A DNA stretch of 64,000 nt, taken from the NCBI GenBank assembly GCA_000708835.1, contig DF237124.1, positions 1 to 64,000 on the forward strand. The letters run 5' to 3'. A program made the translations under genes and the position numbers. Positions 1 to 64,000 of the stretch are shown one piece after another (the first letter of the stretch is position 1; each line of letters begins with the position of its first letter). The DNA is from Klebsormidium nitens. Its lineage: Eukaryota > Plantae > Klebsormidiophyceae. The notes below the pieces were generated by a model that was not told the DNA's origin, did not search any database, and saw nothing but the letters and a program-made list of their open reading frames with translations.

Positions 1-1
1 C

Positions 2-133
2 CGCTTCACTTGCCCTGATTGCACTGAAGAACAAGACACGCGACTGTCTCTATTTCAATCCACATCTTCCTGCTGCGCAAGATTCTATAAGGAGAGAAAT
101 CCGCAGGGACTGCATCCATCTTGGCCGCCATAG
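2..133 (+). CDS. possible 3' end of an upstream orphan gene (CxxC-containing)
   Basis: The frame from base 2 reads RFTCPDCTEEQDTRLSLF...HPSWPP* and stops at 131-133. There is no start in the window and no recognisable homology. Confidence 0.2.
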   Translation, partial: RFTCPDCTEEQDTRLSLFQSTSSCCARFYKERNPQGLHPSWPP

Positions 134-527
134 CGCTTGCGAAGCTCAAACAGCTCGTCCGCACACTAAATTTTTCGACTGCATCTGCATATTTTTGTCT
201 AAGACGCCGACTTATACAATACGCGCGTAGCCTGCTTCAAACACAAACGCGAATAAACGAAACGGAATAGTTCGAAAACTGCGAGCATATGATGACCGCC
301 TTATTTACTACGATCTCGATCGTCAGCAGAGCCGTGATTGAATACAACGCAGCGTGTCGTTGCATGCAAGCAAGCTCTCTGACTCATCTCAGGACTCCAC
401 TTCAAGCAACATGCATAAAGCGAAAGCACGTTGAGTGCGCTTGAAAACTTAACAGCAAGCTTTCTCTTTCCAGAACGACATCTGCGATGCACGCAGCGCT
501 CGCCGCAGGGCTCAAGCGCGCACATCA

Positions 528-1791
528 ATGGCGGCGCAAATGCAAGGACCGCCTCAATCAGCATACACAGAAGAGATTCGCGCTCTTCTGCGCGAAGTTG
601 TCGTGTCCAGCCGGATTGCCACATACGTAAAATTGCACCCAGTAGTTTACGCGACCGCCGAGCAACGCGAAAGACTCTTCAAGATGGGAGCATACAGAGA
701 TCGCGTGGACGCCGGTTTCAGGACGAGACAGGAACTCCGAGAGTTCTTCACTGAGATGGAGGAGACAGTGTCTGCGTTCCACGCCATCTGCGAAGACGGC
801 CTGCAAGTCGCCAATGGTGGGTTCTATAAGCATGCAACAAACAGACTATTGCGCAAATTTCTCCCACAATCTATCTGTGCAAGGACTCCAGGCTCGGCAG
901 TTTTTCCGATGACTCTCTACCTAAACTGTGCTCGATCCTTCTCACACTTCGCCTTGCTTGTCGGTCTTCTTACGCGACTGCCTGTCTCTAAATTGTCAGT
1001 TTCATGCCTTATACAGGGCCAGTCTCGTTTTTATTTTTCACCTTCGCCGACGACTCTGATTCGTTCCTTTCAATACTGCGCGGCTGCTTGCAGACTTCTG
1101 CATCAGATCTTACCTCTCGCAGGAGAAGAACGACTGCTGAAAAAATACCTAGCAGCCAAACTTCATAAGTCTTGCTTCCGACCCAATCTCCGACCTCACA
1201 TTGCAGGTCTTCTCCGAGAAGTACTGCGCACGCTGTACCCCTCCGGCTGTCTACGAGTACGGCATGCTGCACGAGCAAGAATACATTATCCGCTATTACG
1301 GCTGCGAAATTCCGTTCTACATGCTCCGCGAGCTGGTGGACACATACGAATTCGACGGCGCCTATCTGCTGCGCCTGAAGACGCAAATCAAAGTAAGTTC
1401 TTCTCGGCCCGAGTCTCATATGCTTTCCAAGCTAGACAATTGTCGTACGCATCGACGTTCCGCAACTCGTCGTTGTGCAATTCTGCCGCCCGGCGCTATG
1501 ATTTTTCTCTAACTTAGAACAGTGAACCAAACTCTTCACAATCCGCGGCTCTGCACCCTGTGTAACAACATTCAGTCACGTTGACACGCTTCATTCGTTC
1601 CGCAGGCAGAAAATCTCCGGGAACGCTGCCGGAAAGACAACGGAACGCCGGAAACCGTCCTCGCGCGCCGACAGGCGCGTTACTTAGCCCACCGCCGAAC
1701 TCAGACAGATGTCAAGGACCGCATCGGCGCTGCGCAAGAACGTCAAACGAAGGCCATCGTCAATCTCGTAGAATTCTTGAAAGCGGACTAA
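528..1791 (+). CDS. spliced hypothetical protein, possibly frameshifted or element-borne
   Basis: ATG at 528. Candidate intron 817-1122 (G|GTGGGT...CGCAG). A strongly C/G-ending coding segment at 1207-1392 (VYEYGMLHEQEYIIRYYGCEIPFYMLRELVDTYEFDGAYLLRLKTQIK) ends at donor GTAAGT 1393. A phase-0 acceptor at 1605 gives a last exon AENLRERC...VEFLKAD* to 1791. There is an unresolved frame switch near 1170-1255. Confidence 0.5.
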
Positions 1792-2295
1792 ATAGAATGA
1801 ATGAGGTAAAGATAAATGAGCGCCTAGTCGAAACACCCAGAATTTGTGAGAATTGCAGACAATCTGCAGTTCTCAGACGCAGTCAGTATAAATCAGTTCA
1901 CTACTGTTCAGTAGACCATCTGTAACGAAAGAGCAACTGGTAGCTGCTCATATGACAAACACGATAGACATTCTAATATTCGGAAATTCTAGAATTAGAG
2001 TAGTAACTATTGTAGGCAGCAAGTGACATCCGCTAATGGTTTCGATCTCGACAGATTTCCGGCAGTCCACTCACAAACATCCACATTCTATACCAAATTA
2101 TTGGCAAACACGTTTTCAGCATGGTACGACTGCAATTACAAATGTCTGCGAGACTTAAACTTACTTTACGCTGAATCACACCTATTCCAACAGTTTTATA
2201 TAACAGAAGAGGCAAGCCGTGGCCGTCGCCAGACGGCCCTACCATGTACGGTATAGACGGTACCGGTGTACGGGAGCCGAGCAGCCGGCAGGCTC

Positions 2296-2330
2296 AGCCT
2301 TGATCGAGTCAAGGCTTGACTCGATCTAGT
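2296..2330 (+). mobile_element. Helitron-like 3' terminus (hairpin + CTAG|T)
   Basis: Stem AGCCTTGA(2296-2303)/TCAAGGCT(2309-2316), a 9-nt spacer, CTAG at 2326-2329, then T. It overlaps a 25-bp inverted repeat at 2302-2326 with perfect 12-bp arms. Confidence 0.4.
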
Positions 2331-2858
2331 TGCCGGCCGCCCTGCCGGCCGCGAGGCAAAGGACCCGCGACAATGGCACGTGCCGGGGTTCAGGGTCTAA
2401 GGCGAAAAAAAAAGTTTTCCGGGGCATCGAACCTCAATAGCCGTCGAAAACGGGAGTCTGCGATATCAGGTCTTCAACCAATCAAAATTGCTTTCGACGG
2501 GTCGAACCGGGCTTAATAGAGTGTTCCAGTCTGCATTGCCACTTTCCCCTTTTCTGAAACCCCGGGGTCGATTGCGACAGCTCGGTACCGACTTTGTCAG
2601 TATTAACCGAGCTAAAAATGTCGATCGTGGGCATTCACCTCACTTAGGTCAATCATTCTCACAAGCGGAGCGATCATGGTGGCAGTTCACCACCGCATCC
2701 TTCTGAAATCTGGCTTAAGTGTAACGGATATCGCAATCAATGATAGGCTTATAAGTTTAACGTACTTCACTTGAGTGTGGTTCATTATTCATGATATGCT
2801 AGATCGAGAAAATGGTATAATTGACACTCACAATTACAAGAAAGTGGGACTCAGCGCA

Positions 2859-2909
2859 GAACTTTGACGGTTTGCATTACATGGAACTTTTGACGGTTTG
2901 CACTACATG
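2859..2909. repeat. tandem duplication, 2 x ~25 bp
   Basis: GAACTTTGACGGTTTGCATTACATG followed by GAACTTTTGACGGTTTGCACTACATG. Confidence 0.85.
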
Positions 2910-3016
2910 AAATGCAAGAATCATGCGGCAAAAGTCACCTACATTCGAAACGCTCTCCAATTTGCCACGGCTACAATGGCTGCTTGCATATATACCTAGT
3001 GGACTCGGTGGACTTC

Positions 3017-3466
3017 CAGGCATGTCCTGGGCTTGGATTTCCGCGGTGGAAGCAGTTTCCGCGTGTTTCCGCAGAGCTTCCGCGGCTCTTCCGCGCTGCT
3101 TCCGCAGTGGGTCCGCGCTTCCGCAGACTTTCCGCTATGCTTCCGCTGTCTTTCCGCATATATGAGGCATATATGGTTCTTATGTTTCTAGCGTATCATG
3201 TAATCTTTATAAGCTTCATACTTCCGCGCACTAGATCCGCATGGAGTTCCGCATGCTTCCGCAAGCATCCGAGTGCTTCCGCGAGCATCCGCGCATTCCG
3301 CGTCTATCCGCCTTTCCAATCCGCATGCCTTCGCATGGTTTTTACAAACTTTTGCAATCTTTCGCATCTTTCCGCAGATTCCCGCGCTCCTCCGCCATAG
3401 CTTCCGCGCTTTCCGCGAACATTTCCGCAACGCTTCCGCGGTGGAAATCCGAGCCAGGACATGCTG
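3017..3466. mobile_element. MITE-like non-autonomous element (hAT-like) with TTCCGC subterminal repeats
   Basis: Imperfect TIRs: CAGGCATGTCCTGGGCTTGGATTTCC (3017-3042) and GGAAATCCGAGCCAGGACATGCTG (3443-3466). The interior has dozens of (T)TCCGC motifs on either side of an AT-rich core. The flanking 8-mers TGGACTTC and CCTACTTC share 5 of 8 bases. Confidence 0.6.
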
Positions 3467-4259
3467 CCTACTTCCTACGCGTCTTGACCGCCTCCAATCT
3501 TTAAGAGATGTTCTATATGTACTATTTGCCACATTCACGTTCCCAATGCGAGTCACTAGAGGTTTTACTTCGATGAAGTCGCGATTCCCCAGTTGTTTAC
3601 TTAAGCTGTACAGGATCCCATGGGAGATTAGCCTTTTATGAGGCATAAACTTGACGGTTCTGGACTTATTAGCAATCGGATGCTTGGACCCGAAAGAGCA
3701 TCCTCTAACATATGCGGGTGAATGCGACGTCTGTGCCCTCTTCTTAATCGGACCTGCAGAAACCTGTTGGTCTATTGAGCTCCTAAACTACACCAGAAGT
3801 ATGTTTAGCTGGATCAAGTCCGAGTGCCCCGGATCGAATATCACTCCAAGTACCGGAACAACCATCACCATCAGTTGATTTCCTCCTTAGCGGCAGACTC
3901 TTGCTGATAACCTAAATCGACAAACCGAGGACGTTCAGCACCGTGCAGGAGTCGAGTTTGTCTTGGTTCCAACAACACCCCAAGGTCGTGCTCAAAAGCC
4001 TCATGCCTTTCCTGCTACAGTTGACGGTCCATCAGAAGAGTTCAAGCACAGTAGAGAAAATAGGTGACGGTCATTTTATGGACAGCTAAGCTAGGCTGAT
4101 GGCAGCAAGTCGTGGGAGGGCAATGAATGGTAAGTTACACAGCAAAACGAGTGTTATAGTAGCTGATATGAACAGGCTCTGCGAATATACCTTGGATCAT
4201 CTCCTCGATTGCGCTTTGCCGCCGCTCCTCGTGCTGGTCGATCCTCTTAAACAATCGTG

Positions 4260-5821
4260 TCACCGACTTGGTAGATGTCGGTTTAGCTGCCCTTCAAAGT
4301 GATCCACCAGCTGCCTCATCGCCTTTCTGGAGTTGGTCGAACGATGAGTCAAGGTATGCAAAAGCAGACTTGAAAAATCTAGACGAAGCAAGAATATCAG
4401 CTTGAAGTAAGGGATACTTGCGAGTGCAATCTCCATTTCGAAGCAGATGTGCTGAATCGATGCAAACCCGTCAGAAGCTGAGAATAAGGATACATCTGGG
4501 CTGCCAGCTCGCCGACATCTCTCATTTCCTGGTCCAACCTGGGGTATTAGAGGAACAACTTTGCTCAGCGCAGCCGTCGACCGCAACACAGCGTCAGGAA
4601 AACGATACTCCACAACAGTTCGAAGGCACAAATCACAGCCCCTCACAGGCACTGCAAACATCTCCAGTTGAGCACAGCAAACATCACCAGTTGAGCACAC
4701 TCAATAGGACAAGCACCCCTTCACACGCATCCGACCACCCCTGCAATGGGACCATCCGTGTTTTTACTTAACAGTGCACCTTACCGTTGACACTCGTTGA
4801 TGAAACGGTTCCCGCTACTTGCAGCGTCAGTTACTGCATAAGAACAAAACGAGGTGGAATCAGGCACGAGCAGCCCATGCTTGTATTGAACGAGTGACAA
4901 AGCTGATAAGACTAGTGTCTCAAAGGTCTTATCAAAGCAGCGCCCCCAAGGTCATGCAGACTCGATAGGTCAGCAGAGTACCTTCATGGTTCATGGATAT
5001 CATTCCAGTGCGTCTGGTCACCGCAGGTTGAGTTCAAAGATTATAGCCAATGGTGCAAAGCAACATCCAGTTGGGTGAAAGTTAGATGAATTGTTACACT
5101 TATGGTGCCTCACCTGCTTCATGTAACTCCCTGGCCGCTTCGCTGTGGCACTCCAAGTGTTCCAAGGAGCAGTGGGTCACCTGCATGACATCCAGAAGGA
5201 TTTGACCACTGGGTTTACATTTCTAAAGCAGAGACAATCTTGCAATTGACTCAGACTCAATAAGAGTAGGGCCCTCGATCATTCCACAAACTGCAAATGT
5301 TCCTGTGGGACTCTCAACCTGCTTGCCAGTGTATCTCGGCCCGTGCTCCAATAAATGAAGAAGAGGGGCCTGTTTCTCAGAGCTGGCAGGCACTGGCTTA
5401 CATCTGCCAATGATGCTCGCAGTGTTGCCATCAGTTGGACCAGGTTGTTGGCAACATTAGAGGCATCCTTCTCGACCTCCGCAAGCACCTCCACAGCTAC
5501 TGGGATTGACATTCTGCTAGTCGTCCTATTCAGGGGCATTTGGATGGAGAACGGGTCATCCGATGCACGCAGTTCGCTTGGCCTTTCAGGGTCGCTAGAG
5601 GCCCCTTGTAGGCGGCGGGCATACGTCAGAAGCCTCTGCTCAAGATCGTGGCGCGTGCTTTCATTGGACTGCAACGGCAGGTTTGCATCCTCCCCTGCCG
5701 CTCCTTTCTCAGTCTGCTTGACAATATCAGTCCCTTGGTTCTGCTGTGAAGATGATGCCTGACTTTTGAGGACCTCTTCCTTCTGGTGGGGCATGTGACT
5801 GGCGTTGGGCCGTCTTGACAT
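4260..5821 (-). CDS. BORCS6: BLOC-1-related complex subunit 6-like (BORCS6/DUF2365-type) coiled-coil protein
   Basis: Exons ~5821-5402, 5180-5114, 4833-4785, 4538-4494 and 4326-4260 splice in frame via GT-AG. They give ...VEVLAEVEKDASNVANNLVQLMATLRASLAD-VTHCSLEHLECHSEAARELHEA-VTDAASSGNRFINECQR-LDQEMRDVGELAAQI-KAMRQLVDHFEGQL. The start is uncertain. Confidence 0.7.
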
Positions 5822-6437
5822 AATGTCGAAATGTAGACCCCCTAAGCCAATGTCTGGACCGCCTGTGGAGCAGGATCCTGTCGCGCCTGCCCAAGTGTCC
5901 CCTCATCAGGGGACCCTACAGTCGTTTCTGTCTCCTTCTGACTCTCACCGTCTGCAGCTTTACGCATCCTGTGTTGCTGTCCTGTTCCATGAAGCTCGGT
6001 GGGTGCGCCCCAGTGTTTGTGCGCGGGCGAGCAATCTTTGAACGGACTCCATACTAAGCACCACCCACTGACAATTAATCTGCTCTAAACTGAGCGGTGC
6101 TTGCCAATCTCGAAACTGGCGCCCACGATCACCATGAATCTGATGTTCAATCACTTTCTTGCTGTGCAACTTTCCGCCACCATCTTCCCTGTGGGAATTT
6201 CCAGTGAATTGTATTGCTGGCGCTGATGAAATACGTGGGCCCTTTCTACGAATAATACTCGGTCAGGAGCGAATGAAATTTGAAGCAATATGCATTTAGT
6301 AAATTTCGAGTTTGACCACCGCACTATTATTCAATATCAATGTTTTTCGAAATACGCGTGCAACATGAGACACAGGGTTTGCTTGTCCTATGTCCAGTTA
6401 TATAGGAATATATTGAATCGACGTATCGTCGTCTTGG

Positions 6438-9160
6438 TTGGACGCAATGCAGCATTTGCACAAGCGGAGCAAAATGGAGGAGATTGATGGGGCGCACAGG
6501 GTGGAAGCTAATGTCCAAAGGCTTGCCAACGAAACGTCTCGACTGCATCAGCAGCTTGTTTCCCTTCTGACTCAAGGCTTTTCTAAGACACCACCTGTGG
6601 AGATTCAAGGTGCTCAAAACAAAGCCTCTCCTCAAACTTCAACAGGCAATGTAGAGGGAGGTTCTCCATCTGAACCAGGGCCCTCAAGCAGCAAACAGGT
6701 GGCGCAAGGGGCTGAGGATGCTGTGCTTGATGATGTGGCAATTAGACCGGAGAAGTTGGTTCAAAGTGTCGTTGGGGCGCCAGAGCAGCTGGAAAACCCT
6801 GTCAAGGTCGTCGCAAAACTCTTGCAGCAGCAGAATGAGCTCATCACTGCTTATGCACTCACAAAAGGTCAGGAAACGAGCAGGGACTACAAGTTGACAA
6901 AAGAGGAGCTCCTAGTGGAAAGGCGAAATGTTTTGAAGAAGGTGGCAATGAAGATGCATAGAGCTGAACAGGCGATGGAGGACGTTTTGGACAAATGCTC
7001 CATGTACAAGCGGCCAAAATTAAGCAATAACCTTGTGGAAGAATCATGGAAAGGTGAGGATGTCAGCAGTGCCATAGGGGGGTAAGTGTTAGCGCAATTT
7101 TGATTCACCACTGTCCTTTTTCTGACTTTTTCTTTTTTCCTGAGGAAGGATCTGTCTGCCTATCAAGTCCTTGCATACAGAGGCCCATCACGGACTCTTT
7201 GAGATTGGGCTCGCTTGCCCAGCACTTTACTACAAGAAACTTTGCAGAGAGGCACCGTCCTGAACTCCCCCAGTCAATCCCTCACGTCGTCCCCTCCATT
7301 CCACCCCCAAACAAGGGGCAAGGTCCACTTTTAACCGCCCAGGACCCCCTGGCAAATCTCAGCCCCCTTCTATACACTGTCCCAAAGACTCCCCAGCCTG
7401 TTCCTTGTCATCCTTCCCCACCCCCCCCTGCAATGATGCAAAGCTCACGGAGGGGGACGGCGGTGCTTCCGGCACTTACTCCTCCTGCTTCTCGGGGTCG
7501 GATCCACGACCTTGCGTCCAAGCGCTCCTCTTAAAAGTCCTTCCCTTTACCCCCCCCTTCCATTAAGTCTGCGCCGTTATTTACAGGCCCCCAGGTCTTC
7601 TCATCCCCCAGCTACTTCCCGCGTGTTTTACTTGGACTGCTCCTTAAAGAACTCCCCTCAGGCTGCTCTTCATCAGTGATTTTCCCCCCAGATCCAGGAA
7701 TTGTAATTGCTTACTTCCTTTCTAGATTTCGTTTTCCCTCACTGAATTTGTCTCCTTAACCTTGCAGAGGGTCAGAGGCGCATTGCGATTGGGGACATCG
7801 TTTCATATGCTCACAAGATCAGCTACAGCACCTTTGCCCCTCCCAGTTTCATCACGAATCAGGAGCTGCCACCTGGTTTTCAGCCCCCAGCACCGCAAGC
7901 TGAGCACATGAGGGCCTCCGCATTGTATCAGTTCTCGGATGAGGAACTTGGATTCAGGCCTGTTCCGAGCGCAACACCTCTTGAACTGAAAGCGCCCGGT
8001 AAGCCCTGGTCTCTGGATGCAACAGCTCTTTTGATAGTAGCATCCAAAAGGCAAGTGATTACGTCCAAGAATAGCTCCCACTTTTTTTACAATATCTCCC
8101 ACGTGTCCCTTCGATCAAGTAAGAGACGTGGGTACCTCGAAGGGTCGGTTTCTTGAGAACCTTCGTTATCACTTCTGATACTGACCTGAAAACAGCTCCA
8201 ATGTTTGATTCAAACCACCTTCGCTAGGCGCCTCTTATCTCCCAATCTGGTGTTGACTTTCTGACCCTGTGGACACCAACGCTGTCTTTCCTTCCCTTTT
8301 AATGCAATCCTCTTCTGTCCTTACTTTGCAGAGCCATCGGCGAGCGCTCCAGAAGCCCTCCCCAAGCCCCCTCCTGGGTGGAAGCCTGGCATGCCGGTCG
8401 AACTTCCCCCTATGCCACCTGGATGGAAACCAGGAATGGAGCTTCCGCCCCCTCCACTAGCCCTTGCAAACCTGCCCCCCATGCCCCCTGGCTGGAAACC
8501 AGGAGACCCGGTTCCTCTGCCCGTTGTACAGCCACAGATTCCGCCCCCCGGTGAGATATCTTTTCCCTCTGGGCGAACACTCGGCACAATTGACCAACAT
8601 CCGGACCTCTGCTCCGGCACCTCGCGCACGTTCGTCAGGGGGTCTTCACTTCTTAATTTGAATCTTGCAGTGCCCAAGGGAGCTCATACGTTCTTTGTAG
8701 GTCGATGTCTCTTCAAAGCCGAAGCAGCCGTAGAATTCAACCATGTAATGCGGCCATGGTTTTTCCTCAGATCCAGAGGTATCGATTTGTTGCAACCTGG
8801 GACACCTGCCTTTCTCTTTGATTTGACTGGCCCATGAACAAGTTGACGTGTTCGAGTTGTCTTGTTGGATGCCCTGTTCGTCTTGAAGGACAACGTCTGG
8901 AAGACGCAAGTCCACTCAGGCCAATGCTCCTTCTCCAATCATGCCAAGCATTTTCCTTCCGCGCTGACTTGCATATCTGCAATTTCATCTGAAGGCTAAA
9001 GATGTAAAAGCTTTCCTCTTCTGCAGAGCGTCTTCGGCCTCAGGCTCAGCCTATTCAAGTGGCTCATGTCGATCTGGATCTGAACCCGGATTTAGAGGGA
9101 GGCTTCTACTCGTCAGAAAGCGAAGACGAGGATGACGACAGTGAGAGCGAAGAGGAATAA
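6438..9160 (+). CDS. MED4: Mediator of RNA polymerase II transcription subunit 4
   Basis: Exons ~6438-7053, 7768-7998, 8332-8550 and 9027-9160, all phase-consistent. Contains the plant MED4 hallmarks IVSYAHKISYSTFAPP, PPAPQAEHMRASALY, repeated PPGWKPG and an acidic tail (VAHVDLDLNP...SESEEE*). Confidence 0.9.
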
Positions 9161-10010
9161 AGATCATTAGCGGGCTGGTGACGAAAGAAGTGTGTGGTGA
9201 TGCTTATGATCGAGATCAAGTGATCTTTCTTCCGTTGCCCGACTACATGGACACTTTGGCCGTATCAGTGGCCGGATGCCAGCATGATAGACTTCAGTTT
9301 CATTTCATGATATAGTCATGAGACGGTATTGTAAAGTTGCAAAAGGGTTTCCACTTTGAGAACCTACTAAGTCCTTCGTCCATGATCAGCTCTGTAAGTT
9401 TGAAATTGAGCTTCTCCGTCGTCCCTGTTCATGTGATGGTTCACTGTCATACGCAGCATACCAAAGTACTTGCTATAATCCTGCACGCGCGCGCATCTCC
9501 GGATTGATGCCGCTAGCTGGTCGGACAATTGGATTCGGGACGGTAAACTTCAGACTCACCAGCCGGATAAGATAGTTTGACATTTCAGCGCTGCTTATAA
9601 GGTGAATTCAACCATGCAAATGTCACTACATTCGTATATGGCCCATGCGTAAACCACTCTTCCAAGCAATCTCATCATCATTACATGACGTACACCTTGC
9701 ATCATGCAGCCTTGATGCATAACCTGCCTGCATGCATGCACTGGCACGGTGCACAGATATTGCATGAACAACGACCACCATCCAGGCGACGGTGCGTACG
9801 CAAAAATTGTAGCTGTGCAACAGCAGTCAGATTGATTGCAGCCTGTGAAAAGCCACTGACTGGATGATCAAGCTTGAACGGACATGCCTCGCGAGGCCCT
9901 TAACAACATATATCAACAATTGCAAGATTTTGGTCTACTCAAATTGCGCTCTGCAAAAAATGGTAAACTGAATAGTACCTAGCTTCCCAATGTCTCTTGC
10001 AATGTAAGAA

Positions 10011-13000
10011 CTAGTGTCTCCGTGGCAGTTTTCTGAGAAAAGCCGCCCTGGCTTTCGGGTCCGTTTTGAACGACCCAAGCACCTCTGTGGTGGCAGTGCT
10101 GCTCGCCACCTTTTCGATACCTCTCGACATCATGCACATATGGCTCGCTTCTACGACTACAATGACCCCCTCTGCATGCGTGCTCGAAGCAATGGCTTCC
10201 GCAATCTGCTTAGTCAGCCGTTCCTGTACCTGCAACCGTACAAGGGAAGAAACTGTCACGACTTGGACCCAAATGAAAGCGAGCTTGTACACTCCTTTTC
10301 AGGGGTCTTCACCTTCAATGACGAAAACTTTATGTCAAAATCGCGCACAAGAAAGCTACCTTGTCGTGCACGGAAGTTAATTGCTTACTTTTGTGGAACC
10401 GACTATCACAGAACAACACAAACTTGAATACAGAATTCAGCAAACAACCGCATTTGAAACCGAACCACTCACGAAGACACGGATTGAAAGCGGAGGCCGC
10501 ATCCTCACCTGCAACCGCTGACTGTACAGCGAAACAATGCGCTCCACCTGGCCCCTGTCCAGCCTCCCCGCGTTGCTTCCCCGCACATACCCAACGTGCG
10601 CTTTTCCCAAGAACGGCAGCAAATGGTGCTCGCACTGCGAAACTAGGGGCACGCTGATCTCTGTTACGAGCTCCGTGGCCCCACCCCCCAAACCGTTCCC
10701 TTGACCCCTCAGGATACCAACGCTCACCCCGTTACCAACTCGTTCCTGCATTCCAACACGCTCTTGCTCTCGGGACTGCGCATGCGAGCACCCGTTGGGT
10801 TCGTCCGGCCACCGCTCTGTCAGCACCCCGTCCACCATCTGCTGCGAGCCCCTTGTCGCCGACAGCAACCACCTCGCGTACCGCTCCGCCGTCATGCTGA
10901 CGTCATCTTGCGTCATGCCGACGTCGTCCCCGCCCTCTGCCGCATGCAAGAGCGTCTCCACGGCCGCGACCATCTGAGGCAGCGCCGCTTCCCGAGCGTC
11001 GCCCCCCTCCAGCGTCTCTGTGCCGCTTGCTGGCCGCCGATGCTGCCGTGCGCCCATCTCCGGATCCTGGTGCATGGCGCACGGCCGCTCCTCGTCCAAC
11101 TCGGCGATCTCGCTGAAGACCTCTCCGCTGGAGTCGCTATCAGCTTCTTCTAATCCCCAATCTACGAGAAACTCTCCGGGCCCTCCGGGCCTGCCAAAGG
11201 GACACAGCTCAGGGCTTGCTAAGAGCCCGTTTCTCTCTCGTTGGTATAAGATTCTTCCCTCCTCTGGCGGCGCCTCTAATCTGCTTTCTACCTCAGGATC
11301 TAAGCCGAGCATGGCCACAAACTCGTCCCAGAGCCCTTCTTGTGGGTCACAGAAGCAGCCGCTAGCTGCGGCCGCCACCGAGGGAACCCAGTCAGAGGTT
11401 GAAGCGCCGAGGGTGCAATCCGCCTCGCAAGCGTTGCGGATGTGCCAGGACTCGACCACGACCGCCACACCTACATGAAGCAGGGAACTAGCATTCAAAG
11501 AAAGACAATTGAGGCCTGCAAGGTGGACCTCGGCATGTCCCTTCCCTAAACCAGACTGAGGAGGTGGAAAGTGTACCTCATTTATTACAGGTTTGCATAG
11601 ATACGAGTTCTTCATATCCTGAGGCATACAAACGGCATGCAAACGCAACAACAATCAGAAGATTGGAAACAGCTGCTGATCACATGATCCATCAAAGCCT
11701 CCAGTAAGGGCCACCATCGCTCAGAGTTGTTGACTGCCGTTACGTCAAAGCTGACCAGCTCTCAGGTTCCTTCCTTCAGCCAAAATGGACTCTTAGGGGG
11801 CCACTTGAGGCAAGCATCGCCTGTCACAAGCACTACTTGCTCTGCCAACTTCATACTAATCAATGAGATCCTCCAGCAACGACGTTGTTTTGCTGAGGAA
11901 GTGGCCAGAATTTGCAGCTCCCCAGAGAAACCGTGACCCACCAAACTAGATTGAGACGACGGCAAGCAGCAGCCGCACCATCACGGCTCACATCCATACC
12001 AAAGGCGGAACCAGGATGGAACCCTGGTCTTGATCAGCATTCTTGGAGGAGCGCCTATGGCCTCAACTGCTGAGGAGGAGGGGGAGGTGACCGAAAACAG
12101 AAAACGCGACAGAAGTGCCGCACCTCGTGCCGCCAGCACGCTCGCCAGCCCATCTGCAATGTCCTGCGCCAGCCGTTGAGGGGTTTGCAGGCGGCGCGAG
12201 AAGACCTCGGCCAGCCTTGCCAGCTTGGACAGACCCACCACGCACTCTGCCCCGGGAACATAGGCGATGTGGCAGCGGCAGCGGAAGGGAAGCAGACAGG
12301 CGCGGCAGTGCGAGAAGGTGTCCACGTCACGCACGACCACGGTGCCCCCGCCCGAGCTCCCTGGCAGGGCAAACAGGGCGGTGCCGACTGCGTCCCGGAC
12401 GCTCTCCCGATAGCCTGCATGATAAGCGATCGGCACTCAATTGACCAGGCTGATCGGCAACTGGTAGCAATCCCAGTCCGTTTTCCAGCATGCGGTTCGG
12501 CTAACCAAGCGGGGCAGTGCAGCTAGTAAAGCGAGGAAGCCAGCTTGTGGCAAAGTGAACATGTAAACAGACAGGCAATGATTCGAAGTGCTACAACTGT
12601 CAGGCATGGAGAAGATCACAAGCGCCATCAGAAGGGGACGGTGATCGCTGAACCACTCAGCAAAACTCTGAGGGGCTCTTTCGCTACATCAACCGCAACT
12701 GTGCTTGTGTTTCTTAACCCATCAATCGGACAAAAAGCCCTATAAGCAACAGCAGACTATACAACTATACTAACCCTAACTTGCAACTCCATCACTGCTT
12801 CAAATGACAATGCTGAGGTTAAGAGGTGCAACCTCTCCTGCCGCTGCAAACCTCACGCGCGTTACAAATCTCAATTGCAGATTGTAAATACACTAGCAAA
12901 CCCTCCCTCCTTACCTTTGGTTGCGAACCTGAGCGCCTTTGCCACTCGCAAGGGGGTCCTGATCAGGCCGTCCCGCCCCAGATCCTCCCCCAGCCCTTGC

Positions 13001-13479
13001 AGCAGCACTCTGACGGCTCCCGCCATCCTCGCCAGCGTGGCGTCATCTGAAGGGGCGTCCATCTCCGGATCTTCCAGCTCTGCCTCATGTGCACACCCAC
13101 TTCCGCAGCTGGTTCTTTCTTGGCCACTGTGAGCCGCACCGTTGCCGACACAGTTTGCAGGGCTGAACACCCCTTTCTGCACCTGCACCTTAACCGGCTT
13201 GCTCAGTGTGCCTTCCCTTTTCTTATCATTAACCTCTCCGTTTGTCCGAAGGTGACCATTCCCCTGCATCACCTCGAGATTGATCCTCCCCATGTTGCTG
13301 TGACCGCCAACTTTTCTGGTTTTTGACGAGGGCCCTAGATCACGCTCCTCCTCCCAGATCTCGTCTTGCTCCTTCCGGTTCTTCTGATATCTGCAGGCAG
13401 AGCCGCCCCACCCACTCTGCCAGCACAAGTTCAGGTCCTGCTCCTGTGCAAAAATAATCATGGCGGTAGCTGCGGCCAT
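10011..13479 (-). CDS. GCH1: GTP cyclohydrolase I, plant two-domain type (folate/pterin synthesis)
   Basis: Exons 13479-12915, 12414-12124, 11470-10509 and 10229-10011. Domain 1: [63 protein letters not shown]. Domain 2: [37 protein letters not shown]. Confidence 0.95.
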
Positions 13480-14028
13480 GCTCAGTTGACACCCCTAAAG
13501 AGAACGCCGCTGTCCACCATGAAGATTTCCTAGTAACAGATGCTCAAGGGCGTCTCTTTACGAGGAAGGCCGTTACCTACACAACTGGAAGAAGCCCATG
13601 AAATCGAATCATTGAGGGCGTTCCAGACTGAGGAGGGGAACCCAGAACTTGAAGATGGCTGAGTGGCTGCATGTGGCGTGTGTGGACCAATTTTACTGGT
13701 CATTTGATAAATCGTATTCGTGGATAAATGCAGAGACTCTAGGAGCCTGCAATATAAGGGGTTAGCGCTCCAAGTGATCATGTTACGTGACCCTGGAACC
13801 CCTTGGCAGTGGGCCCTTGCATGCAAACCCTCGTGGTCTTGGGCCTGGGTTTAAGTTTCTTGATTTGGCCCTAATATGTTCGACTGAATATGTAGCCAAG
13901 TCCCCTCCTTATGAACCGAACTAGAATGGTCCAACTTCATAAACCCGGCCTGGGACTCCAGTCCACTATTTCAAGTTTACCACTGCTGAAAGGGCGGCCG
14001 CGGCGATGCAGGCGACGTGCGCATGCTG

Positions 14029-14052
14029 TAACAAGGGTTTAAGGTTTTAGGG
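14029..14052 (+). promoter_or_regulatory. telo-box-like motifs in the GCH1/TDP2 divergent promoter
   Basis: AAGGGTTTAAGGTTTTAGGGT lies upstream of the TDP2 5' region. TGGGCC site-II-like motifs and AAACCCT occur near 13810-13845. Confidence 0.35.
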
Positions 14053-14473
14053 TCGTGAGAAACTTTAAATTCCTTGTTGATCTCTACGTCTATAGGCTTA
14101 GCTCCCATTCACAGACGCCCCATTCCAACAGCAGTGCTCTGCTGAACATCAGTGTCGGATGTTGCAAAAGCCAAAGGCATTAGGGAGGTGCACTGACTGT
14201 CGGCTGCATGTGTCGCGTTACTGAGCCTGCCTAATGAACGGCTGTCAAAGCCTTCGCAGCCTCCATAGCCTCACAAGTTTGGGCAAAGCCCATTTCAGTT
14301 TGCGAGATGCGGACCGGCCACCAGCACGCCGGGCGCTTCATCCGTCACTTTTAAAGAAGCCCATTGGTACTCTGGCATTGCCGCTGTTGAAAAGGTCAAA
14401 TTACCCTCCTGCAGTGAGTGCACTTGGCGCCCCATCCGGAGGCTTTGTTCAAACGGTCAATTGTCCAAGGACG

Positions 14474-17400
14474 ATGTCAGATACTGGGACATGGACCTGC
14501 GGCACCTGCACTTTCGACAATCTCTCACATACCCCGCGGTGTGCAGTGTGCGACTCAGAACGAGCGTCTGACAATGTGGGGCATAGTGGTCAGAGCAGCG
14601 GTGCGCAGCATGTGGCAGAGTCTGGACAGAGCGAGTGGGGATGCAGACAGTGTACGTTTATGAATCCTGATGGAGCTGCAAGGTGCACAGTGTGCAACTA
14701 CGCGAGAGAAAAGACGAGGGTGGTGGACAAGGGGCAAGAGTCAGAGGGGGAGAGAAAGCGGAAGCGGGAGACAACCGAAATGAATGGTGGCAGCCTGAGT
14801 TCTAAGGACGCCGGGGAAAGCGGAACAAAGGCTGGCGACGGGAAGCGCAGCGGACATGGTGATGGAAACAGGACGGTCATTGATTTGGAAGATAACGAGA
14901 GCCCCCAGCGCAAGTCCAACCAGAAAGGAAACGAGGGAGGTGCTCAGTTGGATGAGATAGCAGGTGCTGGGGGAAGTGGACCGGGGCCCACTGGGGCGTC
15001 GCTTTTGCACCAGCTCCATCGGGAGCGGCTAGCAAGGCTAGCGGCAAAACAGAAGGGCGGCGCATCTGGGGATGCTTCCACCTCGAATCCTGGACCTAGT
15101 GGTGCCAAAACGGGGCACTTTTCGCAGAAAGAGAAGCTCGGAGGAAATGCGGTGGGGGGAGGGGTAAGGGAGCGCGCCGGAAGCAGTACTTTCAGCCGGC
15201 CCGACCTGGAGCCAACACAAACAAGCGCGTCTACAAGAAACTTTGCCAGCACCTCGGGAGGGTCCGGCCCGGCCCCCTCCGCCAAAGCTTCCGGATCAGC
15301 AGTGTCCTCTCAGAGTGCGGCTTCCTTCGACCCACTCGTCATCTTGAGCTACAACGTGTGGTTCAACGAGTCGGTCCAGCTGCAGCAGAGAATGGCAGCT
15401 GTAGGGGCTATTATTGAGGAGCACTCGCCGGACGTGATCTTCTTCCAGGAGGTGACGCCGAACATCTACTCGATCTTCCGGCAGGCGCGGTGGTGGGCGC
15501 GGGGGCGCTACAAGTGCTCCCTGACGCCGGCAGAGATCGATCGTCAGTACTTCGCGATGATGGTAAGCAGGGAGTTGGTTTGGAGACAGGAAAGCCTTCT
15601 GACTACTGGTTTTGACTCTGTTGTTACTGCTGCGAACTCTGGTTGGGAAGGATAATGTCAACCAATGAAGGCTCGATCTTCCTGTGCAGTACATATGGCT
15701 GAAGTTGGCCATGCGTTCCGGTGATGACAGCTGGCTAGGGAGTTTGTTCTTTGAGATCGTCGTATTCAGTGATGAGGAAAAGCTTGCTTCGAAGCGGAGG
15801 TGCTTGCCCCCAGAAGGGTTACTTCAATGACGGATCGAAATACGCCTTCACTTGTAAGGTCTGTGGTCCTCTACTTACATTCTCTAATAGTTCATCCAAT
15901 CCGTAGCTACTCTGTCATCGAATGTGTTGTTAAGCTGTTTGAAATGCTCCTGGAATGTGCCGGCTTTTGATATTCGACTTTTGAGACGAGAAAGGGCGCA
16001 GTTGGGCTTCGAGCTCAAGGCGCAGCGTTGAATGGCCGAGAATTCGCTGTTTAGATTAGCGCCTGAACATGCCCGCCTCCTAAACGAGACCTTGTGATGA
16101 TGCAGGTGACACGGGTCCCTGTGAAGGCATTCCGCCATGAGCCGTTTCGCAACTCGGTGATGGGCCGGGACCTGGTGACGGCCAAAGCGGATATGGGCGA
16201 TGACCTGGAGCTTACGCTGGCCACCACTCACCTCGAAAGCCCCACCGGCAGGGACCAGATGTTCTCTGAGCCTCGAGTTGCCCAGGTGCGCATCTTATGT
16301 TTAGGTCATATCGTGTTTTTGGCCTTTCATAACTTTCCGAGTTCATGTCTTTTGGCCTCCCAAGTCGTCTTCCAGGCCGCAAATCGATTCATGCAGGTTC
16401 TTATTGTGATTTAAGAAACTCCGAAAAAAAGCTTCGCTTGGGTAGGCGAACGAATTTGCGGACCACAAATTTCTGGAGCATGATCTAGATGCAGAGGCCG
16501 CGCTTCTCTGTCCATCCTGATCTCCAACTTTCGAGGTTCAGAACCAGCAAGAACGCCGAAGTGCCCCGTTGACACCCAGAATTCTGACCAACGAGAAGCT
16601 TTGCAAAGGAGCTCGGCGATCTCTTAGCACTTCTCCCAAGTCTCTGGTGACTGGCGTGCGCGCCATTGCAAGCCTTTGGGTTTCTGATCGTTTCCCGCTG
16701 GAACGCAGACCACTCACAACGAAAAGCTTCCCTTCTATCGGCAGACGCTCGTCGTGCTGACGTGCCTGTTGCGGAGTGAAACTTCAGAGTCCTTGTGTTT
16801 CGACAACCAAAAGACTGCTTCCGCAGGCCCGCCACCCTGGCGCGAGACTTGACGCGGCTGATTCTTGAGCGAGACGTTGAACTAGGCGAGATGAAGTCCA
16901 AGGATCAACAGCACCTGCAAGCTGGATTGACAAGCAACCCTTCCATTTTTCAGGCGCGCACTGCCCTGAGTCGGCTGTCCCCTGAGCGGAACGTCATCTT
17001 TGGCGGGGACATGAACTGGAACGACCAGCGAGACGGCCCGGTGCCCCTACCCGACTGCTGGATCGACCCCTGGCTCGAGCTGCACCGGGGACAGGTCGGT
17101 TGGGTTCCTTCACTGCTTTTCGTCCAAGACGCTCTTTTCACTTCCTCAGTTTCGAAGCGAGTCGTAGTTTACAAGTGCTTGAATGCAGTGATGCAGGGAT
17201 TGTTTCTCTTTGCCGTGCGAACTTTTGGCCCTTACGATCGTTACGGTGATTCTGCCCGGTTTCTCCTGCTCCCTTGCTTCCAACATGGAAGCTCTGCAGC
17301 CTTTTCTGTAGAAGACTTCGGTCGACTGCTCGCTTCAATAGAGAACCTCTCGCCGTTCCGATCCCTCGGCTTTGGTGCTGGACCACCAGCAGTGTCCAAT

Positions 17401-17916
17401 TCCACCCCCCGGTTTGAAGCTGACATTGTTCACCATGAACAAGCCCGCAGAATCAAGTCTGCGGCATTTTCAGCCGTGTGGTGACCTCATTGCTCAAGCC
17501 ACTTGCAATAAACTTACGGCAGCGTCCCCGATTTTCCTCCTCTAAGCGGAGCAATCCTTGGCGATCTCAGTTTTAGTCAGCCAGTCAATATCTATGCCGC
17601 CAACCTCGCCGGGGCAGTCCACAAACTCATTTCAATTCTGTCTGAACCGGCCATCGTTTGTCCGCAGCCCGGCTATACGTACGACAGCGTCCTGAACCAG
17701 ATGCTGTTGGGCACGCTCAAGGGCCGGCTGGACCGCTTCTTCTGCCGGCTGACCGACTTCAGCGTGCGCTCCATCGAGATGGTTGGCCGGGAGCCCCTCC
17801 CGGGCGTGACCTACGAGAAGCCGGGCTGGGGCCGCAACCCCAAGAGCAAAACGCTGCCCGTACTCCCGAGCGACCACTTTGGGCTGCTGCTGAAAGTCGC
17901 TAGAAAAGGGCGGTGA
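14474..17916 (+). CDS. TDP2: tyrosyl-DNA phosphodiesterase 2-like (2 RanBP2 zinc fingers + EEP domain)
   Basis: Exons 14474-15562, 16106-16285, 16954-17094 and 17668-17916. Zinc fingers WTCGTCTFDN..RCAVC and WGCRQCTFMN..RCTVC. EEP motifs ILSYNVWF, IFFQEV, TTHLESP, FGGDMNW, GRLDRFF and PSDHFG. Confidence 0.92.
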
Positions 17917-19140
17917 CGGGATGGGGCAACCGGCCCACGGCCAAACTGCGGGGGAGGAAGGAACGGCGAGATTAATCCGGGGGCCCCATCCAAAGCGACT
18001 GAAACGGAGGGTGCCTACAGTGGCGCTAAATGGGGCCATGTATAGGAGAATAGCGTTCCAGTTTACCGCATCATGCATCGAAGCGGGCTTCCGAAAACTT
18101 CTCTCATCTAACTTAATTACTTCAATATGCAGGATCTGGCGGACAATCTCTGGCATTCGAGCTTCCTTCTTGTAAAACCTCTGGCCCATTGGAGTTCGCT
18201 TTTTGTAGAACTGGAAACGCGTCGCTTGCTACCGCATGTGTGACACTCTTCTTTGACAGCCTGGATAAAGCAACCGTCAACTGCAAAGCATATGCACTCT
18301 TGAACCTATGTAACTAATTCATTTTCAAGCGAATCGCGATCTGCGGGGTGCAACAACAAAAGATAAACCGTATCGTTCATTATGCTGGCATCAGATACAT
18401 GATGCTAGAATCCAGCGTCACGGCATACCATGGCCGGTTGCCATGACTCAGGCCCGTCTGCGGCCGGATGAAATCACTGGAGACATCACTCATTCCGGCT
18501 TCCTATGGTGTTACCTCCTTGCACTTTATTCAATATATTTAAACGTCGCGCCACATTTTCGATCAATCACTGCATGTCGCGATGGGTATCCTACTCATTG
18601 CAAATTAAGCCGGCAGAACCATTAGGAGTATCATGGGCTGCAAGTGACAGCTCACTGGAACATTTTCGAGACGTATGCTCAATATAGCTATCTACTCATT
18701 GAAGGGACATCACCGACTTCGATCCAATGCACTAGCTTGTATAAGATCGTACGTTAGAAGCCTGTCAGCGGGACTCGAAGTCATTTCAGATTCGTTGGCA
18801 GCACCATAATGACGTGTACTCCTTCGTCTGTTTTCAAAAGCATTGGACACTACAGCAGATTAATCGAGCCTTTGCAGTCTTGGAGATTGAAGGTGCTGAG
18901 ATGGGGCTGCATCTTCTGCTTAGAATTTCTGACGATTCTACAGCTTGTCCCGCGACGACTACTTCGTTGTGACTACGATACTCTGAAGAGCCCTAGCTGG
19001 ACTGCTTTGGCTTCCCCCTTCTGCTACAAGTGACGATCGCGATCCAAACCTTAGACCGGAATCGACCCGGGCTATCCCGCCCCGTCTCCTCATCGTCGCT
19101 TCCAGCTTCGACAGTGGAGGCTGCCCCAGGCAGCACCGGA

Positions 19141-19230
19141 TGCCAGAATCTTCCACCAGAATGATTATGTGGCATCTTTGCTTCCATCAACGACATTCGG
19201 TGCAAGAGCGTCTGCGCGGTGTGCACCTAG
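19141..19230 (+). pseudogene. degenerate F-box-like fragment
   Basis: The frame reads CQNLPPE*LCGIFASINDIRCKSVCAVCT*, which resembles the F-box consensus LP.EL...IF......CA.VC but has in-frame stops. Confidence 0.3.
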
Positions 19231-20162
19231 GTCCTAGCCTACACGGTGAAGATGCTCAATGAGCTGCAATCCGCTTCCGCGCCGACCGGAAAACTGCTCT
19301 CCTAATCCTCGGTCCAAGTACGAAGGACCCGAAACGCATGTTCCGGCTGAAAGCTGCACGTCCAGATCCCAGCCCTACTGGTCTGGAGGAGCAGAAGAGC
19401 TTTCACGCTTTCAGTTGACGCAGAATTGAGAAGGAAGCGCCAAGCAGAGCTGGTTGAATTGCAAAGCCCTGGGCCGCCATCCGCATCCTGTCCGCATCCG
19501 TTTTGCAGAGTTTAAAGTCTCAGGAGTTGATGCATGCTGAACCCTGATCTTATGCGAACCACCGCTGGCTGATTATCTTCGTAGCTTCTTCATACAAGCA
19601 TACGAAAGATTGTTTTAAGTCACGTTTTGATCTACCACTAGTGAAGGCGCACAAGCTTCTTGTGTCAAGGTTCTCAAGAGGACAGGTGCGCAAGTCTCAC
19701 GCTTGACAAATTAGCAGCAGGCACTGCAATCTACTTTGGGTTGAAAATCTGGATTTCAAGGCGAAGAGTAAGCAAATTGGGATAGCGAAGGAGGGTTGAT
19801 GATGTCAGCCATCGTTTTGGAAACCCATAAGTGCTCCATGCACTTCAACCCGAATGCAGACTGCTGGAAAGGTCTTAGCACAGCGGACTCCTGAAACGAA
19901 CTGGAGTCCTAGCTGAAATTCGAACTCTTGGTGGCATGTTAAGTGGACCTGGCACCTTGAAGGGAAAACGAACGTGAATCTGCAAAGATTGAGTGCTTCT
20001 TTTTGTGGATCTTCGATAACGTTTTTTTCTGAGATTGGAGTCGTTCTTGTAAACCTTTGTTAATCTTCCTGTTTGGGGGGTCCCCTGACGCTGGATTTCC
20101 TACTTTCCCAGGGACATTGCGCAGCATGGCCTTTAGCAGAAGTTCCCGCTTTGCAAAAGGTA

Positions 20163-23100
20163 ATGAGGAGTCTCACTACAGAAGACAAGGTAAGTTGCAC
20201 TTCATTTGGATTCAGCACATGCTCAGTCTGTTACCTACTAGGTTTGGGAAAAGAGAAGGTACCAGCTTGTCTCGCCTGATTTACTTATAGGTTTTGAAGC
20301 AGGAAGACGGGCTTGAACACTGTGCATCTCGAAGTTTTTGTCAGATCATGTACATTGGAAGATCTGGAATATTTCGAAGCTGTCCACATGTCTTCTTCTG
20401 CAGAGAGGGATTTCGAGACCCTTTCAGTTTGATTGGTGGGATTGCTGCACCTCATTTTGAAACTAATGGAACTAGAAGATATGCAGGGATCCACGCTAGA
20501 TCCGCAACCTGAGGTCCTCGCTCACACAAGGATCACCGCCCGACCCTACGTGAACCCTTGCTGATTTAAACTCTCAACCACCAATCACGATCTGATTGCT
20601 TCTTAGAGAACCACCTTCTATACATGCACTAACTCGGATTAAGATTGAAGAGAAGCTCTCAGAGGCTGGATCGTCGTCAGGTCCTGCAACGAAGTCGTGA
20701 TGCCAGGATCCACAATTTCAAATAAACAGCTATCCAATCAGGAAGTATGCTTAAAGGTCAACAGAGTCTTCTCTTTTTCAGGATGATTGATTTTCATGTG
20801 ACCTTTTCCGTTTGCTTTTAGACCTTCGCATGTACCAAGATTACTATCAACGCAAAGCCTGTCTTCCTGGCAATCTGTACAGCAGCTCTGGATTTTGCAA
20901 TCACCGCTAAGCTTGCAGGACCATTTTGTCTCCAATCAGATATACCTGAAATGTATTTTCATTTCCTCTTGCAGGCGTTATCTCCTCCGCGCGAGCCGCG
21001 GTCCCCAACGCGCGGCACTCTCTCACCGAAGCGCGCTGCCAGCGGCGCCATCGGTCGCTCCAAGACTGAGAGCGCGCCCTCGTCAAAGACTCCGGCGAAG
21101 GGGGCTTTGTCACCACCACCAAAGGAGATGGCAAGCCGCGGCCATAGAGAGCTGACGTCTCCTCCAAAGGTGGCTCTCTCATCTCAGGCGGACACCAAGG
21201 AGGCAGAAGAAACGGAGGTGCTAACCCTCCAATCTCAGGTAGGCGGTTGCTCAAGCGAACCTGTTTTGTTCCGCTGGGAGTCTCCTTTCAAGCGGTTCTG
21301 AGAAGACGCCGGTGTCTAACGCCTGCACCTTTTGGAATTTGCTTGCATATACGGAGAAATCAAGGATTTTCTACAAATGTGTAAGTCACGCTTTTGAGGG
21401 GTCATAGAGAAGTGATTCCGCTTTGAACGTGGCTACTTAATACATAGAAGTTTCAGATCTTCCGTTAATATCTGCAAAACGGAGAAAACAACCTGCACCC
21501 TAGCAGGGAATGCACCCAGTTGGGTCCTCGAAGTAGCTGCGTACCGTTCAATGACCAAGATGTTACACTTAGAGGCGGCTTGATAGACCCAACCAAATGC
21601 AGCTCCCGTGAGAAACAGGGATATCGAGATTGTCAACCCCACTCTGTTCTACTTGCCAAACAATACCCAAAACAGACCAAGAGTACGAACATACTGCCAA
21701 ACCCGTAGTCTGCTATTTTCGGGTTTGTCGTTGACCCAAGTGCAAGCAGTTCTGAGTTCAATTCTTACTTCAGCGTCTTTCCAGTATTCCAGAACTTTTC
21801 CGGCTTTCCAGTCATTCAACTTACGACTCATCGCAACCGCTTGCAGGCTCTGAATTCGTCGTCATCGAAGCGCACTCCGGCGGGCGGCTCCGCGGCCGCC
21901 GTCCAGAAGGTCCACGTGGCAGAGGCAGAGCTCCCACAGCTGAAGGCGACGCCCAGCTGGCCTGGACCAAATCCCCTCTACGGACTGGCCCGATCGGACA
22001 CGCCGGAGACACAGGCAGGTGGCCTTTAAGATCTTTTAAGTCTGATTTGCTCGAAACCATCGAGTCGACGACGGATTTGATTGCTCGACGCATTCATTGT
22101 CATCTCGTTGCTCGATATGAATGTTTAACAGGAGATTAGAAGAATGATACACGTACAAATACTCAGACAGAGTCGTAAGGTGGTACAGGAAAGGCTCGCT
22201 TTTCAAGTTCGTCCGTAAAGAAGAAGGGATTTTGTCGAACATGTTCATCGAGGCTTGAGTGTTTCAAAGAGTTGTTCTTGAAAGCATGGAAATGAAACAT
22301 TGATATTGCTTCCTCAAGCAATTGTAAGTGTCGAACCTGGAAGAGAAAGCAGCTTGAGGCTTGGGGGAGAAACACTGCTCTTAATCCTTCGGATGGTTTA
22401 GAATTACTACTGTAGTCTGAACTTAGCACCTTTGTGAAGAAAAAAGACTGAAGGAGATTTCTTCTTTGAGATCCTCGATTCTTGCCTCGACTGACCTTCC
22501 GCATGTCTGTACCCTCTGCACGGTCGACCAAACCAAAGGAACTTCAGATGCCGCGAATATTTTCTTGCACCTTTTTTCGCGGAAGAGTTTGTGGCATCAA
22601 GGCTCAGACTCTATTTTGACCAGCAATATGTTCTTCATTCCATAGTTGGCCTTCCACAGAATCAAGCAGTCTCGAAGATGCAAGCAGAGTTTGACAGACT
22701 TACTTCCTCCCACAGGTCGACGCCTCCCGAATCCGGAAGACGGCGGAGAAAGGTGGACTGAAGGACCCTTCGAAAAGGCTGCACGTGGCGCCCCCCATCT
22801 CTGTGGGCACATACGTCGGCCAGAACAAGGCAGAGGCCAAGACGCCCGAGCACCCAAGGAGGAACAGTCTGGACCCTGACATGCGCCCCCCTCTGTCCGA
22901 GTCGCCGGACTTCCAGGCAAGCAAAAGAGTTGGGACAAAACCAAGTGGCCCTGAAATGGATGTTCCTGTGACCTCGCTCGGACGCTTCGCAGAGGACGCT
23001 AGCTTTGACAAAAGCTTTCAGGAAGCGTCCAGGGAATTGCTTACTTGACTCAAGCACTGGTTCACTGCATCTTCCGACGAGCAGTCCCAAGGTTCGGAAG

Positions 23101-26066
23101 GGATGTCTGCGCACGCTACTTCTAGATTGATTAGGTGCTCTTCGGGTACCGCAACGCCCTGAGGAGTTGCGTTTTTCGTGAATTAACGCGCAAACTTTTG
23201 ATAACATTCAAGATCTGGAAAAACGCTTCTTACGTCTGCTTTGCTTCTTTTCTGCAGTTCCCTTCTGACTCGGAGCGTCTCCTACAGAAGTCAGCTCTCA
23301 TCGATTCGCTCCAGGAGTTGGAGTGGGTCACGGAGGAGGCCAGAGAGCAGGTAAAGGCTGCAACAACCCGGCGAGCTGCTCTTTGCCCCGTTATGCTGTT
23401 AGTTTTATCGTCTCATATTGTCCTGTTCCCTGAAGACTCCCAGTCTTGTGTTTTCGGGAGTCGTAGCACCCACTTTCGATCATTCAAAGCGTACTGAAAC
23501 CCTTGTAAGTCAACAGATGACCAGATTCAAAACCTGACAGTATCATGCACCCCTGCGTATCGTCCGTCGTCCGCAACCCCTTTTGAGATCATCCAAAACC
23601 TATCCCTCCAATATAAGGTTCTTGAAGTTCCACGATCACAACGATTGAGAAAAAAGATATGATTCAGCGACGTGGCAGAATGAGTTGCAAGAACAAAATC
23701 TAGGTTTCCGGACAGCGACACGACAGCAAGTTGGTCATATGGCAAGGTGCTGGTTTGCATTCAAATTTGGTTATTCATTCTACAGGCGTTCGCCGCGTTT
23801 CGCCTCGCCGCGGAGTGGAACGCGGAAATCTGCCAGCGGAAGGAGGAGCTGCGCGAGCTGGAGCTGCAAGTGGCGCAGGCAAAGCAGCGCGTCGCGGCGA
23901 CCACTCCGATCCAAGATGAGAGCCTTCCGGTCGCCAAGATGGGCACGGGGACTGGGGAGAAGGGTGGGGACATTGAGGGCAAGGGGGCAGAGACTGGCCG
24001 GGGAGTGAACGAGCGCGAGAAGATCGGGCGGGCAACCGGGGGAAAAGAAGACAAGGCCGGGCGAAAGGACGGGATAGCCCGAGACGAGAGCGAAGTGACC
24101 GGGGAAAAGGAGGACGATATACGCGATACCAAAGAAGACGGATCGGAAAGCGGAAACGAGACAGTCAAAACAGGAATTCAGGTGGCCGAAAAGGCGTTCT
24201 CAAAGGGAAGCGAAGGAAAGGTCACCCGGGAGATGGGAACGGACGCTCCGACGCCGTTCGAGGTGCAAGAGCTGGAGATTGCGGCGCTGCAGCTGCAAGT
24301 ATTAGCCAACCGGGGGGATCTCCTCGTAGCAAAGCAGAAGATACCGGGCGAGATGGCTGGTGCAAGCGGACTAGAGGATACAGAGGCAGCTCTTTTGGAG
24401 ACGCTGGACGAGATCAAGGCGGCACAGAGCAGAATGCCGGCAGACGTGACACGGACGAGCGGGCGCTTCGAGGCGGGGAGGCAGCTTGGCGGTGAAGACG
24501 CGGAAGTCGCAGCGGTGGCAAAGGTGAGGCCCTAGTTTGTTGTCTTTGTTAACTCGAAGAACCGATATTCATCAGGTTGAATCCGCCTACGTCATCCAGT
24601 CGTTGTCTTCTTGGGGCGGATATCAGACTGCCGTCACCTTTTGCTTCGACTCCAGCCGTGTAGGCGTCGGCTCGATGACGGATCAATTTACCATAATGAA
24701 AGCTCCTGTGAGTCAGATCGCAAATTCCACCGCCCTTTGGCCGCCCGGCACTCGTTCAATATTGGAAGCACACAATATTCAGCTCCGAGCGTTTCATCAC
24801 AGGATGAGCAGCAGTCTCTTTTCAGTCCAGGAAAGCGCCCCAATATCCACTGTTTGCCTGCAGCAGTAAGCAGTTTGATGTCTTTTTGGCAGGTGGATCC
24901 GGCAGTGGCTGCGATGGGTACCGCAACGGACACACGCGTCGCGGATTTGGAGTCGGAGGTCGCACGAATGAAGGTGGCGTCGGAAGCAGACGCGAAGGAG
25001 GCCGCTAAACAGGGCCAGATTATCGGGGACCTTAAGAAGAAGGTGCAGACGCTGATGGTGAGTTCTAGAACCGCTCGGAAATCACGGCTTCGGCAGAATC
25101 TTTTGAAATATGCGCTTCTGATTCCGCTGGCTTGGTTCCGCTGGCTTCCGTTGGCTTGATTACGATCGAGCACCATTTGAGTCTCCAGCTCAGCCCTGAA
25201 GAAGCTCACGAAGCTGTCAGAAAGACTGAGGAACGGTTAAAACAGGGGAACATTACCAGCAGAAGAACGAACGCTTGCTCGATGCAGAAGTGCTGACCGC
25301 CTGAAAAACTCGATGCTATTACCTCTTCAAATCTCCGAAGAGTCTTCAGATTCAACGACATGAGTCTTGTCAGGACCTGTATTCTTCGACGAACGATTCA
25401 TGCAAGCGCGTGCTTGAACTTCTGAGTTCTTCTTGTAGACCAGTTCTCCCAGTTCTGCTGCACCGACGTTTATCGTAAGCATATGTCGCGTGCTGCTGTG
25501 TTCAGGTTGAGAAGCTGGCCCTTTCCACGGAGCTCGACGGGACGATCCAGGTGTACGAGGAAACTTTGGCGCGGAGGAACGAGGCGGAAGAATCGCGTGT
25601 CGCGCACGTGATTGAGCTTATGAACGAGCAGGTTGAGTTCCACCGGAGCGAACTAGAGCAGGTGCACAACCGGCTGGTGACGGCACTGGACGAGAACGCG
25701 AAGCTCGAGCGCGAGCTGCGGGAGGCCCAACTGAAGCAAGATAAGAAGGTAAGCGAGCGGCGTCTTTTTGGATCTGCAATCTGAACGGAGCATCACGGAT
25801 TGAGCTATCGGTTTGATATGGTGCTTGGTAGCCGTGGTGGTAGCGCTAACGTTTCTCATCGGATTTTTTCCGAAGAGAAGAAGAAACACGAGAGTGAAAG
25901 TGCGATGAATCTAATTACGAGTACACCCTACTTTCTGGTCCTCATCACCAGCTATCATCGACCGAGCAACTCAAGAAACTTAAGACTCATAAGTGGATTT
26001 GACTTGCAGATGTCCAAGTTCTGGAGGGGTCCGGCATGGGAAGAGGGCAGTGGGTCGGCACAGTAG
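20163..26066 (+). CDS. hypothetical Ser/Pro-rich and coiled-coil protein (about 9 exons)
   Basis: Phase-0 exon chain ~20163-20189, 20975-21238, 21847-22014, 22716-22916, 23258-23350, 23786-24523, 24893-25057, 25506-25748, 26010-26066. Heptad-like segments include EELRELELQVAQAKQ and LDENAKLERELREAQLK. The start exon is uncertain. Confidence 0.7.
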
Positions 26067-27322
26067 TTCTAGTTAGTGTGTTCATCTGCGGGTTCGCATC
26101 CATATAGATTCCGAGCATTGGGGGAAAGATTGATTGACTCAAACACGTGTCACTTTTCATCGGAGCGCCTAGTTTTCCGTTGCTAGGTCGTTGATTAAGG
26201 TGCCAGAGTGTACAGGACTTTTTGAGTTCCTTGTAACCGAGAGTTCATACGACCGCACCACGTTCGTTTCTGGGCCGATGAGACGATCACACGAAATCTT
26301 TCTGGGACAATTTCTTCAATTCGGTCGGTTTTGTTTGTACAACACTAGGACTTAACGACTGAGCGAAATTCGGCGTTCAATTTGAAAGAATACTTCCGAT
26401 GCTTCTGCGTGCCAACCAGCTAGCCTCCACTAGCGCTTGACAGCTTGCATCTACAGCTGCTTGGAAGTTCCCCGCATGATTGTGGCGGGGGGTGGAACCC
26501 AGTGTATAATGCCTCTACAGTATATAGTGGCCAAACAGCCAAAGGTAGCTACACTCAAGCGGACCAAGTATTTACATGACAACCTCAAACCTTTCGTGAG
26601 CCTTCAGGAACACCCCGAACTCGGGACCCCGCGTGCTAGCTCAGATACCTTTGCACGGCCTGCTCATGAGGACAGTCACTGTCGCCTGACACAAAAATAG
26701 GGCTCAGGCTCTGAGAGATACCGATGCCTTTTGAGGTGTCACTGTTCATGAAGGCCAATAGCGGATTGATCGGCTCGGCTTTATAACTTGCGACATACTA
26801 CTGCTGCGCGTGGCCTCCATCGTCATAGGATGAAACATTCAAAGGATTTATATGACGTCTATGCAGACGAGGTTTGGTTATCCTGGCCACCACTTGCCAT
26901 CAGCATATGACAACGAGGCTTTTGTCATTCGAGCTCGAGTGACCATGTAAAACCGCTCGCCATTCAGTCGATCGTGATCGTTTGCAATCATTCCCAATCT
27001 CTGACAAGAGTCAGACTTACGGCAGAGAGGAGCTGCAAGAACATACTCACGTACGGAGATAGGGACCATCCTGGAAAGATGCCCGCAGTATTGCACTACA
27101 CAAGTGCTTTGAACATACAGGGCAACCGACGACTCCAGATCAAATAATGCCGCACAATATCTGGTTGCAAGTTGCAGGACATGCCAGGATTTCTCCATGC
27201 CAACGTATATGGTTGCAAATGTAATGCATCATTCTCGGGCGCCGCAGTTTGGAGCATCAAGTCCAATGAAGAAAGGCAGAAACATAGGGCAATCTTCGAG
27301 AGCTGCTCTTCTGTAAGAAATG

Positions 27323-29321
27323 TCAGGATCTCAAGCATTGTAGTACCTCCTCACACTTCAAGTCCTCTGGAAGGCTCTCTTTCGTTACCCCTGTACACCC
27401 CCTGACCTCTAGCCTGGTCTTTCTGCCGCTTCTGCGGTAAGCCCTTAGCGATTCAGCAGTGATTGAATCATTATCACAGAGCACCAAGCGCTTTAGACTC
27501 TTGCAACCAGCAATGATCTTGTCCACCGTCGCATCAGTCAAGTGAGGGCAGCAAACGAGCAGCAACACTTCAAGGTTTGTTTCCGCAGAAACATCCCTGA
27601 GAACTAGGTCGGTGGCATTCCACCAATACGCAATGCGCAATTTTTTCAAGCGCGTGCTGGGCCTGCAACAACGGACAAGAAGATTAGACTTGTACAAGAA
27701 AGCTATATGGATGCATGTATTGAGATAATACCATGTCAATCTTCAAAAAGCACAAGGTGCTTCCTATCTTTTGGAAGTCTTTTGGAAGCCTTTCAACTGA
27801 AAAGATCCAGATTGAAGAATATCAGACTGTCTCTTTGTGTTGAACATGATCCTACAAACATAAGCAGTAGGTTGGCATAGACAAGTCCAGAAGAAACGTG
27901 GTCACATGTCAACCTGCAGTCCTGTGGAGCTCTGCCACTCACCCGAACTTTGGTACACGGGAAAGCCCTCGCATGGTGTGCAGCGCTACTGTTTCCAGCG
28001 CCGGCAGCGCCGCAAAGAAGGCTGCCAGTCCACTGTCCGTAACCGCATGCTCACAGGAGACACTGAAAGTGCTCAACAAAGGGCAGCTGGCAGCTACGGA
28101 TTGCAGCGTCTCATCACCGACACCACAACCATGGAGCAAGAGCGCTCGCAAGCCTGGGCATGCCCTGGCAGCCCCTTCCAAACCCTGTCCCAGAGACGCG
28201 TTACCCAGATCGGCTTGTACGCTGAGATCTCTCAAGTTGGGACACGCTTTTCCGGCAGCCAGCAAGCCCTCGTTTGTTAACCCAACACAAAGGTCCAGGT
28301 CCAGCACCTCTACTCTGCACTTCAGGCCGCCGAACGCCTCGCCAGTGAACCCCCCGCAGTCGCCCAGCCTCAAAGCAACCAACTCAGAACAACCCCTCAG
28401 AACAGCGTTGAGGCCAACGTCTGAAAAGCCAGAACACCCCTCCAGTTGCAACTTGCGCAGGTTGCGACAGCCTTGCGCAATGATGTTCATTGCAGAATCG
28501 TCCAAAGGAACAATGTTGGCCTGCTCTGTGAGTAGTAGTCCTGGCGCGGGGGAATCTTGCTGCAGCATCCTTGGAGGGGGAATCTTGGGGCCTTGTATGT
28601 GCAGATTCTGAAGTCTTGCAAAACGCGTGACCAGTGACGGGAGGGCAGTGATCTGGGGGCCTTCTTGCAGACTCATGAGCGTGCGCGCAAAGCTGGACAC
28701 CTCGAGCCACTCACGGCAGACCAAGGAGCACGCCTGAAGAGTGCTGTTGTCCACACGGGACATGATTTTTGCCAAGCAACCCCCATCCAGCTGAGCAACG
28801 CTAGCGGCCCCCATCGCCAGTGACAACTCTGCAACCTCATGCCCCACCAACTGACTCCCCTCCTCCTCAATCTGAGGCAGGGCCTCCCCCTGACCAGCCA
28901 AGCCCTCCTCCAAACAAAAAGTCAAAGTCCCCCCCTCCTGCTCTCCCCTTTGAGGCAGGGCCTCCCCCCTGCCGCACAATCCCTGCTCGCACAAAGTGAG
29001 CTGCAGCTCTCCCTCCTGAGATTTAGCGTCGGAATTCAGGCTGAGGGGCTCGAGGGCGGAGGCGTCAGACACCGCGTGGTTTTGTTCACCATCCGCATCC
29101 TCGAGGAGCTGAGCAGGCTGAGAAGAAGTAGGGAGAGGGAGTGCCTCATCAACAGCAGCAACCAGCAGAGAATCATCAGAGGAGACACTCAGTCCTAGGA
29201 GGGGAGAGACGGAGTGGTAGAGGCTAAGGAAAGGAGCGGCGGTCAACTGGTTCGCTCGCTCCACGCGAAAGCGAAGCTCCTGCTGGCTCATGCCAAGCAG
29301 GCCTGCCACAAACGCCGCCAT
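27323..29321 (-). CDS. F-box/LRR (RNI/AMN1-like) protein
   Basis: Exon 29321-27943 plus exon 27662-~27323. F-box-like LDGGCLAKIMSRVD..LQACSLVCREW, followed by cysteine-containing LRRs (LRKLQLEGCSGFSDVGL, LDLCVGLTNEGL, CCPHLTDATV). Confidence 0.85.
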
Positions 29322-29393
29322 GCTACAGAGTAGGGAAATGCTCTGCAACAGGTAGCGCGCTATCTCCTAAACTCTCCTAGCCTCTACAACAGA

Positions 29394-29490
29394 TCGCTGG
29401 TCGCTGGTCGCTGGTCGCTGAACGCTGGTCGCTGAACGCCCCCTGAACGCTGAATGCTGATCGCTGATCGCTGATCGCCAAAGATCGCCT
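29394..29490. repeat. heptamer tandem array (TCGCTGG/TCGCTGA/ACGCTGA), about 13 units
   Basis: Read directly from the sequence, just upstream of the F-box start. Confidence 0.85.
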
Positions 29491-30405
29491 GGGCGCCAAA
29501 GCGCTAAAACACAACTTGCTTCCAAAGGAAGGGAAAGTTGTGAACAAGCAGCAGGCTTGCAGCTGCTTTTACAGATCCCTTCCTGAGTCCCAGTCAGCTT
29601 GGATACAGACAGGCAGCAGACGGTACCGGACGACTTCCAGGTACGGTACCGTCTGGGCTATCTTCAGTTCCGGTACCTACCTTAGATTCCACGTGGCATG
29701 ATCCGATTGATGCAACTACACCGACGGTGGAGGGGATCCCCTCAGCCGTCCAGTGTCCCTACCTATCCCGAGTCAGACCAATTGGGAAGCTTTCTTTGCC
29801 TTATTCTATTCTGCGACTACCTATTTGCCACTGGTCCTTCCAGCATGACTCGCCCGAGTCCAAGGTGGCACCCAGGCTTCTCTGCTGCGCTACCCCCGCC
29901 TCCCTGACCCGCCATTGCATGCACTGAGCCGCCCGCTGAGCCGGCCTCTCTTTACAAGTTTGATGGTGCAGTCCTGCATGCGAGGTCCATGCCACTCAAC
30001 AGCGGCGCCAGACAATGCGGGCTTGTCACCTGGTGCACACTGCAGGCAGCTCTCCAGGGGCTGCTGCACACAGTGTGCACACAATGTGCACACAGTGACA
30101 GTCATGGGATCCCCCAAGCAAAACGCCCGAGACGGAAACCGGGGCCCCGAAAGGGGTCATTTTACATACTGGCGATCCGACGCCCGGGAGTCTCTCTATG
30201 TACAGCTAGTCTGCAATGATGAGTTGGCAGAACTGCATGTGCCAAATTGTTCACGTTTTGAAAACAAAGGCTCAGCCGAGCCGCTTGTGAAAGCATTGAT
30301 CGCCTCGCAGCTTGCAATGCATGGCGACGGTGGGGAGAACTGACCTCCTGACATTCTGAAGAGATTAGTGGGCGATTAGTCTAGTGCTATTGCAGTGTTG
30401 ACTCC

Positions 30406-33400
30406 ATGCCAGCAGCCATTATGGCCGCAACAGCGGCCAATGGCGGGTCTTCGAGGCCTCCGACCAGTCCTACAGCATGCAAGGGAAGCCAGGGACTGCC
30501 CCCACTGGAGAAGTTCCCGGCACAAGGTTACCTTCACAATATCTGGCAGGGCTTCCGCTCCATCGTCGCGTACCTGCTGTGGCCTGTGCACTACATACAT
30601 CGTGTGGGTTGGCAGGTAATAAGCGACCAATGCTCCAAGTTCCCGGTTTTGATTGCCTCGTTCTCTGCCTGCTCCAATATCTGGGTTGAAGTTTCTTGCC
30701 CAAATAAGGAGAACGTTTTATTTCAAAGGAGGCCAAGTCTCAAGGTTGTCAGCATTGGTATAATAGAATTTGAAGAATCGGGCCTCCGTGGATTTTCGTG
30801 CTTAGGAGAGTTCTTCATGTGGCTGTAGTTTCTCCGTTTTTTTTCGAGCTGGTAAAGAGGAACTCTACCTCTTTACCAGCTCGAAAGACTCTGCCTAAGG
30901 TTCGTGAGCTGATTATGGGACCCTTTCAGCACTTCCGACAAAAAGTGCAAGCACTGCCTGCTCTCACAAGAATACAGCTTGTCAATGTCTGATGGCACGT
31001 TTGAGGCATTCAATGTAGATTGAGCAAGAAAGACAGGCCAATTATGCTGACGATATTCACTAACTGTTTTCAATCCCCTGTGCCAGAGGGCCTTGGCCTC
31101 CGCCATCATGTGTCTGTTGACATTCTTCCATGGAAAACCCCTGAGGAAATTGGGCATTGCCATGGAATGGCTGGGAAACTCCATACTAGGTGGGTCCCTT
31201 GCTTCGCTCTCTTTAAGAATGTCATCATTCTTCACGCTATCCTCTCACATGGATCAGAATGTACTGAAGGGCGCAAGAAGATCAAAGTCAATCATCCCCT
31301 CCACACAGCTGATTCATTTCTGGCTAATCCGCTCTGGGATTTCAAAGGATTAAGGGAATTCTAACAACAAGAAGCAATGTGTAGGTGACTCAAGGGTGCG
31401 GCCATCTCCTCCAGCCCTTCAATGTAGACATGCTGGAAGCTCACGAAGTCTTGGCTTTGCATAAGCAAGTGCTGTCGACCAGATTCATTGCTCCTCTTCT
31501 AATGACTTAAAAGAATGATACCTTCCAGCCCTTAGTTTCCAGAAGCTTCATGTGCGAATATTTCAGAAAAGTGCTATTCTTTTACGCTGGCGAAGCTCCA
31601 AAGGCTCAGATTCTGGTTCACATTCCCAACCCTCAGCACTGAAGTTTTGTTCTGAAAAAAGGCAACTCCCCGCTCAACTCGCCTCAGACTTTCAGGCTCA
31701 AGCCACTAACCAACGAAGCTATATTCTTGACCCAGTTGCAGTCAGAATCCTGTATTGACCTCAAGTTTTTGGCTCTTTGGTGGGAAGAATTCTGTCCCCT
31801 GAAAGATGCTCTGCGGTTCTACTGCAGGTCCGGACAAGGATACCAAGTGCAACCTGACGGTGATTGGCCTCCTCGACAGGAACTTCACTCTGGATGAGCA
31901 CACGGTTACCACCTTTCCTTCGGAAACACCAAGCGCACGCACCAACGCTTTGGTGTGCTGCATGGCTTCCAAGGTCATCTATGAAGACGATCGCCTTGTA
32001 GAGCACGTTGTCAACAACGTGTGGAACAAAAACGTGAGCACCAATTGAGTTTGAGCTCCGCGTTATCAAATCAGTCCTCTCCTGATAGCATTCAGATGCT
32101 GGCTGCTTGGCTCAGTAGTTGTGGAGCCTTATGACAACAATTAAATGCACGTACCCTCGTAGCCGTACCTTGGTGCAACCTCAATAGCTACTTCTTTGAT
32201 CTACCTTTTATTGAAGAGTCAACGCTCGAAATGGCCACTTATTGCTTGGGCGTCTAACCTTTCAGCTCAATCTGCTTTGCTTTCAGATTTTCTGGTCCGT
32301 TGGACTAAGCTCGGAGTAAGCCGATCTAGCTTGCCGGTTCCCTTCCTATCTATCTTGTTAGCTGCAAGTGGATTAGATGCCCTTTAATGATTGGAAAGAC
32401 GGCACCTTGGTTTCTGAAGGCAACTTTAGTCTGTCCAACCATGACGCTTGAAGCCAACTTATTGTCTTCTCCTTTCTACGTGCAGAATAAGGGCGAGAAG
32501 TTCAAGTTCATTGAGTGGTATCACTACACGACACAAGGGCAGGATCGCGTAGGTAAGCGAACCTAAAACGGATCGATTGATAGACACCTGAGTCGAGTCT
32601 AGTTCTGATGATCGGCCTCGTTCTTGCGAAACGCTACACAGATAGTTCTGGTTGTTGTTTGACTTTCCCCCATCACACCTTGGCCTTCGCAATCCCTCCT
32701 CGATGCCGATTCGCTATAAGGAACGCTACGACGTACCGACCTTCGAAGATTGCTGCAAGGAACCGATGCCCTAGGCTTCTCAGGTCCCTTGTAGTGCGGT
32801 GACTACTTCACGGCACCAGCATACGACTGGAGTGCTAATATCTTCGCTCTATATCCGACACACGGAATGTCTGCAACCACTTGAACCTTTTGATTTGCTG
32901 GGCAAGCTGTTGGATACGCTGATGCCAACCAGATCAAGCAAGGCAGAAAGTTTGCTCTAGCTCTCTGAAGGCACCTCATCTTAACCCCAATATTGATACT
33001 TAAGTAACGCTGGTTCTGATCGACTTTTTCCAAAGGAATGCAGACACTCAAGCCATGCTCGTGAAGAAGGGACACGCTGTCATCGTTGCTTTCCGAGGGA
33101 CGCAGCCTTTCAGCGTCGTGGACTGGGCTACTGACTTTCGCTTCAGCTGGTGGGATGGTATTCCGCCACTTGGCAGGTAGGCACTGTGTGTTTTCGGATC
33201 AACAATGCAAAGTTCCGCACCACTCGCATATAAGTTGACTCAATATCAATGATAATCTGACTCGCAATGATTTGTACAGCCACCGATCAAGATGGCGCTC
33301 GAAGTCTAGGATCTTATGGAGAAGTTATGACTCGCAAAACTTCTGGTTAGAGGATGCGCTTTCGAATCATGAACGCGACTTGGACTCTTCCCTTGAGCGG

Positions 33401-35952
33401 TTTGTGTCAAAATGATGCCCAAGTTGGCTCTTACCCGAGTGAATTCACAGCTTCGCTGAGTTTCTCCGTTGCTTCGGGTTTTGCCTCTTTGACTCAATAC
33501 ACTTCCACATCTGACTCAATACACTTCCACATCTGAAAAATGCTGCAAACGGGCTTCAGAGCCTATGACTAGACTCGCACAAGTACCACTCCTATCTTTG
33601 AGTTTGCCATTTCCGAGCAGAGTGCACATCGGCTTCCTCGAGAGCCTCGGCCTCGGTGCCCCGATCGACGACGAGGACCCTTCCGAGAAGGATGAGTCTA
33701 CCAGACTAGAAGAGGACGAAAAGCTGAGAGCTTTTTCAAAGTGAGTCGTGGTCCATCGATATCGCCACAAACTCTGAGCAAGCTTTCTTAGAAGTGTCTT
33801 GGGTGTTTGCTGATGGCACCCATCTGCTGACCATGTGTTTTTGCTTGGGTCCGCAAAGCGAGTCACCTTGAAAGCTGAGCTTGTACCGAAGCTGCCGTAG
33901 TTGAACTACTGTTGCAGGGGCGCGTGACGCTCAGGAAAGCTTGCAGCCGGTCAATCTATCCATGTCACAATCACACTTTACCGTAGAGTCATGTGCATAG
34001 CAAGAGCATGCACTGCACAGGAGAACGTAATGACTAAGGCTTATTGGCAACCTGCTTTTAACTCGGAAAGTGGGACCGGGCACGTAGCCTGAAAAAGCCT
34101 GGTGTGAGCGACTTGTTCCGGCCGAGCCCCCAGAAAGCCTTCGCTACTAACCTGTTTGAGCTTAAGTTTCTTAACCAACGCTTACCAGCTTCGTCGGGTA
34201 GAAGGGCATCTAAAGAAGCCTGTTTAAGCCTGGTTTTTCCCTGTTTTTGTTAAACATAGATCTGTACGCAAACGCCTCCTTGGCAGGTACATCAACCTGT
34301 GCCAAACCCGCCACCGCCAGGGCACAAAGCGCCGCGACGACACCGCGGGCCGCAAGTCGCGTGCGGATGTCCGAGACCCGCAAACCCCGGCGTCCGACGA
34401 GTCTGAGGCCGACGTGCTAGCCCGCTTCTTAAAGGATTACGTCCTCGAGGACAAAAGCGCGCTCGCCAATAAGGCCGCGCCGCTGTCCGAGGAGGTGTGC
34501 GACCAATGGAACGTGCGCGACAACGCGCCGCTCTACTGGAAGATCCGACTCGCGCTCGCGAACGCGCTGCGCGCGGACCCCGAGGCCAAGGTCTACATCA
34601 CCGGGCACAGCCTGGGCGGCGCGCTCGCCGCGCTCTTCGCGGGGCTGCTGGCGGCCGAGAATGACGTCATGGCGGAGCGCATCGGCGGGCTGTACACGTT
34701 CGGGCAGCCGCGCATCGGGGACTGGTCATTCGCGGAGTACCTGCACAACAAGCTGAACCTGCCGGAGCAGCGCTACGTGCGCCTGATCTACGCCAATGAC
34801 CTGGTGCCACGTGTGCCTTTCAACAGCAGCATGCATCAGTACAAGCACCTGGGGCCGTACCACGTGTCCAACGCGTTCTACGCCGTCACGGTCTGTCACA
34901 TGCCGCATTTCTGATCGCATACTCTGTACGTTCTCGCTCATCGGAGTCGTTTTCAAGGCGCTGCTCAATTCTAGCGTTGGCCAAGTGGTTTGGGAGATGG
35001 GCTGCTGCGCTTCAACTTCGAACCAAGAATCAAGCAGGCATCCTGTTGAGGGAGGAAACGCTTGGGGAGTGCGCGTGTGCGTCGTTCGTGCGGTCGTCTT
35101 TCTGGGCCGTTGACCTTCCAAAGCTGTGCTTTTTGCCAATGCAAGGCAAATCTCAACGTTTGATCTTGAAAGAGCGTTGCATACCAAGGTATAGGAGTAC
35201 TCATTATCGATTAGGAACGGCGTCCTGGGACCGAGCGTGTCACCACCAAATGCAGTCAGATCTAGATTGCCACGTTTAAACTTCAAGAACACTTTCGAAA
35301 CACCCTGCAACTCTCCAGAGAGAGCAAATACCTCTGTAACTATTCTTATGTTGTTTCCCGAGGCTGCGGACCTGACCCCTAAGCACTCGTGCGTCCATTG
35401 CGTTGAGTAGTCCTGGATCGCTTTATGGTTCGTTGATTTTGAGTAAGCTAAGCAGAAAGGCTGGTAGTGCACAATGGACTCGTCCGCTCGCGCTGGTTTT
35501 TCTGAGTGTCTGGGCCCCCGTCTGCAGCATCTTTGGTCGGTTGTGGTTTGCAAATCCGTATTCAAACACTCGATGTGGCGGCAGGCAATCTTGGCCTGTT
35601 AATGAGGACTTTTGCTACACATACGACCAGGCAAAAACCTTTGCCTGACAGCAGATTGATTCCGTTCTCTTCTTCCCGGCAGGTCGGCACATCCACCGAG
35701 CAGCCGGCGATGGGCGTGATAGCTCCGTACCTCACCATCATTCTGGAGTTCTGGTACAACGTAGTCTGGAACGAGATCGCAAACCTGTGCTTTCGGGACG
35801 TTCCAAGACCCCGGGAGACGTGCTTCCAGATGCTCGTCCGAGCGCTTTCTATGTTTGCGCCGAGGATCGCGGCGCACAACCCGGCCAACTACCTGAATGC
35901 GGTGCGGTACGGCTTCCCCCACGGAGAGCAGAAGAAGCAGCCGCCCACTTGA
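30406..35952 (+). CDS. class 3 triacylglycerol lipase (OBL1-like)
   Basis: Exons 30406-30615, 31087-~31189, 31828-32033, 32486-32552, 33044-33176, 33621-33740, 34287-34890 and 35683-35952. Motifs MASKVIYED, DTQAM, VIVAFRGTQPF, VHIGFLE, ITGHSLGGALA, LYTFGQPRIGD, NDLVPRVPF and YKHLG. One internal exon may be missing from this model. Confidence 0.92.
33490..33533. repeat. perfect 22-bp tandem duplication in a lipase intron
   Basis: TGACTCAATACACTTCCACATC x2. Confidence 0.9.
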
Positions 35953-36069
35953 GGTGGCGGAGAAGCTAAGAAGTTTAGGTGACCGAACGACACAACAGCC
36001 TGTAGATAGGCCCGAGCCCCCCTGGAGCCCCTCAGTTTGCAGTTAAGGCCCTCAGCTTTTTTTCGGGTT

Positions 36070-36314
36070 GGGCTTAGTGATAGAGCAGACCGTTGGCGGT
36101 TTTGAAAGAAACGCCGCTTTGGAGCTTGCTATTTTGAACAAATCAGGGATAGGTATAGGGCATGATCAGTGTTGCATTTGAATACTGGCGCAGGGCTTAG
36201 TGATAGAGCGCGGACCGTTGGCCTTCTTGAAAGAAACGCGCTTTGGAGCTTGCTAGTTTGAACAGATCAGGAACAGATAGAGAGCGTGATCAGTGTTGCA
36301 TCTATTGTTGGCGC
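36070..36314. repeat. ~123-bp tandem duplication downstream of the lipase stop
   Basis: Both copies read GGGCTTAGTGATAGAGC...TTGAAAGAAACGC...CTTTGGAGCTTGCTA.TTTGAACA.ATCAGG...TGATCAGTGTTGCAT...TGGCGC and start at 36070 and 36193. Confidence 0.85.
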
Positions 36315-36952
36315 CGCGTAGGTCCTAGTGTATTTCTGTTAGCTGCTGACTCATGTCTCGTACTAGACAGTAGTCACGATCTAGGTCAGTCGGGTACCAT
36401 GAGCTGTTGGTCAGCAATGAAATCTGCACGAGAAAGGGTTACAAGAAAGCTTCATATGTAGGGGATCATGCTTTTCAGAGCCTCATTACAAAGTGCTGCA
36501 TGCGTGATGTCGATCGCTCGTGTAGCATACAACGAAACTCTAGCTTACTTACCAGATCTTGGCTAAGTGCACGACGGTGATCTGATGCTAGTAAAGTTGA
36601 TACAAGGCACGAGGTTGGTGGGCCGATCTTGCTGTGGTGGTTTCGAGTCCCCGGTCGTGCAACCTCCTTCCTTTATGCATCATTTCAGAAGCACGAGTCG
36701 ACGTCAAGATGTGTGTGCCATTATAATAAGAGCGAATTAAATAACCCTGGATTTTTGGAACACAATGATCCGATGTCCTTTGATTTGCGTCACTTTGTGT
36801 GTGTGTGTGGGTACATGATCATGTCTAAGATCGGTGAATATGGGACAAGTCCGCAGCACGTGAGTCGATAGTCGGCACATGGCTGTCCCGGCATCTTTTG
36901 CATAGTGCATTAAACTATCTCGCAAGCAACGGTCCGGTCGGCTCACCGTACG

Positions 36953-37080
36953 TCAATCGTAGTCCGTAGCGTCCGCTCCGAAGAGCAGCAATATGGTCGT
37001 GAGCTCCGTCGTCACCTTCCGGTGGGCCAACCGGCATGGCTGGTTTGCCTCGTTCCGCAGCAACGGATCCGCTTGGGACC
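36953..37080 (-). pseudogene. ankyrin-repeat-like coding relic
   Basis: A frame with high GC at third codon positions reads QADPLLRNEANQPCRLAHRKVTTELTTILLLFGADATDYD*. I found no intact upstream exons. Confidence 0.35.
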
Positions 37081-38703
37081 TCACACCGAAACTCCGCCGC
37101 AGCAGACAGGGAGACCGGAACGACCGCCTCAGGAGCGTGGAACACCCATCTCTGCAGACCATCACGGCCGCCTGGACCTCCTGAGGATCTGGTGTTGATC
37201 AGTGCTTCAATCTGTGCCGTTTCGCAACTCAGTATAATCTGCGACTCTCTCTGAAGAGTCCAGATTTGTGAACGCTAAGCGCGACACAACGACTGATAAT
37301 GATGGTGTAAGCAGCCAGACAGGCAAGTCTGGACTCCTCTGTCAAGCGAGGAGTGGGTGACAGTCACAGTCCAAGTCAACGATATCTCCGTTCAGGCAAT
37401 TCCCTCCTTTTCCCTAGCTTCGCGACTGCGCCGCTGTTGCAGCTGGTTGGCTTCGCCGCCGCCGTCAATGGAGCAGAAAGCGTCACCCAGGTTGCACTAA
37501 AGTACCTCATCTGTACAGGAGCCATGCCTTTGTTTAACAGCCTGGTCTGTGCACCAATTTTTTCCCTCAGCTGCAGCTTGTGATCGCGCAAGGAGTTACA
37601 TGAATTTCCTTTCGAAGGAACTCGAATATGATCGGCAGATGCCGCTTTGAGCAGCCCAAAACAATTATGCGAAGTAATTGGGCATTCAAACCATCAACGC
37701 TGATGAGATTTTCGCGACAAGCAGCCGGGATCTGCTAGACACCGAACAAGCTGCTTGCACACGTACGTAGCTACCACAAAAGAATGGGCTTTCTGCACAG
37801 GCGCTAGCTTGTTGAGGGTGCGGTTCAAGAGGTCATCTGAGAAACTGAAACATCCTGTAAAGTATCTCCAGTTGCGTCCATAGCTTCTGCAGGGCACAAT
37901 GATCGTCCTGATAGCGGGATAGATGGTGGTGTTTCTCCGGCAACATCGCAGTTTGTCGCCAGCCGGGCGGGCGGCCGGCCCGCGCGTCCGGCCGCGCGCG
38001 CTACTAGCGTACCATGTTCTACTGTCCCTACGAACCTCCTAAACCCCGTAAACCCTCAGGCCTGCCGAGGCGGGCGCCTCCGGCATCGCGAATCCACAAG
38101 TTATTCACAGATTCTGTTGCAAGCGTTATTATGATGCTTCGAATGTCAGAGCGCCTCAAAGGACGTTCACGAGCGAACAGACCCGCAATCACTGCCTTTC
38201 TCAGGCTTTCTGATCAACCTGGGTTTTCCTGATTTGAGCAGCTTCCTACCTCGACAACTGTTGCAGTGATCATCTATTGTAGCACTCTCTGTGTTTGGTC
38301 AGATCAGGTCGAACGCTAGCTTGGACACGAAAATCAAGACAGTGAGGAAGCCCTCGTTTAGTGAGACTCAGTTGGAAACGCTTTTGTTCAAAGAGTCTCC
38401 GTTCGGTGGAAGACGGGACTTGAATTGGAAGAATGGAGAGCGGATGTGCACCCCCTGCGACATTGGTAGACCTCGTGCTGCTTCTGGATCTTCAAAAGGC
38501 GTGCAATGAGACAAGATATTGAGTTGTCTGGTTTGCTAATCCTGGAAACATCAGGAAGTAGGTGTACGGCCACTCTGTTTGGATCACAGTCTTTGCTTTG
38601 TTTTACAGGACTTGATAATTTTGGAAAGTGCTAGATGGATGCGCTGAGAAACCAGGATTGGAGCGTTCGCATGTCCAAGTAGGAAATCAGAATCTCAGTA
38701 AGA

Positions 38704-39723
38704 ATGGGTTGTGTAGGGAGTTGTTTGCTGCCAAGTAAAGAGTCACCGGCAGACGTCAGCAGAACGGGTGACGCTGACGTCCGCAATACGCTGTGTGACC
38801 TTAGTAGTACAAAAGCGTCCGTAACAGCACCGGCTTCCAGTGTACTGGCTTTTCCAAAAACAGAGGATGAGCCAGTGAATTCTACAAAACATTCAGAACT
38901 TCAAGCAAGTCAAGAGTCCAATACCAATTCTGAATTGGAGCAGAAAGGCTGGGGCCGCCTCTCACCACTGCAAGTGCGAGTCATGAAGGCTGCCAGCCAA
39001 AGGGCGAAAGCCTGCTCCGACGCTGCTCTCCCCCGGCTCCAGCAGCGGTTCCGTCGGCTTGGGTACAGCGAAGCGGACCTGACGTCCGCTTTACACTACG
39101 TAACACAAGAGGCGCCCCTGCTGATCCACTTTAAGCCTCAGATGGGCTTTGGGTTCTTTTCCACTAAGACGGTGCTCAAGGCCTTCCTTGAAGACACCCA
39201 TTACCGCAGCACGCGCGAGACGGGGATCGGCGGGGGGGCCCGAGGGGTCTGGCGGGAGAAGAGGGAAAGGATCCTGTTCGCGGGTCTGTACCTTCAAGAC
39301 TCGTCGCCGTTTGAGCATTTCAAGTACGGCTCGCTCAACGTGTTCAAGGAACCGGGGGGGAGCGCCCCCCGCTTCGGTCCGTGTTACATCGAGCTCAAAT
39401 CTGACGTCATGGAGCGATGCACCTTCGTCTACCGGCCGTCGTTCGACGACCTGCACCAAGTCCCTGGCACCCGCGAGAACTTCGCCCATACGTTGGCGGA
39501 ATTCGACGATAAGGAGATAGCGTGCCTCGTGGAGAGGCGTCCGTTTAAGTTGTTGAATCCTACAGTGGGCGGAGATGTTCTGGTAGAAGTCCAGATACAC
39601 GGTCCGCTGGAGTTCAAGCGCGACATCAAGGAGCTGCGCTTCCCCCGTTCGACAAAGCGGAAGGTTCAGAAGCGGTTACAGAGGTGGGCTGACACAAACG
39701 GGTTTGCGGCGAGTTGTTTCTGA
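38704..39723 (+). CDS. DUF3626-like protein with N-terminal MGCxxS acylation motif; intronless CDS
   Basis: 339-aa ORF. The motifs LIHF, HYRS..ETG..GG, RE..LF..LY, KYGSLN, GGSAPRFG..Y.EL, RCTF, EVQIHGPL and RDI match the DUF3626 pattern as I recall it. Confidence 0.75.
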   Translation: MGCVGSCLLPSKESPADVSRTGDADVRNTLCDLSSTKASVTAPASSVLAFPKTEDEPVNSTKHSELQASQESNTNSELEQKGWGRLSPLQVRVMKAASQRAKACSDAALPRLQQRFRRLGYSEADLTSALHYVTQEAPLLIHFKPQMGFGFFSTKTVLKAFLEDTHYRSTRETGIGGGARGVWREKRERILFAGLYLQDSSPFEHFKYGSLNVFKEPGGSAPRFGPCYIELKSDVMERCTFVYRPSFDDLHQVPGTRENFAHTLAEFDDKEIACLVERRPFKLLNPTVGGDVLVEVQIHGPLEFKRDIKELRFPRSTKRKVQKRLQRWADTNGFAASCF

Positions 39724-40549
39724 TCTTAGAATTGTCCTTCATGCTAGCTGCAAGTACTTAGACTTGACCCTGAGGAGTAGCCGCCACAGCTAGAAAGACG
39801 TAATTCCGCCATACATGACTCTGATGAGCTCTGGGCACGTGATTAGCAGAAGCATTTGCGCGAACTTCAAGTCGGACATGCTCAATTCAGTTAATTCCAA
39901 AACCGTGCCCGCACTGGGTTAATTGCTTCAAGTAGCGGACCTGCTCAAACCGAAGTATGCCTGCTCATGCATGCAAGACTCAGCCCTATATAAGATCGCT
40001 CTGCGCCCCACCGCGGGAGCATGCTGTCGTGATATATGAATGAACATCTCGTTGGATGAAATGCACCAGTGCATGGGCTCATGCCTCAACATTTTCGGCA
40101 TGGCAGGAGAACACATCACTGCGGGCGTGGACTCACGCAAAAGCCGACAGACATGGAAATGAGCGGATCGACCTGATTACACCTCATATGATTATCCGGT
40201 TATATATCATGATGTACGGTCGCCGTCAGGCCCTGCGTCTAACGTGCCAAGGAAGTAGTCATGAAAGCTCGCTCTTAGTTTATACGAAGACCTCTTTTCA
40301 TAGGTTCTGACTTCCACTTGGAGACACTCATGTATCCTCAATGATGTCAGTGCGCTGCCCGTATCTCTCAGATAGAGTAAATGTAGCGCACCAGACATCG
40401 CCAACTGCAGCTGGCGCGATTCTCGAATGCCTAGACAAGCACACGTAGTCAGTGGCAACAGTCTTGCAACCACATTCTCAGAAACTGTTGTTTGCAAAGT
40501 TTTCTTATTCTCTAGAGAAGAGACTGAAGTCAAAAAGCTCAACGCGGAT

Positions 40550-43500
40550 TCATCCCTTCGGCTCGAGCGCTTTCACAACCTGTTGTATACTCTCGAATTG
40601 CGACCGCTCCTTCAGCAGCACTTTGCCAAACGCTAGCGCTTTTTTCTCGCAGCTTGCGCGAACGTCGGGATCGGCGATGCTCTCCAGGTCTTCTACGTGG
40701 GCGATCCCGACAATCCGCCTGCAGACAGAAGCGCGGCCAAATCGTCTAAGAATCGTGCAAGAATGGCAAAACACAAGATTTGCTGGCGCCTTGTCAAAAT
40801 GGCGAAAAAAGACGAGTGTGCACAAAGCTAGGCTGGCTGTTGGAGGATCTACAGAGGAGAAGGGCTGCTTCGCGCTGGCCCCATCCCAAAAGTCTGCAAG
40901 AGAATGGGAACCATAAACGCGCACAGAAGATACAGATGAATAGACCGGACCCTCAGTCTGACACTATGTTGATGATGATGAGCCGGCGGCAAAGCGAAAA
41001 GCAGGTCGAGACTGGCCCACATACATAACTAACTAGATTGCGGGACTCTCTCACTTCACTATCTCAAACTCTTCAGTTTACTATAAGCTGTTCGTTTGCA
41101 GAGATACTTCCCCAAGACGCGGGGCTCGGGCCACCATAAGTCGCATGCAAACTCCGAATGAAGCAAAGGATGCGGGACAGCGCTTTTTACCTGACAATCT
41201 TGGCGCCCGCGAAGCCCAGCGAGTCCTGGAAGAGGTCGCCGAGGAAGGCCTTTTGGTATTCCGCCAGCGTGCGGTCGCCGGTGCCGAACAGGAGCGTGGG
41301 CGTGAGGTCGCCCGGGGACTCCAAGCTAACAAATTTCTGCGGAGAAAAACAGAGATCCTGATTGAAATGCCTGAACCTGCTTGCAGGGCGTCTGCTTGCT
41401 GCGCAGACGAGACGTCGCCCTTTTGAGTGCCTCGGTTCAGGAGGCTATGAAGCCCAGCTTCTTACTGGGCAACCTCCGCGAATGCTTTGCAAACGAACGG
41501 AAAAACATTCACGCCAAGAGCGCAAATCCCAAACAAAGTCGGCGTCCTTCTGCAAAGAACACGGTCGCAAAGAAGGAATTGCTAAGTTCTCGTTGGCGGC
41601 GGCGACTTTGCCACGTGGCAGCACGCTCACCGACCACAGGTCCACGAACTTCTCGGCGAACAGGGCCCACGTTTCGATGATCGTCTTCGCGATCCAGTAC
41701 TTGCAGTCGTTCCTGGCGCCAGGGCTGGTCGCGTGCCCGTCCTGACTGTAGTACGCGAGGATCAAGTTGGCCAGGAAAGCGCCAATGTCGAAGCCCATGG
41801 GGCCGTAGAAGGCGAACTCGGGGTCGATCATCTGCGCGGAAAACACGGGAGGGTTTGATCAGAGTCGAGGCGCAACCGAGTGCGCACATGGCAGGGAAGC
41901 CACTTGTCAAAATAGCCAGGGTAAAAGCGCAGGCGCATACAAAGCCGGTTTTCATCGACACCTTTCGTGTTACAGTTGAGCGTCCTCTTCAAAGATAAGG
42001 GGCGAGCTAAGTCGGTGTCCGTCACTTTTTTTTCATGTTTGCAACGCTTCCATCGAGCATCTGCAGCCCTCACCTGGGACTTTCCGGCTCCTGTTTACCA
42101 CACATTGCGGTCACACACTGCCCCGACGCCATCTCATTCATAGCGCGACCAACGTAGTAGCGCGTTCCGAGCCACAACCTACATTGCCAGACTCCCCAAT
42201 GATTGCCAGCTTTGAGGAACCAGGTCAGTCCAACCCAAAAGGCCCCGTCCAAAGCTTACCTGCGTGGAGGTGTCCGTGACCATGATACTGCCCGTGTGCA
42301 GGTCGCCGTGCACCAGGGCCTCCGCCTGCTCCGTGAACTTCTTTTTCAGCGCCGTGATGGCGACCTTCAGCGGCACGTCCGACCGGAGCGCGGCCGCTTC
42401 CGCGTCCAGCTGCGGCGACGTCCAGTGGTTGTTGGCGGCTTGCGCGTACGGCTCCGTGAAGATCACCTGGGGGAGAAAACTGACTTTCAGAACTCGACAA
42501 CCTACGTGGTTTTAGAACCTCATGGAGCTAAAAGAGCGCCCGAACGACGATACGCTGTCAACAGGTGAACCTAGAGGGTGGGTGGCTGGTAGAATCTGCG
42601 TTGATGAAAATGGTTAAAGAGAAGATGTACAACCAAAGGAAGGTAATATGGGTAGCGTGGCAAGTATCAATATCTAGATTGAGACATCCTCTCTCCGGAG
42701 GCTTGAGCGGCAACCCGCGGGCCGATAGACCCCCGATCCTCCACCTGAATAGAATCCAAATCGTAAAGTAGAAAAGAGAACCCGAACCCAAAACTCCAAA
42801 CCCCAAAACTCAAACATCCTTGTTCAGTAACTTACCTGCTCCGTGAGCCTGCACAGCTCGACGTTGACCACAAACTTGGCGACGGCCGCCTTGTGCTGCG
42901 CAGTGTCGAGCGCGAGGAGGGAGGTGCTGAACAGAGTGCGCGCCAGGAAGGTGGACACGTGGTCGGCCAGGAGGGGGTACACGTGGCCGGCGATGAGGCC
43001 CTTGCGCAGGATGATGTGCGGCGGCTCCAGGTAGCGCATCACGAACAGGGCGCGCGAGCGGTCCACGTGGTACACCTGCGGAGAAAGGATTGGCTTTTCA
43101 TAGGCTAGGATTATGGGGATTTTCATCTTTTGAAGCGGTTTGTTAGGCTCGCTCTACAGGCTACTGATACACGACAATCGCTCTTCGTAATGTGGACCAT
43201 GCACAGACCGCAAAGAGAGCCGAACTTTGCACGAAAGTCTCGGTGAAAAGCGATACGAAGTTTTTGGTAGCAAGAGGAGGTGCCAAACACGAAGTCGTAT
43301 TCTGACCTATGCAAATGGGCACAGTCTGTGAGATTGCGGGCAACAAGTTCACTTTTTTAAAGGGGAAGGCAATCAGCGGCACGGGTTCCCACAAAAATTA
43401 GGGCAAAGTGGGCTTGCTAATGCTTCGACAATCACTCGAGCGGCCTCAAGGGCAGAGCCCACCTCCTTTCCCTTTCAGACCAGACGGGTCATGAAGTCTA

Positions 43501-46500
43501 CGCCGTGAAGCGGAATCCACAGACTCCCTTGGCAACAAGCATTATAAGTACTTTCAAGCAGAGCGTTGCAGATGTAGTCGGTTCGACATAATCTTCGCTT
43601 CAGCAATCAACTCGTTCGAAACAAAGCAAGAATCTTTTTGAACTGCGTTTCCGGACGTTCCCTTCTCCCCGCCTCACCTCGGGCACGTGCTGCGGCACGA
43701 GGCGCCCCTCCTCTTTCAGCGCGAGCGCCTCGAACCACGACCGGTCCACCGTCAACGGCCACGATTCGCCGACGCACCGCACGTACGGCAGCGATTGCTT
43801 CAGCACGCACGTCCACTGCGGCCCCTCCACTATGAACACCAGGTTTAGATTCCCGTCCCCGACTTCCCGCACTTTCCAGTCGGTCGGCTTTCCGCCCAAC
43901 CTCGTTGCGAGGTCCGGCGTTTTGGTCGCAATGTAGTCGACGAGAGTCTCAGGGTTGAAACCTACGAAGAGGGGTTTTACGTCCCCGGCTTCGGTGGCGA
44001 GGGTTGGGGGGTTTTGGGCGGGCGGGGCGGGGGCGACGCGGGCCAGGAAGGCGGGGATGTCGAACTCCGTTGCGCCGTCGGCCTTGTAGATGACGCCCTG
44101 CGAGAAGGAGGATGGTATCCCGTGACAATCTGCAATTAAGACGCAAGCGGTTTGCTTATATTGCGCCCACAGAACAATCGACAACGATGCAGCCCCGACA
44201 GCATCAGTTGACAGGAAGATTGAAACTTCAACCAAACTCCATCTGCTAAATTGAAAAACAGTAGCGAATAAGGCGTCGAACAGCCCGCCTGAAATCGCCC
44301 CGAGGGCAGAAGTTGAGAAAAGGAGTTTCAAGAGGCTACTCGCAACAAAACTAAGAGCAGACTCTGCGACCTGCGTGCCAGAATCGGGCCTTCCTTTACC
44401 ACCATGAAGCGGCTGGTTGCAATGCATGCAAAGTCTATTTTAGCGAAAGACATTCTAGAGAATAACCGGACGCTGCTGGGAAACTTTCCAAGCAGAAGCT
44501 AGTCGTGTTCTGCCAGACTGCCGTGAACAAAGCGCGGGGAGCCCACCTTTTCCGTGATGATGCCAGCGATGAGGTCAGCGGGAGTGACGTCGAAGGAGGG
44601 GTTCCAAACGTCGATGCCGGCCGGAGCAATGGGATCGCCACGGCCGCCGTTGGCGTGGGTGAGCTCCTTGGGGTCTCTTTGCTCTACACACGAGATGGGG
44701 GAGCAAACGCTTATGCGGTGGGCTGCAAGTGCCGCTGTCAACGTCCCTTCGTTATCTTGTAAATACCTGATACGTCCTCCTGTTTCTCCTTATAAATGGT
44801 TCTTGGCGAGCTCGAAAGAGAAGGAAGCGCCCGGAAAGCAATGCCGCACGGAAAGTTGGCCTCTCGAAGCATCGAAAGGGCGACGTCGTCTCAAGTGCAG
44901 AGCAATGAGAATCATATAAATTCCCTTGGGGCATTGATGAGGAGAATCGAAACGTTCATGGTAAATGGAAACACGATCGAGCCAGGAACCCCCAACAATT
45001 CTAGACCCCAACAAACACATCCACAACTTCTCCAACTCACCAATATGGATCTCGGCGCCTGAGTGAATGTCCAGATCAATCGACGTCACTGGCGCCGCCA
45101 CAAAGAACGGCACCCCGTGGTACTTCGCCCCGATCGCGAGCGAGTACGTCCCGATCTTGTTTGCCGTATCTCCGTTCGCCGCAATCCGATCGGCGCCCAC
45201 AACGATCGCATCCACGCCCCGAGTGGCCCCAAACGCCGCAGCCGCAGAGTCGGCAACTAGGATGGCGGGAATCTTCTCGTACACGAGCTCGTAAGCTGTG
45301 AGGCGCGAGCCCTGGTTGTATGGGCGGGTCTCCGTTGCAATAGCGGTCTCCAACTTGCCGGCGGCGTGAAGGGAACGGATGACACCGAGGGCGGTTCCGT
45401 ATGCAGCGGTGGCCAGGCTGCAGGGAGGCGGGAAAAATGCCCTCGGATCGGAAAGGTTTCGGCGAAGCTTTCGTGCACAGGTGATACGACAGGTGCGTCA
45501 GTGAAGACGGCTGTAGCTCGGTGCCGTCTTGATTACAAGCTCACAAGGACATGAGGCGTCCTCCTCAGAACAACTCGCTTGATCTCCGGAAATCGAAGTT
45601 CCCACCGCCCAAAACGCAGTGATGATTTTCCACATATGAGGAACCGTCGATCGGCAGTACTCAGCCAGATATCATTGTTCGAACAGGCAGATCCCTCGCC
45701 GCTAGAAGCCCTCGCTGGAACTAGAGAACAGATTCCAAGCATGGACGTCCAATTCTTGCTCGCTTCCAATTTGACCCGCCCAAGGAGTCCAACTTGACCG
45801 CCGAAAGGGACCCCGATACGTCAAACCGGCGCCCCAAGCAAACTCTGTACTGCCCACCTGCCTGTGTTGCAGTGCGTCATCACGCGCAGCTTCTCCTTCT
45901 TTGTGGCCGCCTTCACGATCGCCTCCGCGCCGTTCGCCCCAATCGCACGGTTGGCCGCCACGTCATCCACCAGCATTTGCTCCGCAGAGACCACGAATGC
46001 GTCGATGACGCTCTGCGCGGAAGCTTCCGGCTGGTCCGCCGCAGTCCGAGTGACTTCGGACAGCTGCTTGGCGGCCTCGCCCAGGTTGACGGCAGTTGGA
46101 CGGCTGCAACGAAAAGTCGATAGTCAGCTTGAGCTGGACAGTAACAGGAAGCAATATCGTTTGTTGTTCGAATCTCTGCATTTTTCACCTTTGAAGGAGT
46201 GAACCCCAGCCAAAATCGTAGTAAGAATCATGCGGCTGTAGTAAGCCTGACACGTTCTGCAGTGCTTCTTTCGCGCAAAGGCTGCTCAGGAGCACTAAGC
46301 CCTGTAAATGGAATCTAGCCGACCTCACCGGGTAGCTGCCTGACTCATGTTCACCGACTCCTGGTTTTGTCTCACCTAAGCACACCTCCCTTCGACAAAG
46401 TCGCTACGTGTAGACTGCTGTGAGTACTGTTGGGTTCAAGTAGCCTCGTAAGCTGCTAACATTGAGGAGAAACTTTTCCTCTCCTCTGTTCTCTAACACG

Positions 46501-47728
46501 GGGCTGAAGCGACTCTGGCAATTTGATCCCATGCACCCGTACTTAGTATGAACTTTCCTTCCAACTTTGGCCCCCTTGCCACCAAATCTTACTTGGGCAG
46601 CCTTTGTTGGGACCAATGCCACTTCGGAACGATCTCCTATTGTCAATGTACAATCCTTCGTGAGGATCAAAATTCAGGTTTATGAGAGCTCTCACCTTGA
46701 CACTAGGTACTGCAGCCGCTCCACGATATAGGCGCCGGTCGACTTTGCATCGGGCGTCTCAGGCGGCGAGCTCACTAGCTCTGCGGCTAAGGCCAAAGCT
46801 GCCGCGATTGCAATCGCCGGTGCCCCCCGCACCACCATGTCCTTGATAGCGTGCCTGGACAGGTGGCACACTGTGGTTGGTCGGGTTGCTTCTCGAGGCA
46901 AATAAAAAGATATAGGAACCAACACTACTTCTCCAAGTCTTACAAACAGGCTTGAATGCCGTCACAGTAAGTTCTGTTTACAACTTCAAAGTCAAAAGAC
47001 AAGAGCTCTCGTCCGATAAGATGATACATCTTGTGTGGAAAAGATAGATAAGAGTATAATGTTCACCACCGCGCCTGCGCCAAACCTCAATGCTTTCGAA
47101 TTTCCAAGACTCACCATGCCGCTTCTGCTGTCGGGATGTCGATGTACTCGCTCACGTGGGGAAGATGCCTCTGCAGAATATAGAATGGTTTCAAAAGAAA
47201 GAAAGAAAAACACCACCATCCCTCCAATTTGCATTGCTGCGCCCCATTGTAGACATGAGCCCCAATTCTTCGTGTTCACTCTACTAGATTTAAGTCCTAT
47301 TGAACAAAAGGAGAGAACAGTTCTACGTTGAGCTTAATATACCACCACAAGGCAGGGCACCCAGCCATTTATTGTCGTCTAAATAAATGGCTGAAGTGGC
47401 TAGATCTATAGGTTGATGTGCTTCGTTTTTCATAATGCCACCATCGGGCTACGCCATTTGCGAAGTCTTTTCTCCACCATCTCCTGCTATGGACAATCAG
47501 AGGCAAGGCCAGCATTGCAAAACAACACAGTACAGCCCACTTGCAACCAGAAGCAGACACCTGGCGGCCGCTGATAGCACTGCAAGACTTTCGCAGGCTT
47601 AAGAAATCAGAACTCGAACGTCGTCATACCTGGTCCAGAAGCTCGAGCTTGCCCCGAACATACTTGATCGCCTGGAGCACGCCATCATTCTTCTTCTCAA
47701 TATGGACGCCGAGCACTTCGCTCGCCAT
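40550..47728 (-). CDS. MRI1-MTK: fused methylthioribose-1-phosphate isomerase (MRI1/MtnA) - methylthioribose kinase (MTK/MtnK), ~818 aa, 12 exons
   Basis: Exons 47728-47630, 47170-47115, 46854-46696, 46103-45858, 45417-45041, 44683-44547, 44097-43678, 43075-42836, 42466-42260, 41831-41631, 41336-41191 and 40718-40550. They total 2457 nt and all GT-AG junctions are phase-consistent. MRI1 motifs: [67 protein letters not shown] motifs: [54 protein letters not shown]. Confidence 0.93.
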
Positions 47729-47982
47729 GGCTTGGCCACAACAGAGTCAGATTGACGGCGCCAACGAAATGTTCTGAGCTCTCCGCTCCACTTGCTCAGA
47801 ATGCTTGATCCAGCATCAAAAATCTCACCCCAATCCTGACGAATCAGTGCAATGGTCCCGACCTCCCGGATCAAGCAATGCTGCCACCGTCTTGGCAGCT
47901 GATGGCGAAGAGGCTTCACAAAGAAAATATGTGTTCATTGAACCAAGCCATTGGCGTGGAACCTCAGCCTTCCAAGTTCAAG

Positions 47983-47992
47983 TTTAGGGTTT
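47983..47992 (+). promoter_or_regulatory. telo-box (TTTAGGGTTT) in the MRI1-MTK/bHLH bidirectional promoter
   Basis: Exact telomere-type motif between the divergent ATGs at 47728 and 48304. Confidence 0.45.
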
Positions 47993-48303
47993 CAAAGGGT
48001 CGTCTTGCAACCACCATTACCGAGCGGTAAACGTTTGAAACTAGAGCGAAAGGAGTCGACGTCGCCGAATCTCTTATCCTGTCGGAGGAATCCGATCTGC
48101 AGCAGTCACAGAGAGGGGGCCCAAGAAGAGCAGAAGAGCCGCTCGTGGAGGACGCCTTCGGTCTGCAAAGGGTAGGTAGAGAGGCCTTCTTCATCTGTAG
48201 GAAAGGTCTCCCCCTGAGCAGGTTAGAAGCAGGCGACGTGCTCAACAGGGGGTTTGGGGGCTTCACGGGGGCATAGGGCCCGAGGGCCCCGGAGAAAGCA
48301 AGG

Positions 48304-50770
48304 ATGCAGGATACGGCAGGAGATATGTTCATGGGTGCCTGGATGGACCCTAGCCTGATGACGCCAGAGCCGCTCCTGACAGGAGACCAGAACGCTGCGT
48401 GCCAGTGGCAGTGGCCCGCTTTTGAGAAGACAGAGGAGAGGTAAGGCTTTCACAAGGAAACGCTAAGTCTTGTGGTTATGACTAGATTTCTGTCGGACAT
48501 GAACAATATGATGACGGCGCGGCGCTTAGTCACTTCTTGTTCTGCTTGCTTGACTTACCAGATCTGTGGGCTCTTCTTCCAGAAAGCTGCCCCAGTATCC
48601 ATTTGCATCAGTTACATTCCATAGCAAGATGCCTTTTCCATCATCAGGTTGCATAATTTGCCAATTAAACGTGCCCTGGAATTGTTGTCAGCCAGCACTG
48701 AATTCTGGACAGGGGCTCGACAGACCTGCGAGCTGCGGAATATTATCTAGCATAATTATTGGGCCATCCCCGTAGGCCCAGCCATTATCTGTTAGAGTAC
48801 CATGTTCTGTCAACATTGTGGGCCTTCTGAGCTCCATGGCTTGCATTCTGACTCAGCTTTCAGCAATTTCTAAGGTGTGCAGTGCCCTCGGTTCTTTATG
48901 CTTTTGTTCCTTCTTGATGGCTGGTCTCAATCATGACTGCCATTGAGTAGTGCATCTACTGCCCAGATTCGACGGAAAGGAGGTTGGGGAATGTAGATTT
49001 TGCCGGGGGCAGAGGCCTTAGGCTTTGTGCCCAATGCCCTGTAGCGGAAGATTCCAGTTTGGGTAGCCGCCGACGATGTCGAATGCCTGCCCTTTCCTGC
49101 TCATGTGGCATGAAGCAGAGGTAGAGACTGAGGACAAGTTTGCAGAGAGCTGACAGTCGAATAAGCACGCAGCATGTGCCAGACCTCTTGTCGCCATACC
49201 TGGAACATCAGCAGAATGAGCAACATGTGAATTTTGCAGTGGACAAAGCGAGAAGGGCCCTTCATGCAAGAAGTCGGGCAGCAGAAAGAGGTGAGTGACT
49301 CGGTGGACCAGCTCGTCACCATGGGAGTACGGAGACTAGCTTTTTGACAAAGGCAACAGCATGCTTTGTGGAGCTCCGGTTGCGAAGCAGCAAAGCAGCC
49401 CCCTGAATTGAAGAGGTTTGGGGGGACTGAGCCATATTGGGTAGCCTACCCTATGTAAAAGGGACCAATGCAAAGGCGAAGAGTAGCATAACCCTAGGAC
49501 GCCTCAAGGAAGCCACCAAGGCAAGGATGCCCTTAGAGCATAGGGTAGGTTCTCAGCAATGCTGCAGTCCCGAACTTGCTCTCTGTCAACTGGGAGCTGT
49601 TAGCATTATTGAACCATAGACGGCATCCCCGAGTTAGCAACGTCATTAATTGTAGGGAGTTGCAGAGTTTGACAGCCTTCATTCTCAGAGCAACCATAAG
49701 CAAGCTTGAGGCAAGCAATGCTGGATTTGAGTGCTCCACCTTCGCTCCATATCCTAACCTGAGCACCTGCGGTTCTAGTCGGAAGCATTTGATTGTGCGT
49801 TGTGCTTTGAGCGGCGTTAATCAGAGTGGTTAAATTGCATGTCCTGCTGCTTGCAGGCAAAGAGGGGAGCAGTCAGTGGCTGCTGCAGACAAGGCTGACC
49901 GGGAAAGGGAGCGCCGCAACCGGCTGCACGCAAAGTTCATGGAGTTGAGCCAGCTGCTAGACCCGGGGAGGCCACCCAAGACGGACAAGTCCACCATCCT
50001 CACAGATGCGGTCCGCGTTATCGGACAGCTGCGGAACGAGGCGGAGCAGCTCAAGGAGTCCAACACCCAGCTTAGGAGCAGCATCAAGGACCTAAAGGTA
50101 GGCGGTGCTTTTGTTCCGCTGCTGGAATGCTCCATGCGAGAGTGCTCTGCTCGATTGCTGCTGCTCTGTGGTATGTTGTCCTGGAGGCGGCACCGAATCG
50201 ACCGTCTGGTCCAGAAGCAGGCACCAAGTATTGAGCATTTTGGGAACTTGTATTGCTGGTCGAGGGTTTGTATTTGGTAGGGTTTGCATGCAATATGTCC
50301 ATGACTAGACTATGTTCTGCGGAGCGGAAGGGTATTTTCCAAGAACACTGTGCTGACCCAAGTGTTGCCAGCATTGTGGATACCTCAGGCTCAATGGTTG
50401 CTCCTCGCTTGCTTCGAGTCTGTTGAGCTCTGACATGCTCTATTGCAAGCTTGGGAGAAAGTTCTTTTCGTCACAGGAAGCTAACGTTCATGTTTGTTGT
50501 CTATTCCAGGTTGAGAAGAATGAGTTGCGCGAGGAGAAGGTCCGCCTCAAGAACGACAAGGACCGGCTAGACTTGCAGGTCAAGACCATGATGCCGCCCA
50601 GCTTCGGCCTGCCCCAGGCAGCAATGGCAGCCGCATTCGCTGCTCAGCAGCAGCATAAGCTGCAGGCGCCGGGCCAGGCAGCTATGGGCAACTTTGGCAT
50701 GTGGCAGTTCCTTCCCCCACAAGTACTGGACACGTCTCAGGACCATGTGCTGAGGCCGCCGGCTGCTTAG
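48304..50770 (+). CDS. bHLH transcription factor, subgroup IVc (ILR3/bHLH34/104/115-like)
   Basis: Exons ~48304-48440, 49240-49290, 49857-50097 and 50510-50770. Contains GSRKR, RERERRNRLHAKFMEL..LDPGRPPKTDKSTILTDAVRV, the leucine zipper EKNELREEK and the C-terminus MWQFLPPQVLDTSQDHVLRPPAA*. Confidence 0.9.
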
Positions 50771-51822
50771 AGCCGAGGAATGTTGTGTCAAGAGTCGCGG
50801 GAGGAGAGCAGAGGTGGCACTGGTCAGCCACCTTTTGTTTTGTATTTTAGGGCGGTATTTCTGAGGTGGTGCCAGGGCCACATTTTTCGGACGAGAATTT
50901 GTAGCCATCTGTTACAGTGTTGGTCCTTAATAAATGGACCTCGCTTGTGCAAGTCTTTGTTGCCAGATCAAAACGCTGCAGATGATTGCATCGTTTATGA
51001 CTGCGTGCACCTGATCATTCTGCACTAGGCTCTATGAGCGCTCCTGTTTTGTAATCGCCTGGGTCGGCATGCGTGGAAGGTACTTTCAGGAACTTAATGA
51101 TTACAAAGAAATCATGCAAGGAATACTGCAGCCTGCTTGGTGCGAGCTTGCGGGCTGGGCAGGGCTCATTTGCATGTGCAATGTGTGCATGGCCAGTTGC
51201 TTTTGGATGCACATTGCAAGTCAAAAATCAACAACGGCGAATGTGTCACCGTTCACATAAAGTATGTGCTGGAGCACATGCACCATTGCATGAGTGTAGC
51301 TGAAAGAGCAGCTATACATAAGCCTGTAGCTAGGCGCAATACATGCTACTACATGAAAGCGGAAAGGGTATGATGCAGATGGCTGAGTCATCGTCATGCA
51401 CATCAGAAACGGCTGAATGAGCAAATTTTGTGTGCGTAGTGCGATACACAGAGAAATCTTTTCATTTAATTGCGCAAGCTGGAGTCGAGTCGACTGCAAG
51501 CAGGTTGAACAGTTTCGGTACACAAATGCTCTCCCCATAAATAAGATAGCCTAGTTTACAAAGGCTGTGCATTGACCAATGTCAAGGCTTTAATTACGGT
51601 CAGGCTAAGCGAGCAATTTTGTTATGCAGCGGACTTTGGCGGGGGCTTGCTAGCAAGAATGTTGCTTGTATGCAAGGATCACTCCGGCAACTATTTACTT
51701 ACACAGCGAACAATGAAGACCTTGCTCATCTGCATCTCAGCAGGGAGATGGAGGCAAGGAAAGAATTAACAATCATGAAACCTTGACCAGCTTACTGGAC
51801 ATTTTAACGGACCAGGAAGCAC

Positions 51823-54800
51823 TTATGCAGGCGGCAAATGTTCCAGCAACCACGCCCTGATGTCAGCCACTTCTTCGGGACTAACGCTATGGCCCACCCT
51901 GCACAACAAACCCCCCACAACGATCAATGATAACGATCAATGACACGTATCTTGGCAAGCCTCATGAAACCATTGGTTGATACAAAAGTTGCTCTTCGAG
52001 CCTTGCAATAATGAGCGTGTGCCCTGGATCTTTCAAACAATCCTTCATGTAGTTAGAAAGGGACGGAGTGCAAAGGAGGAGCATTCAACTGTGCATAATA
52101 AGATCCAACACATATGTATCCGCTTCCAGACATTGCCAAGGGCGGGCGACCTGCAGACCTGAAAAGAAAAGCTCTGGAGGTCCCTGCAGTATAGCAGACT
52201 CCATAACATCAGCTTTCAATCTCGGCTCGCTCGTTGGAAGTGGCGACACGCCTGCACCAACAAGAGCGGCCACAAAGCAAGCACAACAGGGATCCCCGAG
52301 CAGATCGCTCACCCGTTGTATGCATTGAACTTCGTCTTCGAGAAGCCGAGCGGCCCCTTCAAGGTTTCCGCCGTCAGCTTTCCGAACTGAAAGTTGACGA
52401 CCGGGTCGACTGCAAGGGAGTGTTGCAAGGTGCTGGTGAGATACGCCGTTGCAAAACCGAAAAAGCATGTCCAGCTTGCTTACGGGAGCGAAGTTGCAAC
52501 CGCCATCACCTTTCAACTCTGTTTTAACGATTAGGGCAGGGTTGGGTTTGATCGCGTTGAGCCTATAGAATTCGCGAGGCGGGAAGCTAGACAAGATTCG
52601 AGGAGCATCCGTTCCTCAAATCAATTGCTGCGAAGCTTGAGTGGCATGAGAAAATTAGAGTCCTCGCAGTTGGAAACAATCATTTATCGCGACTCCGCCT
52701 CTTTCGACAAGAGCTGTCAGTGAAGGAAGGTGCTTCTTAAGTAGGTCAGAGAAAAATCATAACAGGCTATAACTTTGATACCATTGGATCCAGAGCAGCG
52801 ACGAAGACCCCAGCCTTTCCGGGCAGACAATTTATAGTAGAAAACGGAACCGGAAGAACCAGCTTATTAAACACGAGAGCCGGATCCGCCCCGTCTCACC
52901 TGTGCCGTGGCAGTGCAGTATAGGTAGGCGGCCGGCTCTTTCAAGTGCGCCGGCATCAAGGTTTCGTCGCCCCTTCGCCAAGACACTGCAGCCACGGCAA
53001 AAAAATGTCAGTAACAGAAAAGACCATCGCAAAAATACAGCAAGATATCGCAAAGGCCGGAACGTGTTGAGCTCCCTTCAACACACAACGAACAAAGCGA
53101 GATTAAGTCGGTGACTGGCGCTTTCACAAGCGCGTGCCCGATCGTAGGTCAAAACGCAGTTTAACAGGCTCAGAGCAGGCCAAGGGTTTTGCCACGGCAT
53201 AAACAACTTAAAGCTGACTCCAAAGGCCACATGTTTTCAGCATAAGGCCTTTCATTTTCTCAGCATAAGCCGTCGTAGGGATCCAAGCGGAAGTGGACAA
53301 TCGAACGAGGTCAACGATAGGAATCTAAAACTCAACCAAGTGGCTTCTCGAAGAGACCTACTCTGATCCTGAGAGCCAGCCACTGATGCAGGCCGCCGCT
53401 GTCAGGGGCACGCTTGGCGCCGGCTTGCCGTCCAGGTATTTGCCGTAGGTAAGGGAGGTGGCCACGTGGAGGGCCAGGGAGCCCCCCTGACTGAACCCGC
53501 CCACTGCATAACGGACGGGGGACTCCGGGCCTGCACCGTCAACAAAGATAATTGGTTAATGGCCCTAAATGAATCAAGATAAAACCTAGATGATGAAAAT
53601 GTGGATGCAACCATATGCGACAGGCGACTTGACTGGGGCAGAGACGGCTCCAGAATGAGGCGCCCGTGCCGCCGGTTTTTCTGCAAGAGTCGCAAGTTGC
53701 AGAACACGAATCCTACGCGCACAGGCCACCCCTCAAAAAGAACCTTTTGGTTGCGACAGACCCATGAGCGGCCTTTCCACATGAACTGGGCCCCAGACTG
53801 CTTCGAGCCCCAAGAGCCGCGCATGAAAAGGCCTTTCTGTGTTTGGGCGGCCAAAGAAACGATCCAATCGAAAGACGGATATCAGAATAGGGATTCCGGT
53901 CACTTGAGCTAGCGCACCTACCTGCTTTAGCTTTCTCTTTTGCCAAGATGGAGATGACGTGAGCCGCCGCACGGTCCAGCCCTGGCACGTCTTCCTTGGT
54001 GGAAGGGCCGAGGCCCAGCACGTCAAACCCTGTCACGACGAAAGAGACGCTCTCAAATAGCTGGGCGTATCACGTTTCCACTGTCTGCAAGCTGAGAGCC
54101 TTCGAACAGAGCGAGTTGAACGATAGAAGCTTAGGGTGTAACGGGGGTGACATGACTATAACTGACACTGGGTGAGTAAGCCCGAGGCTAACGAGATGCG
54201 AGGCAGCTTCGAATCAAAGTGTTGACTTTGGAGAAGATTGCGTGTTGGGAAAGCCGAAAGATCTAGTCAGAAATCCATACGAGGACACAAGGAGGCAACT
54301 TGGGACGAGATTTGAACTAGGTGTCCACTGAGAAGTTGCACAGCTTTACAGTCAAAAACTTGATGTTAGGTACCCTTGCTCATTAAAAGAGCGTGCTTCG
54401 TAAGGCAGAATGAGACCCGACTCGAAACATGGTCAGCCAACACTGACGTCTAGACATCGTCTACTCATTTGGACAATGAAGCATCGAGGAGAAGAGGTTG
54501 GAAAGAGACTCACAGCCATTCATGGGAAAGCCACCGTTGATTGTGATGGGTCGCGACTCTGCCGATGGAAGGATGAACTTTATCTGTAAAACCAAGCAGG
54601 TTTTCAAGAAACAGTGAGAGAAGAAAGAGATTGACAAGCTGTCGTTTCTGAAGAGAAGATAGTAACACATTCCCTAAGTTACGGAAGGCCAAAGCGAAGA
54701 GAGGACCAGCAGGATAAAGTAGGTCAGATTATGACTCTGAGATTCTAGTTCCACAGCTGGCAGCATCAAGACAAAGCTGGAAAACGCTTTGACTGAAGCG

Positions 54801-55961
54801 AGATACTCACATGCCTCAGGCCAAACGCCGGAACAATGTCTGCCCACCTGTGATACAAAACCAAGTAAGAACAGCACAAACATGTGGTGGATTAGTGGCC
54901 CCAACGTCTGACAGAGCAGAACACAGCTTTCCGGCCAGCTTTTGAGGAGCACAGCTCGTGCTTCAACCCTTCAATCAACGGTCCAGAGCTTCAGTTGAAT
55001 TGAAGTCAACCCTCGATCCCTGGGGTTGTAGCCAAGGGGCTCGCAAGGGTTGGATAGGAGTCCGAGTTCTCCTCCATCTGTTTTGAGAGGCTACCCTGAG
55101 CCAAAGCTGAATCCTCGGAAAACCAGTGCATCCAACGCATGATCTGCTGAGATTGGTGACGGCAAAGGGGATTCAATGGCAGGGGGGGCTCACCCTCGGC
55201 CAGAGTCTCCCAGTCCATGCAAGAAGACCACAGTGGCGGTGTGCTTCTCAGTTGGTTCAATCACTATGTCACCAAGAGCAGGTCGCCCTGCAACACAACC
55301 GCTTGATTGTTGTGACCATCAGCTCATGACCACCCCAAAAGGTGAGCCTGTCCGATTGAATCGGTGATGGACATGGCTCAACTAGTTGTACAGAATCAGT
55401 CAGCTTGATAGAGTCCCAGTACCTCTATGCAATCCCCGACGTTCTTACAAATCCTGCATGATTCAAATCAGTGCGTTCTTTGGCTAGATGAGTTGCCGGG
55501 ATGAGAACAGGGCCCGTACCACTTTTCCATCAAAACTCTGGGATGCATGTGAAGGTCACTTATGATATTTTAGTCACTGCGGAATACTTACATGGTGGCG
55601 ACACTTCAACGACTGGTGCTGCGCTCATCGCGTTTGCTTGAACGGGTGGGAGTTTTCTTCCTGATGGAAGAACTGTTACGAGTCCTCGCCCCAGCTGGGC
55701 AGCGCCGCCAAAGAAGGAACAGCGGCGTGACAGCATGCAACGAGTTTGACTGTGCCAACTAGGACGTTTAAGGCGTTGTGACGGACAACCTCCACCAATT
55801 GTGGAAGAAGCAAGTGGACTGTTGGTGGTGTCAATCAATGAAGGCTGCGAGCTCCAGCTTGGAAAGCGGGCATGCGGCTCGCGGAGCCGACTGTGCTGTT
55901 GGTTGCCAGGCGCCCCTGTCAAGAAACTTTGTCCAGATGCTGCAACCTGGGCACTGCTCAT
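51823..55961 (-). CDS. phospholipase/carboxylesterase (acyl-protein thioesterase-like) with long N-terminal extension
   Basis: Exons 55961-55592, 55287-55194, 54847-54811, 54583-54514, 54029-53922, 53530-53362, 52985-52900, 52409-52313 and 51898-51823. Motifs VVFLHGLGDSG, WFD, GGFSQGG (Ser), LPILHCHG, VDPVV (Asp) and VGHS (His). Confidence 0.9.
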
Positions 55962-56613
55962 ACAGCTTCCCACCGTTTGAGCAAGGGCCATCTGCTGCAG
56001 GTGTGGTCGCTTCTGACCAACCGTGAAACCAACCCTCTAGGCGCTAGCTGCTATAGATCTTCTTCACAACAGGCGCCCACAGTGACGTCGGAGAACGTTT
56101 GGAGGCCTCAACTGTGACTCAATTGTGCTCACAGTGTGAGCACCTTGTGCCAGCTGCAAGATGTGTACTGCTGGCTGCTGCCTCCTCGGCCGACATGCTG
56201 GAAACTAGCTACGGGTGCGTTTTTCGGCCGGCAACGAAGGCCTTTGAAACTCAGCATCCATCCAACGGCTGCAGATCGATGTAGATTGCATAGAAGCTAT
56301 TGAACGGCTATCACCGTCCGAAGCAAAGCGCCGGGATCCAAAAGGTACAACCTGGACCGTCCAAATTGTGTCAATGCCCACGTGCTGAGTGGAAAATATC
56401 GAGACTGGACAGACTGCTCATGACTCATGAGGAGGCCGAAGCAAAGAAGGAAGGAAGACATCACTCACATTCTCCAACCAAGCTGGAGATTCTCCAAGTT
56501 CCACAACCACCTCCCTTCTTCGACTTTTGACATTGTCGCTGTCTAGTAGCAAAGGACATTCCCCATCTCAGGCGCCAGCTGCTCGCAACAGCGTTCAGTA
56601 CAATTCATTCAAA

Positions 56614-58897
56614 ATGGCGACTCTTTCTGGCTCAGCTTATGCTGGAAAGTATGCAGGCAAGTAGTGGGACGTTTTGGCTTGGGTTTATTATTTTGCAAAC
56701 CGTTTGGACCTGGCCTCCTCATGAGTCTCTTCATAGTGCCTTCATTGCATTTGGATCCGTTATGATCCACCTCTTTCTATCTTCCATCTATCTTGCTTGT
56801 TTTACGTTTCAATTATAAAATGTGCTTGTATCGCATCTGCTCCTGCAGATTGATTCAGCTTGCTTCCCCTTTGCGCTTGTGACAGAAGGTTTGTAGTTCA
56901 GATATTTTCTCTAAATGCTTTCAGAATGCATACAATCGCTTTTGCTGCCTGTATTCATTGCATCTGTGCTGGAAGGGGGCCTTGCATAATGCGGTGCTCA
57001 TAGAGCCTTGTTCTCTCTGCAGAGGAGTTGGTGAAGAATGCCAAGGCCATTGCCACTCCTGGTAAGGGTATCCTTGCTGCCGATGAGAGCACGGGCACCA
57101 TTGGCAAGCGCCTCGCCAGCATCAAGTGCGAGAACACCGAGAACAACCGCCGCATCCTCCGCGAGCTCCTTTTCACCGCTCCTGGGGCCCTGCAATACCT
57201 GAGCGGGGTCATCCTCTTCGAGGAGACACTCTTCCAGAAGTCCGCTGCCGGAAAGCCTTTTGTGGACATCCTGAATGAGGCGGGCGTCCTTCCTGGGATC
57301 AAGGTTGACAAAGGTGTTGTGCCTCTGGCTGGGACCGATGGGGAGACCACCACTCAGGGCCACGACGGGCTCGGTGAGAGGTGCGCCAAGTACTACCAGG
57401 CCGGGGCTCGCTTCGCCAAGTGGCGCGCGGTGCTGAAGATTGATGCCACCAGCCCCTCTGAGCTGTCCATCCAGCAGAATGCGCAGGGGCTCGCCCGCTA
57501 TGCCATCATCTGCCAAGAAAATGGCCTGGTGCCAATTGTGGAGCCTGAGATCCTGACGGACGGCGCGCACGATATTGAGAAGTGCGCTGAGGTGACGGAG
57601 CGCGTCCTGGCGGCCTGCTACAAGGCTCTGAACGACCAGCATGTGCTGCTGGAGGGCACTCTGCTGAAGCCTAACATGGTCACCCCTGGATCGGACAGCG
57701 CGAACAAGGTGGATCATGAGAAGATTGCTTTCTTCACCGTCCAGGCCCTCCAGAGGACCGTCCCGGCAGCAGTTCCAGGTTTGCACTTCTGATCGCTGCA
57801 ACACAAGGGTTCTGCTTTACATCTGCTGTCTTCTAGGATCAACTCTGTCAGACTCTATGTAACTCCGTGCTCACTAGTGTGCGCCATAGGTGCTTTTGGT
57901 CGAGCAGACTTTTGCTGACTGAAATTCTTAGACTTCAATGTTGCATCGTCTTTTGAATTCTCCGCATTGCAGTAACTTCGCCTTTTGTCTGAATGGTTGT
58001 CCCGCTTTGATTTTCAAAAAGAAGTTGCCAAATTAATCGACAAGTGGTTTGCTGCAGATGCTCAGCCTTTGCGGTTTTGATTTTTGAAAAAGCATTTTGG
58101 CGAAAGGCATTTAAGGCACAGTGGTGGATGAGTAAATTGCAGCAGAAGCAAGTTTGGGCTGCTGGTGTGCTTTCAGGGAACTGCCATGTTGATACCAAAG
58201 AGGCTATCTGAGGAAGTTGAAAGTGTCAATTGGTGGCAGTTCAGCGCGGGTGTGTCATGACTCCTGCTTTAGTTGACTTTTCACGATGCAGCAGAGCTGG
58301 AGACACGTTTCTTTGCATCCCCGCAGCAACTGCCTATACATTATCTGGTCTCTCTCATCCTTCTTATGCACTATTGATATCTCTTATTCAGGTCAAGGTC
58401 CTGGTGACTTGTGATGGCAGTCACCAGGACTTGTGTTGTTATTCCTACGTCACCAATATTGCCTCACTGTTGGACCGCCAAAATGGTTACAACGGCTAGG
58501 TGTGGTTGGAGCATGTGCCGATCTTTGGCAGCGTATCTGCCAACTCTAATCCTGCTGCATTTTACCTGCTAACATTCCCTGATGGTTGCTCTTCCTTTCA
58601 GGTGTTGTCTTCCTGTCTGGTGGACAGAGCGAGGAGGACGCCACCCTCAACTTGAACGCCATGAACAAGCTGCAGACCAAGAAGCCCTGGACCCTCACCT
58701 TCTCCTACGGCCGTGCTCTCCAGCAAAGCACCCTCAAGGCCTGGGCTGGAAAGGACGAGAACATTGAGGAGGCACAGAAGGTGTTCCTCGGCCGGGCCAA
58801 GGCCAACTCCGAGGCTACTCTGGGTACCTACAATGCCAGCGGGGACGCTGCGGCGGGGGCCAACGAGAGCCTCTATGTCAAGGACTACAAGTACTAG
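56614..58897 (+). CDS. FBA: fructose-bisphosphate aldolase class I, cytosolic type
   Basis: Exons 56614-56656, 57023-57778 and 58602-58897; the first intron is GC-AG. Motifs [63 protein letters not shown] and a C-terminal ...VKDYKY. No transit peptide. Confidence 0.97.
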
Positions 58898-60383
58898 AGT
58901 TTGCTGACGGTACATCTTGTGGAATGACTGCAGCGTTCGTACAGCATTGCTCGGTCCACTGAGCAAGCAGAGGATATAGAAGCAGACGGTTTTGACCGGG
59001 TTCTGGATCAGTGAGAAGAGCGCATATATAGGTCTCAGGAAAGCAGAGGGGTTGTCATGCTTGTTACTGAGTTGTAGCTAGACTCTTCTGAGGCGGTGTC
59101 GTTGCTTCAGGTTTTACAACATAAGAAGGTTCTGCTTCCAATCCTGACGGCAAGATGGCATGTGACATACTGTAAAAGGAGTCTCTAATGGGGAGCCTCC
59201 ATTGCAAACTGTGAATGAACCCAGATCTCAACTGCTGATGGCAGGTCTGAAAGCACGGACCTGACTTATACTACATCAGAGTCAGTTGTTGTGAGTCTGC
59301 CATATGTATAATCGGTTGTAGTAGCATCGCTGTCTATACTCGCCATATTTGGGGAAGACTTAGATGCGATGTATCTCCGACGATGTCAACTGCACCAATG
59401 CATTGATGAAGTCATCGCGCCGCTGAGTTGTGGTGATCTGCAGTATGCTGGAAAAGTCATCCGGGCAAGACATAACTTGGAGCCAACCGTCTCGCATGGT
59501 GATTATTGCCAACAGCATGCATGAATCAAACCACTATCCATGAGTTCAATGCATCAAGCAACGGCAGGGACGATAGTGTACATGCATATACTTCATGTTG
59601 CGCTGCAAGATCGATGATGCCGCATAGCCAACCTAGAGCTGCGTGGATCGGGCTTACGCAGTCAGGCGCGATCAAATCTGAATTCGAGCTATCAAGCTAT
59701 AAGCTCATGTCCAACCAAAGTTGGCAGGAACTAACGCCACCACAAGAGCTAGGCCCCCCGGCCATGCATGTGCATGTGACAGCTCTGAAAATCCTTTGCG
59801 CATTTACACAAGTTGACGTTTGTATACCATGTTGACTGCATGCATGGCCGTCAGGACAAGACCACTCTGTATGCATCCAGGCGCCTCGGTTTCATACTGA
59901 ATTATAAGCATCCACAGAGATCCGCTGCAATCTTGTTGCAGCGCGCCGCTGACTTGTGTTTGAGATACTTTAAGCGCACATGGGATAGTAAGCTCAATCT
60001 GCACGCTGATAATCTTTGATTCGAATGATCAGATGTTCTCGCAATCGTTAGTCACTCGCTCCAATAGACAAAAGCAACTAGTCGTACAAGGAGAAAAACG
60101 TCCTTTTCTTTGCGATTGCTGATACCTTCTATACACCTAAGTATGAACAAGTAAGTTACAGAACTGATAGTGGGATCACCAAAGCCAAACACTACCTGCT
60201 GCAGGACACCAACCATCTCAAACACATTCTGTCAAACTATATACACGCATCGACGACTTACTAACTATACCAGTTATTTTTTAGTCAAAAACTCATCCAG
60301 TTTCTACAAAGTACATTATTTTTTTAACGTGGCTGTTTTACACATACCAACCTGGTTACAGAACATGTCAGCGACGGTGCGTC

Positions 60384-62354
60384 TCAGTCAACGACTGTCC
60401 CAAGTGCGCGGAAAACCCAGAAAAGGCGAGGGGCCCAGAAGTCGTCCCAATGGGAGCCCGAGAGTTTCTCAGTGGCTTCTTGTGCCACTGGCTGGGGTGT
60501 CTCAACCAAGCTTCCGCTAGGAATCTCGGCTGAGACTCCCTTTGCAGTTGCTTGCATCTCCTCTGCCACTGTAGCAGACACCGAGAGTGTTTGAGCAAAG
60601 CTCGACTCCTCTACGTGGTCCGGTTCAGGGTGCGAGGAGCCCCTCTCCTTCCGAGCCTCCATAGTACCTGTAAGCTCAAAAGGGACTGAATCACCTTTGT
60701 AGGAAATGCGATTAGCGATTCATTTATACAGGTTGCTTGCTGTGGCAGGCTGATTCCCCCTTGTTTCTTGAATTCCACCTGTGCAGACATGACGGGAGAC
60801 TTCCAAGCTGAGCCGTGGCAGCAAGGAAGTTGACTTGAGAAACTTCGTATCAGCTGCCGCTCTGCTGGAAGTAGCAAATTTCCAACAAGAAACTTTTTTT
60901 CAGCTTGATTGAGTAGATCAGCAGCTTCTAAGTCAAGCATTTGCAAGAATCGACGGGCTTTATTGAGGTATTTGTATGCAGACACTCATCTTCCCCTTTC
61001 CTGTGGTACCAACAACGTACAGGCACCAATCCTCCTCCAAGTTTCTTAAGGTTATCGAGTCAGCAAAGTGCATATGGATGTTGGGGGATGCCGCTATCAT
61101 TGCCATCATGCCAGCTGGCGCTTTAGAATGCAGATGATTTGCAGCATATGTCTCTCTGCCACATCTGTGGCTCCTTTGCTGTTCACTTAGCAAAAATCAG
61201 CTTCGGCCAGGAGTTATTCTGAGATCATGGCACTTGCTATTCCAGCAAGATGTGGTTAAGGCAGTACAGAGGCAAAACCGGCAAAGCAAGTGAAAGAATC
61301 GAATCACAAGCGGTTGTGTCTGGTCGGAGTGGCACTGAAAGTAGGAAGACACTGTTGTGAGTATGTAAGCTTCAATCATGCAGAAAAGCCGGTCGATGGT
61401 GGCAAACCATTCCTGTAGATGGAGGCAATACTGCTGGCCAGTGCCCGATTTTGAGAGACAGAACTGCCCATGATGACATCTTAAGAATAAAACAAAAGAA
61501 AAAACCACTTTTGAGTTTTCTATTTTGACTTAAAGACCTCGAGAGCCAGAGGTCAGAAGCGTGATCAGTCCATTAGCAGGTTAGCTTGCCCACGGTGACT
61601 GAACAGACAATAAATGCATGCAAAGTGTATCGATTCCGCGTACTATGGTGCTCTCAGAAGGAAGCTAAACGGACACCACTTTGCCCCTTGACATTTGCCC
61701 TTCCCCTGTGAGTATTTGCTGTAGCGAAGCACAGCAGGTGCATACGCCTTCCCTTTCCCAAAGCGACACAAACCACTGACCTATGTTTGTTCAAACACAA
61801 GCCATCGCCCTTTGAGTTGAATCAGACACACCCAAATTAGTACCATAACGCCACAACCCTGTATACCTCTGATAGGCAATGGCCTCAGCTTTGCCTTCCA
61901 TCTTTGACGTGATAAAGAGTCAAGTACTTGCTGATTAGTTCAGCGGACACTGAAGCTTTCAAGCAACCGGCTTTGCAATCCTAGAGTCAACATGAACATG
62001 TCTGGTGAGCATTGAACCATTCTATTTTCGCTTCAATACTGCACTTCTCACAGGAGGGAGGCGGAATCCAACCCTGCACTAGACGCGTTTCCTACCTGGT
62101 TTTGTCCTGACTTGAGCTCTTGGTGCAGGCCCACTCCTCAGCTTGGAAGGGACCACAGGACCGTGTTGCGGAATGGTGGCATGGCCCTGCCTGGCATGCT
62201 TCTTTGACTTCTCGTACCGGCTGTGTCTCTGGGTCTTACATACAATTGTGCACCCAGAGGACGGAGAAGCAAACCGCCGGGAAGAGGCCGGAGCTCTCAA
62301 GCAGGAGAGTTGAGTACTGCAGTCCAAAAGTGCACAACTGGCAGTGGCAGCCAT
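60384..62354 (-). CDS. hypothetical, probably plastid-targeted protein
   Basis: Exon 62354-62096 encodes a transit-peptide-like MAATASCALLDCSTQLSCLRAPASSRR... with a phase-1 donor. It joins a phase-1 acceptor near 60667 that leads to ...HWDDFWAPRLFWVFRALGTVVD*. Extra internal exons are possible. Confidence 0.5.
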
Positions 62355-63458
62355 GGGGAAACTTTAGCTGGACCGCTAGCTAGAGAATGGTCACAAACGC
62401 GACGATGAAAATCGGAGGGCTTCGCTGTCTTGACTTTCACAAATGGTGACCAGCCTGCTGGAACATGAATCATGATGGTCATGATGGAGGAGAAGCTGGC
62501 TGCTGTGCTCTTCTCTGAAGACTAGTCCTACAGCCTTCACACTTTGAACACGCCTGAATCAATGCTGTTGCTGGACACGTCAGGATGCGCGTTGAACCGT
62601 CCATTCTGGATATCTTGACTTATCGACGGTCAACATCTGAAACAGATATCTTGAACTCCGTATCCACCATGGCCGGGAAGTGCTCCAGCTACAGAAAGCC
62701 TGGCCCGGAGGGCAGTCAACCTAGGAGCTGGCCGGATGTTAGAATTTGACGTCATGCAGAGACGTTGTGATGGGCAAACGAAAGCTCTTTAGCCTTGGCC
62801 CTAGCTGGAGGATAATGCCATATACTTCCTAAGCTGAGAGATAGCATGGCAGGCCCGCCTAGTGGTGAGTCACAACTAGTTATAAACCCTTAGTGCAACG
62901 TCACTACAGCTATCTGACCATGGCACTCGACACTAGCTAAACCTAAAGAATCGCCCATGCAAGTGATTAAATTTCTGAGAAACTTTCACCAGATGTACGT
63001 CGCATGAATGACAATTTGCGAATCAAAGCTCTTGCACAGATGCTGGTTGCATGGCTGTGTGAGATGCGTTGTTTGCAAAAGGCTGCGTACCTTGTACTTC
63101 GTCCATGTGTAGAGCGGACAGATGATTGATGATCTAATTTCAACTTGAAGTAACAGCTTAGGAGTCCGCAGCTGTGACCTTTACTCTTACTTTTGGCATG
63201 CAACCCTTTCCGTGCTTTCCACGGACCTGAGAATCGAGTGCGAACACAAGTCGCTCTTGCCACTTGAAAGAGGACAACGAACGTGGGTGATTATCAGGAG
63301 ATGGGTATGCAAACGTTTGGATGGCAAAGATCACCATAGTGCGAGCGTGTATTGTTGCGTGAGCCTGTTGGTACCATAATGATTGTCAGACGTAAGATTA
63401 TTAGCATTTTCCACCGCCTGAAGCATTCAGTCAACTTCCTTCGCTTCAGCACACAAAA

Positions 63459-64000
63459 CTAGAAGAGCTCGGTGCTGTTGAACTTGTTGTATGCTTCCTG
63501 CAAAGCAGTAAAGAAGGGCTGCAGTCAAAAATTGCTGACAGAGATTACCAAAACCCGATAAAGCACCCCGAAAAGAATGTCAGGACAATCCATCACAATC
63601 CCCGGTAATATTTTGATTGAACGACAATTGACAGCAGACTTGAGAATGGAGATCAAATTGCTGCCAGTCCCTCGCCACGAACTCAGGGTTGCCTCGCACA
63701 TGAAAGCAACAACTTACCTTCAGCAGATCGAACACTTTGCCCGCAATATACTTCTGCTTGACGGTGGCCCCCTTCTGCTGGACCTTGTCCGGGTGCACCC
63801 TGAGAATCGCCTTTTGGTAGACCTTCTTCACAGAATTCCCCCTGGAGGCGAGGACAGAAAAGAGTGTGAAAAAGGTAGATTGCAGCCCTCCAATAGAAGT
63901 GACGATGAGCTGATGCACTTCTCGTAATGTGCTTGACAACTCTCCTTGTGAGATCAGCGACAGAGGCTTTCAGAGGATACATGGGCCACACTGTGCCAAA
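63459..64000 (-). CDS. auxilin-like J-domain protein, 3' part (gene continues beyond the window)
   Basis: Exons 63841-63718 ([39 protein letters not shown]) and 63497-63459 ([12 protein letters not shown]). HPD motif with a plant auxilin-type C-terminus. Confidence 0.88.

What the first reader, a model, noticed from the sequence alone, without database searches (positions are those of the whole stretch)
40550..47728. One gene fuses two consecutive methionine-salvage enzymes (isomerase-kinase, MtnA-MtnK)
Seen in sequence: the MRI1 exon ending IITEK (donor 44546) splices in phase 0 to the exon at 44097. That exon holds the MRI1 C-terminal tail ([18 protein letters not shown]), a Pro/Ala linker ([18 protein letters not shown]) and the MTK N-terminus ([11 protein letters not shown]), with no stop and no Met in between. 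The kinase therefore has no start codon of its own within this exon, and the junction lies inside an exon. Established: MTK makes MTR-1-P and MRI1/MTI isomerises it, and flowering plants encode the two separately. I recall an mtnA-mtnK fusion reported from the ciliate Tetrahymena, but I cannot verify that here. Inference: a bifunctional, possibly substrate-channelling Yang-cycle enzyme in a green-lineage genome, which is either ancestral or an independent fusion.
Basis: partly seen in the sequence, partly recalled or inferred. Interest (0 to 1): 0.85.

Follow-up and report, generated by a model that had tools for sequence, protein, structure and literature searches.

The report
Known MtnA-MtnK methionine-salvage fusion gene
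This streptophyte alga makes one spliced mRNA for an 818-residue protein joining the isomerase and the kinase of methionine recycling, but this fusion (mtnAK) was described in 2009 and is the normal state in green algae, mosses and ferns, so it is ordinary.

Summary
On the minus strand, a 12-exon gene with only GT-AG introns (47728..40550; 2457-nt coding sequence, 818 aa) encodes a complete MtnA/MRI1 isomerase, a 21-residue Pro/Ala linker and a complete MtnK kinase. The join lies inside exon 7 (44097..43678), with no stop and no Met. Spliced contigs from four runs of four studies show all nine introns laid on, including 44098-44546. Single contigs of 2789 and 2850 nt carry the whole coding sequence.

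The catalytic residues of both enzymes are present.

The mtnAK fusion was described in Tetrahymena, with cDNA support, and noted in Ostreococcus, Micromonas and Phaeodactylum (PMC2759508, 2009). My searches found about 800-aa proteins with the same two Pfam families in chlorophytes, charophytes, liverworts, mosses, lycophytes, ferns and a Ginkgo model.

Trees of each half follow the species tree. The window protein sits where Klebsormidium is expected. The separate seed-plant MTI and MTK genes nest inside the fused clade, so the fusion is ancestral and seed plants split it.

Channelling is untested. The scan's notes held no earlier mention of this fusion. Interest is low.

The parts
47630..47728 (-). 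Exon 1 (ATG at 47728; 33 codons, MtnA N-terminus ...[16 protein letters not shown])
   Evidence: Sequence and GT donor. Splice 47630/47170 is seen in contigs of 4 runs. An in-frame stop lies 6 codons upstream of the ATG.
47115..47170 (-). Exon 2 (56 nt, [19 protein letters not shown])
   Evidence: AG/GT borders. Joints 47170/47630 and 46853/47114 are seen in 4 runs.
46696..46854 (-). Exon 3 (MtnA, ...[10 protein letters not shown]...)
45858..46103 (-). Exon 4 (MtnA; holds catalytic Cys183 at 45871-45869 in THCNTG)
   Evidence: It aligns to human MRI1 residues 90-171, with the Cys at human C168. TIGR00512 positions 86-161.
45041..45417 (-). Exon 5 (MtnA core; catalytic Asp263 at 45191-45189 in GADR)
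   Evidence: Pfam IF-2B 7.9e-33. TIGR00512 200.7 bits. Human MRI1 4LDQ residues 173-296, 2.8e-52, with the Asp aligned to D248. Splices.
44547..44683 (-). Exon 6 (MtnA, ends ...IAGIITEK)
43678..44097 (-). Exon 7, the junction exon: MtnA tail (44097-44044), linker (44043-43981) and MtnK N-terminus (43980-43678) with the G-loop GDGNLN (43860-43843) and Lys458 (43800-43798)
   Evidence: Open frame without stop or Met. Residues 44-140 align to Arabidopsis MTK 2PYW residues 6-103. TIGR01767 positions 4-99. Joint 44096/44546 is seen in 4 runs. The same single exon occurs in a relative's genomic contig, L001.
42836..43075 (-). Exon 8 (MtnK)
   Evidence: TIGR01767 positions 100-177. Splices.
42260..42466 (-). 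Exon 9 (MtnK catalytic loop HGDLHTG; Asp633 at 42304-42302)
   Evidence: Pfam APH. Aligns to 2PYW residues 185-252 and to 2OLC, with the Asp aligned to B. subtilis D233. Splices.
41631..41831 (-). Exon 10 (MtnK, IDPEF metal-binding motif; Asp650 at 41825-41823)
   Evidence: 2PYW residues 253-318, 3.1e-25, and 2OLC with the Asp at D250. Joint 41831/42260.
41191..41336 (-). Exon 11 (MtnK)
   Evidence: AG/GT borders and frame. tblastn with orthologues. Lies outside the stretch laid on, but the contig lengths fit it.
40550..40718 (-). Exon 12 (MtnK C-terminus; stop TGA at 40552-40550)
   Evidence: TIGR01767 positions 350-400..

Best explanation
This is the orthologue, in a streptophyte alga (earlier notes of this scan name Klebsormidium nitens), of the known bifunctional MtnAK protein of the methionine salvage (Yang) cycle. 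One promoter drives one 12-exon mRNA, which is translated into one 818-residue polypeptide. The C-terminal MtnK domain (residues 398-818) would phosphorylate 5-methylthioribose with ATP to give MTR-1-phosphate. The N-terminal MtnA domain (residues 1-376) would isomerise that product to methylthioribulose-1-phosphate. The two domains are joined by a short, unconserved, presumably flexible Pro/Ala linker. Shown here: the gene structure, the single spliced transcript, full-length similarity of each half to the separate enzymes, presence of their catalytic residues, and wide conservation of the fusion. Inferred: both activities, equal amounts of the two enzymes as the benefit of fusion, and any substrate channelling.
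For: Gene model: 12 exons, all introns GT-AG, one open frame of 818 codons.

Transcript: all 9 introns within 41750-47740 are spliced exactly as modelled in 4 runs from 4 studies. Single contigs of 2789 nt (X10) and 2850 nt (X8) run from exon 1 to beyond exon 9, and their lengths match the 2457-nt coding sequence plus untranslated ends.

Completeness: residues 13-379 align to Arabidopsis MTI residues 4-368 of 374 (59% identity). Residues 397-815 align to Brassica MTK residues 5-415 of 418 (57% identity).

Family models: the best NCBIfam hit for every exon tested is TIGR00512 (mtnA) or TIGR01767 (MTRK), at consecutive profile positions. Pfam gives IF-2B and APH.

Catalytic residues align to solved structures: Cys183 and Asp263 to human MRI1 C168 and D248, and Asp633 and Asp650 to B. 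subtilis MtnK D233 and D250. The G-loop and Lys458 are present.

Orthology: 57-60% identity over the full length to about 800-aa proteins with PF01008+PF01636 from lycophytes, ferns, liverworts, mosses, Closterium and Chara.

Literature: mtnAK has the same domain order in Tetrahymena (779 aa, one cDNA clone covering both ends) and was noted in Ostreococcus, Micromonas and Phaeodactylum (PMC2759508). It is cited in a 2018 review (PMC6302742).
Against: No enzyme assay exists for any MtnAK protein in the papers I found, so bifunctionality rests on homology. The runs are only guessed to be RNA. Contigs cannot show transcript starts or ends, so a minor kinase-only transcript cannot be excluded. Small separate contigs lie inside introns 5, 6, 7 and 9, as expected for unspliced precursor. 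Cleavage of the protein in the linker cannot be tested with these tools. The organism name comes from unchecked notes of this scan. My trees only show that the placement is consistent with it.
Confidence: 0.93

Rival explanations
1. The locus also, or mainly, yields separate enzymes. A transcript ending in or retaining intron 6 would give an MtnA-only protein, and a transcript starting inside intron 6 would give a kinase-only protein.
For: Short separate contigs lie inside intron 6 (44191-44487 in X1, 44192-44427 in X4). An ATG at 44427 is in frame with exon 7 with no stop in between. Retention of intron 6 would stop translation after 15 extra codons, leaving an almost complete MtnA.
Against: Similar small contigs lie in introns 5, 7 and 9, so intron 6 is not special. 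No loose ends or alternative joints were reported at exon 7 (tables 5-7). The spliced contigs that cross the junction are the long ones. The first Met after the junction is residue 511, past the G-loop and Lys458. The single-exon junction is conserved in a relative and the fusion is conserved across the green lineage.
Confidence: 0.05
2. The fusion is translated as one chain but cut in the linker, so the cell holds two separate enzymes as in flowering plants.
For: The linker is unconserved, of variable length (9-47 residues in 26 orthologues) and probably disordered. Such stretches are accessible to proteases.
Against: No conserved cleavage motif appears in the linkers. Nothing here speaks for cleavage. 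Long retention of a fusion that is always cut would be hard to explain beyond co-expression.
Confidence: 0.05
3. The join is an artefact: two neighbouring genes merged by read-through or by mis-assembly.
For: None found. This is the generic concern for any predicted fusion, and the Tetrahymena paper raised it too.
Against: The junction lies inside one exon with no stop, no Met and no intergenic DNA. Independent runs from 4 studies carry the same spliced junction. A relative's genomic contig has the same exon.
Confidence: 0.01
4. The N-terminal half is not MtnA but another member of the eIF2B-related family (a translation factor subunit or a ribose-1,5-bisphosphate isomerase), as some genome annotations of this fusion say.
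For: Pfam names only the broad family IF-2B. Chlorella sorokiniana and Micromonas records call it a translation initiation factor fusion.
Against: TIGR00512 (mtnA equivalog) scores far above the R15P isomerase and eIF2B models on exon 5: 200.7 bits against 80.1 and 45.5. The best solved match is human MRI1 at 2.8e-52, against about 1e-9 for eIF2B alpha. The MtnA catalytic Cys and Asp are present. The half is 59-63% identical end to end to plant MTI.
Confidence: 0.02

Closest known systems
MtnAK of Tetrahymena thermophila (XP_001031773; Salim, Negritto and Cavalcanti 2009, PMC2759508), and the fusions noted there in Ostreococcus tauri, Micromonas and Phaeodactylum
   Same: Same two enzymes in the same order (MtnA N-terminal, MtnK C-terminal), similar length (779 against 818 aa), and one transcript covering both halves.
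   Different: A different lineage (a streptophyte alga). I did not place the Tetrahymena protein in my trees, so common origin with the ciliate fusion is not tested here.
Annotated PF01008+PF01636 proteins of other streptophytes and chlorophytes (for example Chara braunii CBR_g23696, Closterium, Marchantia paleacea, Ceratodon, Selaginella, Diphasiastrum, Adiantum, Chlorella, Volvox)
   Same: Collinear over the full length at 50-60% identity, and both halves group with them in trees. These are orthologues.
   Different: Only the linker differs in sequence and length. The window's linker is Pro/Ala-rich and 21 residues long, against 9-47 elsewhere.
Separate MTI1 (At2g05830) and MTK (At1g49820; structure 2PYW) of Arabidopsis and other seed plants
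   Same: Each half matches the separate enzyme end to end at 57-63% identity, with the same catalytic motifs.
   Different: Seed plants carry two genes. In my trees they nest inside the fused clade, so they look like products of a gene split.
Other methionine-salvage fusions: MtnBD of Tetrahymena and MtnBC (DEP1) of Arabidopsis (PMC2759508, PMC3698126)
   Same: Fusion of enzymes of the same pathway into one chain.
   Different: Different enzymes. MtnBD gained an extra activity, and nothing suggests that here.

Membership tests
MtnA / MRI1 (S-methyl-5-thioribose-1-phosphate isomerase; TIGR00512, Pfam PF01008) | Sequence match to the mtnA equivalog model, stronger than to the paralogous eIF2B and R15P-isomerase models | tested here: met
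   Exons 4 and 5 alone give 65.6 + 200.7 bits at profile positions 86-161 and 163-287 of 335. The whole-protein cut-off is 279, and the other five MtnA exons were not scored. The paralogue models score 80 bits or less. Identity to plant MTI is 59-63% end to end.
MtnA / MRI1 (S-methyl-5-thioribose-1-phosphate isomerase; TIGR00512, Pfam PF01008) | Catalytic Cys and Asp (human C168 and D248; the numbering and roles are from my own knowledge of the MRI1 and B. subtilis MtnA structures) | tested here: met
   Cys183 in THCNTG aligns to residues 166-171 of 4LDQ. Asp263 in GADR aligns to position 248 of 4LDQ.
MtnA / MRI1 (S-methyl-5-thioribose-1-phosphate isomerase; TIGR00512, Pfam PF01008) | MTR-1-P to MTRu-1-P isomerase activity | not testable with these tools
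   Needs an enzyme assay.
MtnK (S-methyl-5-thioribose kinase; TIGR01767, Pfam PF01636) | Sequence match to the MTRK equivalog model over its length | tested here: met
   Five exons match consecutive profile positions 4-99, 100-177, 178-245, 247-312 and 350-400 of 401, with 106.2, 74.4, 81.3, 77.2 and 47.9 bits. The rough sum is 387, against a cut-off of 275. Exon 11 was not scored.
MtnK (S-methyl-5-thioribose kinase; TIGR01767, Pfam PF01636) | Kinase motifs: glycine loop GDGNLN, ATP-binding Lys, catalytic HGDLH Asp and DxE metal-binding Asp (the roles are from my own knowledge of the 2OLC and 2PYW structures) | tested here: met
   All are present and aligned to 2PYW and 2OLC: G-loop at 438-443, Lys458, Asp633 at B. 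subtilis D233 and Asp650 at D250.
MtnK (S-methyl-5-thioribose kinase; TIGR01767, Pfam PF01636) | ATP-dependent MTR kinase activity | not testable with these tools
   Needs an enzyme assay.
MtnAK fusion (Salim et al. 2009) | Complete MtnA followed by complete MtnK in one reading frame | tested here: met
   818-codon frame with the junction inside exon 7. Both halves are full length.
MtnAK fusion (Salim et al. 2009) | One transcript covering both halves | tested here: met
   Single spliced contigs of 2789 and 2850 nt, and the junction splice in 4 runs of 4 studies. The runs are only guessed to be RNA, but nine precisely removed GT-AG introns show processed transcripts.
MtnAK fusion (Salim et al. 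2009) | Orthology with other fused proteins rather than an independent join | tested here: met
   Collinear full-length matches. Both domain trees place it with fused streptophyte proteins: a streptophyte clade at 98 SH-aLRT in the MtnA tree, and an open but compatible position in the MtnK tree. These are quick trees; no AU test was run.

The most novel reading that the evidence does not exclude
The fusion is the ancestral state of the whole green lineage. It was kept through charophytes, bryophytes, lycophytes and ferns, and it was split into separate MTI and MTK genes only within seed plants. The split may have happened twice, because a Ginkgo gene model is still fused while conifers and angiosperms have separate genes. 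I found no paper that dates this split. If real, it is a datable gene fission in the pathway that recycles the precursor of ethylene and nicotianamine.
Probability: 0.45. Interest if true: 0.35.

Novelty: already known. Interest (0 to 1): 0.15.

Why it matters
It matters little as a discovery. The fusion has been in the literature since 2009 and in many genome annotations. It is useful as a correct annotation, because several records call this protein a hypothetical protein, a methylthioribose kinase only, or a translation initiation factor fusion. No MtnAK protein appears to have been characterised biochemically in the papers I could search, so whether fusion gives channelling or only equal expression remains open. 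The seed-plant split of an otherwise conserved fusion is a small evolutionary question that could be followed up.

Tried and rejected
- **Exon 2.** My first guess, around 47010-46960 ([11 protein letters not shown]...), was rejected because no AG acceptor fits. The real 56-nt exon is at 47170-47115 and was later confirmed by the spliced contigs.
- **Pfam on the junction exon.** Pfam gave nothing on exon 7, exon 8, exon 10 or exon 12 taken alone. NCBIfam TIGR01767 and the PDB sequences did match them.
- **Full-length protein.** The spliced 818-aa protein has no reference and long sequences may not be typed, so it could not be sent to the family, structure or database tools. I searched exons apart and did full-length comparisons offline. 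For the same reason I did not fold it. A fold of an orthologue would not have changed the verdict.
- **Earlier scan notes.** They held nothing near this place and nothing on MtnA or MtnK. Genome-wide notes gave only the organism name.
- **Literature.** Searches for the fusion in Klebsormidium or Physcomitrella, and for Yang-cycle papers mentioning a fused MTI/MTK, found nothing relevant.
- **Neighbouring genes.** The neighbours are a DUF3626 gene, a bHLH gene and a class-3 lipase gene. None belongs to methionine salvage, so there is no pathway cluster.
Full report
**1. The observation**

Reading the minus strand, the exon that encodes ...[15 protein letters not shown] ends at 44547 and is followed by GT at 44546-44545. 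An AG lies at 44099-44098. The next exon begins at 44097 with GGC GTC ATC (GVI). It stays open for exactly 140 codons, down to GAG at 43680-43678, followed by GT. Both borders are phase 0.

That exon holds the last 18 residues of the isomerase, a 21-residue Pro/Ala-rich linker (44043..43981) and the first 101 residues of the kinase, including [11 protein letters not shown]. It contains no stop and no Met.

**2. The gene**

I used fused orthologues as guides and read the borders directly. This gave a 12-exon model on the minus strand:
- Exon 1: 47728-47630
- Exon 2: 47170-47115
- Exon 3: 46854-46696
- Exon 4: 46103-45858
- Exon 5: 45417-45041
- Exon 6: 44683-44547
- Exon 7: 44097-43678
- Exon 8: 43075-42836
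- Exon 9: 42466-42260
- Exon 10: 41831-41631
- Exon 11: 41336-41191
- Exon 12: 40718-40550

All eleven introns are GT-AG. The coding sequence is 2457 nt and the protein is 818 residues. The ATG at 47728 is preceded by an in-frame stop six codons upstream.

**3. Transcription**

The look-up of sequencing runs listed 20 runs from 7 studies that hold 22-53% of the sampled words of 41750-47740. Exons make up about a third of that stretch.

I laid the contigs of four runs from four studies on the stretch. All nine introns inside it appear as joints at exactly the modelled borders, each with CT..AC ends on the + strand, which is GT..AG for a minus-strand gene. This includes the joint 44096/44546 that skips 449 bases.

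In runs X10 and X8, single contigs of 2789 and 2850 nt run from exon 1 to beyond exon 9. In X10, 647 nt of the contig precede exon 9 and 201 nt follow the ATG. That equals exons 10-12 (516 nt) plus a 131-nt 3' end, and a 5' leader, so the contig holds the full 2457-nt frame.

The runs are only guessed to be RNA. Nine precisely removed introns nevertheless show processed transcripts. Short separate contigs lie within introns 5, 6, 7 and 9, which fits unspliced precursor. No alternative joint or loose end was reported at exon 7.

Retaining intron 6 would end translation after 15 extra codons. The first Met downstream of the junction is residue 511, past the kinase glycine loop and ATP-binding lysine. 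A kinase-only product is therefore not expected from this mRNA.

**4. What the two halves are**

Pfam finds IF-2B on exon 5 and APH on exon 9.

NCBIfam is more specific. Exons 4 and 5 hit TIGR00512 (mtnA equivalog) with 65.6 and 200.7 bits at consecutive positions. This is far above the ribose-1,5-bisphosphate isomerase and eIF2B models. Exons 7, 8, 9, 10 and 12 hit only TIGR01767 (MTRK) at consecutive positions 4-400, with a rough sum of 387 bits against a cut-off of 275.

Against solved structures:
- Exon 5 matches human MRI1 (4LDQ) at 2.8e-52, and exon 4 matches its residues 90-171.
- Exons 7, 9 and 10 match Arabidopsis MTK (2PYW) and B. subtilis MtnK (2OLC).
- From those alignments, Cys183 and Asp263 sit at human C168 and D248. 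Asp633 and Asp650 sit at B. subtilis D233 and D250. The roles of these residues are from my own knowledge of those structures.

Offline alignment shows that each half is complete. Residues 13-379 cover Arabidopsis MTI residues 4-368 of 374. Residues 397-815 cover Brassica MTK residues 5-415 of 418. In exon 7, the kinase similarity starts at residue 6 of the Arabidopsis protein.

**5. How it most likely works**

By homology, the C-terminal domain phosphorylates methylthioribose and the N-terminal domain isomerises the product. These are two consecutive steps between MTA nucleosidase and MtnB.

The order on the chain (A then K) is the reverse of the reaction order. The linker is short and unconserved: 9-47 residues in 26 orthologues, with no shared motif.

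The structure and expression are shown. The activities, fixed 1:1 stoichiometry as the benefit of fusion, and any channelling are inferred.

**6. Comparison with what is known**

Salim et al. 2009 (PMC2759508) described mtnAK in Tetrahymena. It is 779 aa, with MtnA N-terminal and MtnK C-terminal, and one cDNA clone hits both ends. They noted the same fusion in Ostreococcus tauri, Phaeodactylum tricornutum and two Micromonas genomes, where it was mis-annotated as a translation factor fusion. The fusion is repeated in a 2013 paper and a 2018 review.

A search of 1.84 billion representative proteins with the junction exon alone returned several proteins of 760-976 aa matched at about residues 350-500.

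A word-indexed search with one of them, from the fern Adiantum, listed 120 best hits. All but two carry PF01008+PF01636 at about 800 aa. They come from:
- ferns, lycophytes and a Ginkgo model
- a moss and liverworts
- Chara, Closterium, Spirogloea and Chlorokybus
- many chlorophytes (Chlorella, Volvox, Gonium, Chlamydomonas, Coccomyxa, Trebouxia, Chloropicon, Bryopsis, Prasinococcus and a pedinophyte)
- Pavlova and Chrysoparadoxa

The window's protein is 57-60% identical to the streptophyte proteins over its full length. A relative's genomic contig has the same exon 6-7-8 structure, with the junction inside one exon.

**7. Ancestral or independent**

I cut 27 fused proteins at the linker. I added separate seed-plant MTK or MTI sequences and outgroups, and built one tree per domain. 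These were quick IQ-TREE runs with SH-aLRT support only.

Both trees follow the species tree.
- In the MtnA tree, the window's protein is the first branch of a streptophyte clade (support 98). It is sister to Zygnematophyceae, Chara and land plants. That is where Klebsormidium would be expected, and earlier notes of this scan name K. nitens. I did not verify the name independently.
- The separate seed-plant MTI genes (support 98) and MTK genes (support 97) nest inside the fused land-plant proteins.

So the fusion is ancestral, and seed plants split it. The fused Ginkgo model groups with the separate conifer MTI genes (support 97). Either the split happened more than once or that gene model merges two genes. 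I could not check which.

**8. Surroundings**

The neighbours are a DUF3626 gene (38683-39720, +), an IRO3/ILR3-like bHLH gene (about 49834-50767, +) and a class-3 lipase gene (34228-34911, +). No other methionine-salvage gene is nearby. tblastn with orthologues found no second copy of either enzyme in the window.

**9. Verdict**

The feature is real, expressed and correctly read. It is a typical orthologue of a fusion published in 2009 and present throughout green algae and non-seed plants. Novelty: already known. Interest: 0.15.

The only mildly new point is the apparent split of the fusion within seed plants, for which I found no paper. The scan's own notes had no earlier mention of this fusion.

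Noticed in passing
P0162 (Ginkgo Gb_28479), P0365 (Wollemia MTK), P0493 (Cryptomeria MTI), P0444 (Taxus MTI); trees: A Ginkgo gene model is still an MtnA-MtnK fusion (760 aa, 29-residue linker), while conifers and angiosperms have separate genes. Its MtnA half groups with the conifer MTIs (support 97). Either the fusion was split more than once in seed plants or the Ginkgo model merges two genes.
   Followed up: partly
P0159 (Musa troglodytarum, 777 aa) and P0165 (Turnera subulata, 817 aa); Two angiosperm proteins of fusion-like length carry only kinase-type Pfam families and cover half of the fused query. They look like doubled MTK gene models (tandem duplicates merged), not MtnAK.
   Followed up: no
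window 44029-44058 (minus-strand linker region of exon 7): In runs X1 and X4 the spliced contigs break inside the GC-rich linker, with two contigs overlapping by about 30 nt, while X8 and X10 cross it in one contig. This is probably an assembly-graph break at the low-complexity CCCGCC run. No sequence difference was reported.
   Followed up: no
window 49834-50277 and 50357-50767 (+): A bHLH gene whose domain also matches the IRO3 iron-related bHLH model (PF00010 at 3.8e-09; PF23177 at 5.3e-05, below its cut-off) lies about 2 kb upstream of the MtnAK start on the opposite strand. In flowering plants such factors control iron-deficiency responses, which include Yang-cycle genes. This is probably coincidence.
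   Followed up: no
window 38683-39720 (+): A 346-codon open stretch starting MGCVGSC... (a possible N-myristoylation/palmitoylation start) carries a DUF3626 domain (1.2e-24).
   Followed up: no
window 44427-44098 (minus strand, intron 6): The 3' part of intron 6 is open in the frame of exon 7 from an ATG at 44427 (ORF 43600..44427). This is the only way a kinase-only protein with its own start could arise. No transcript evidence for it was seen.
   Followed up: partly
window 34228-34911 (+): A class-3 lipase domain (PF01764, 6.7e-24) lies in an open stretch of 228 codons.
   Followed up: no
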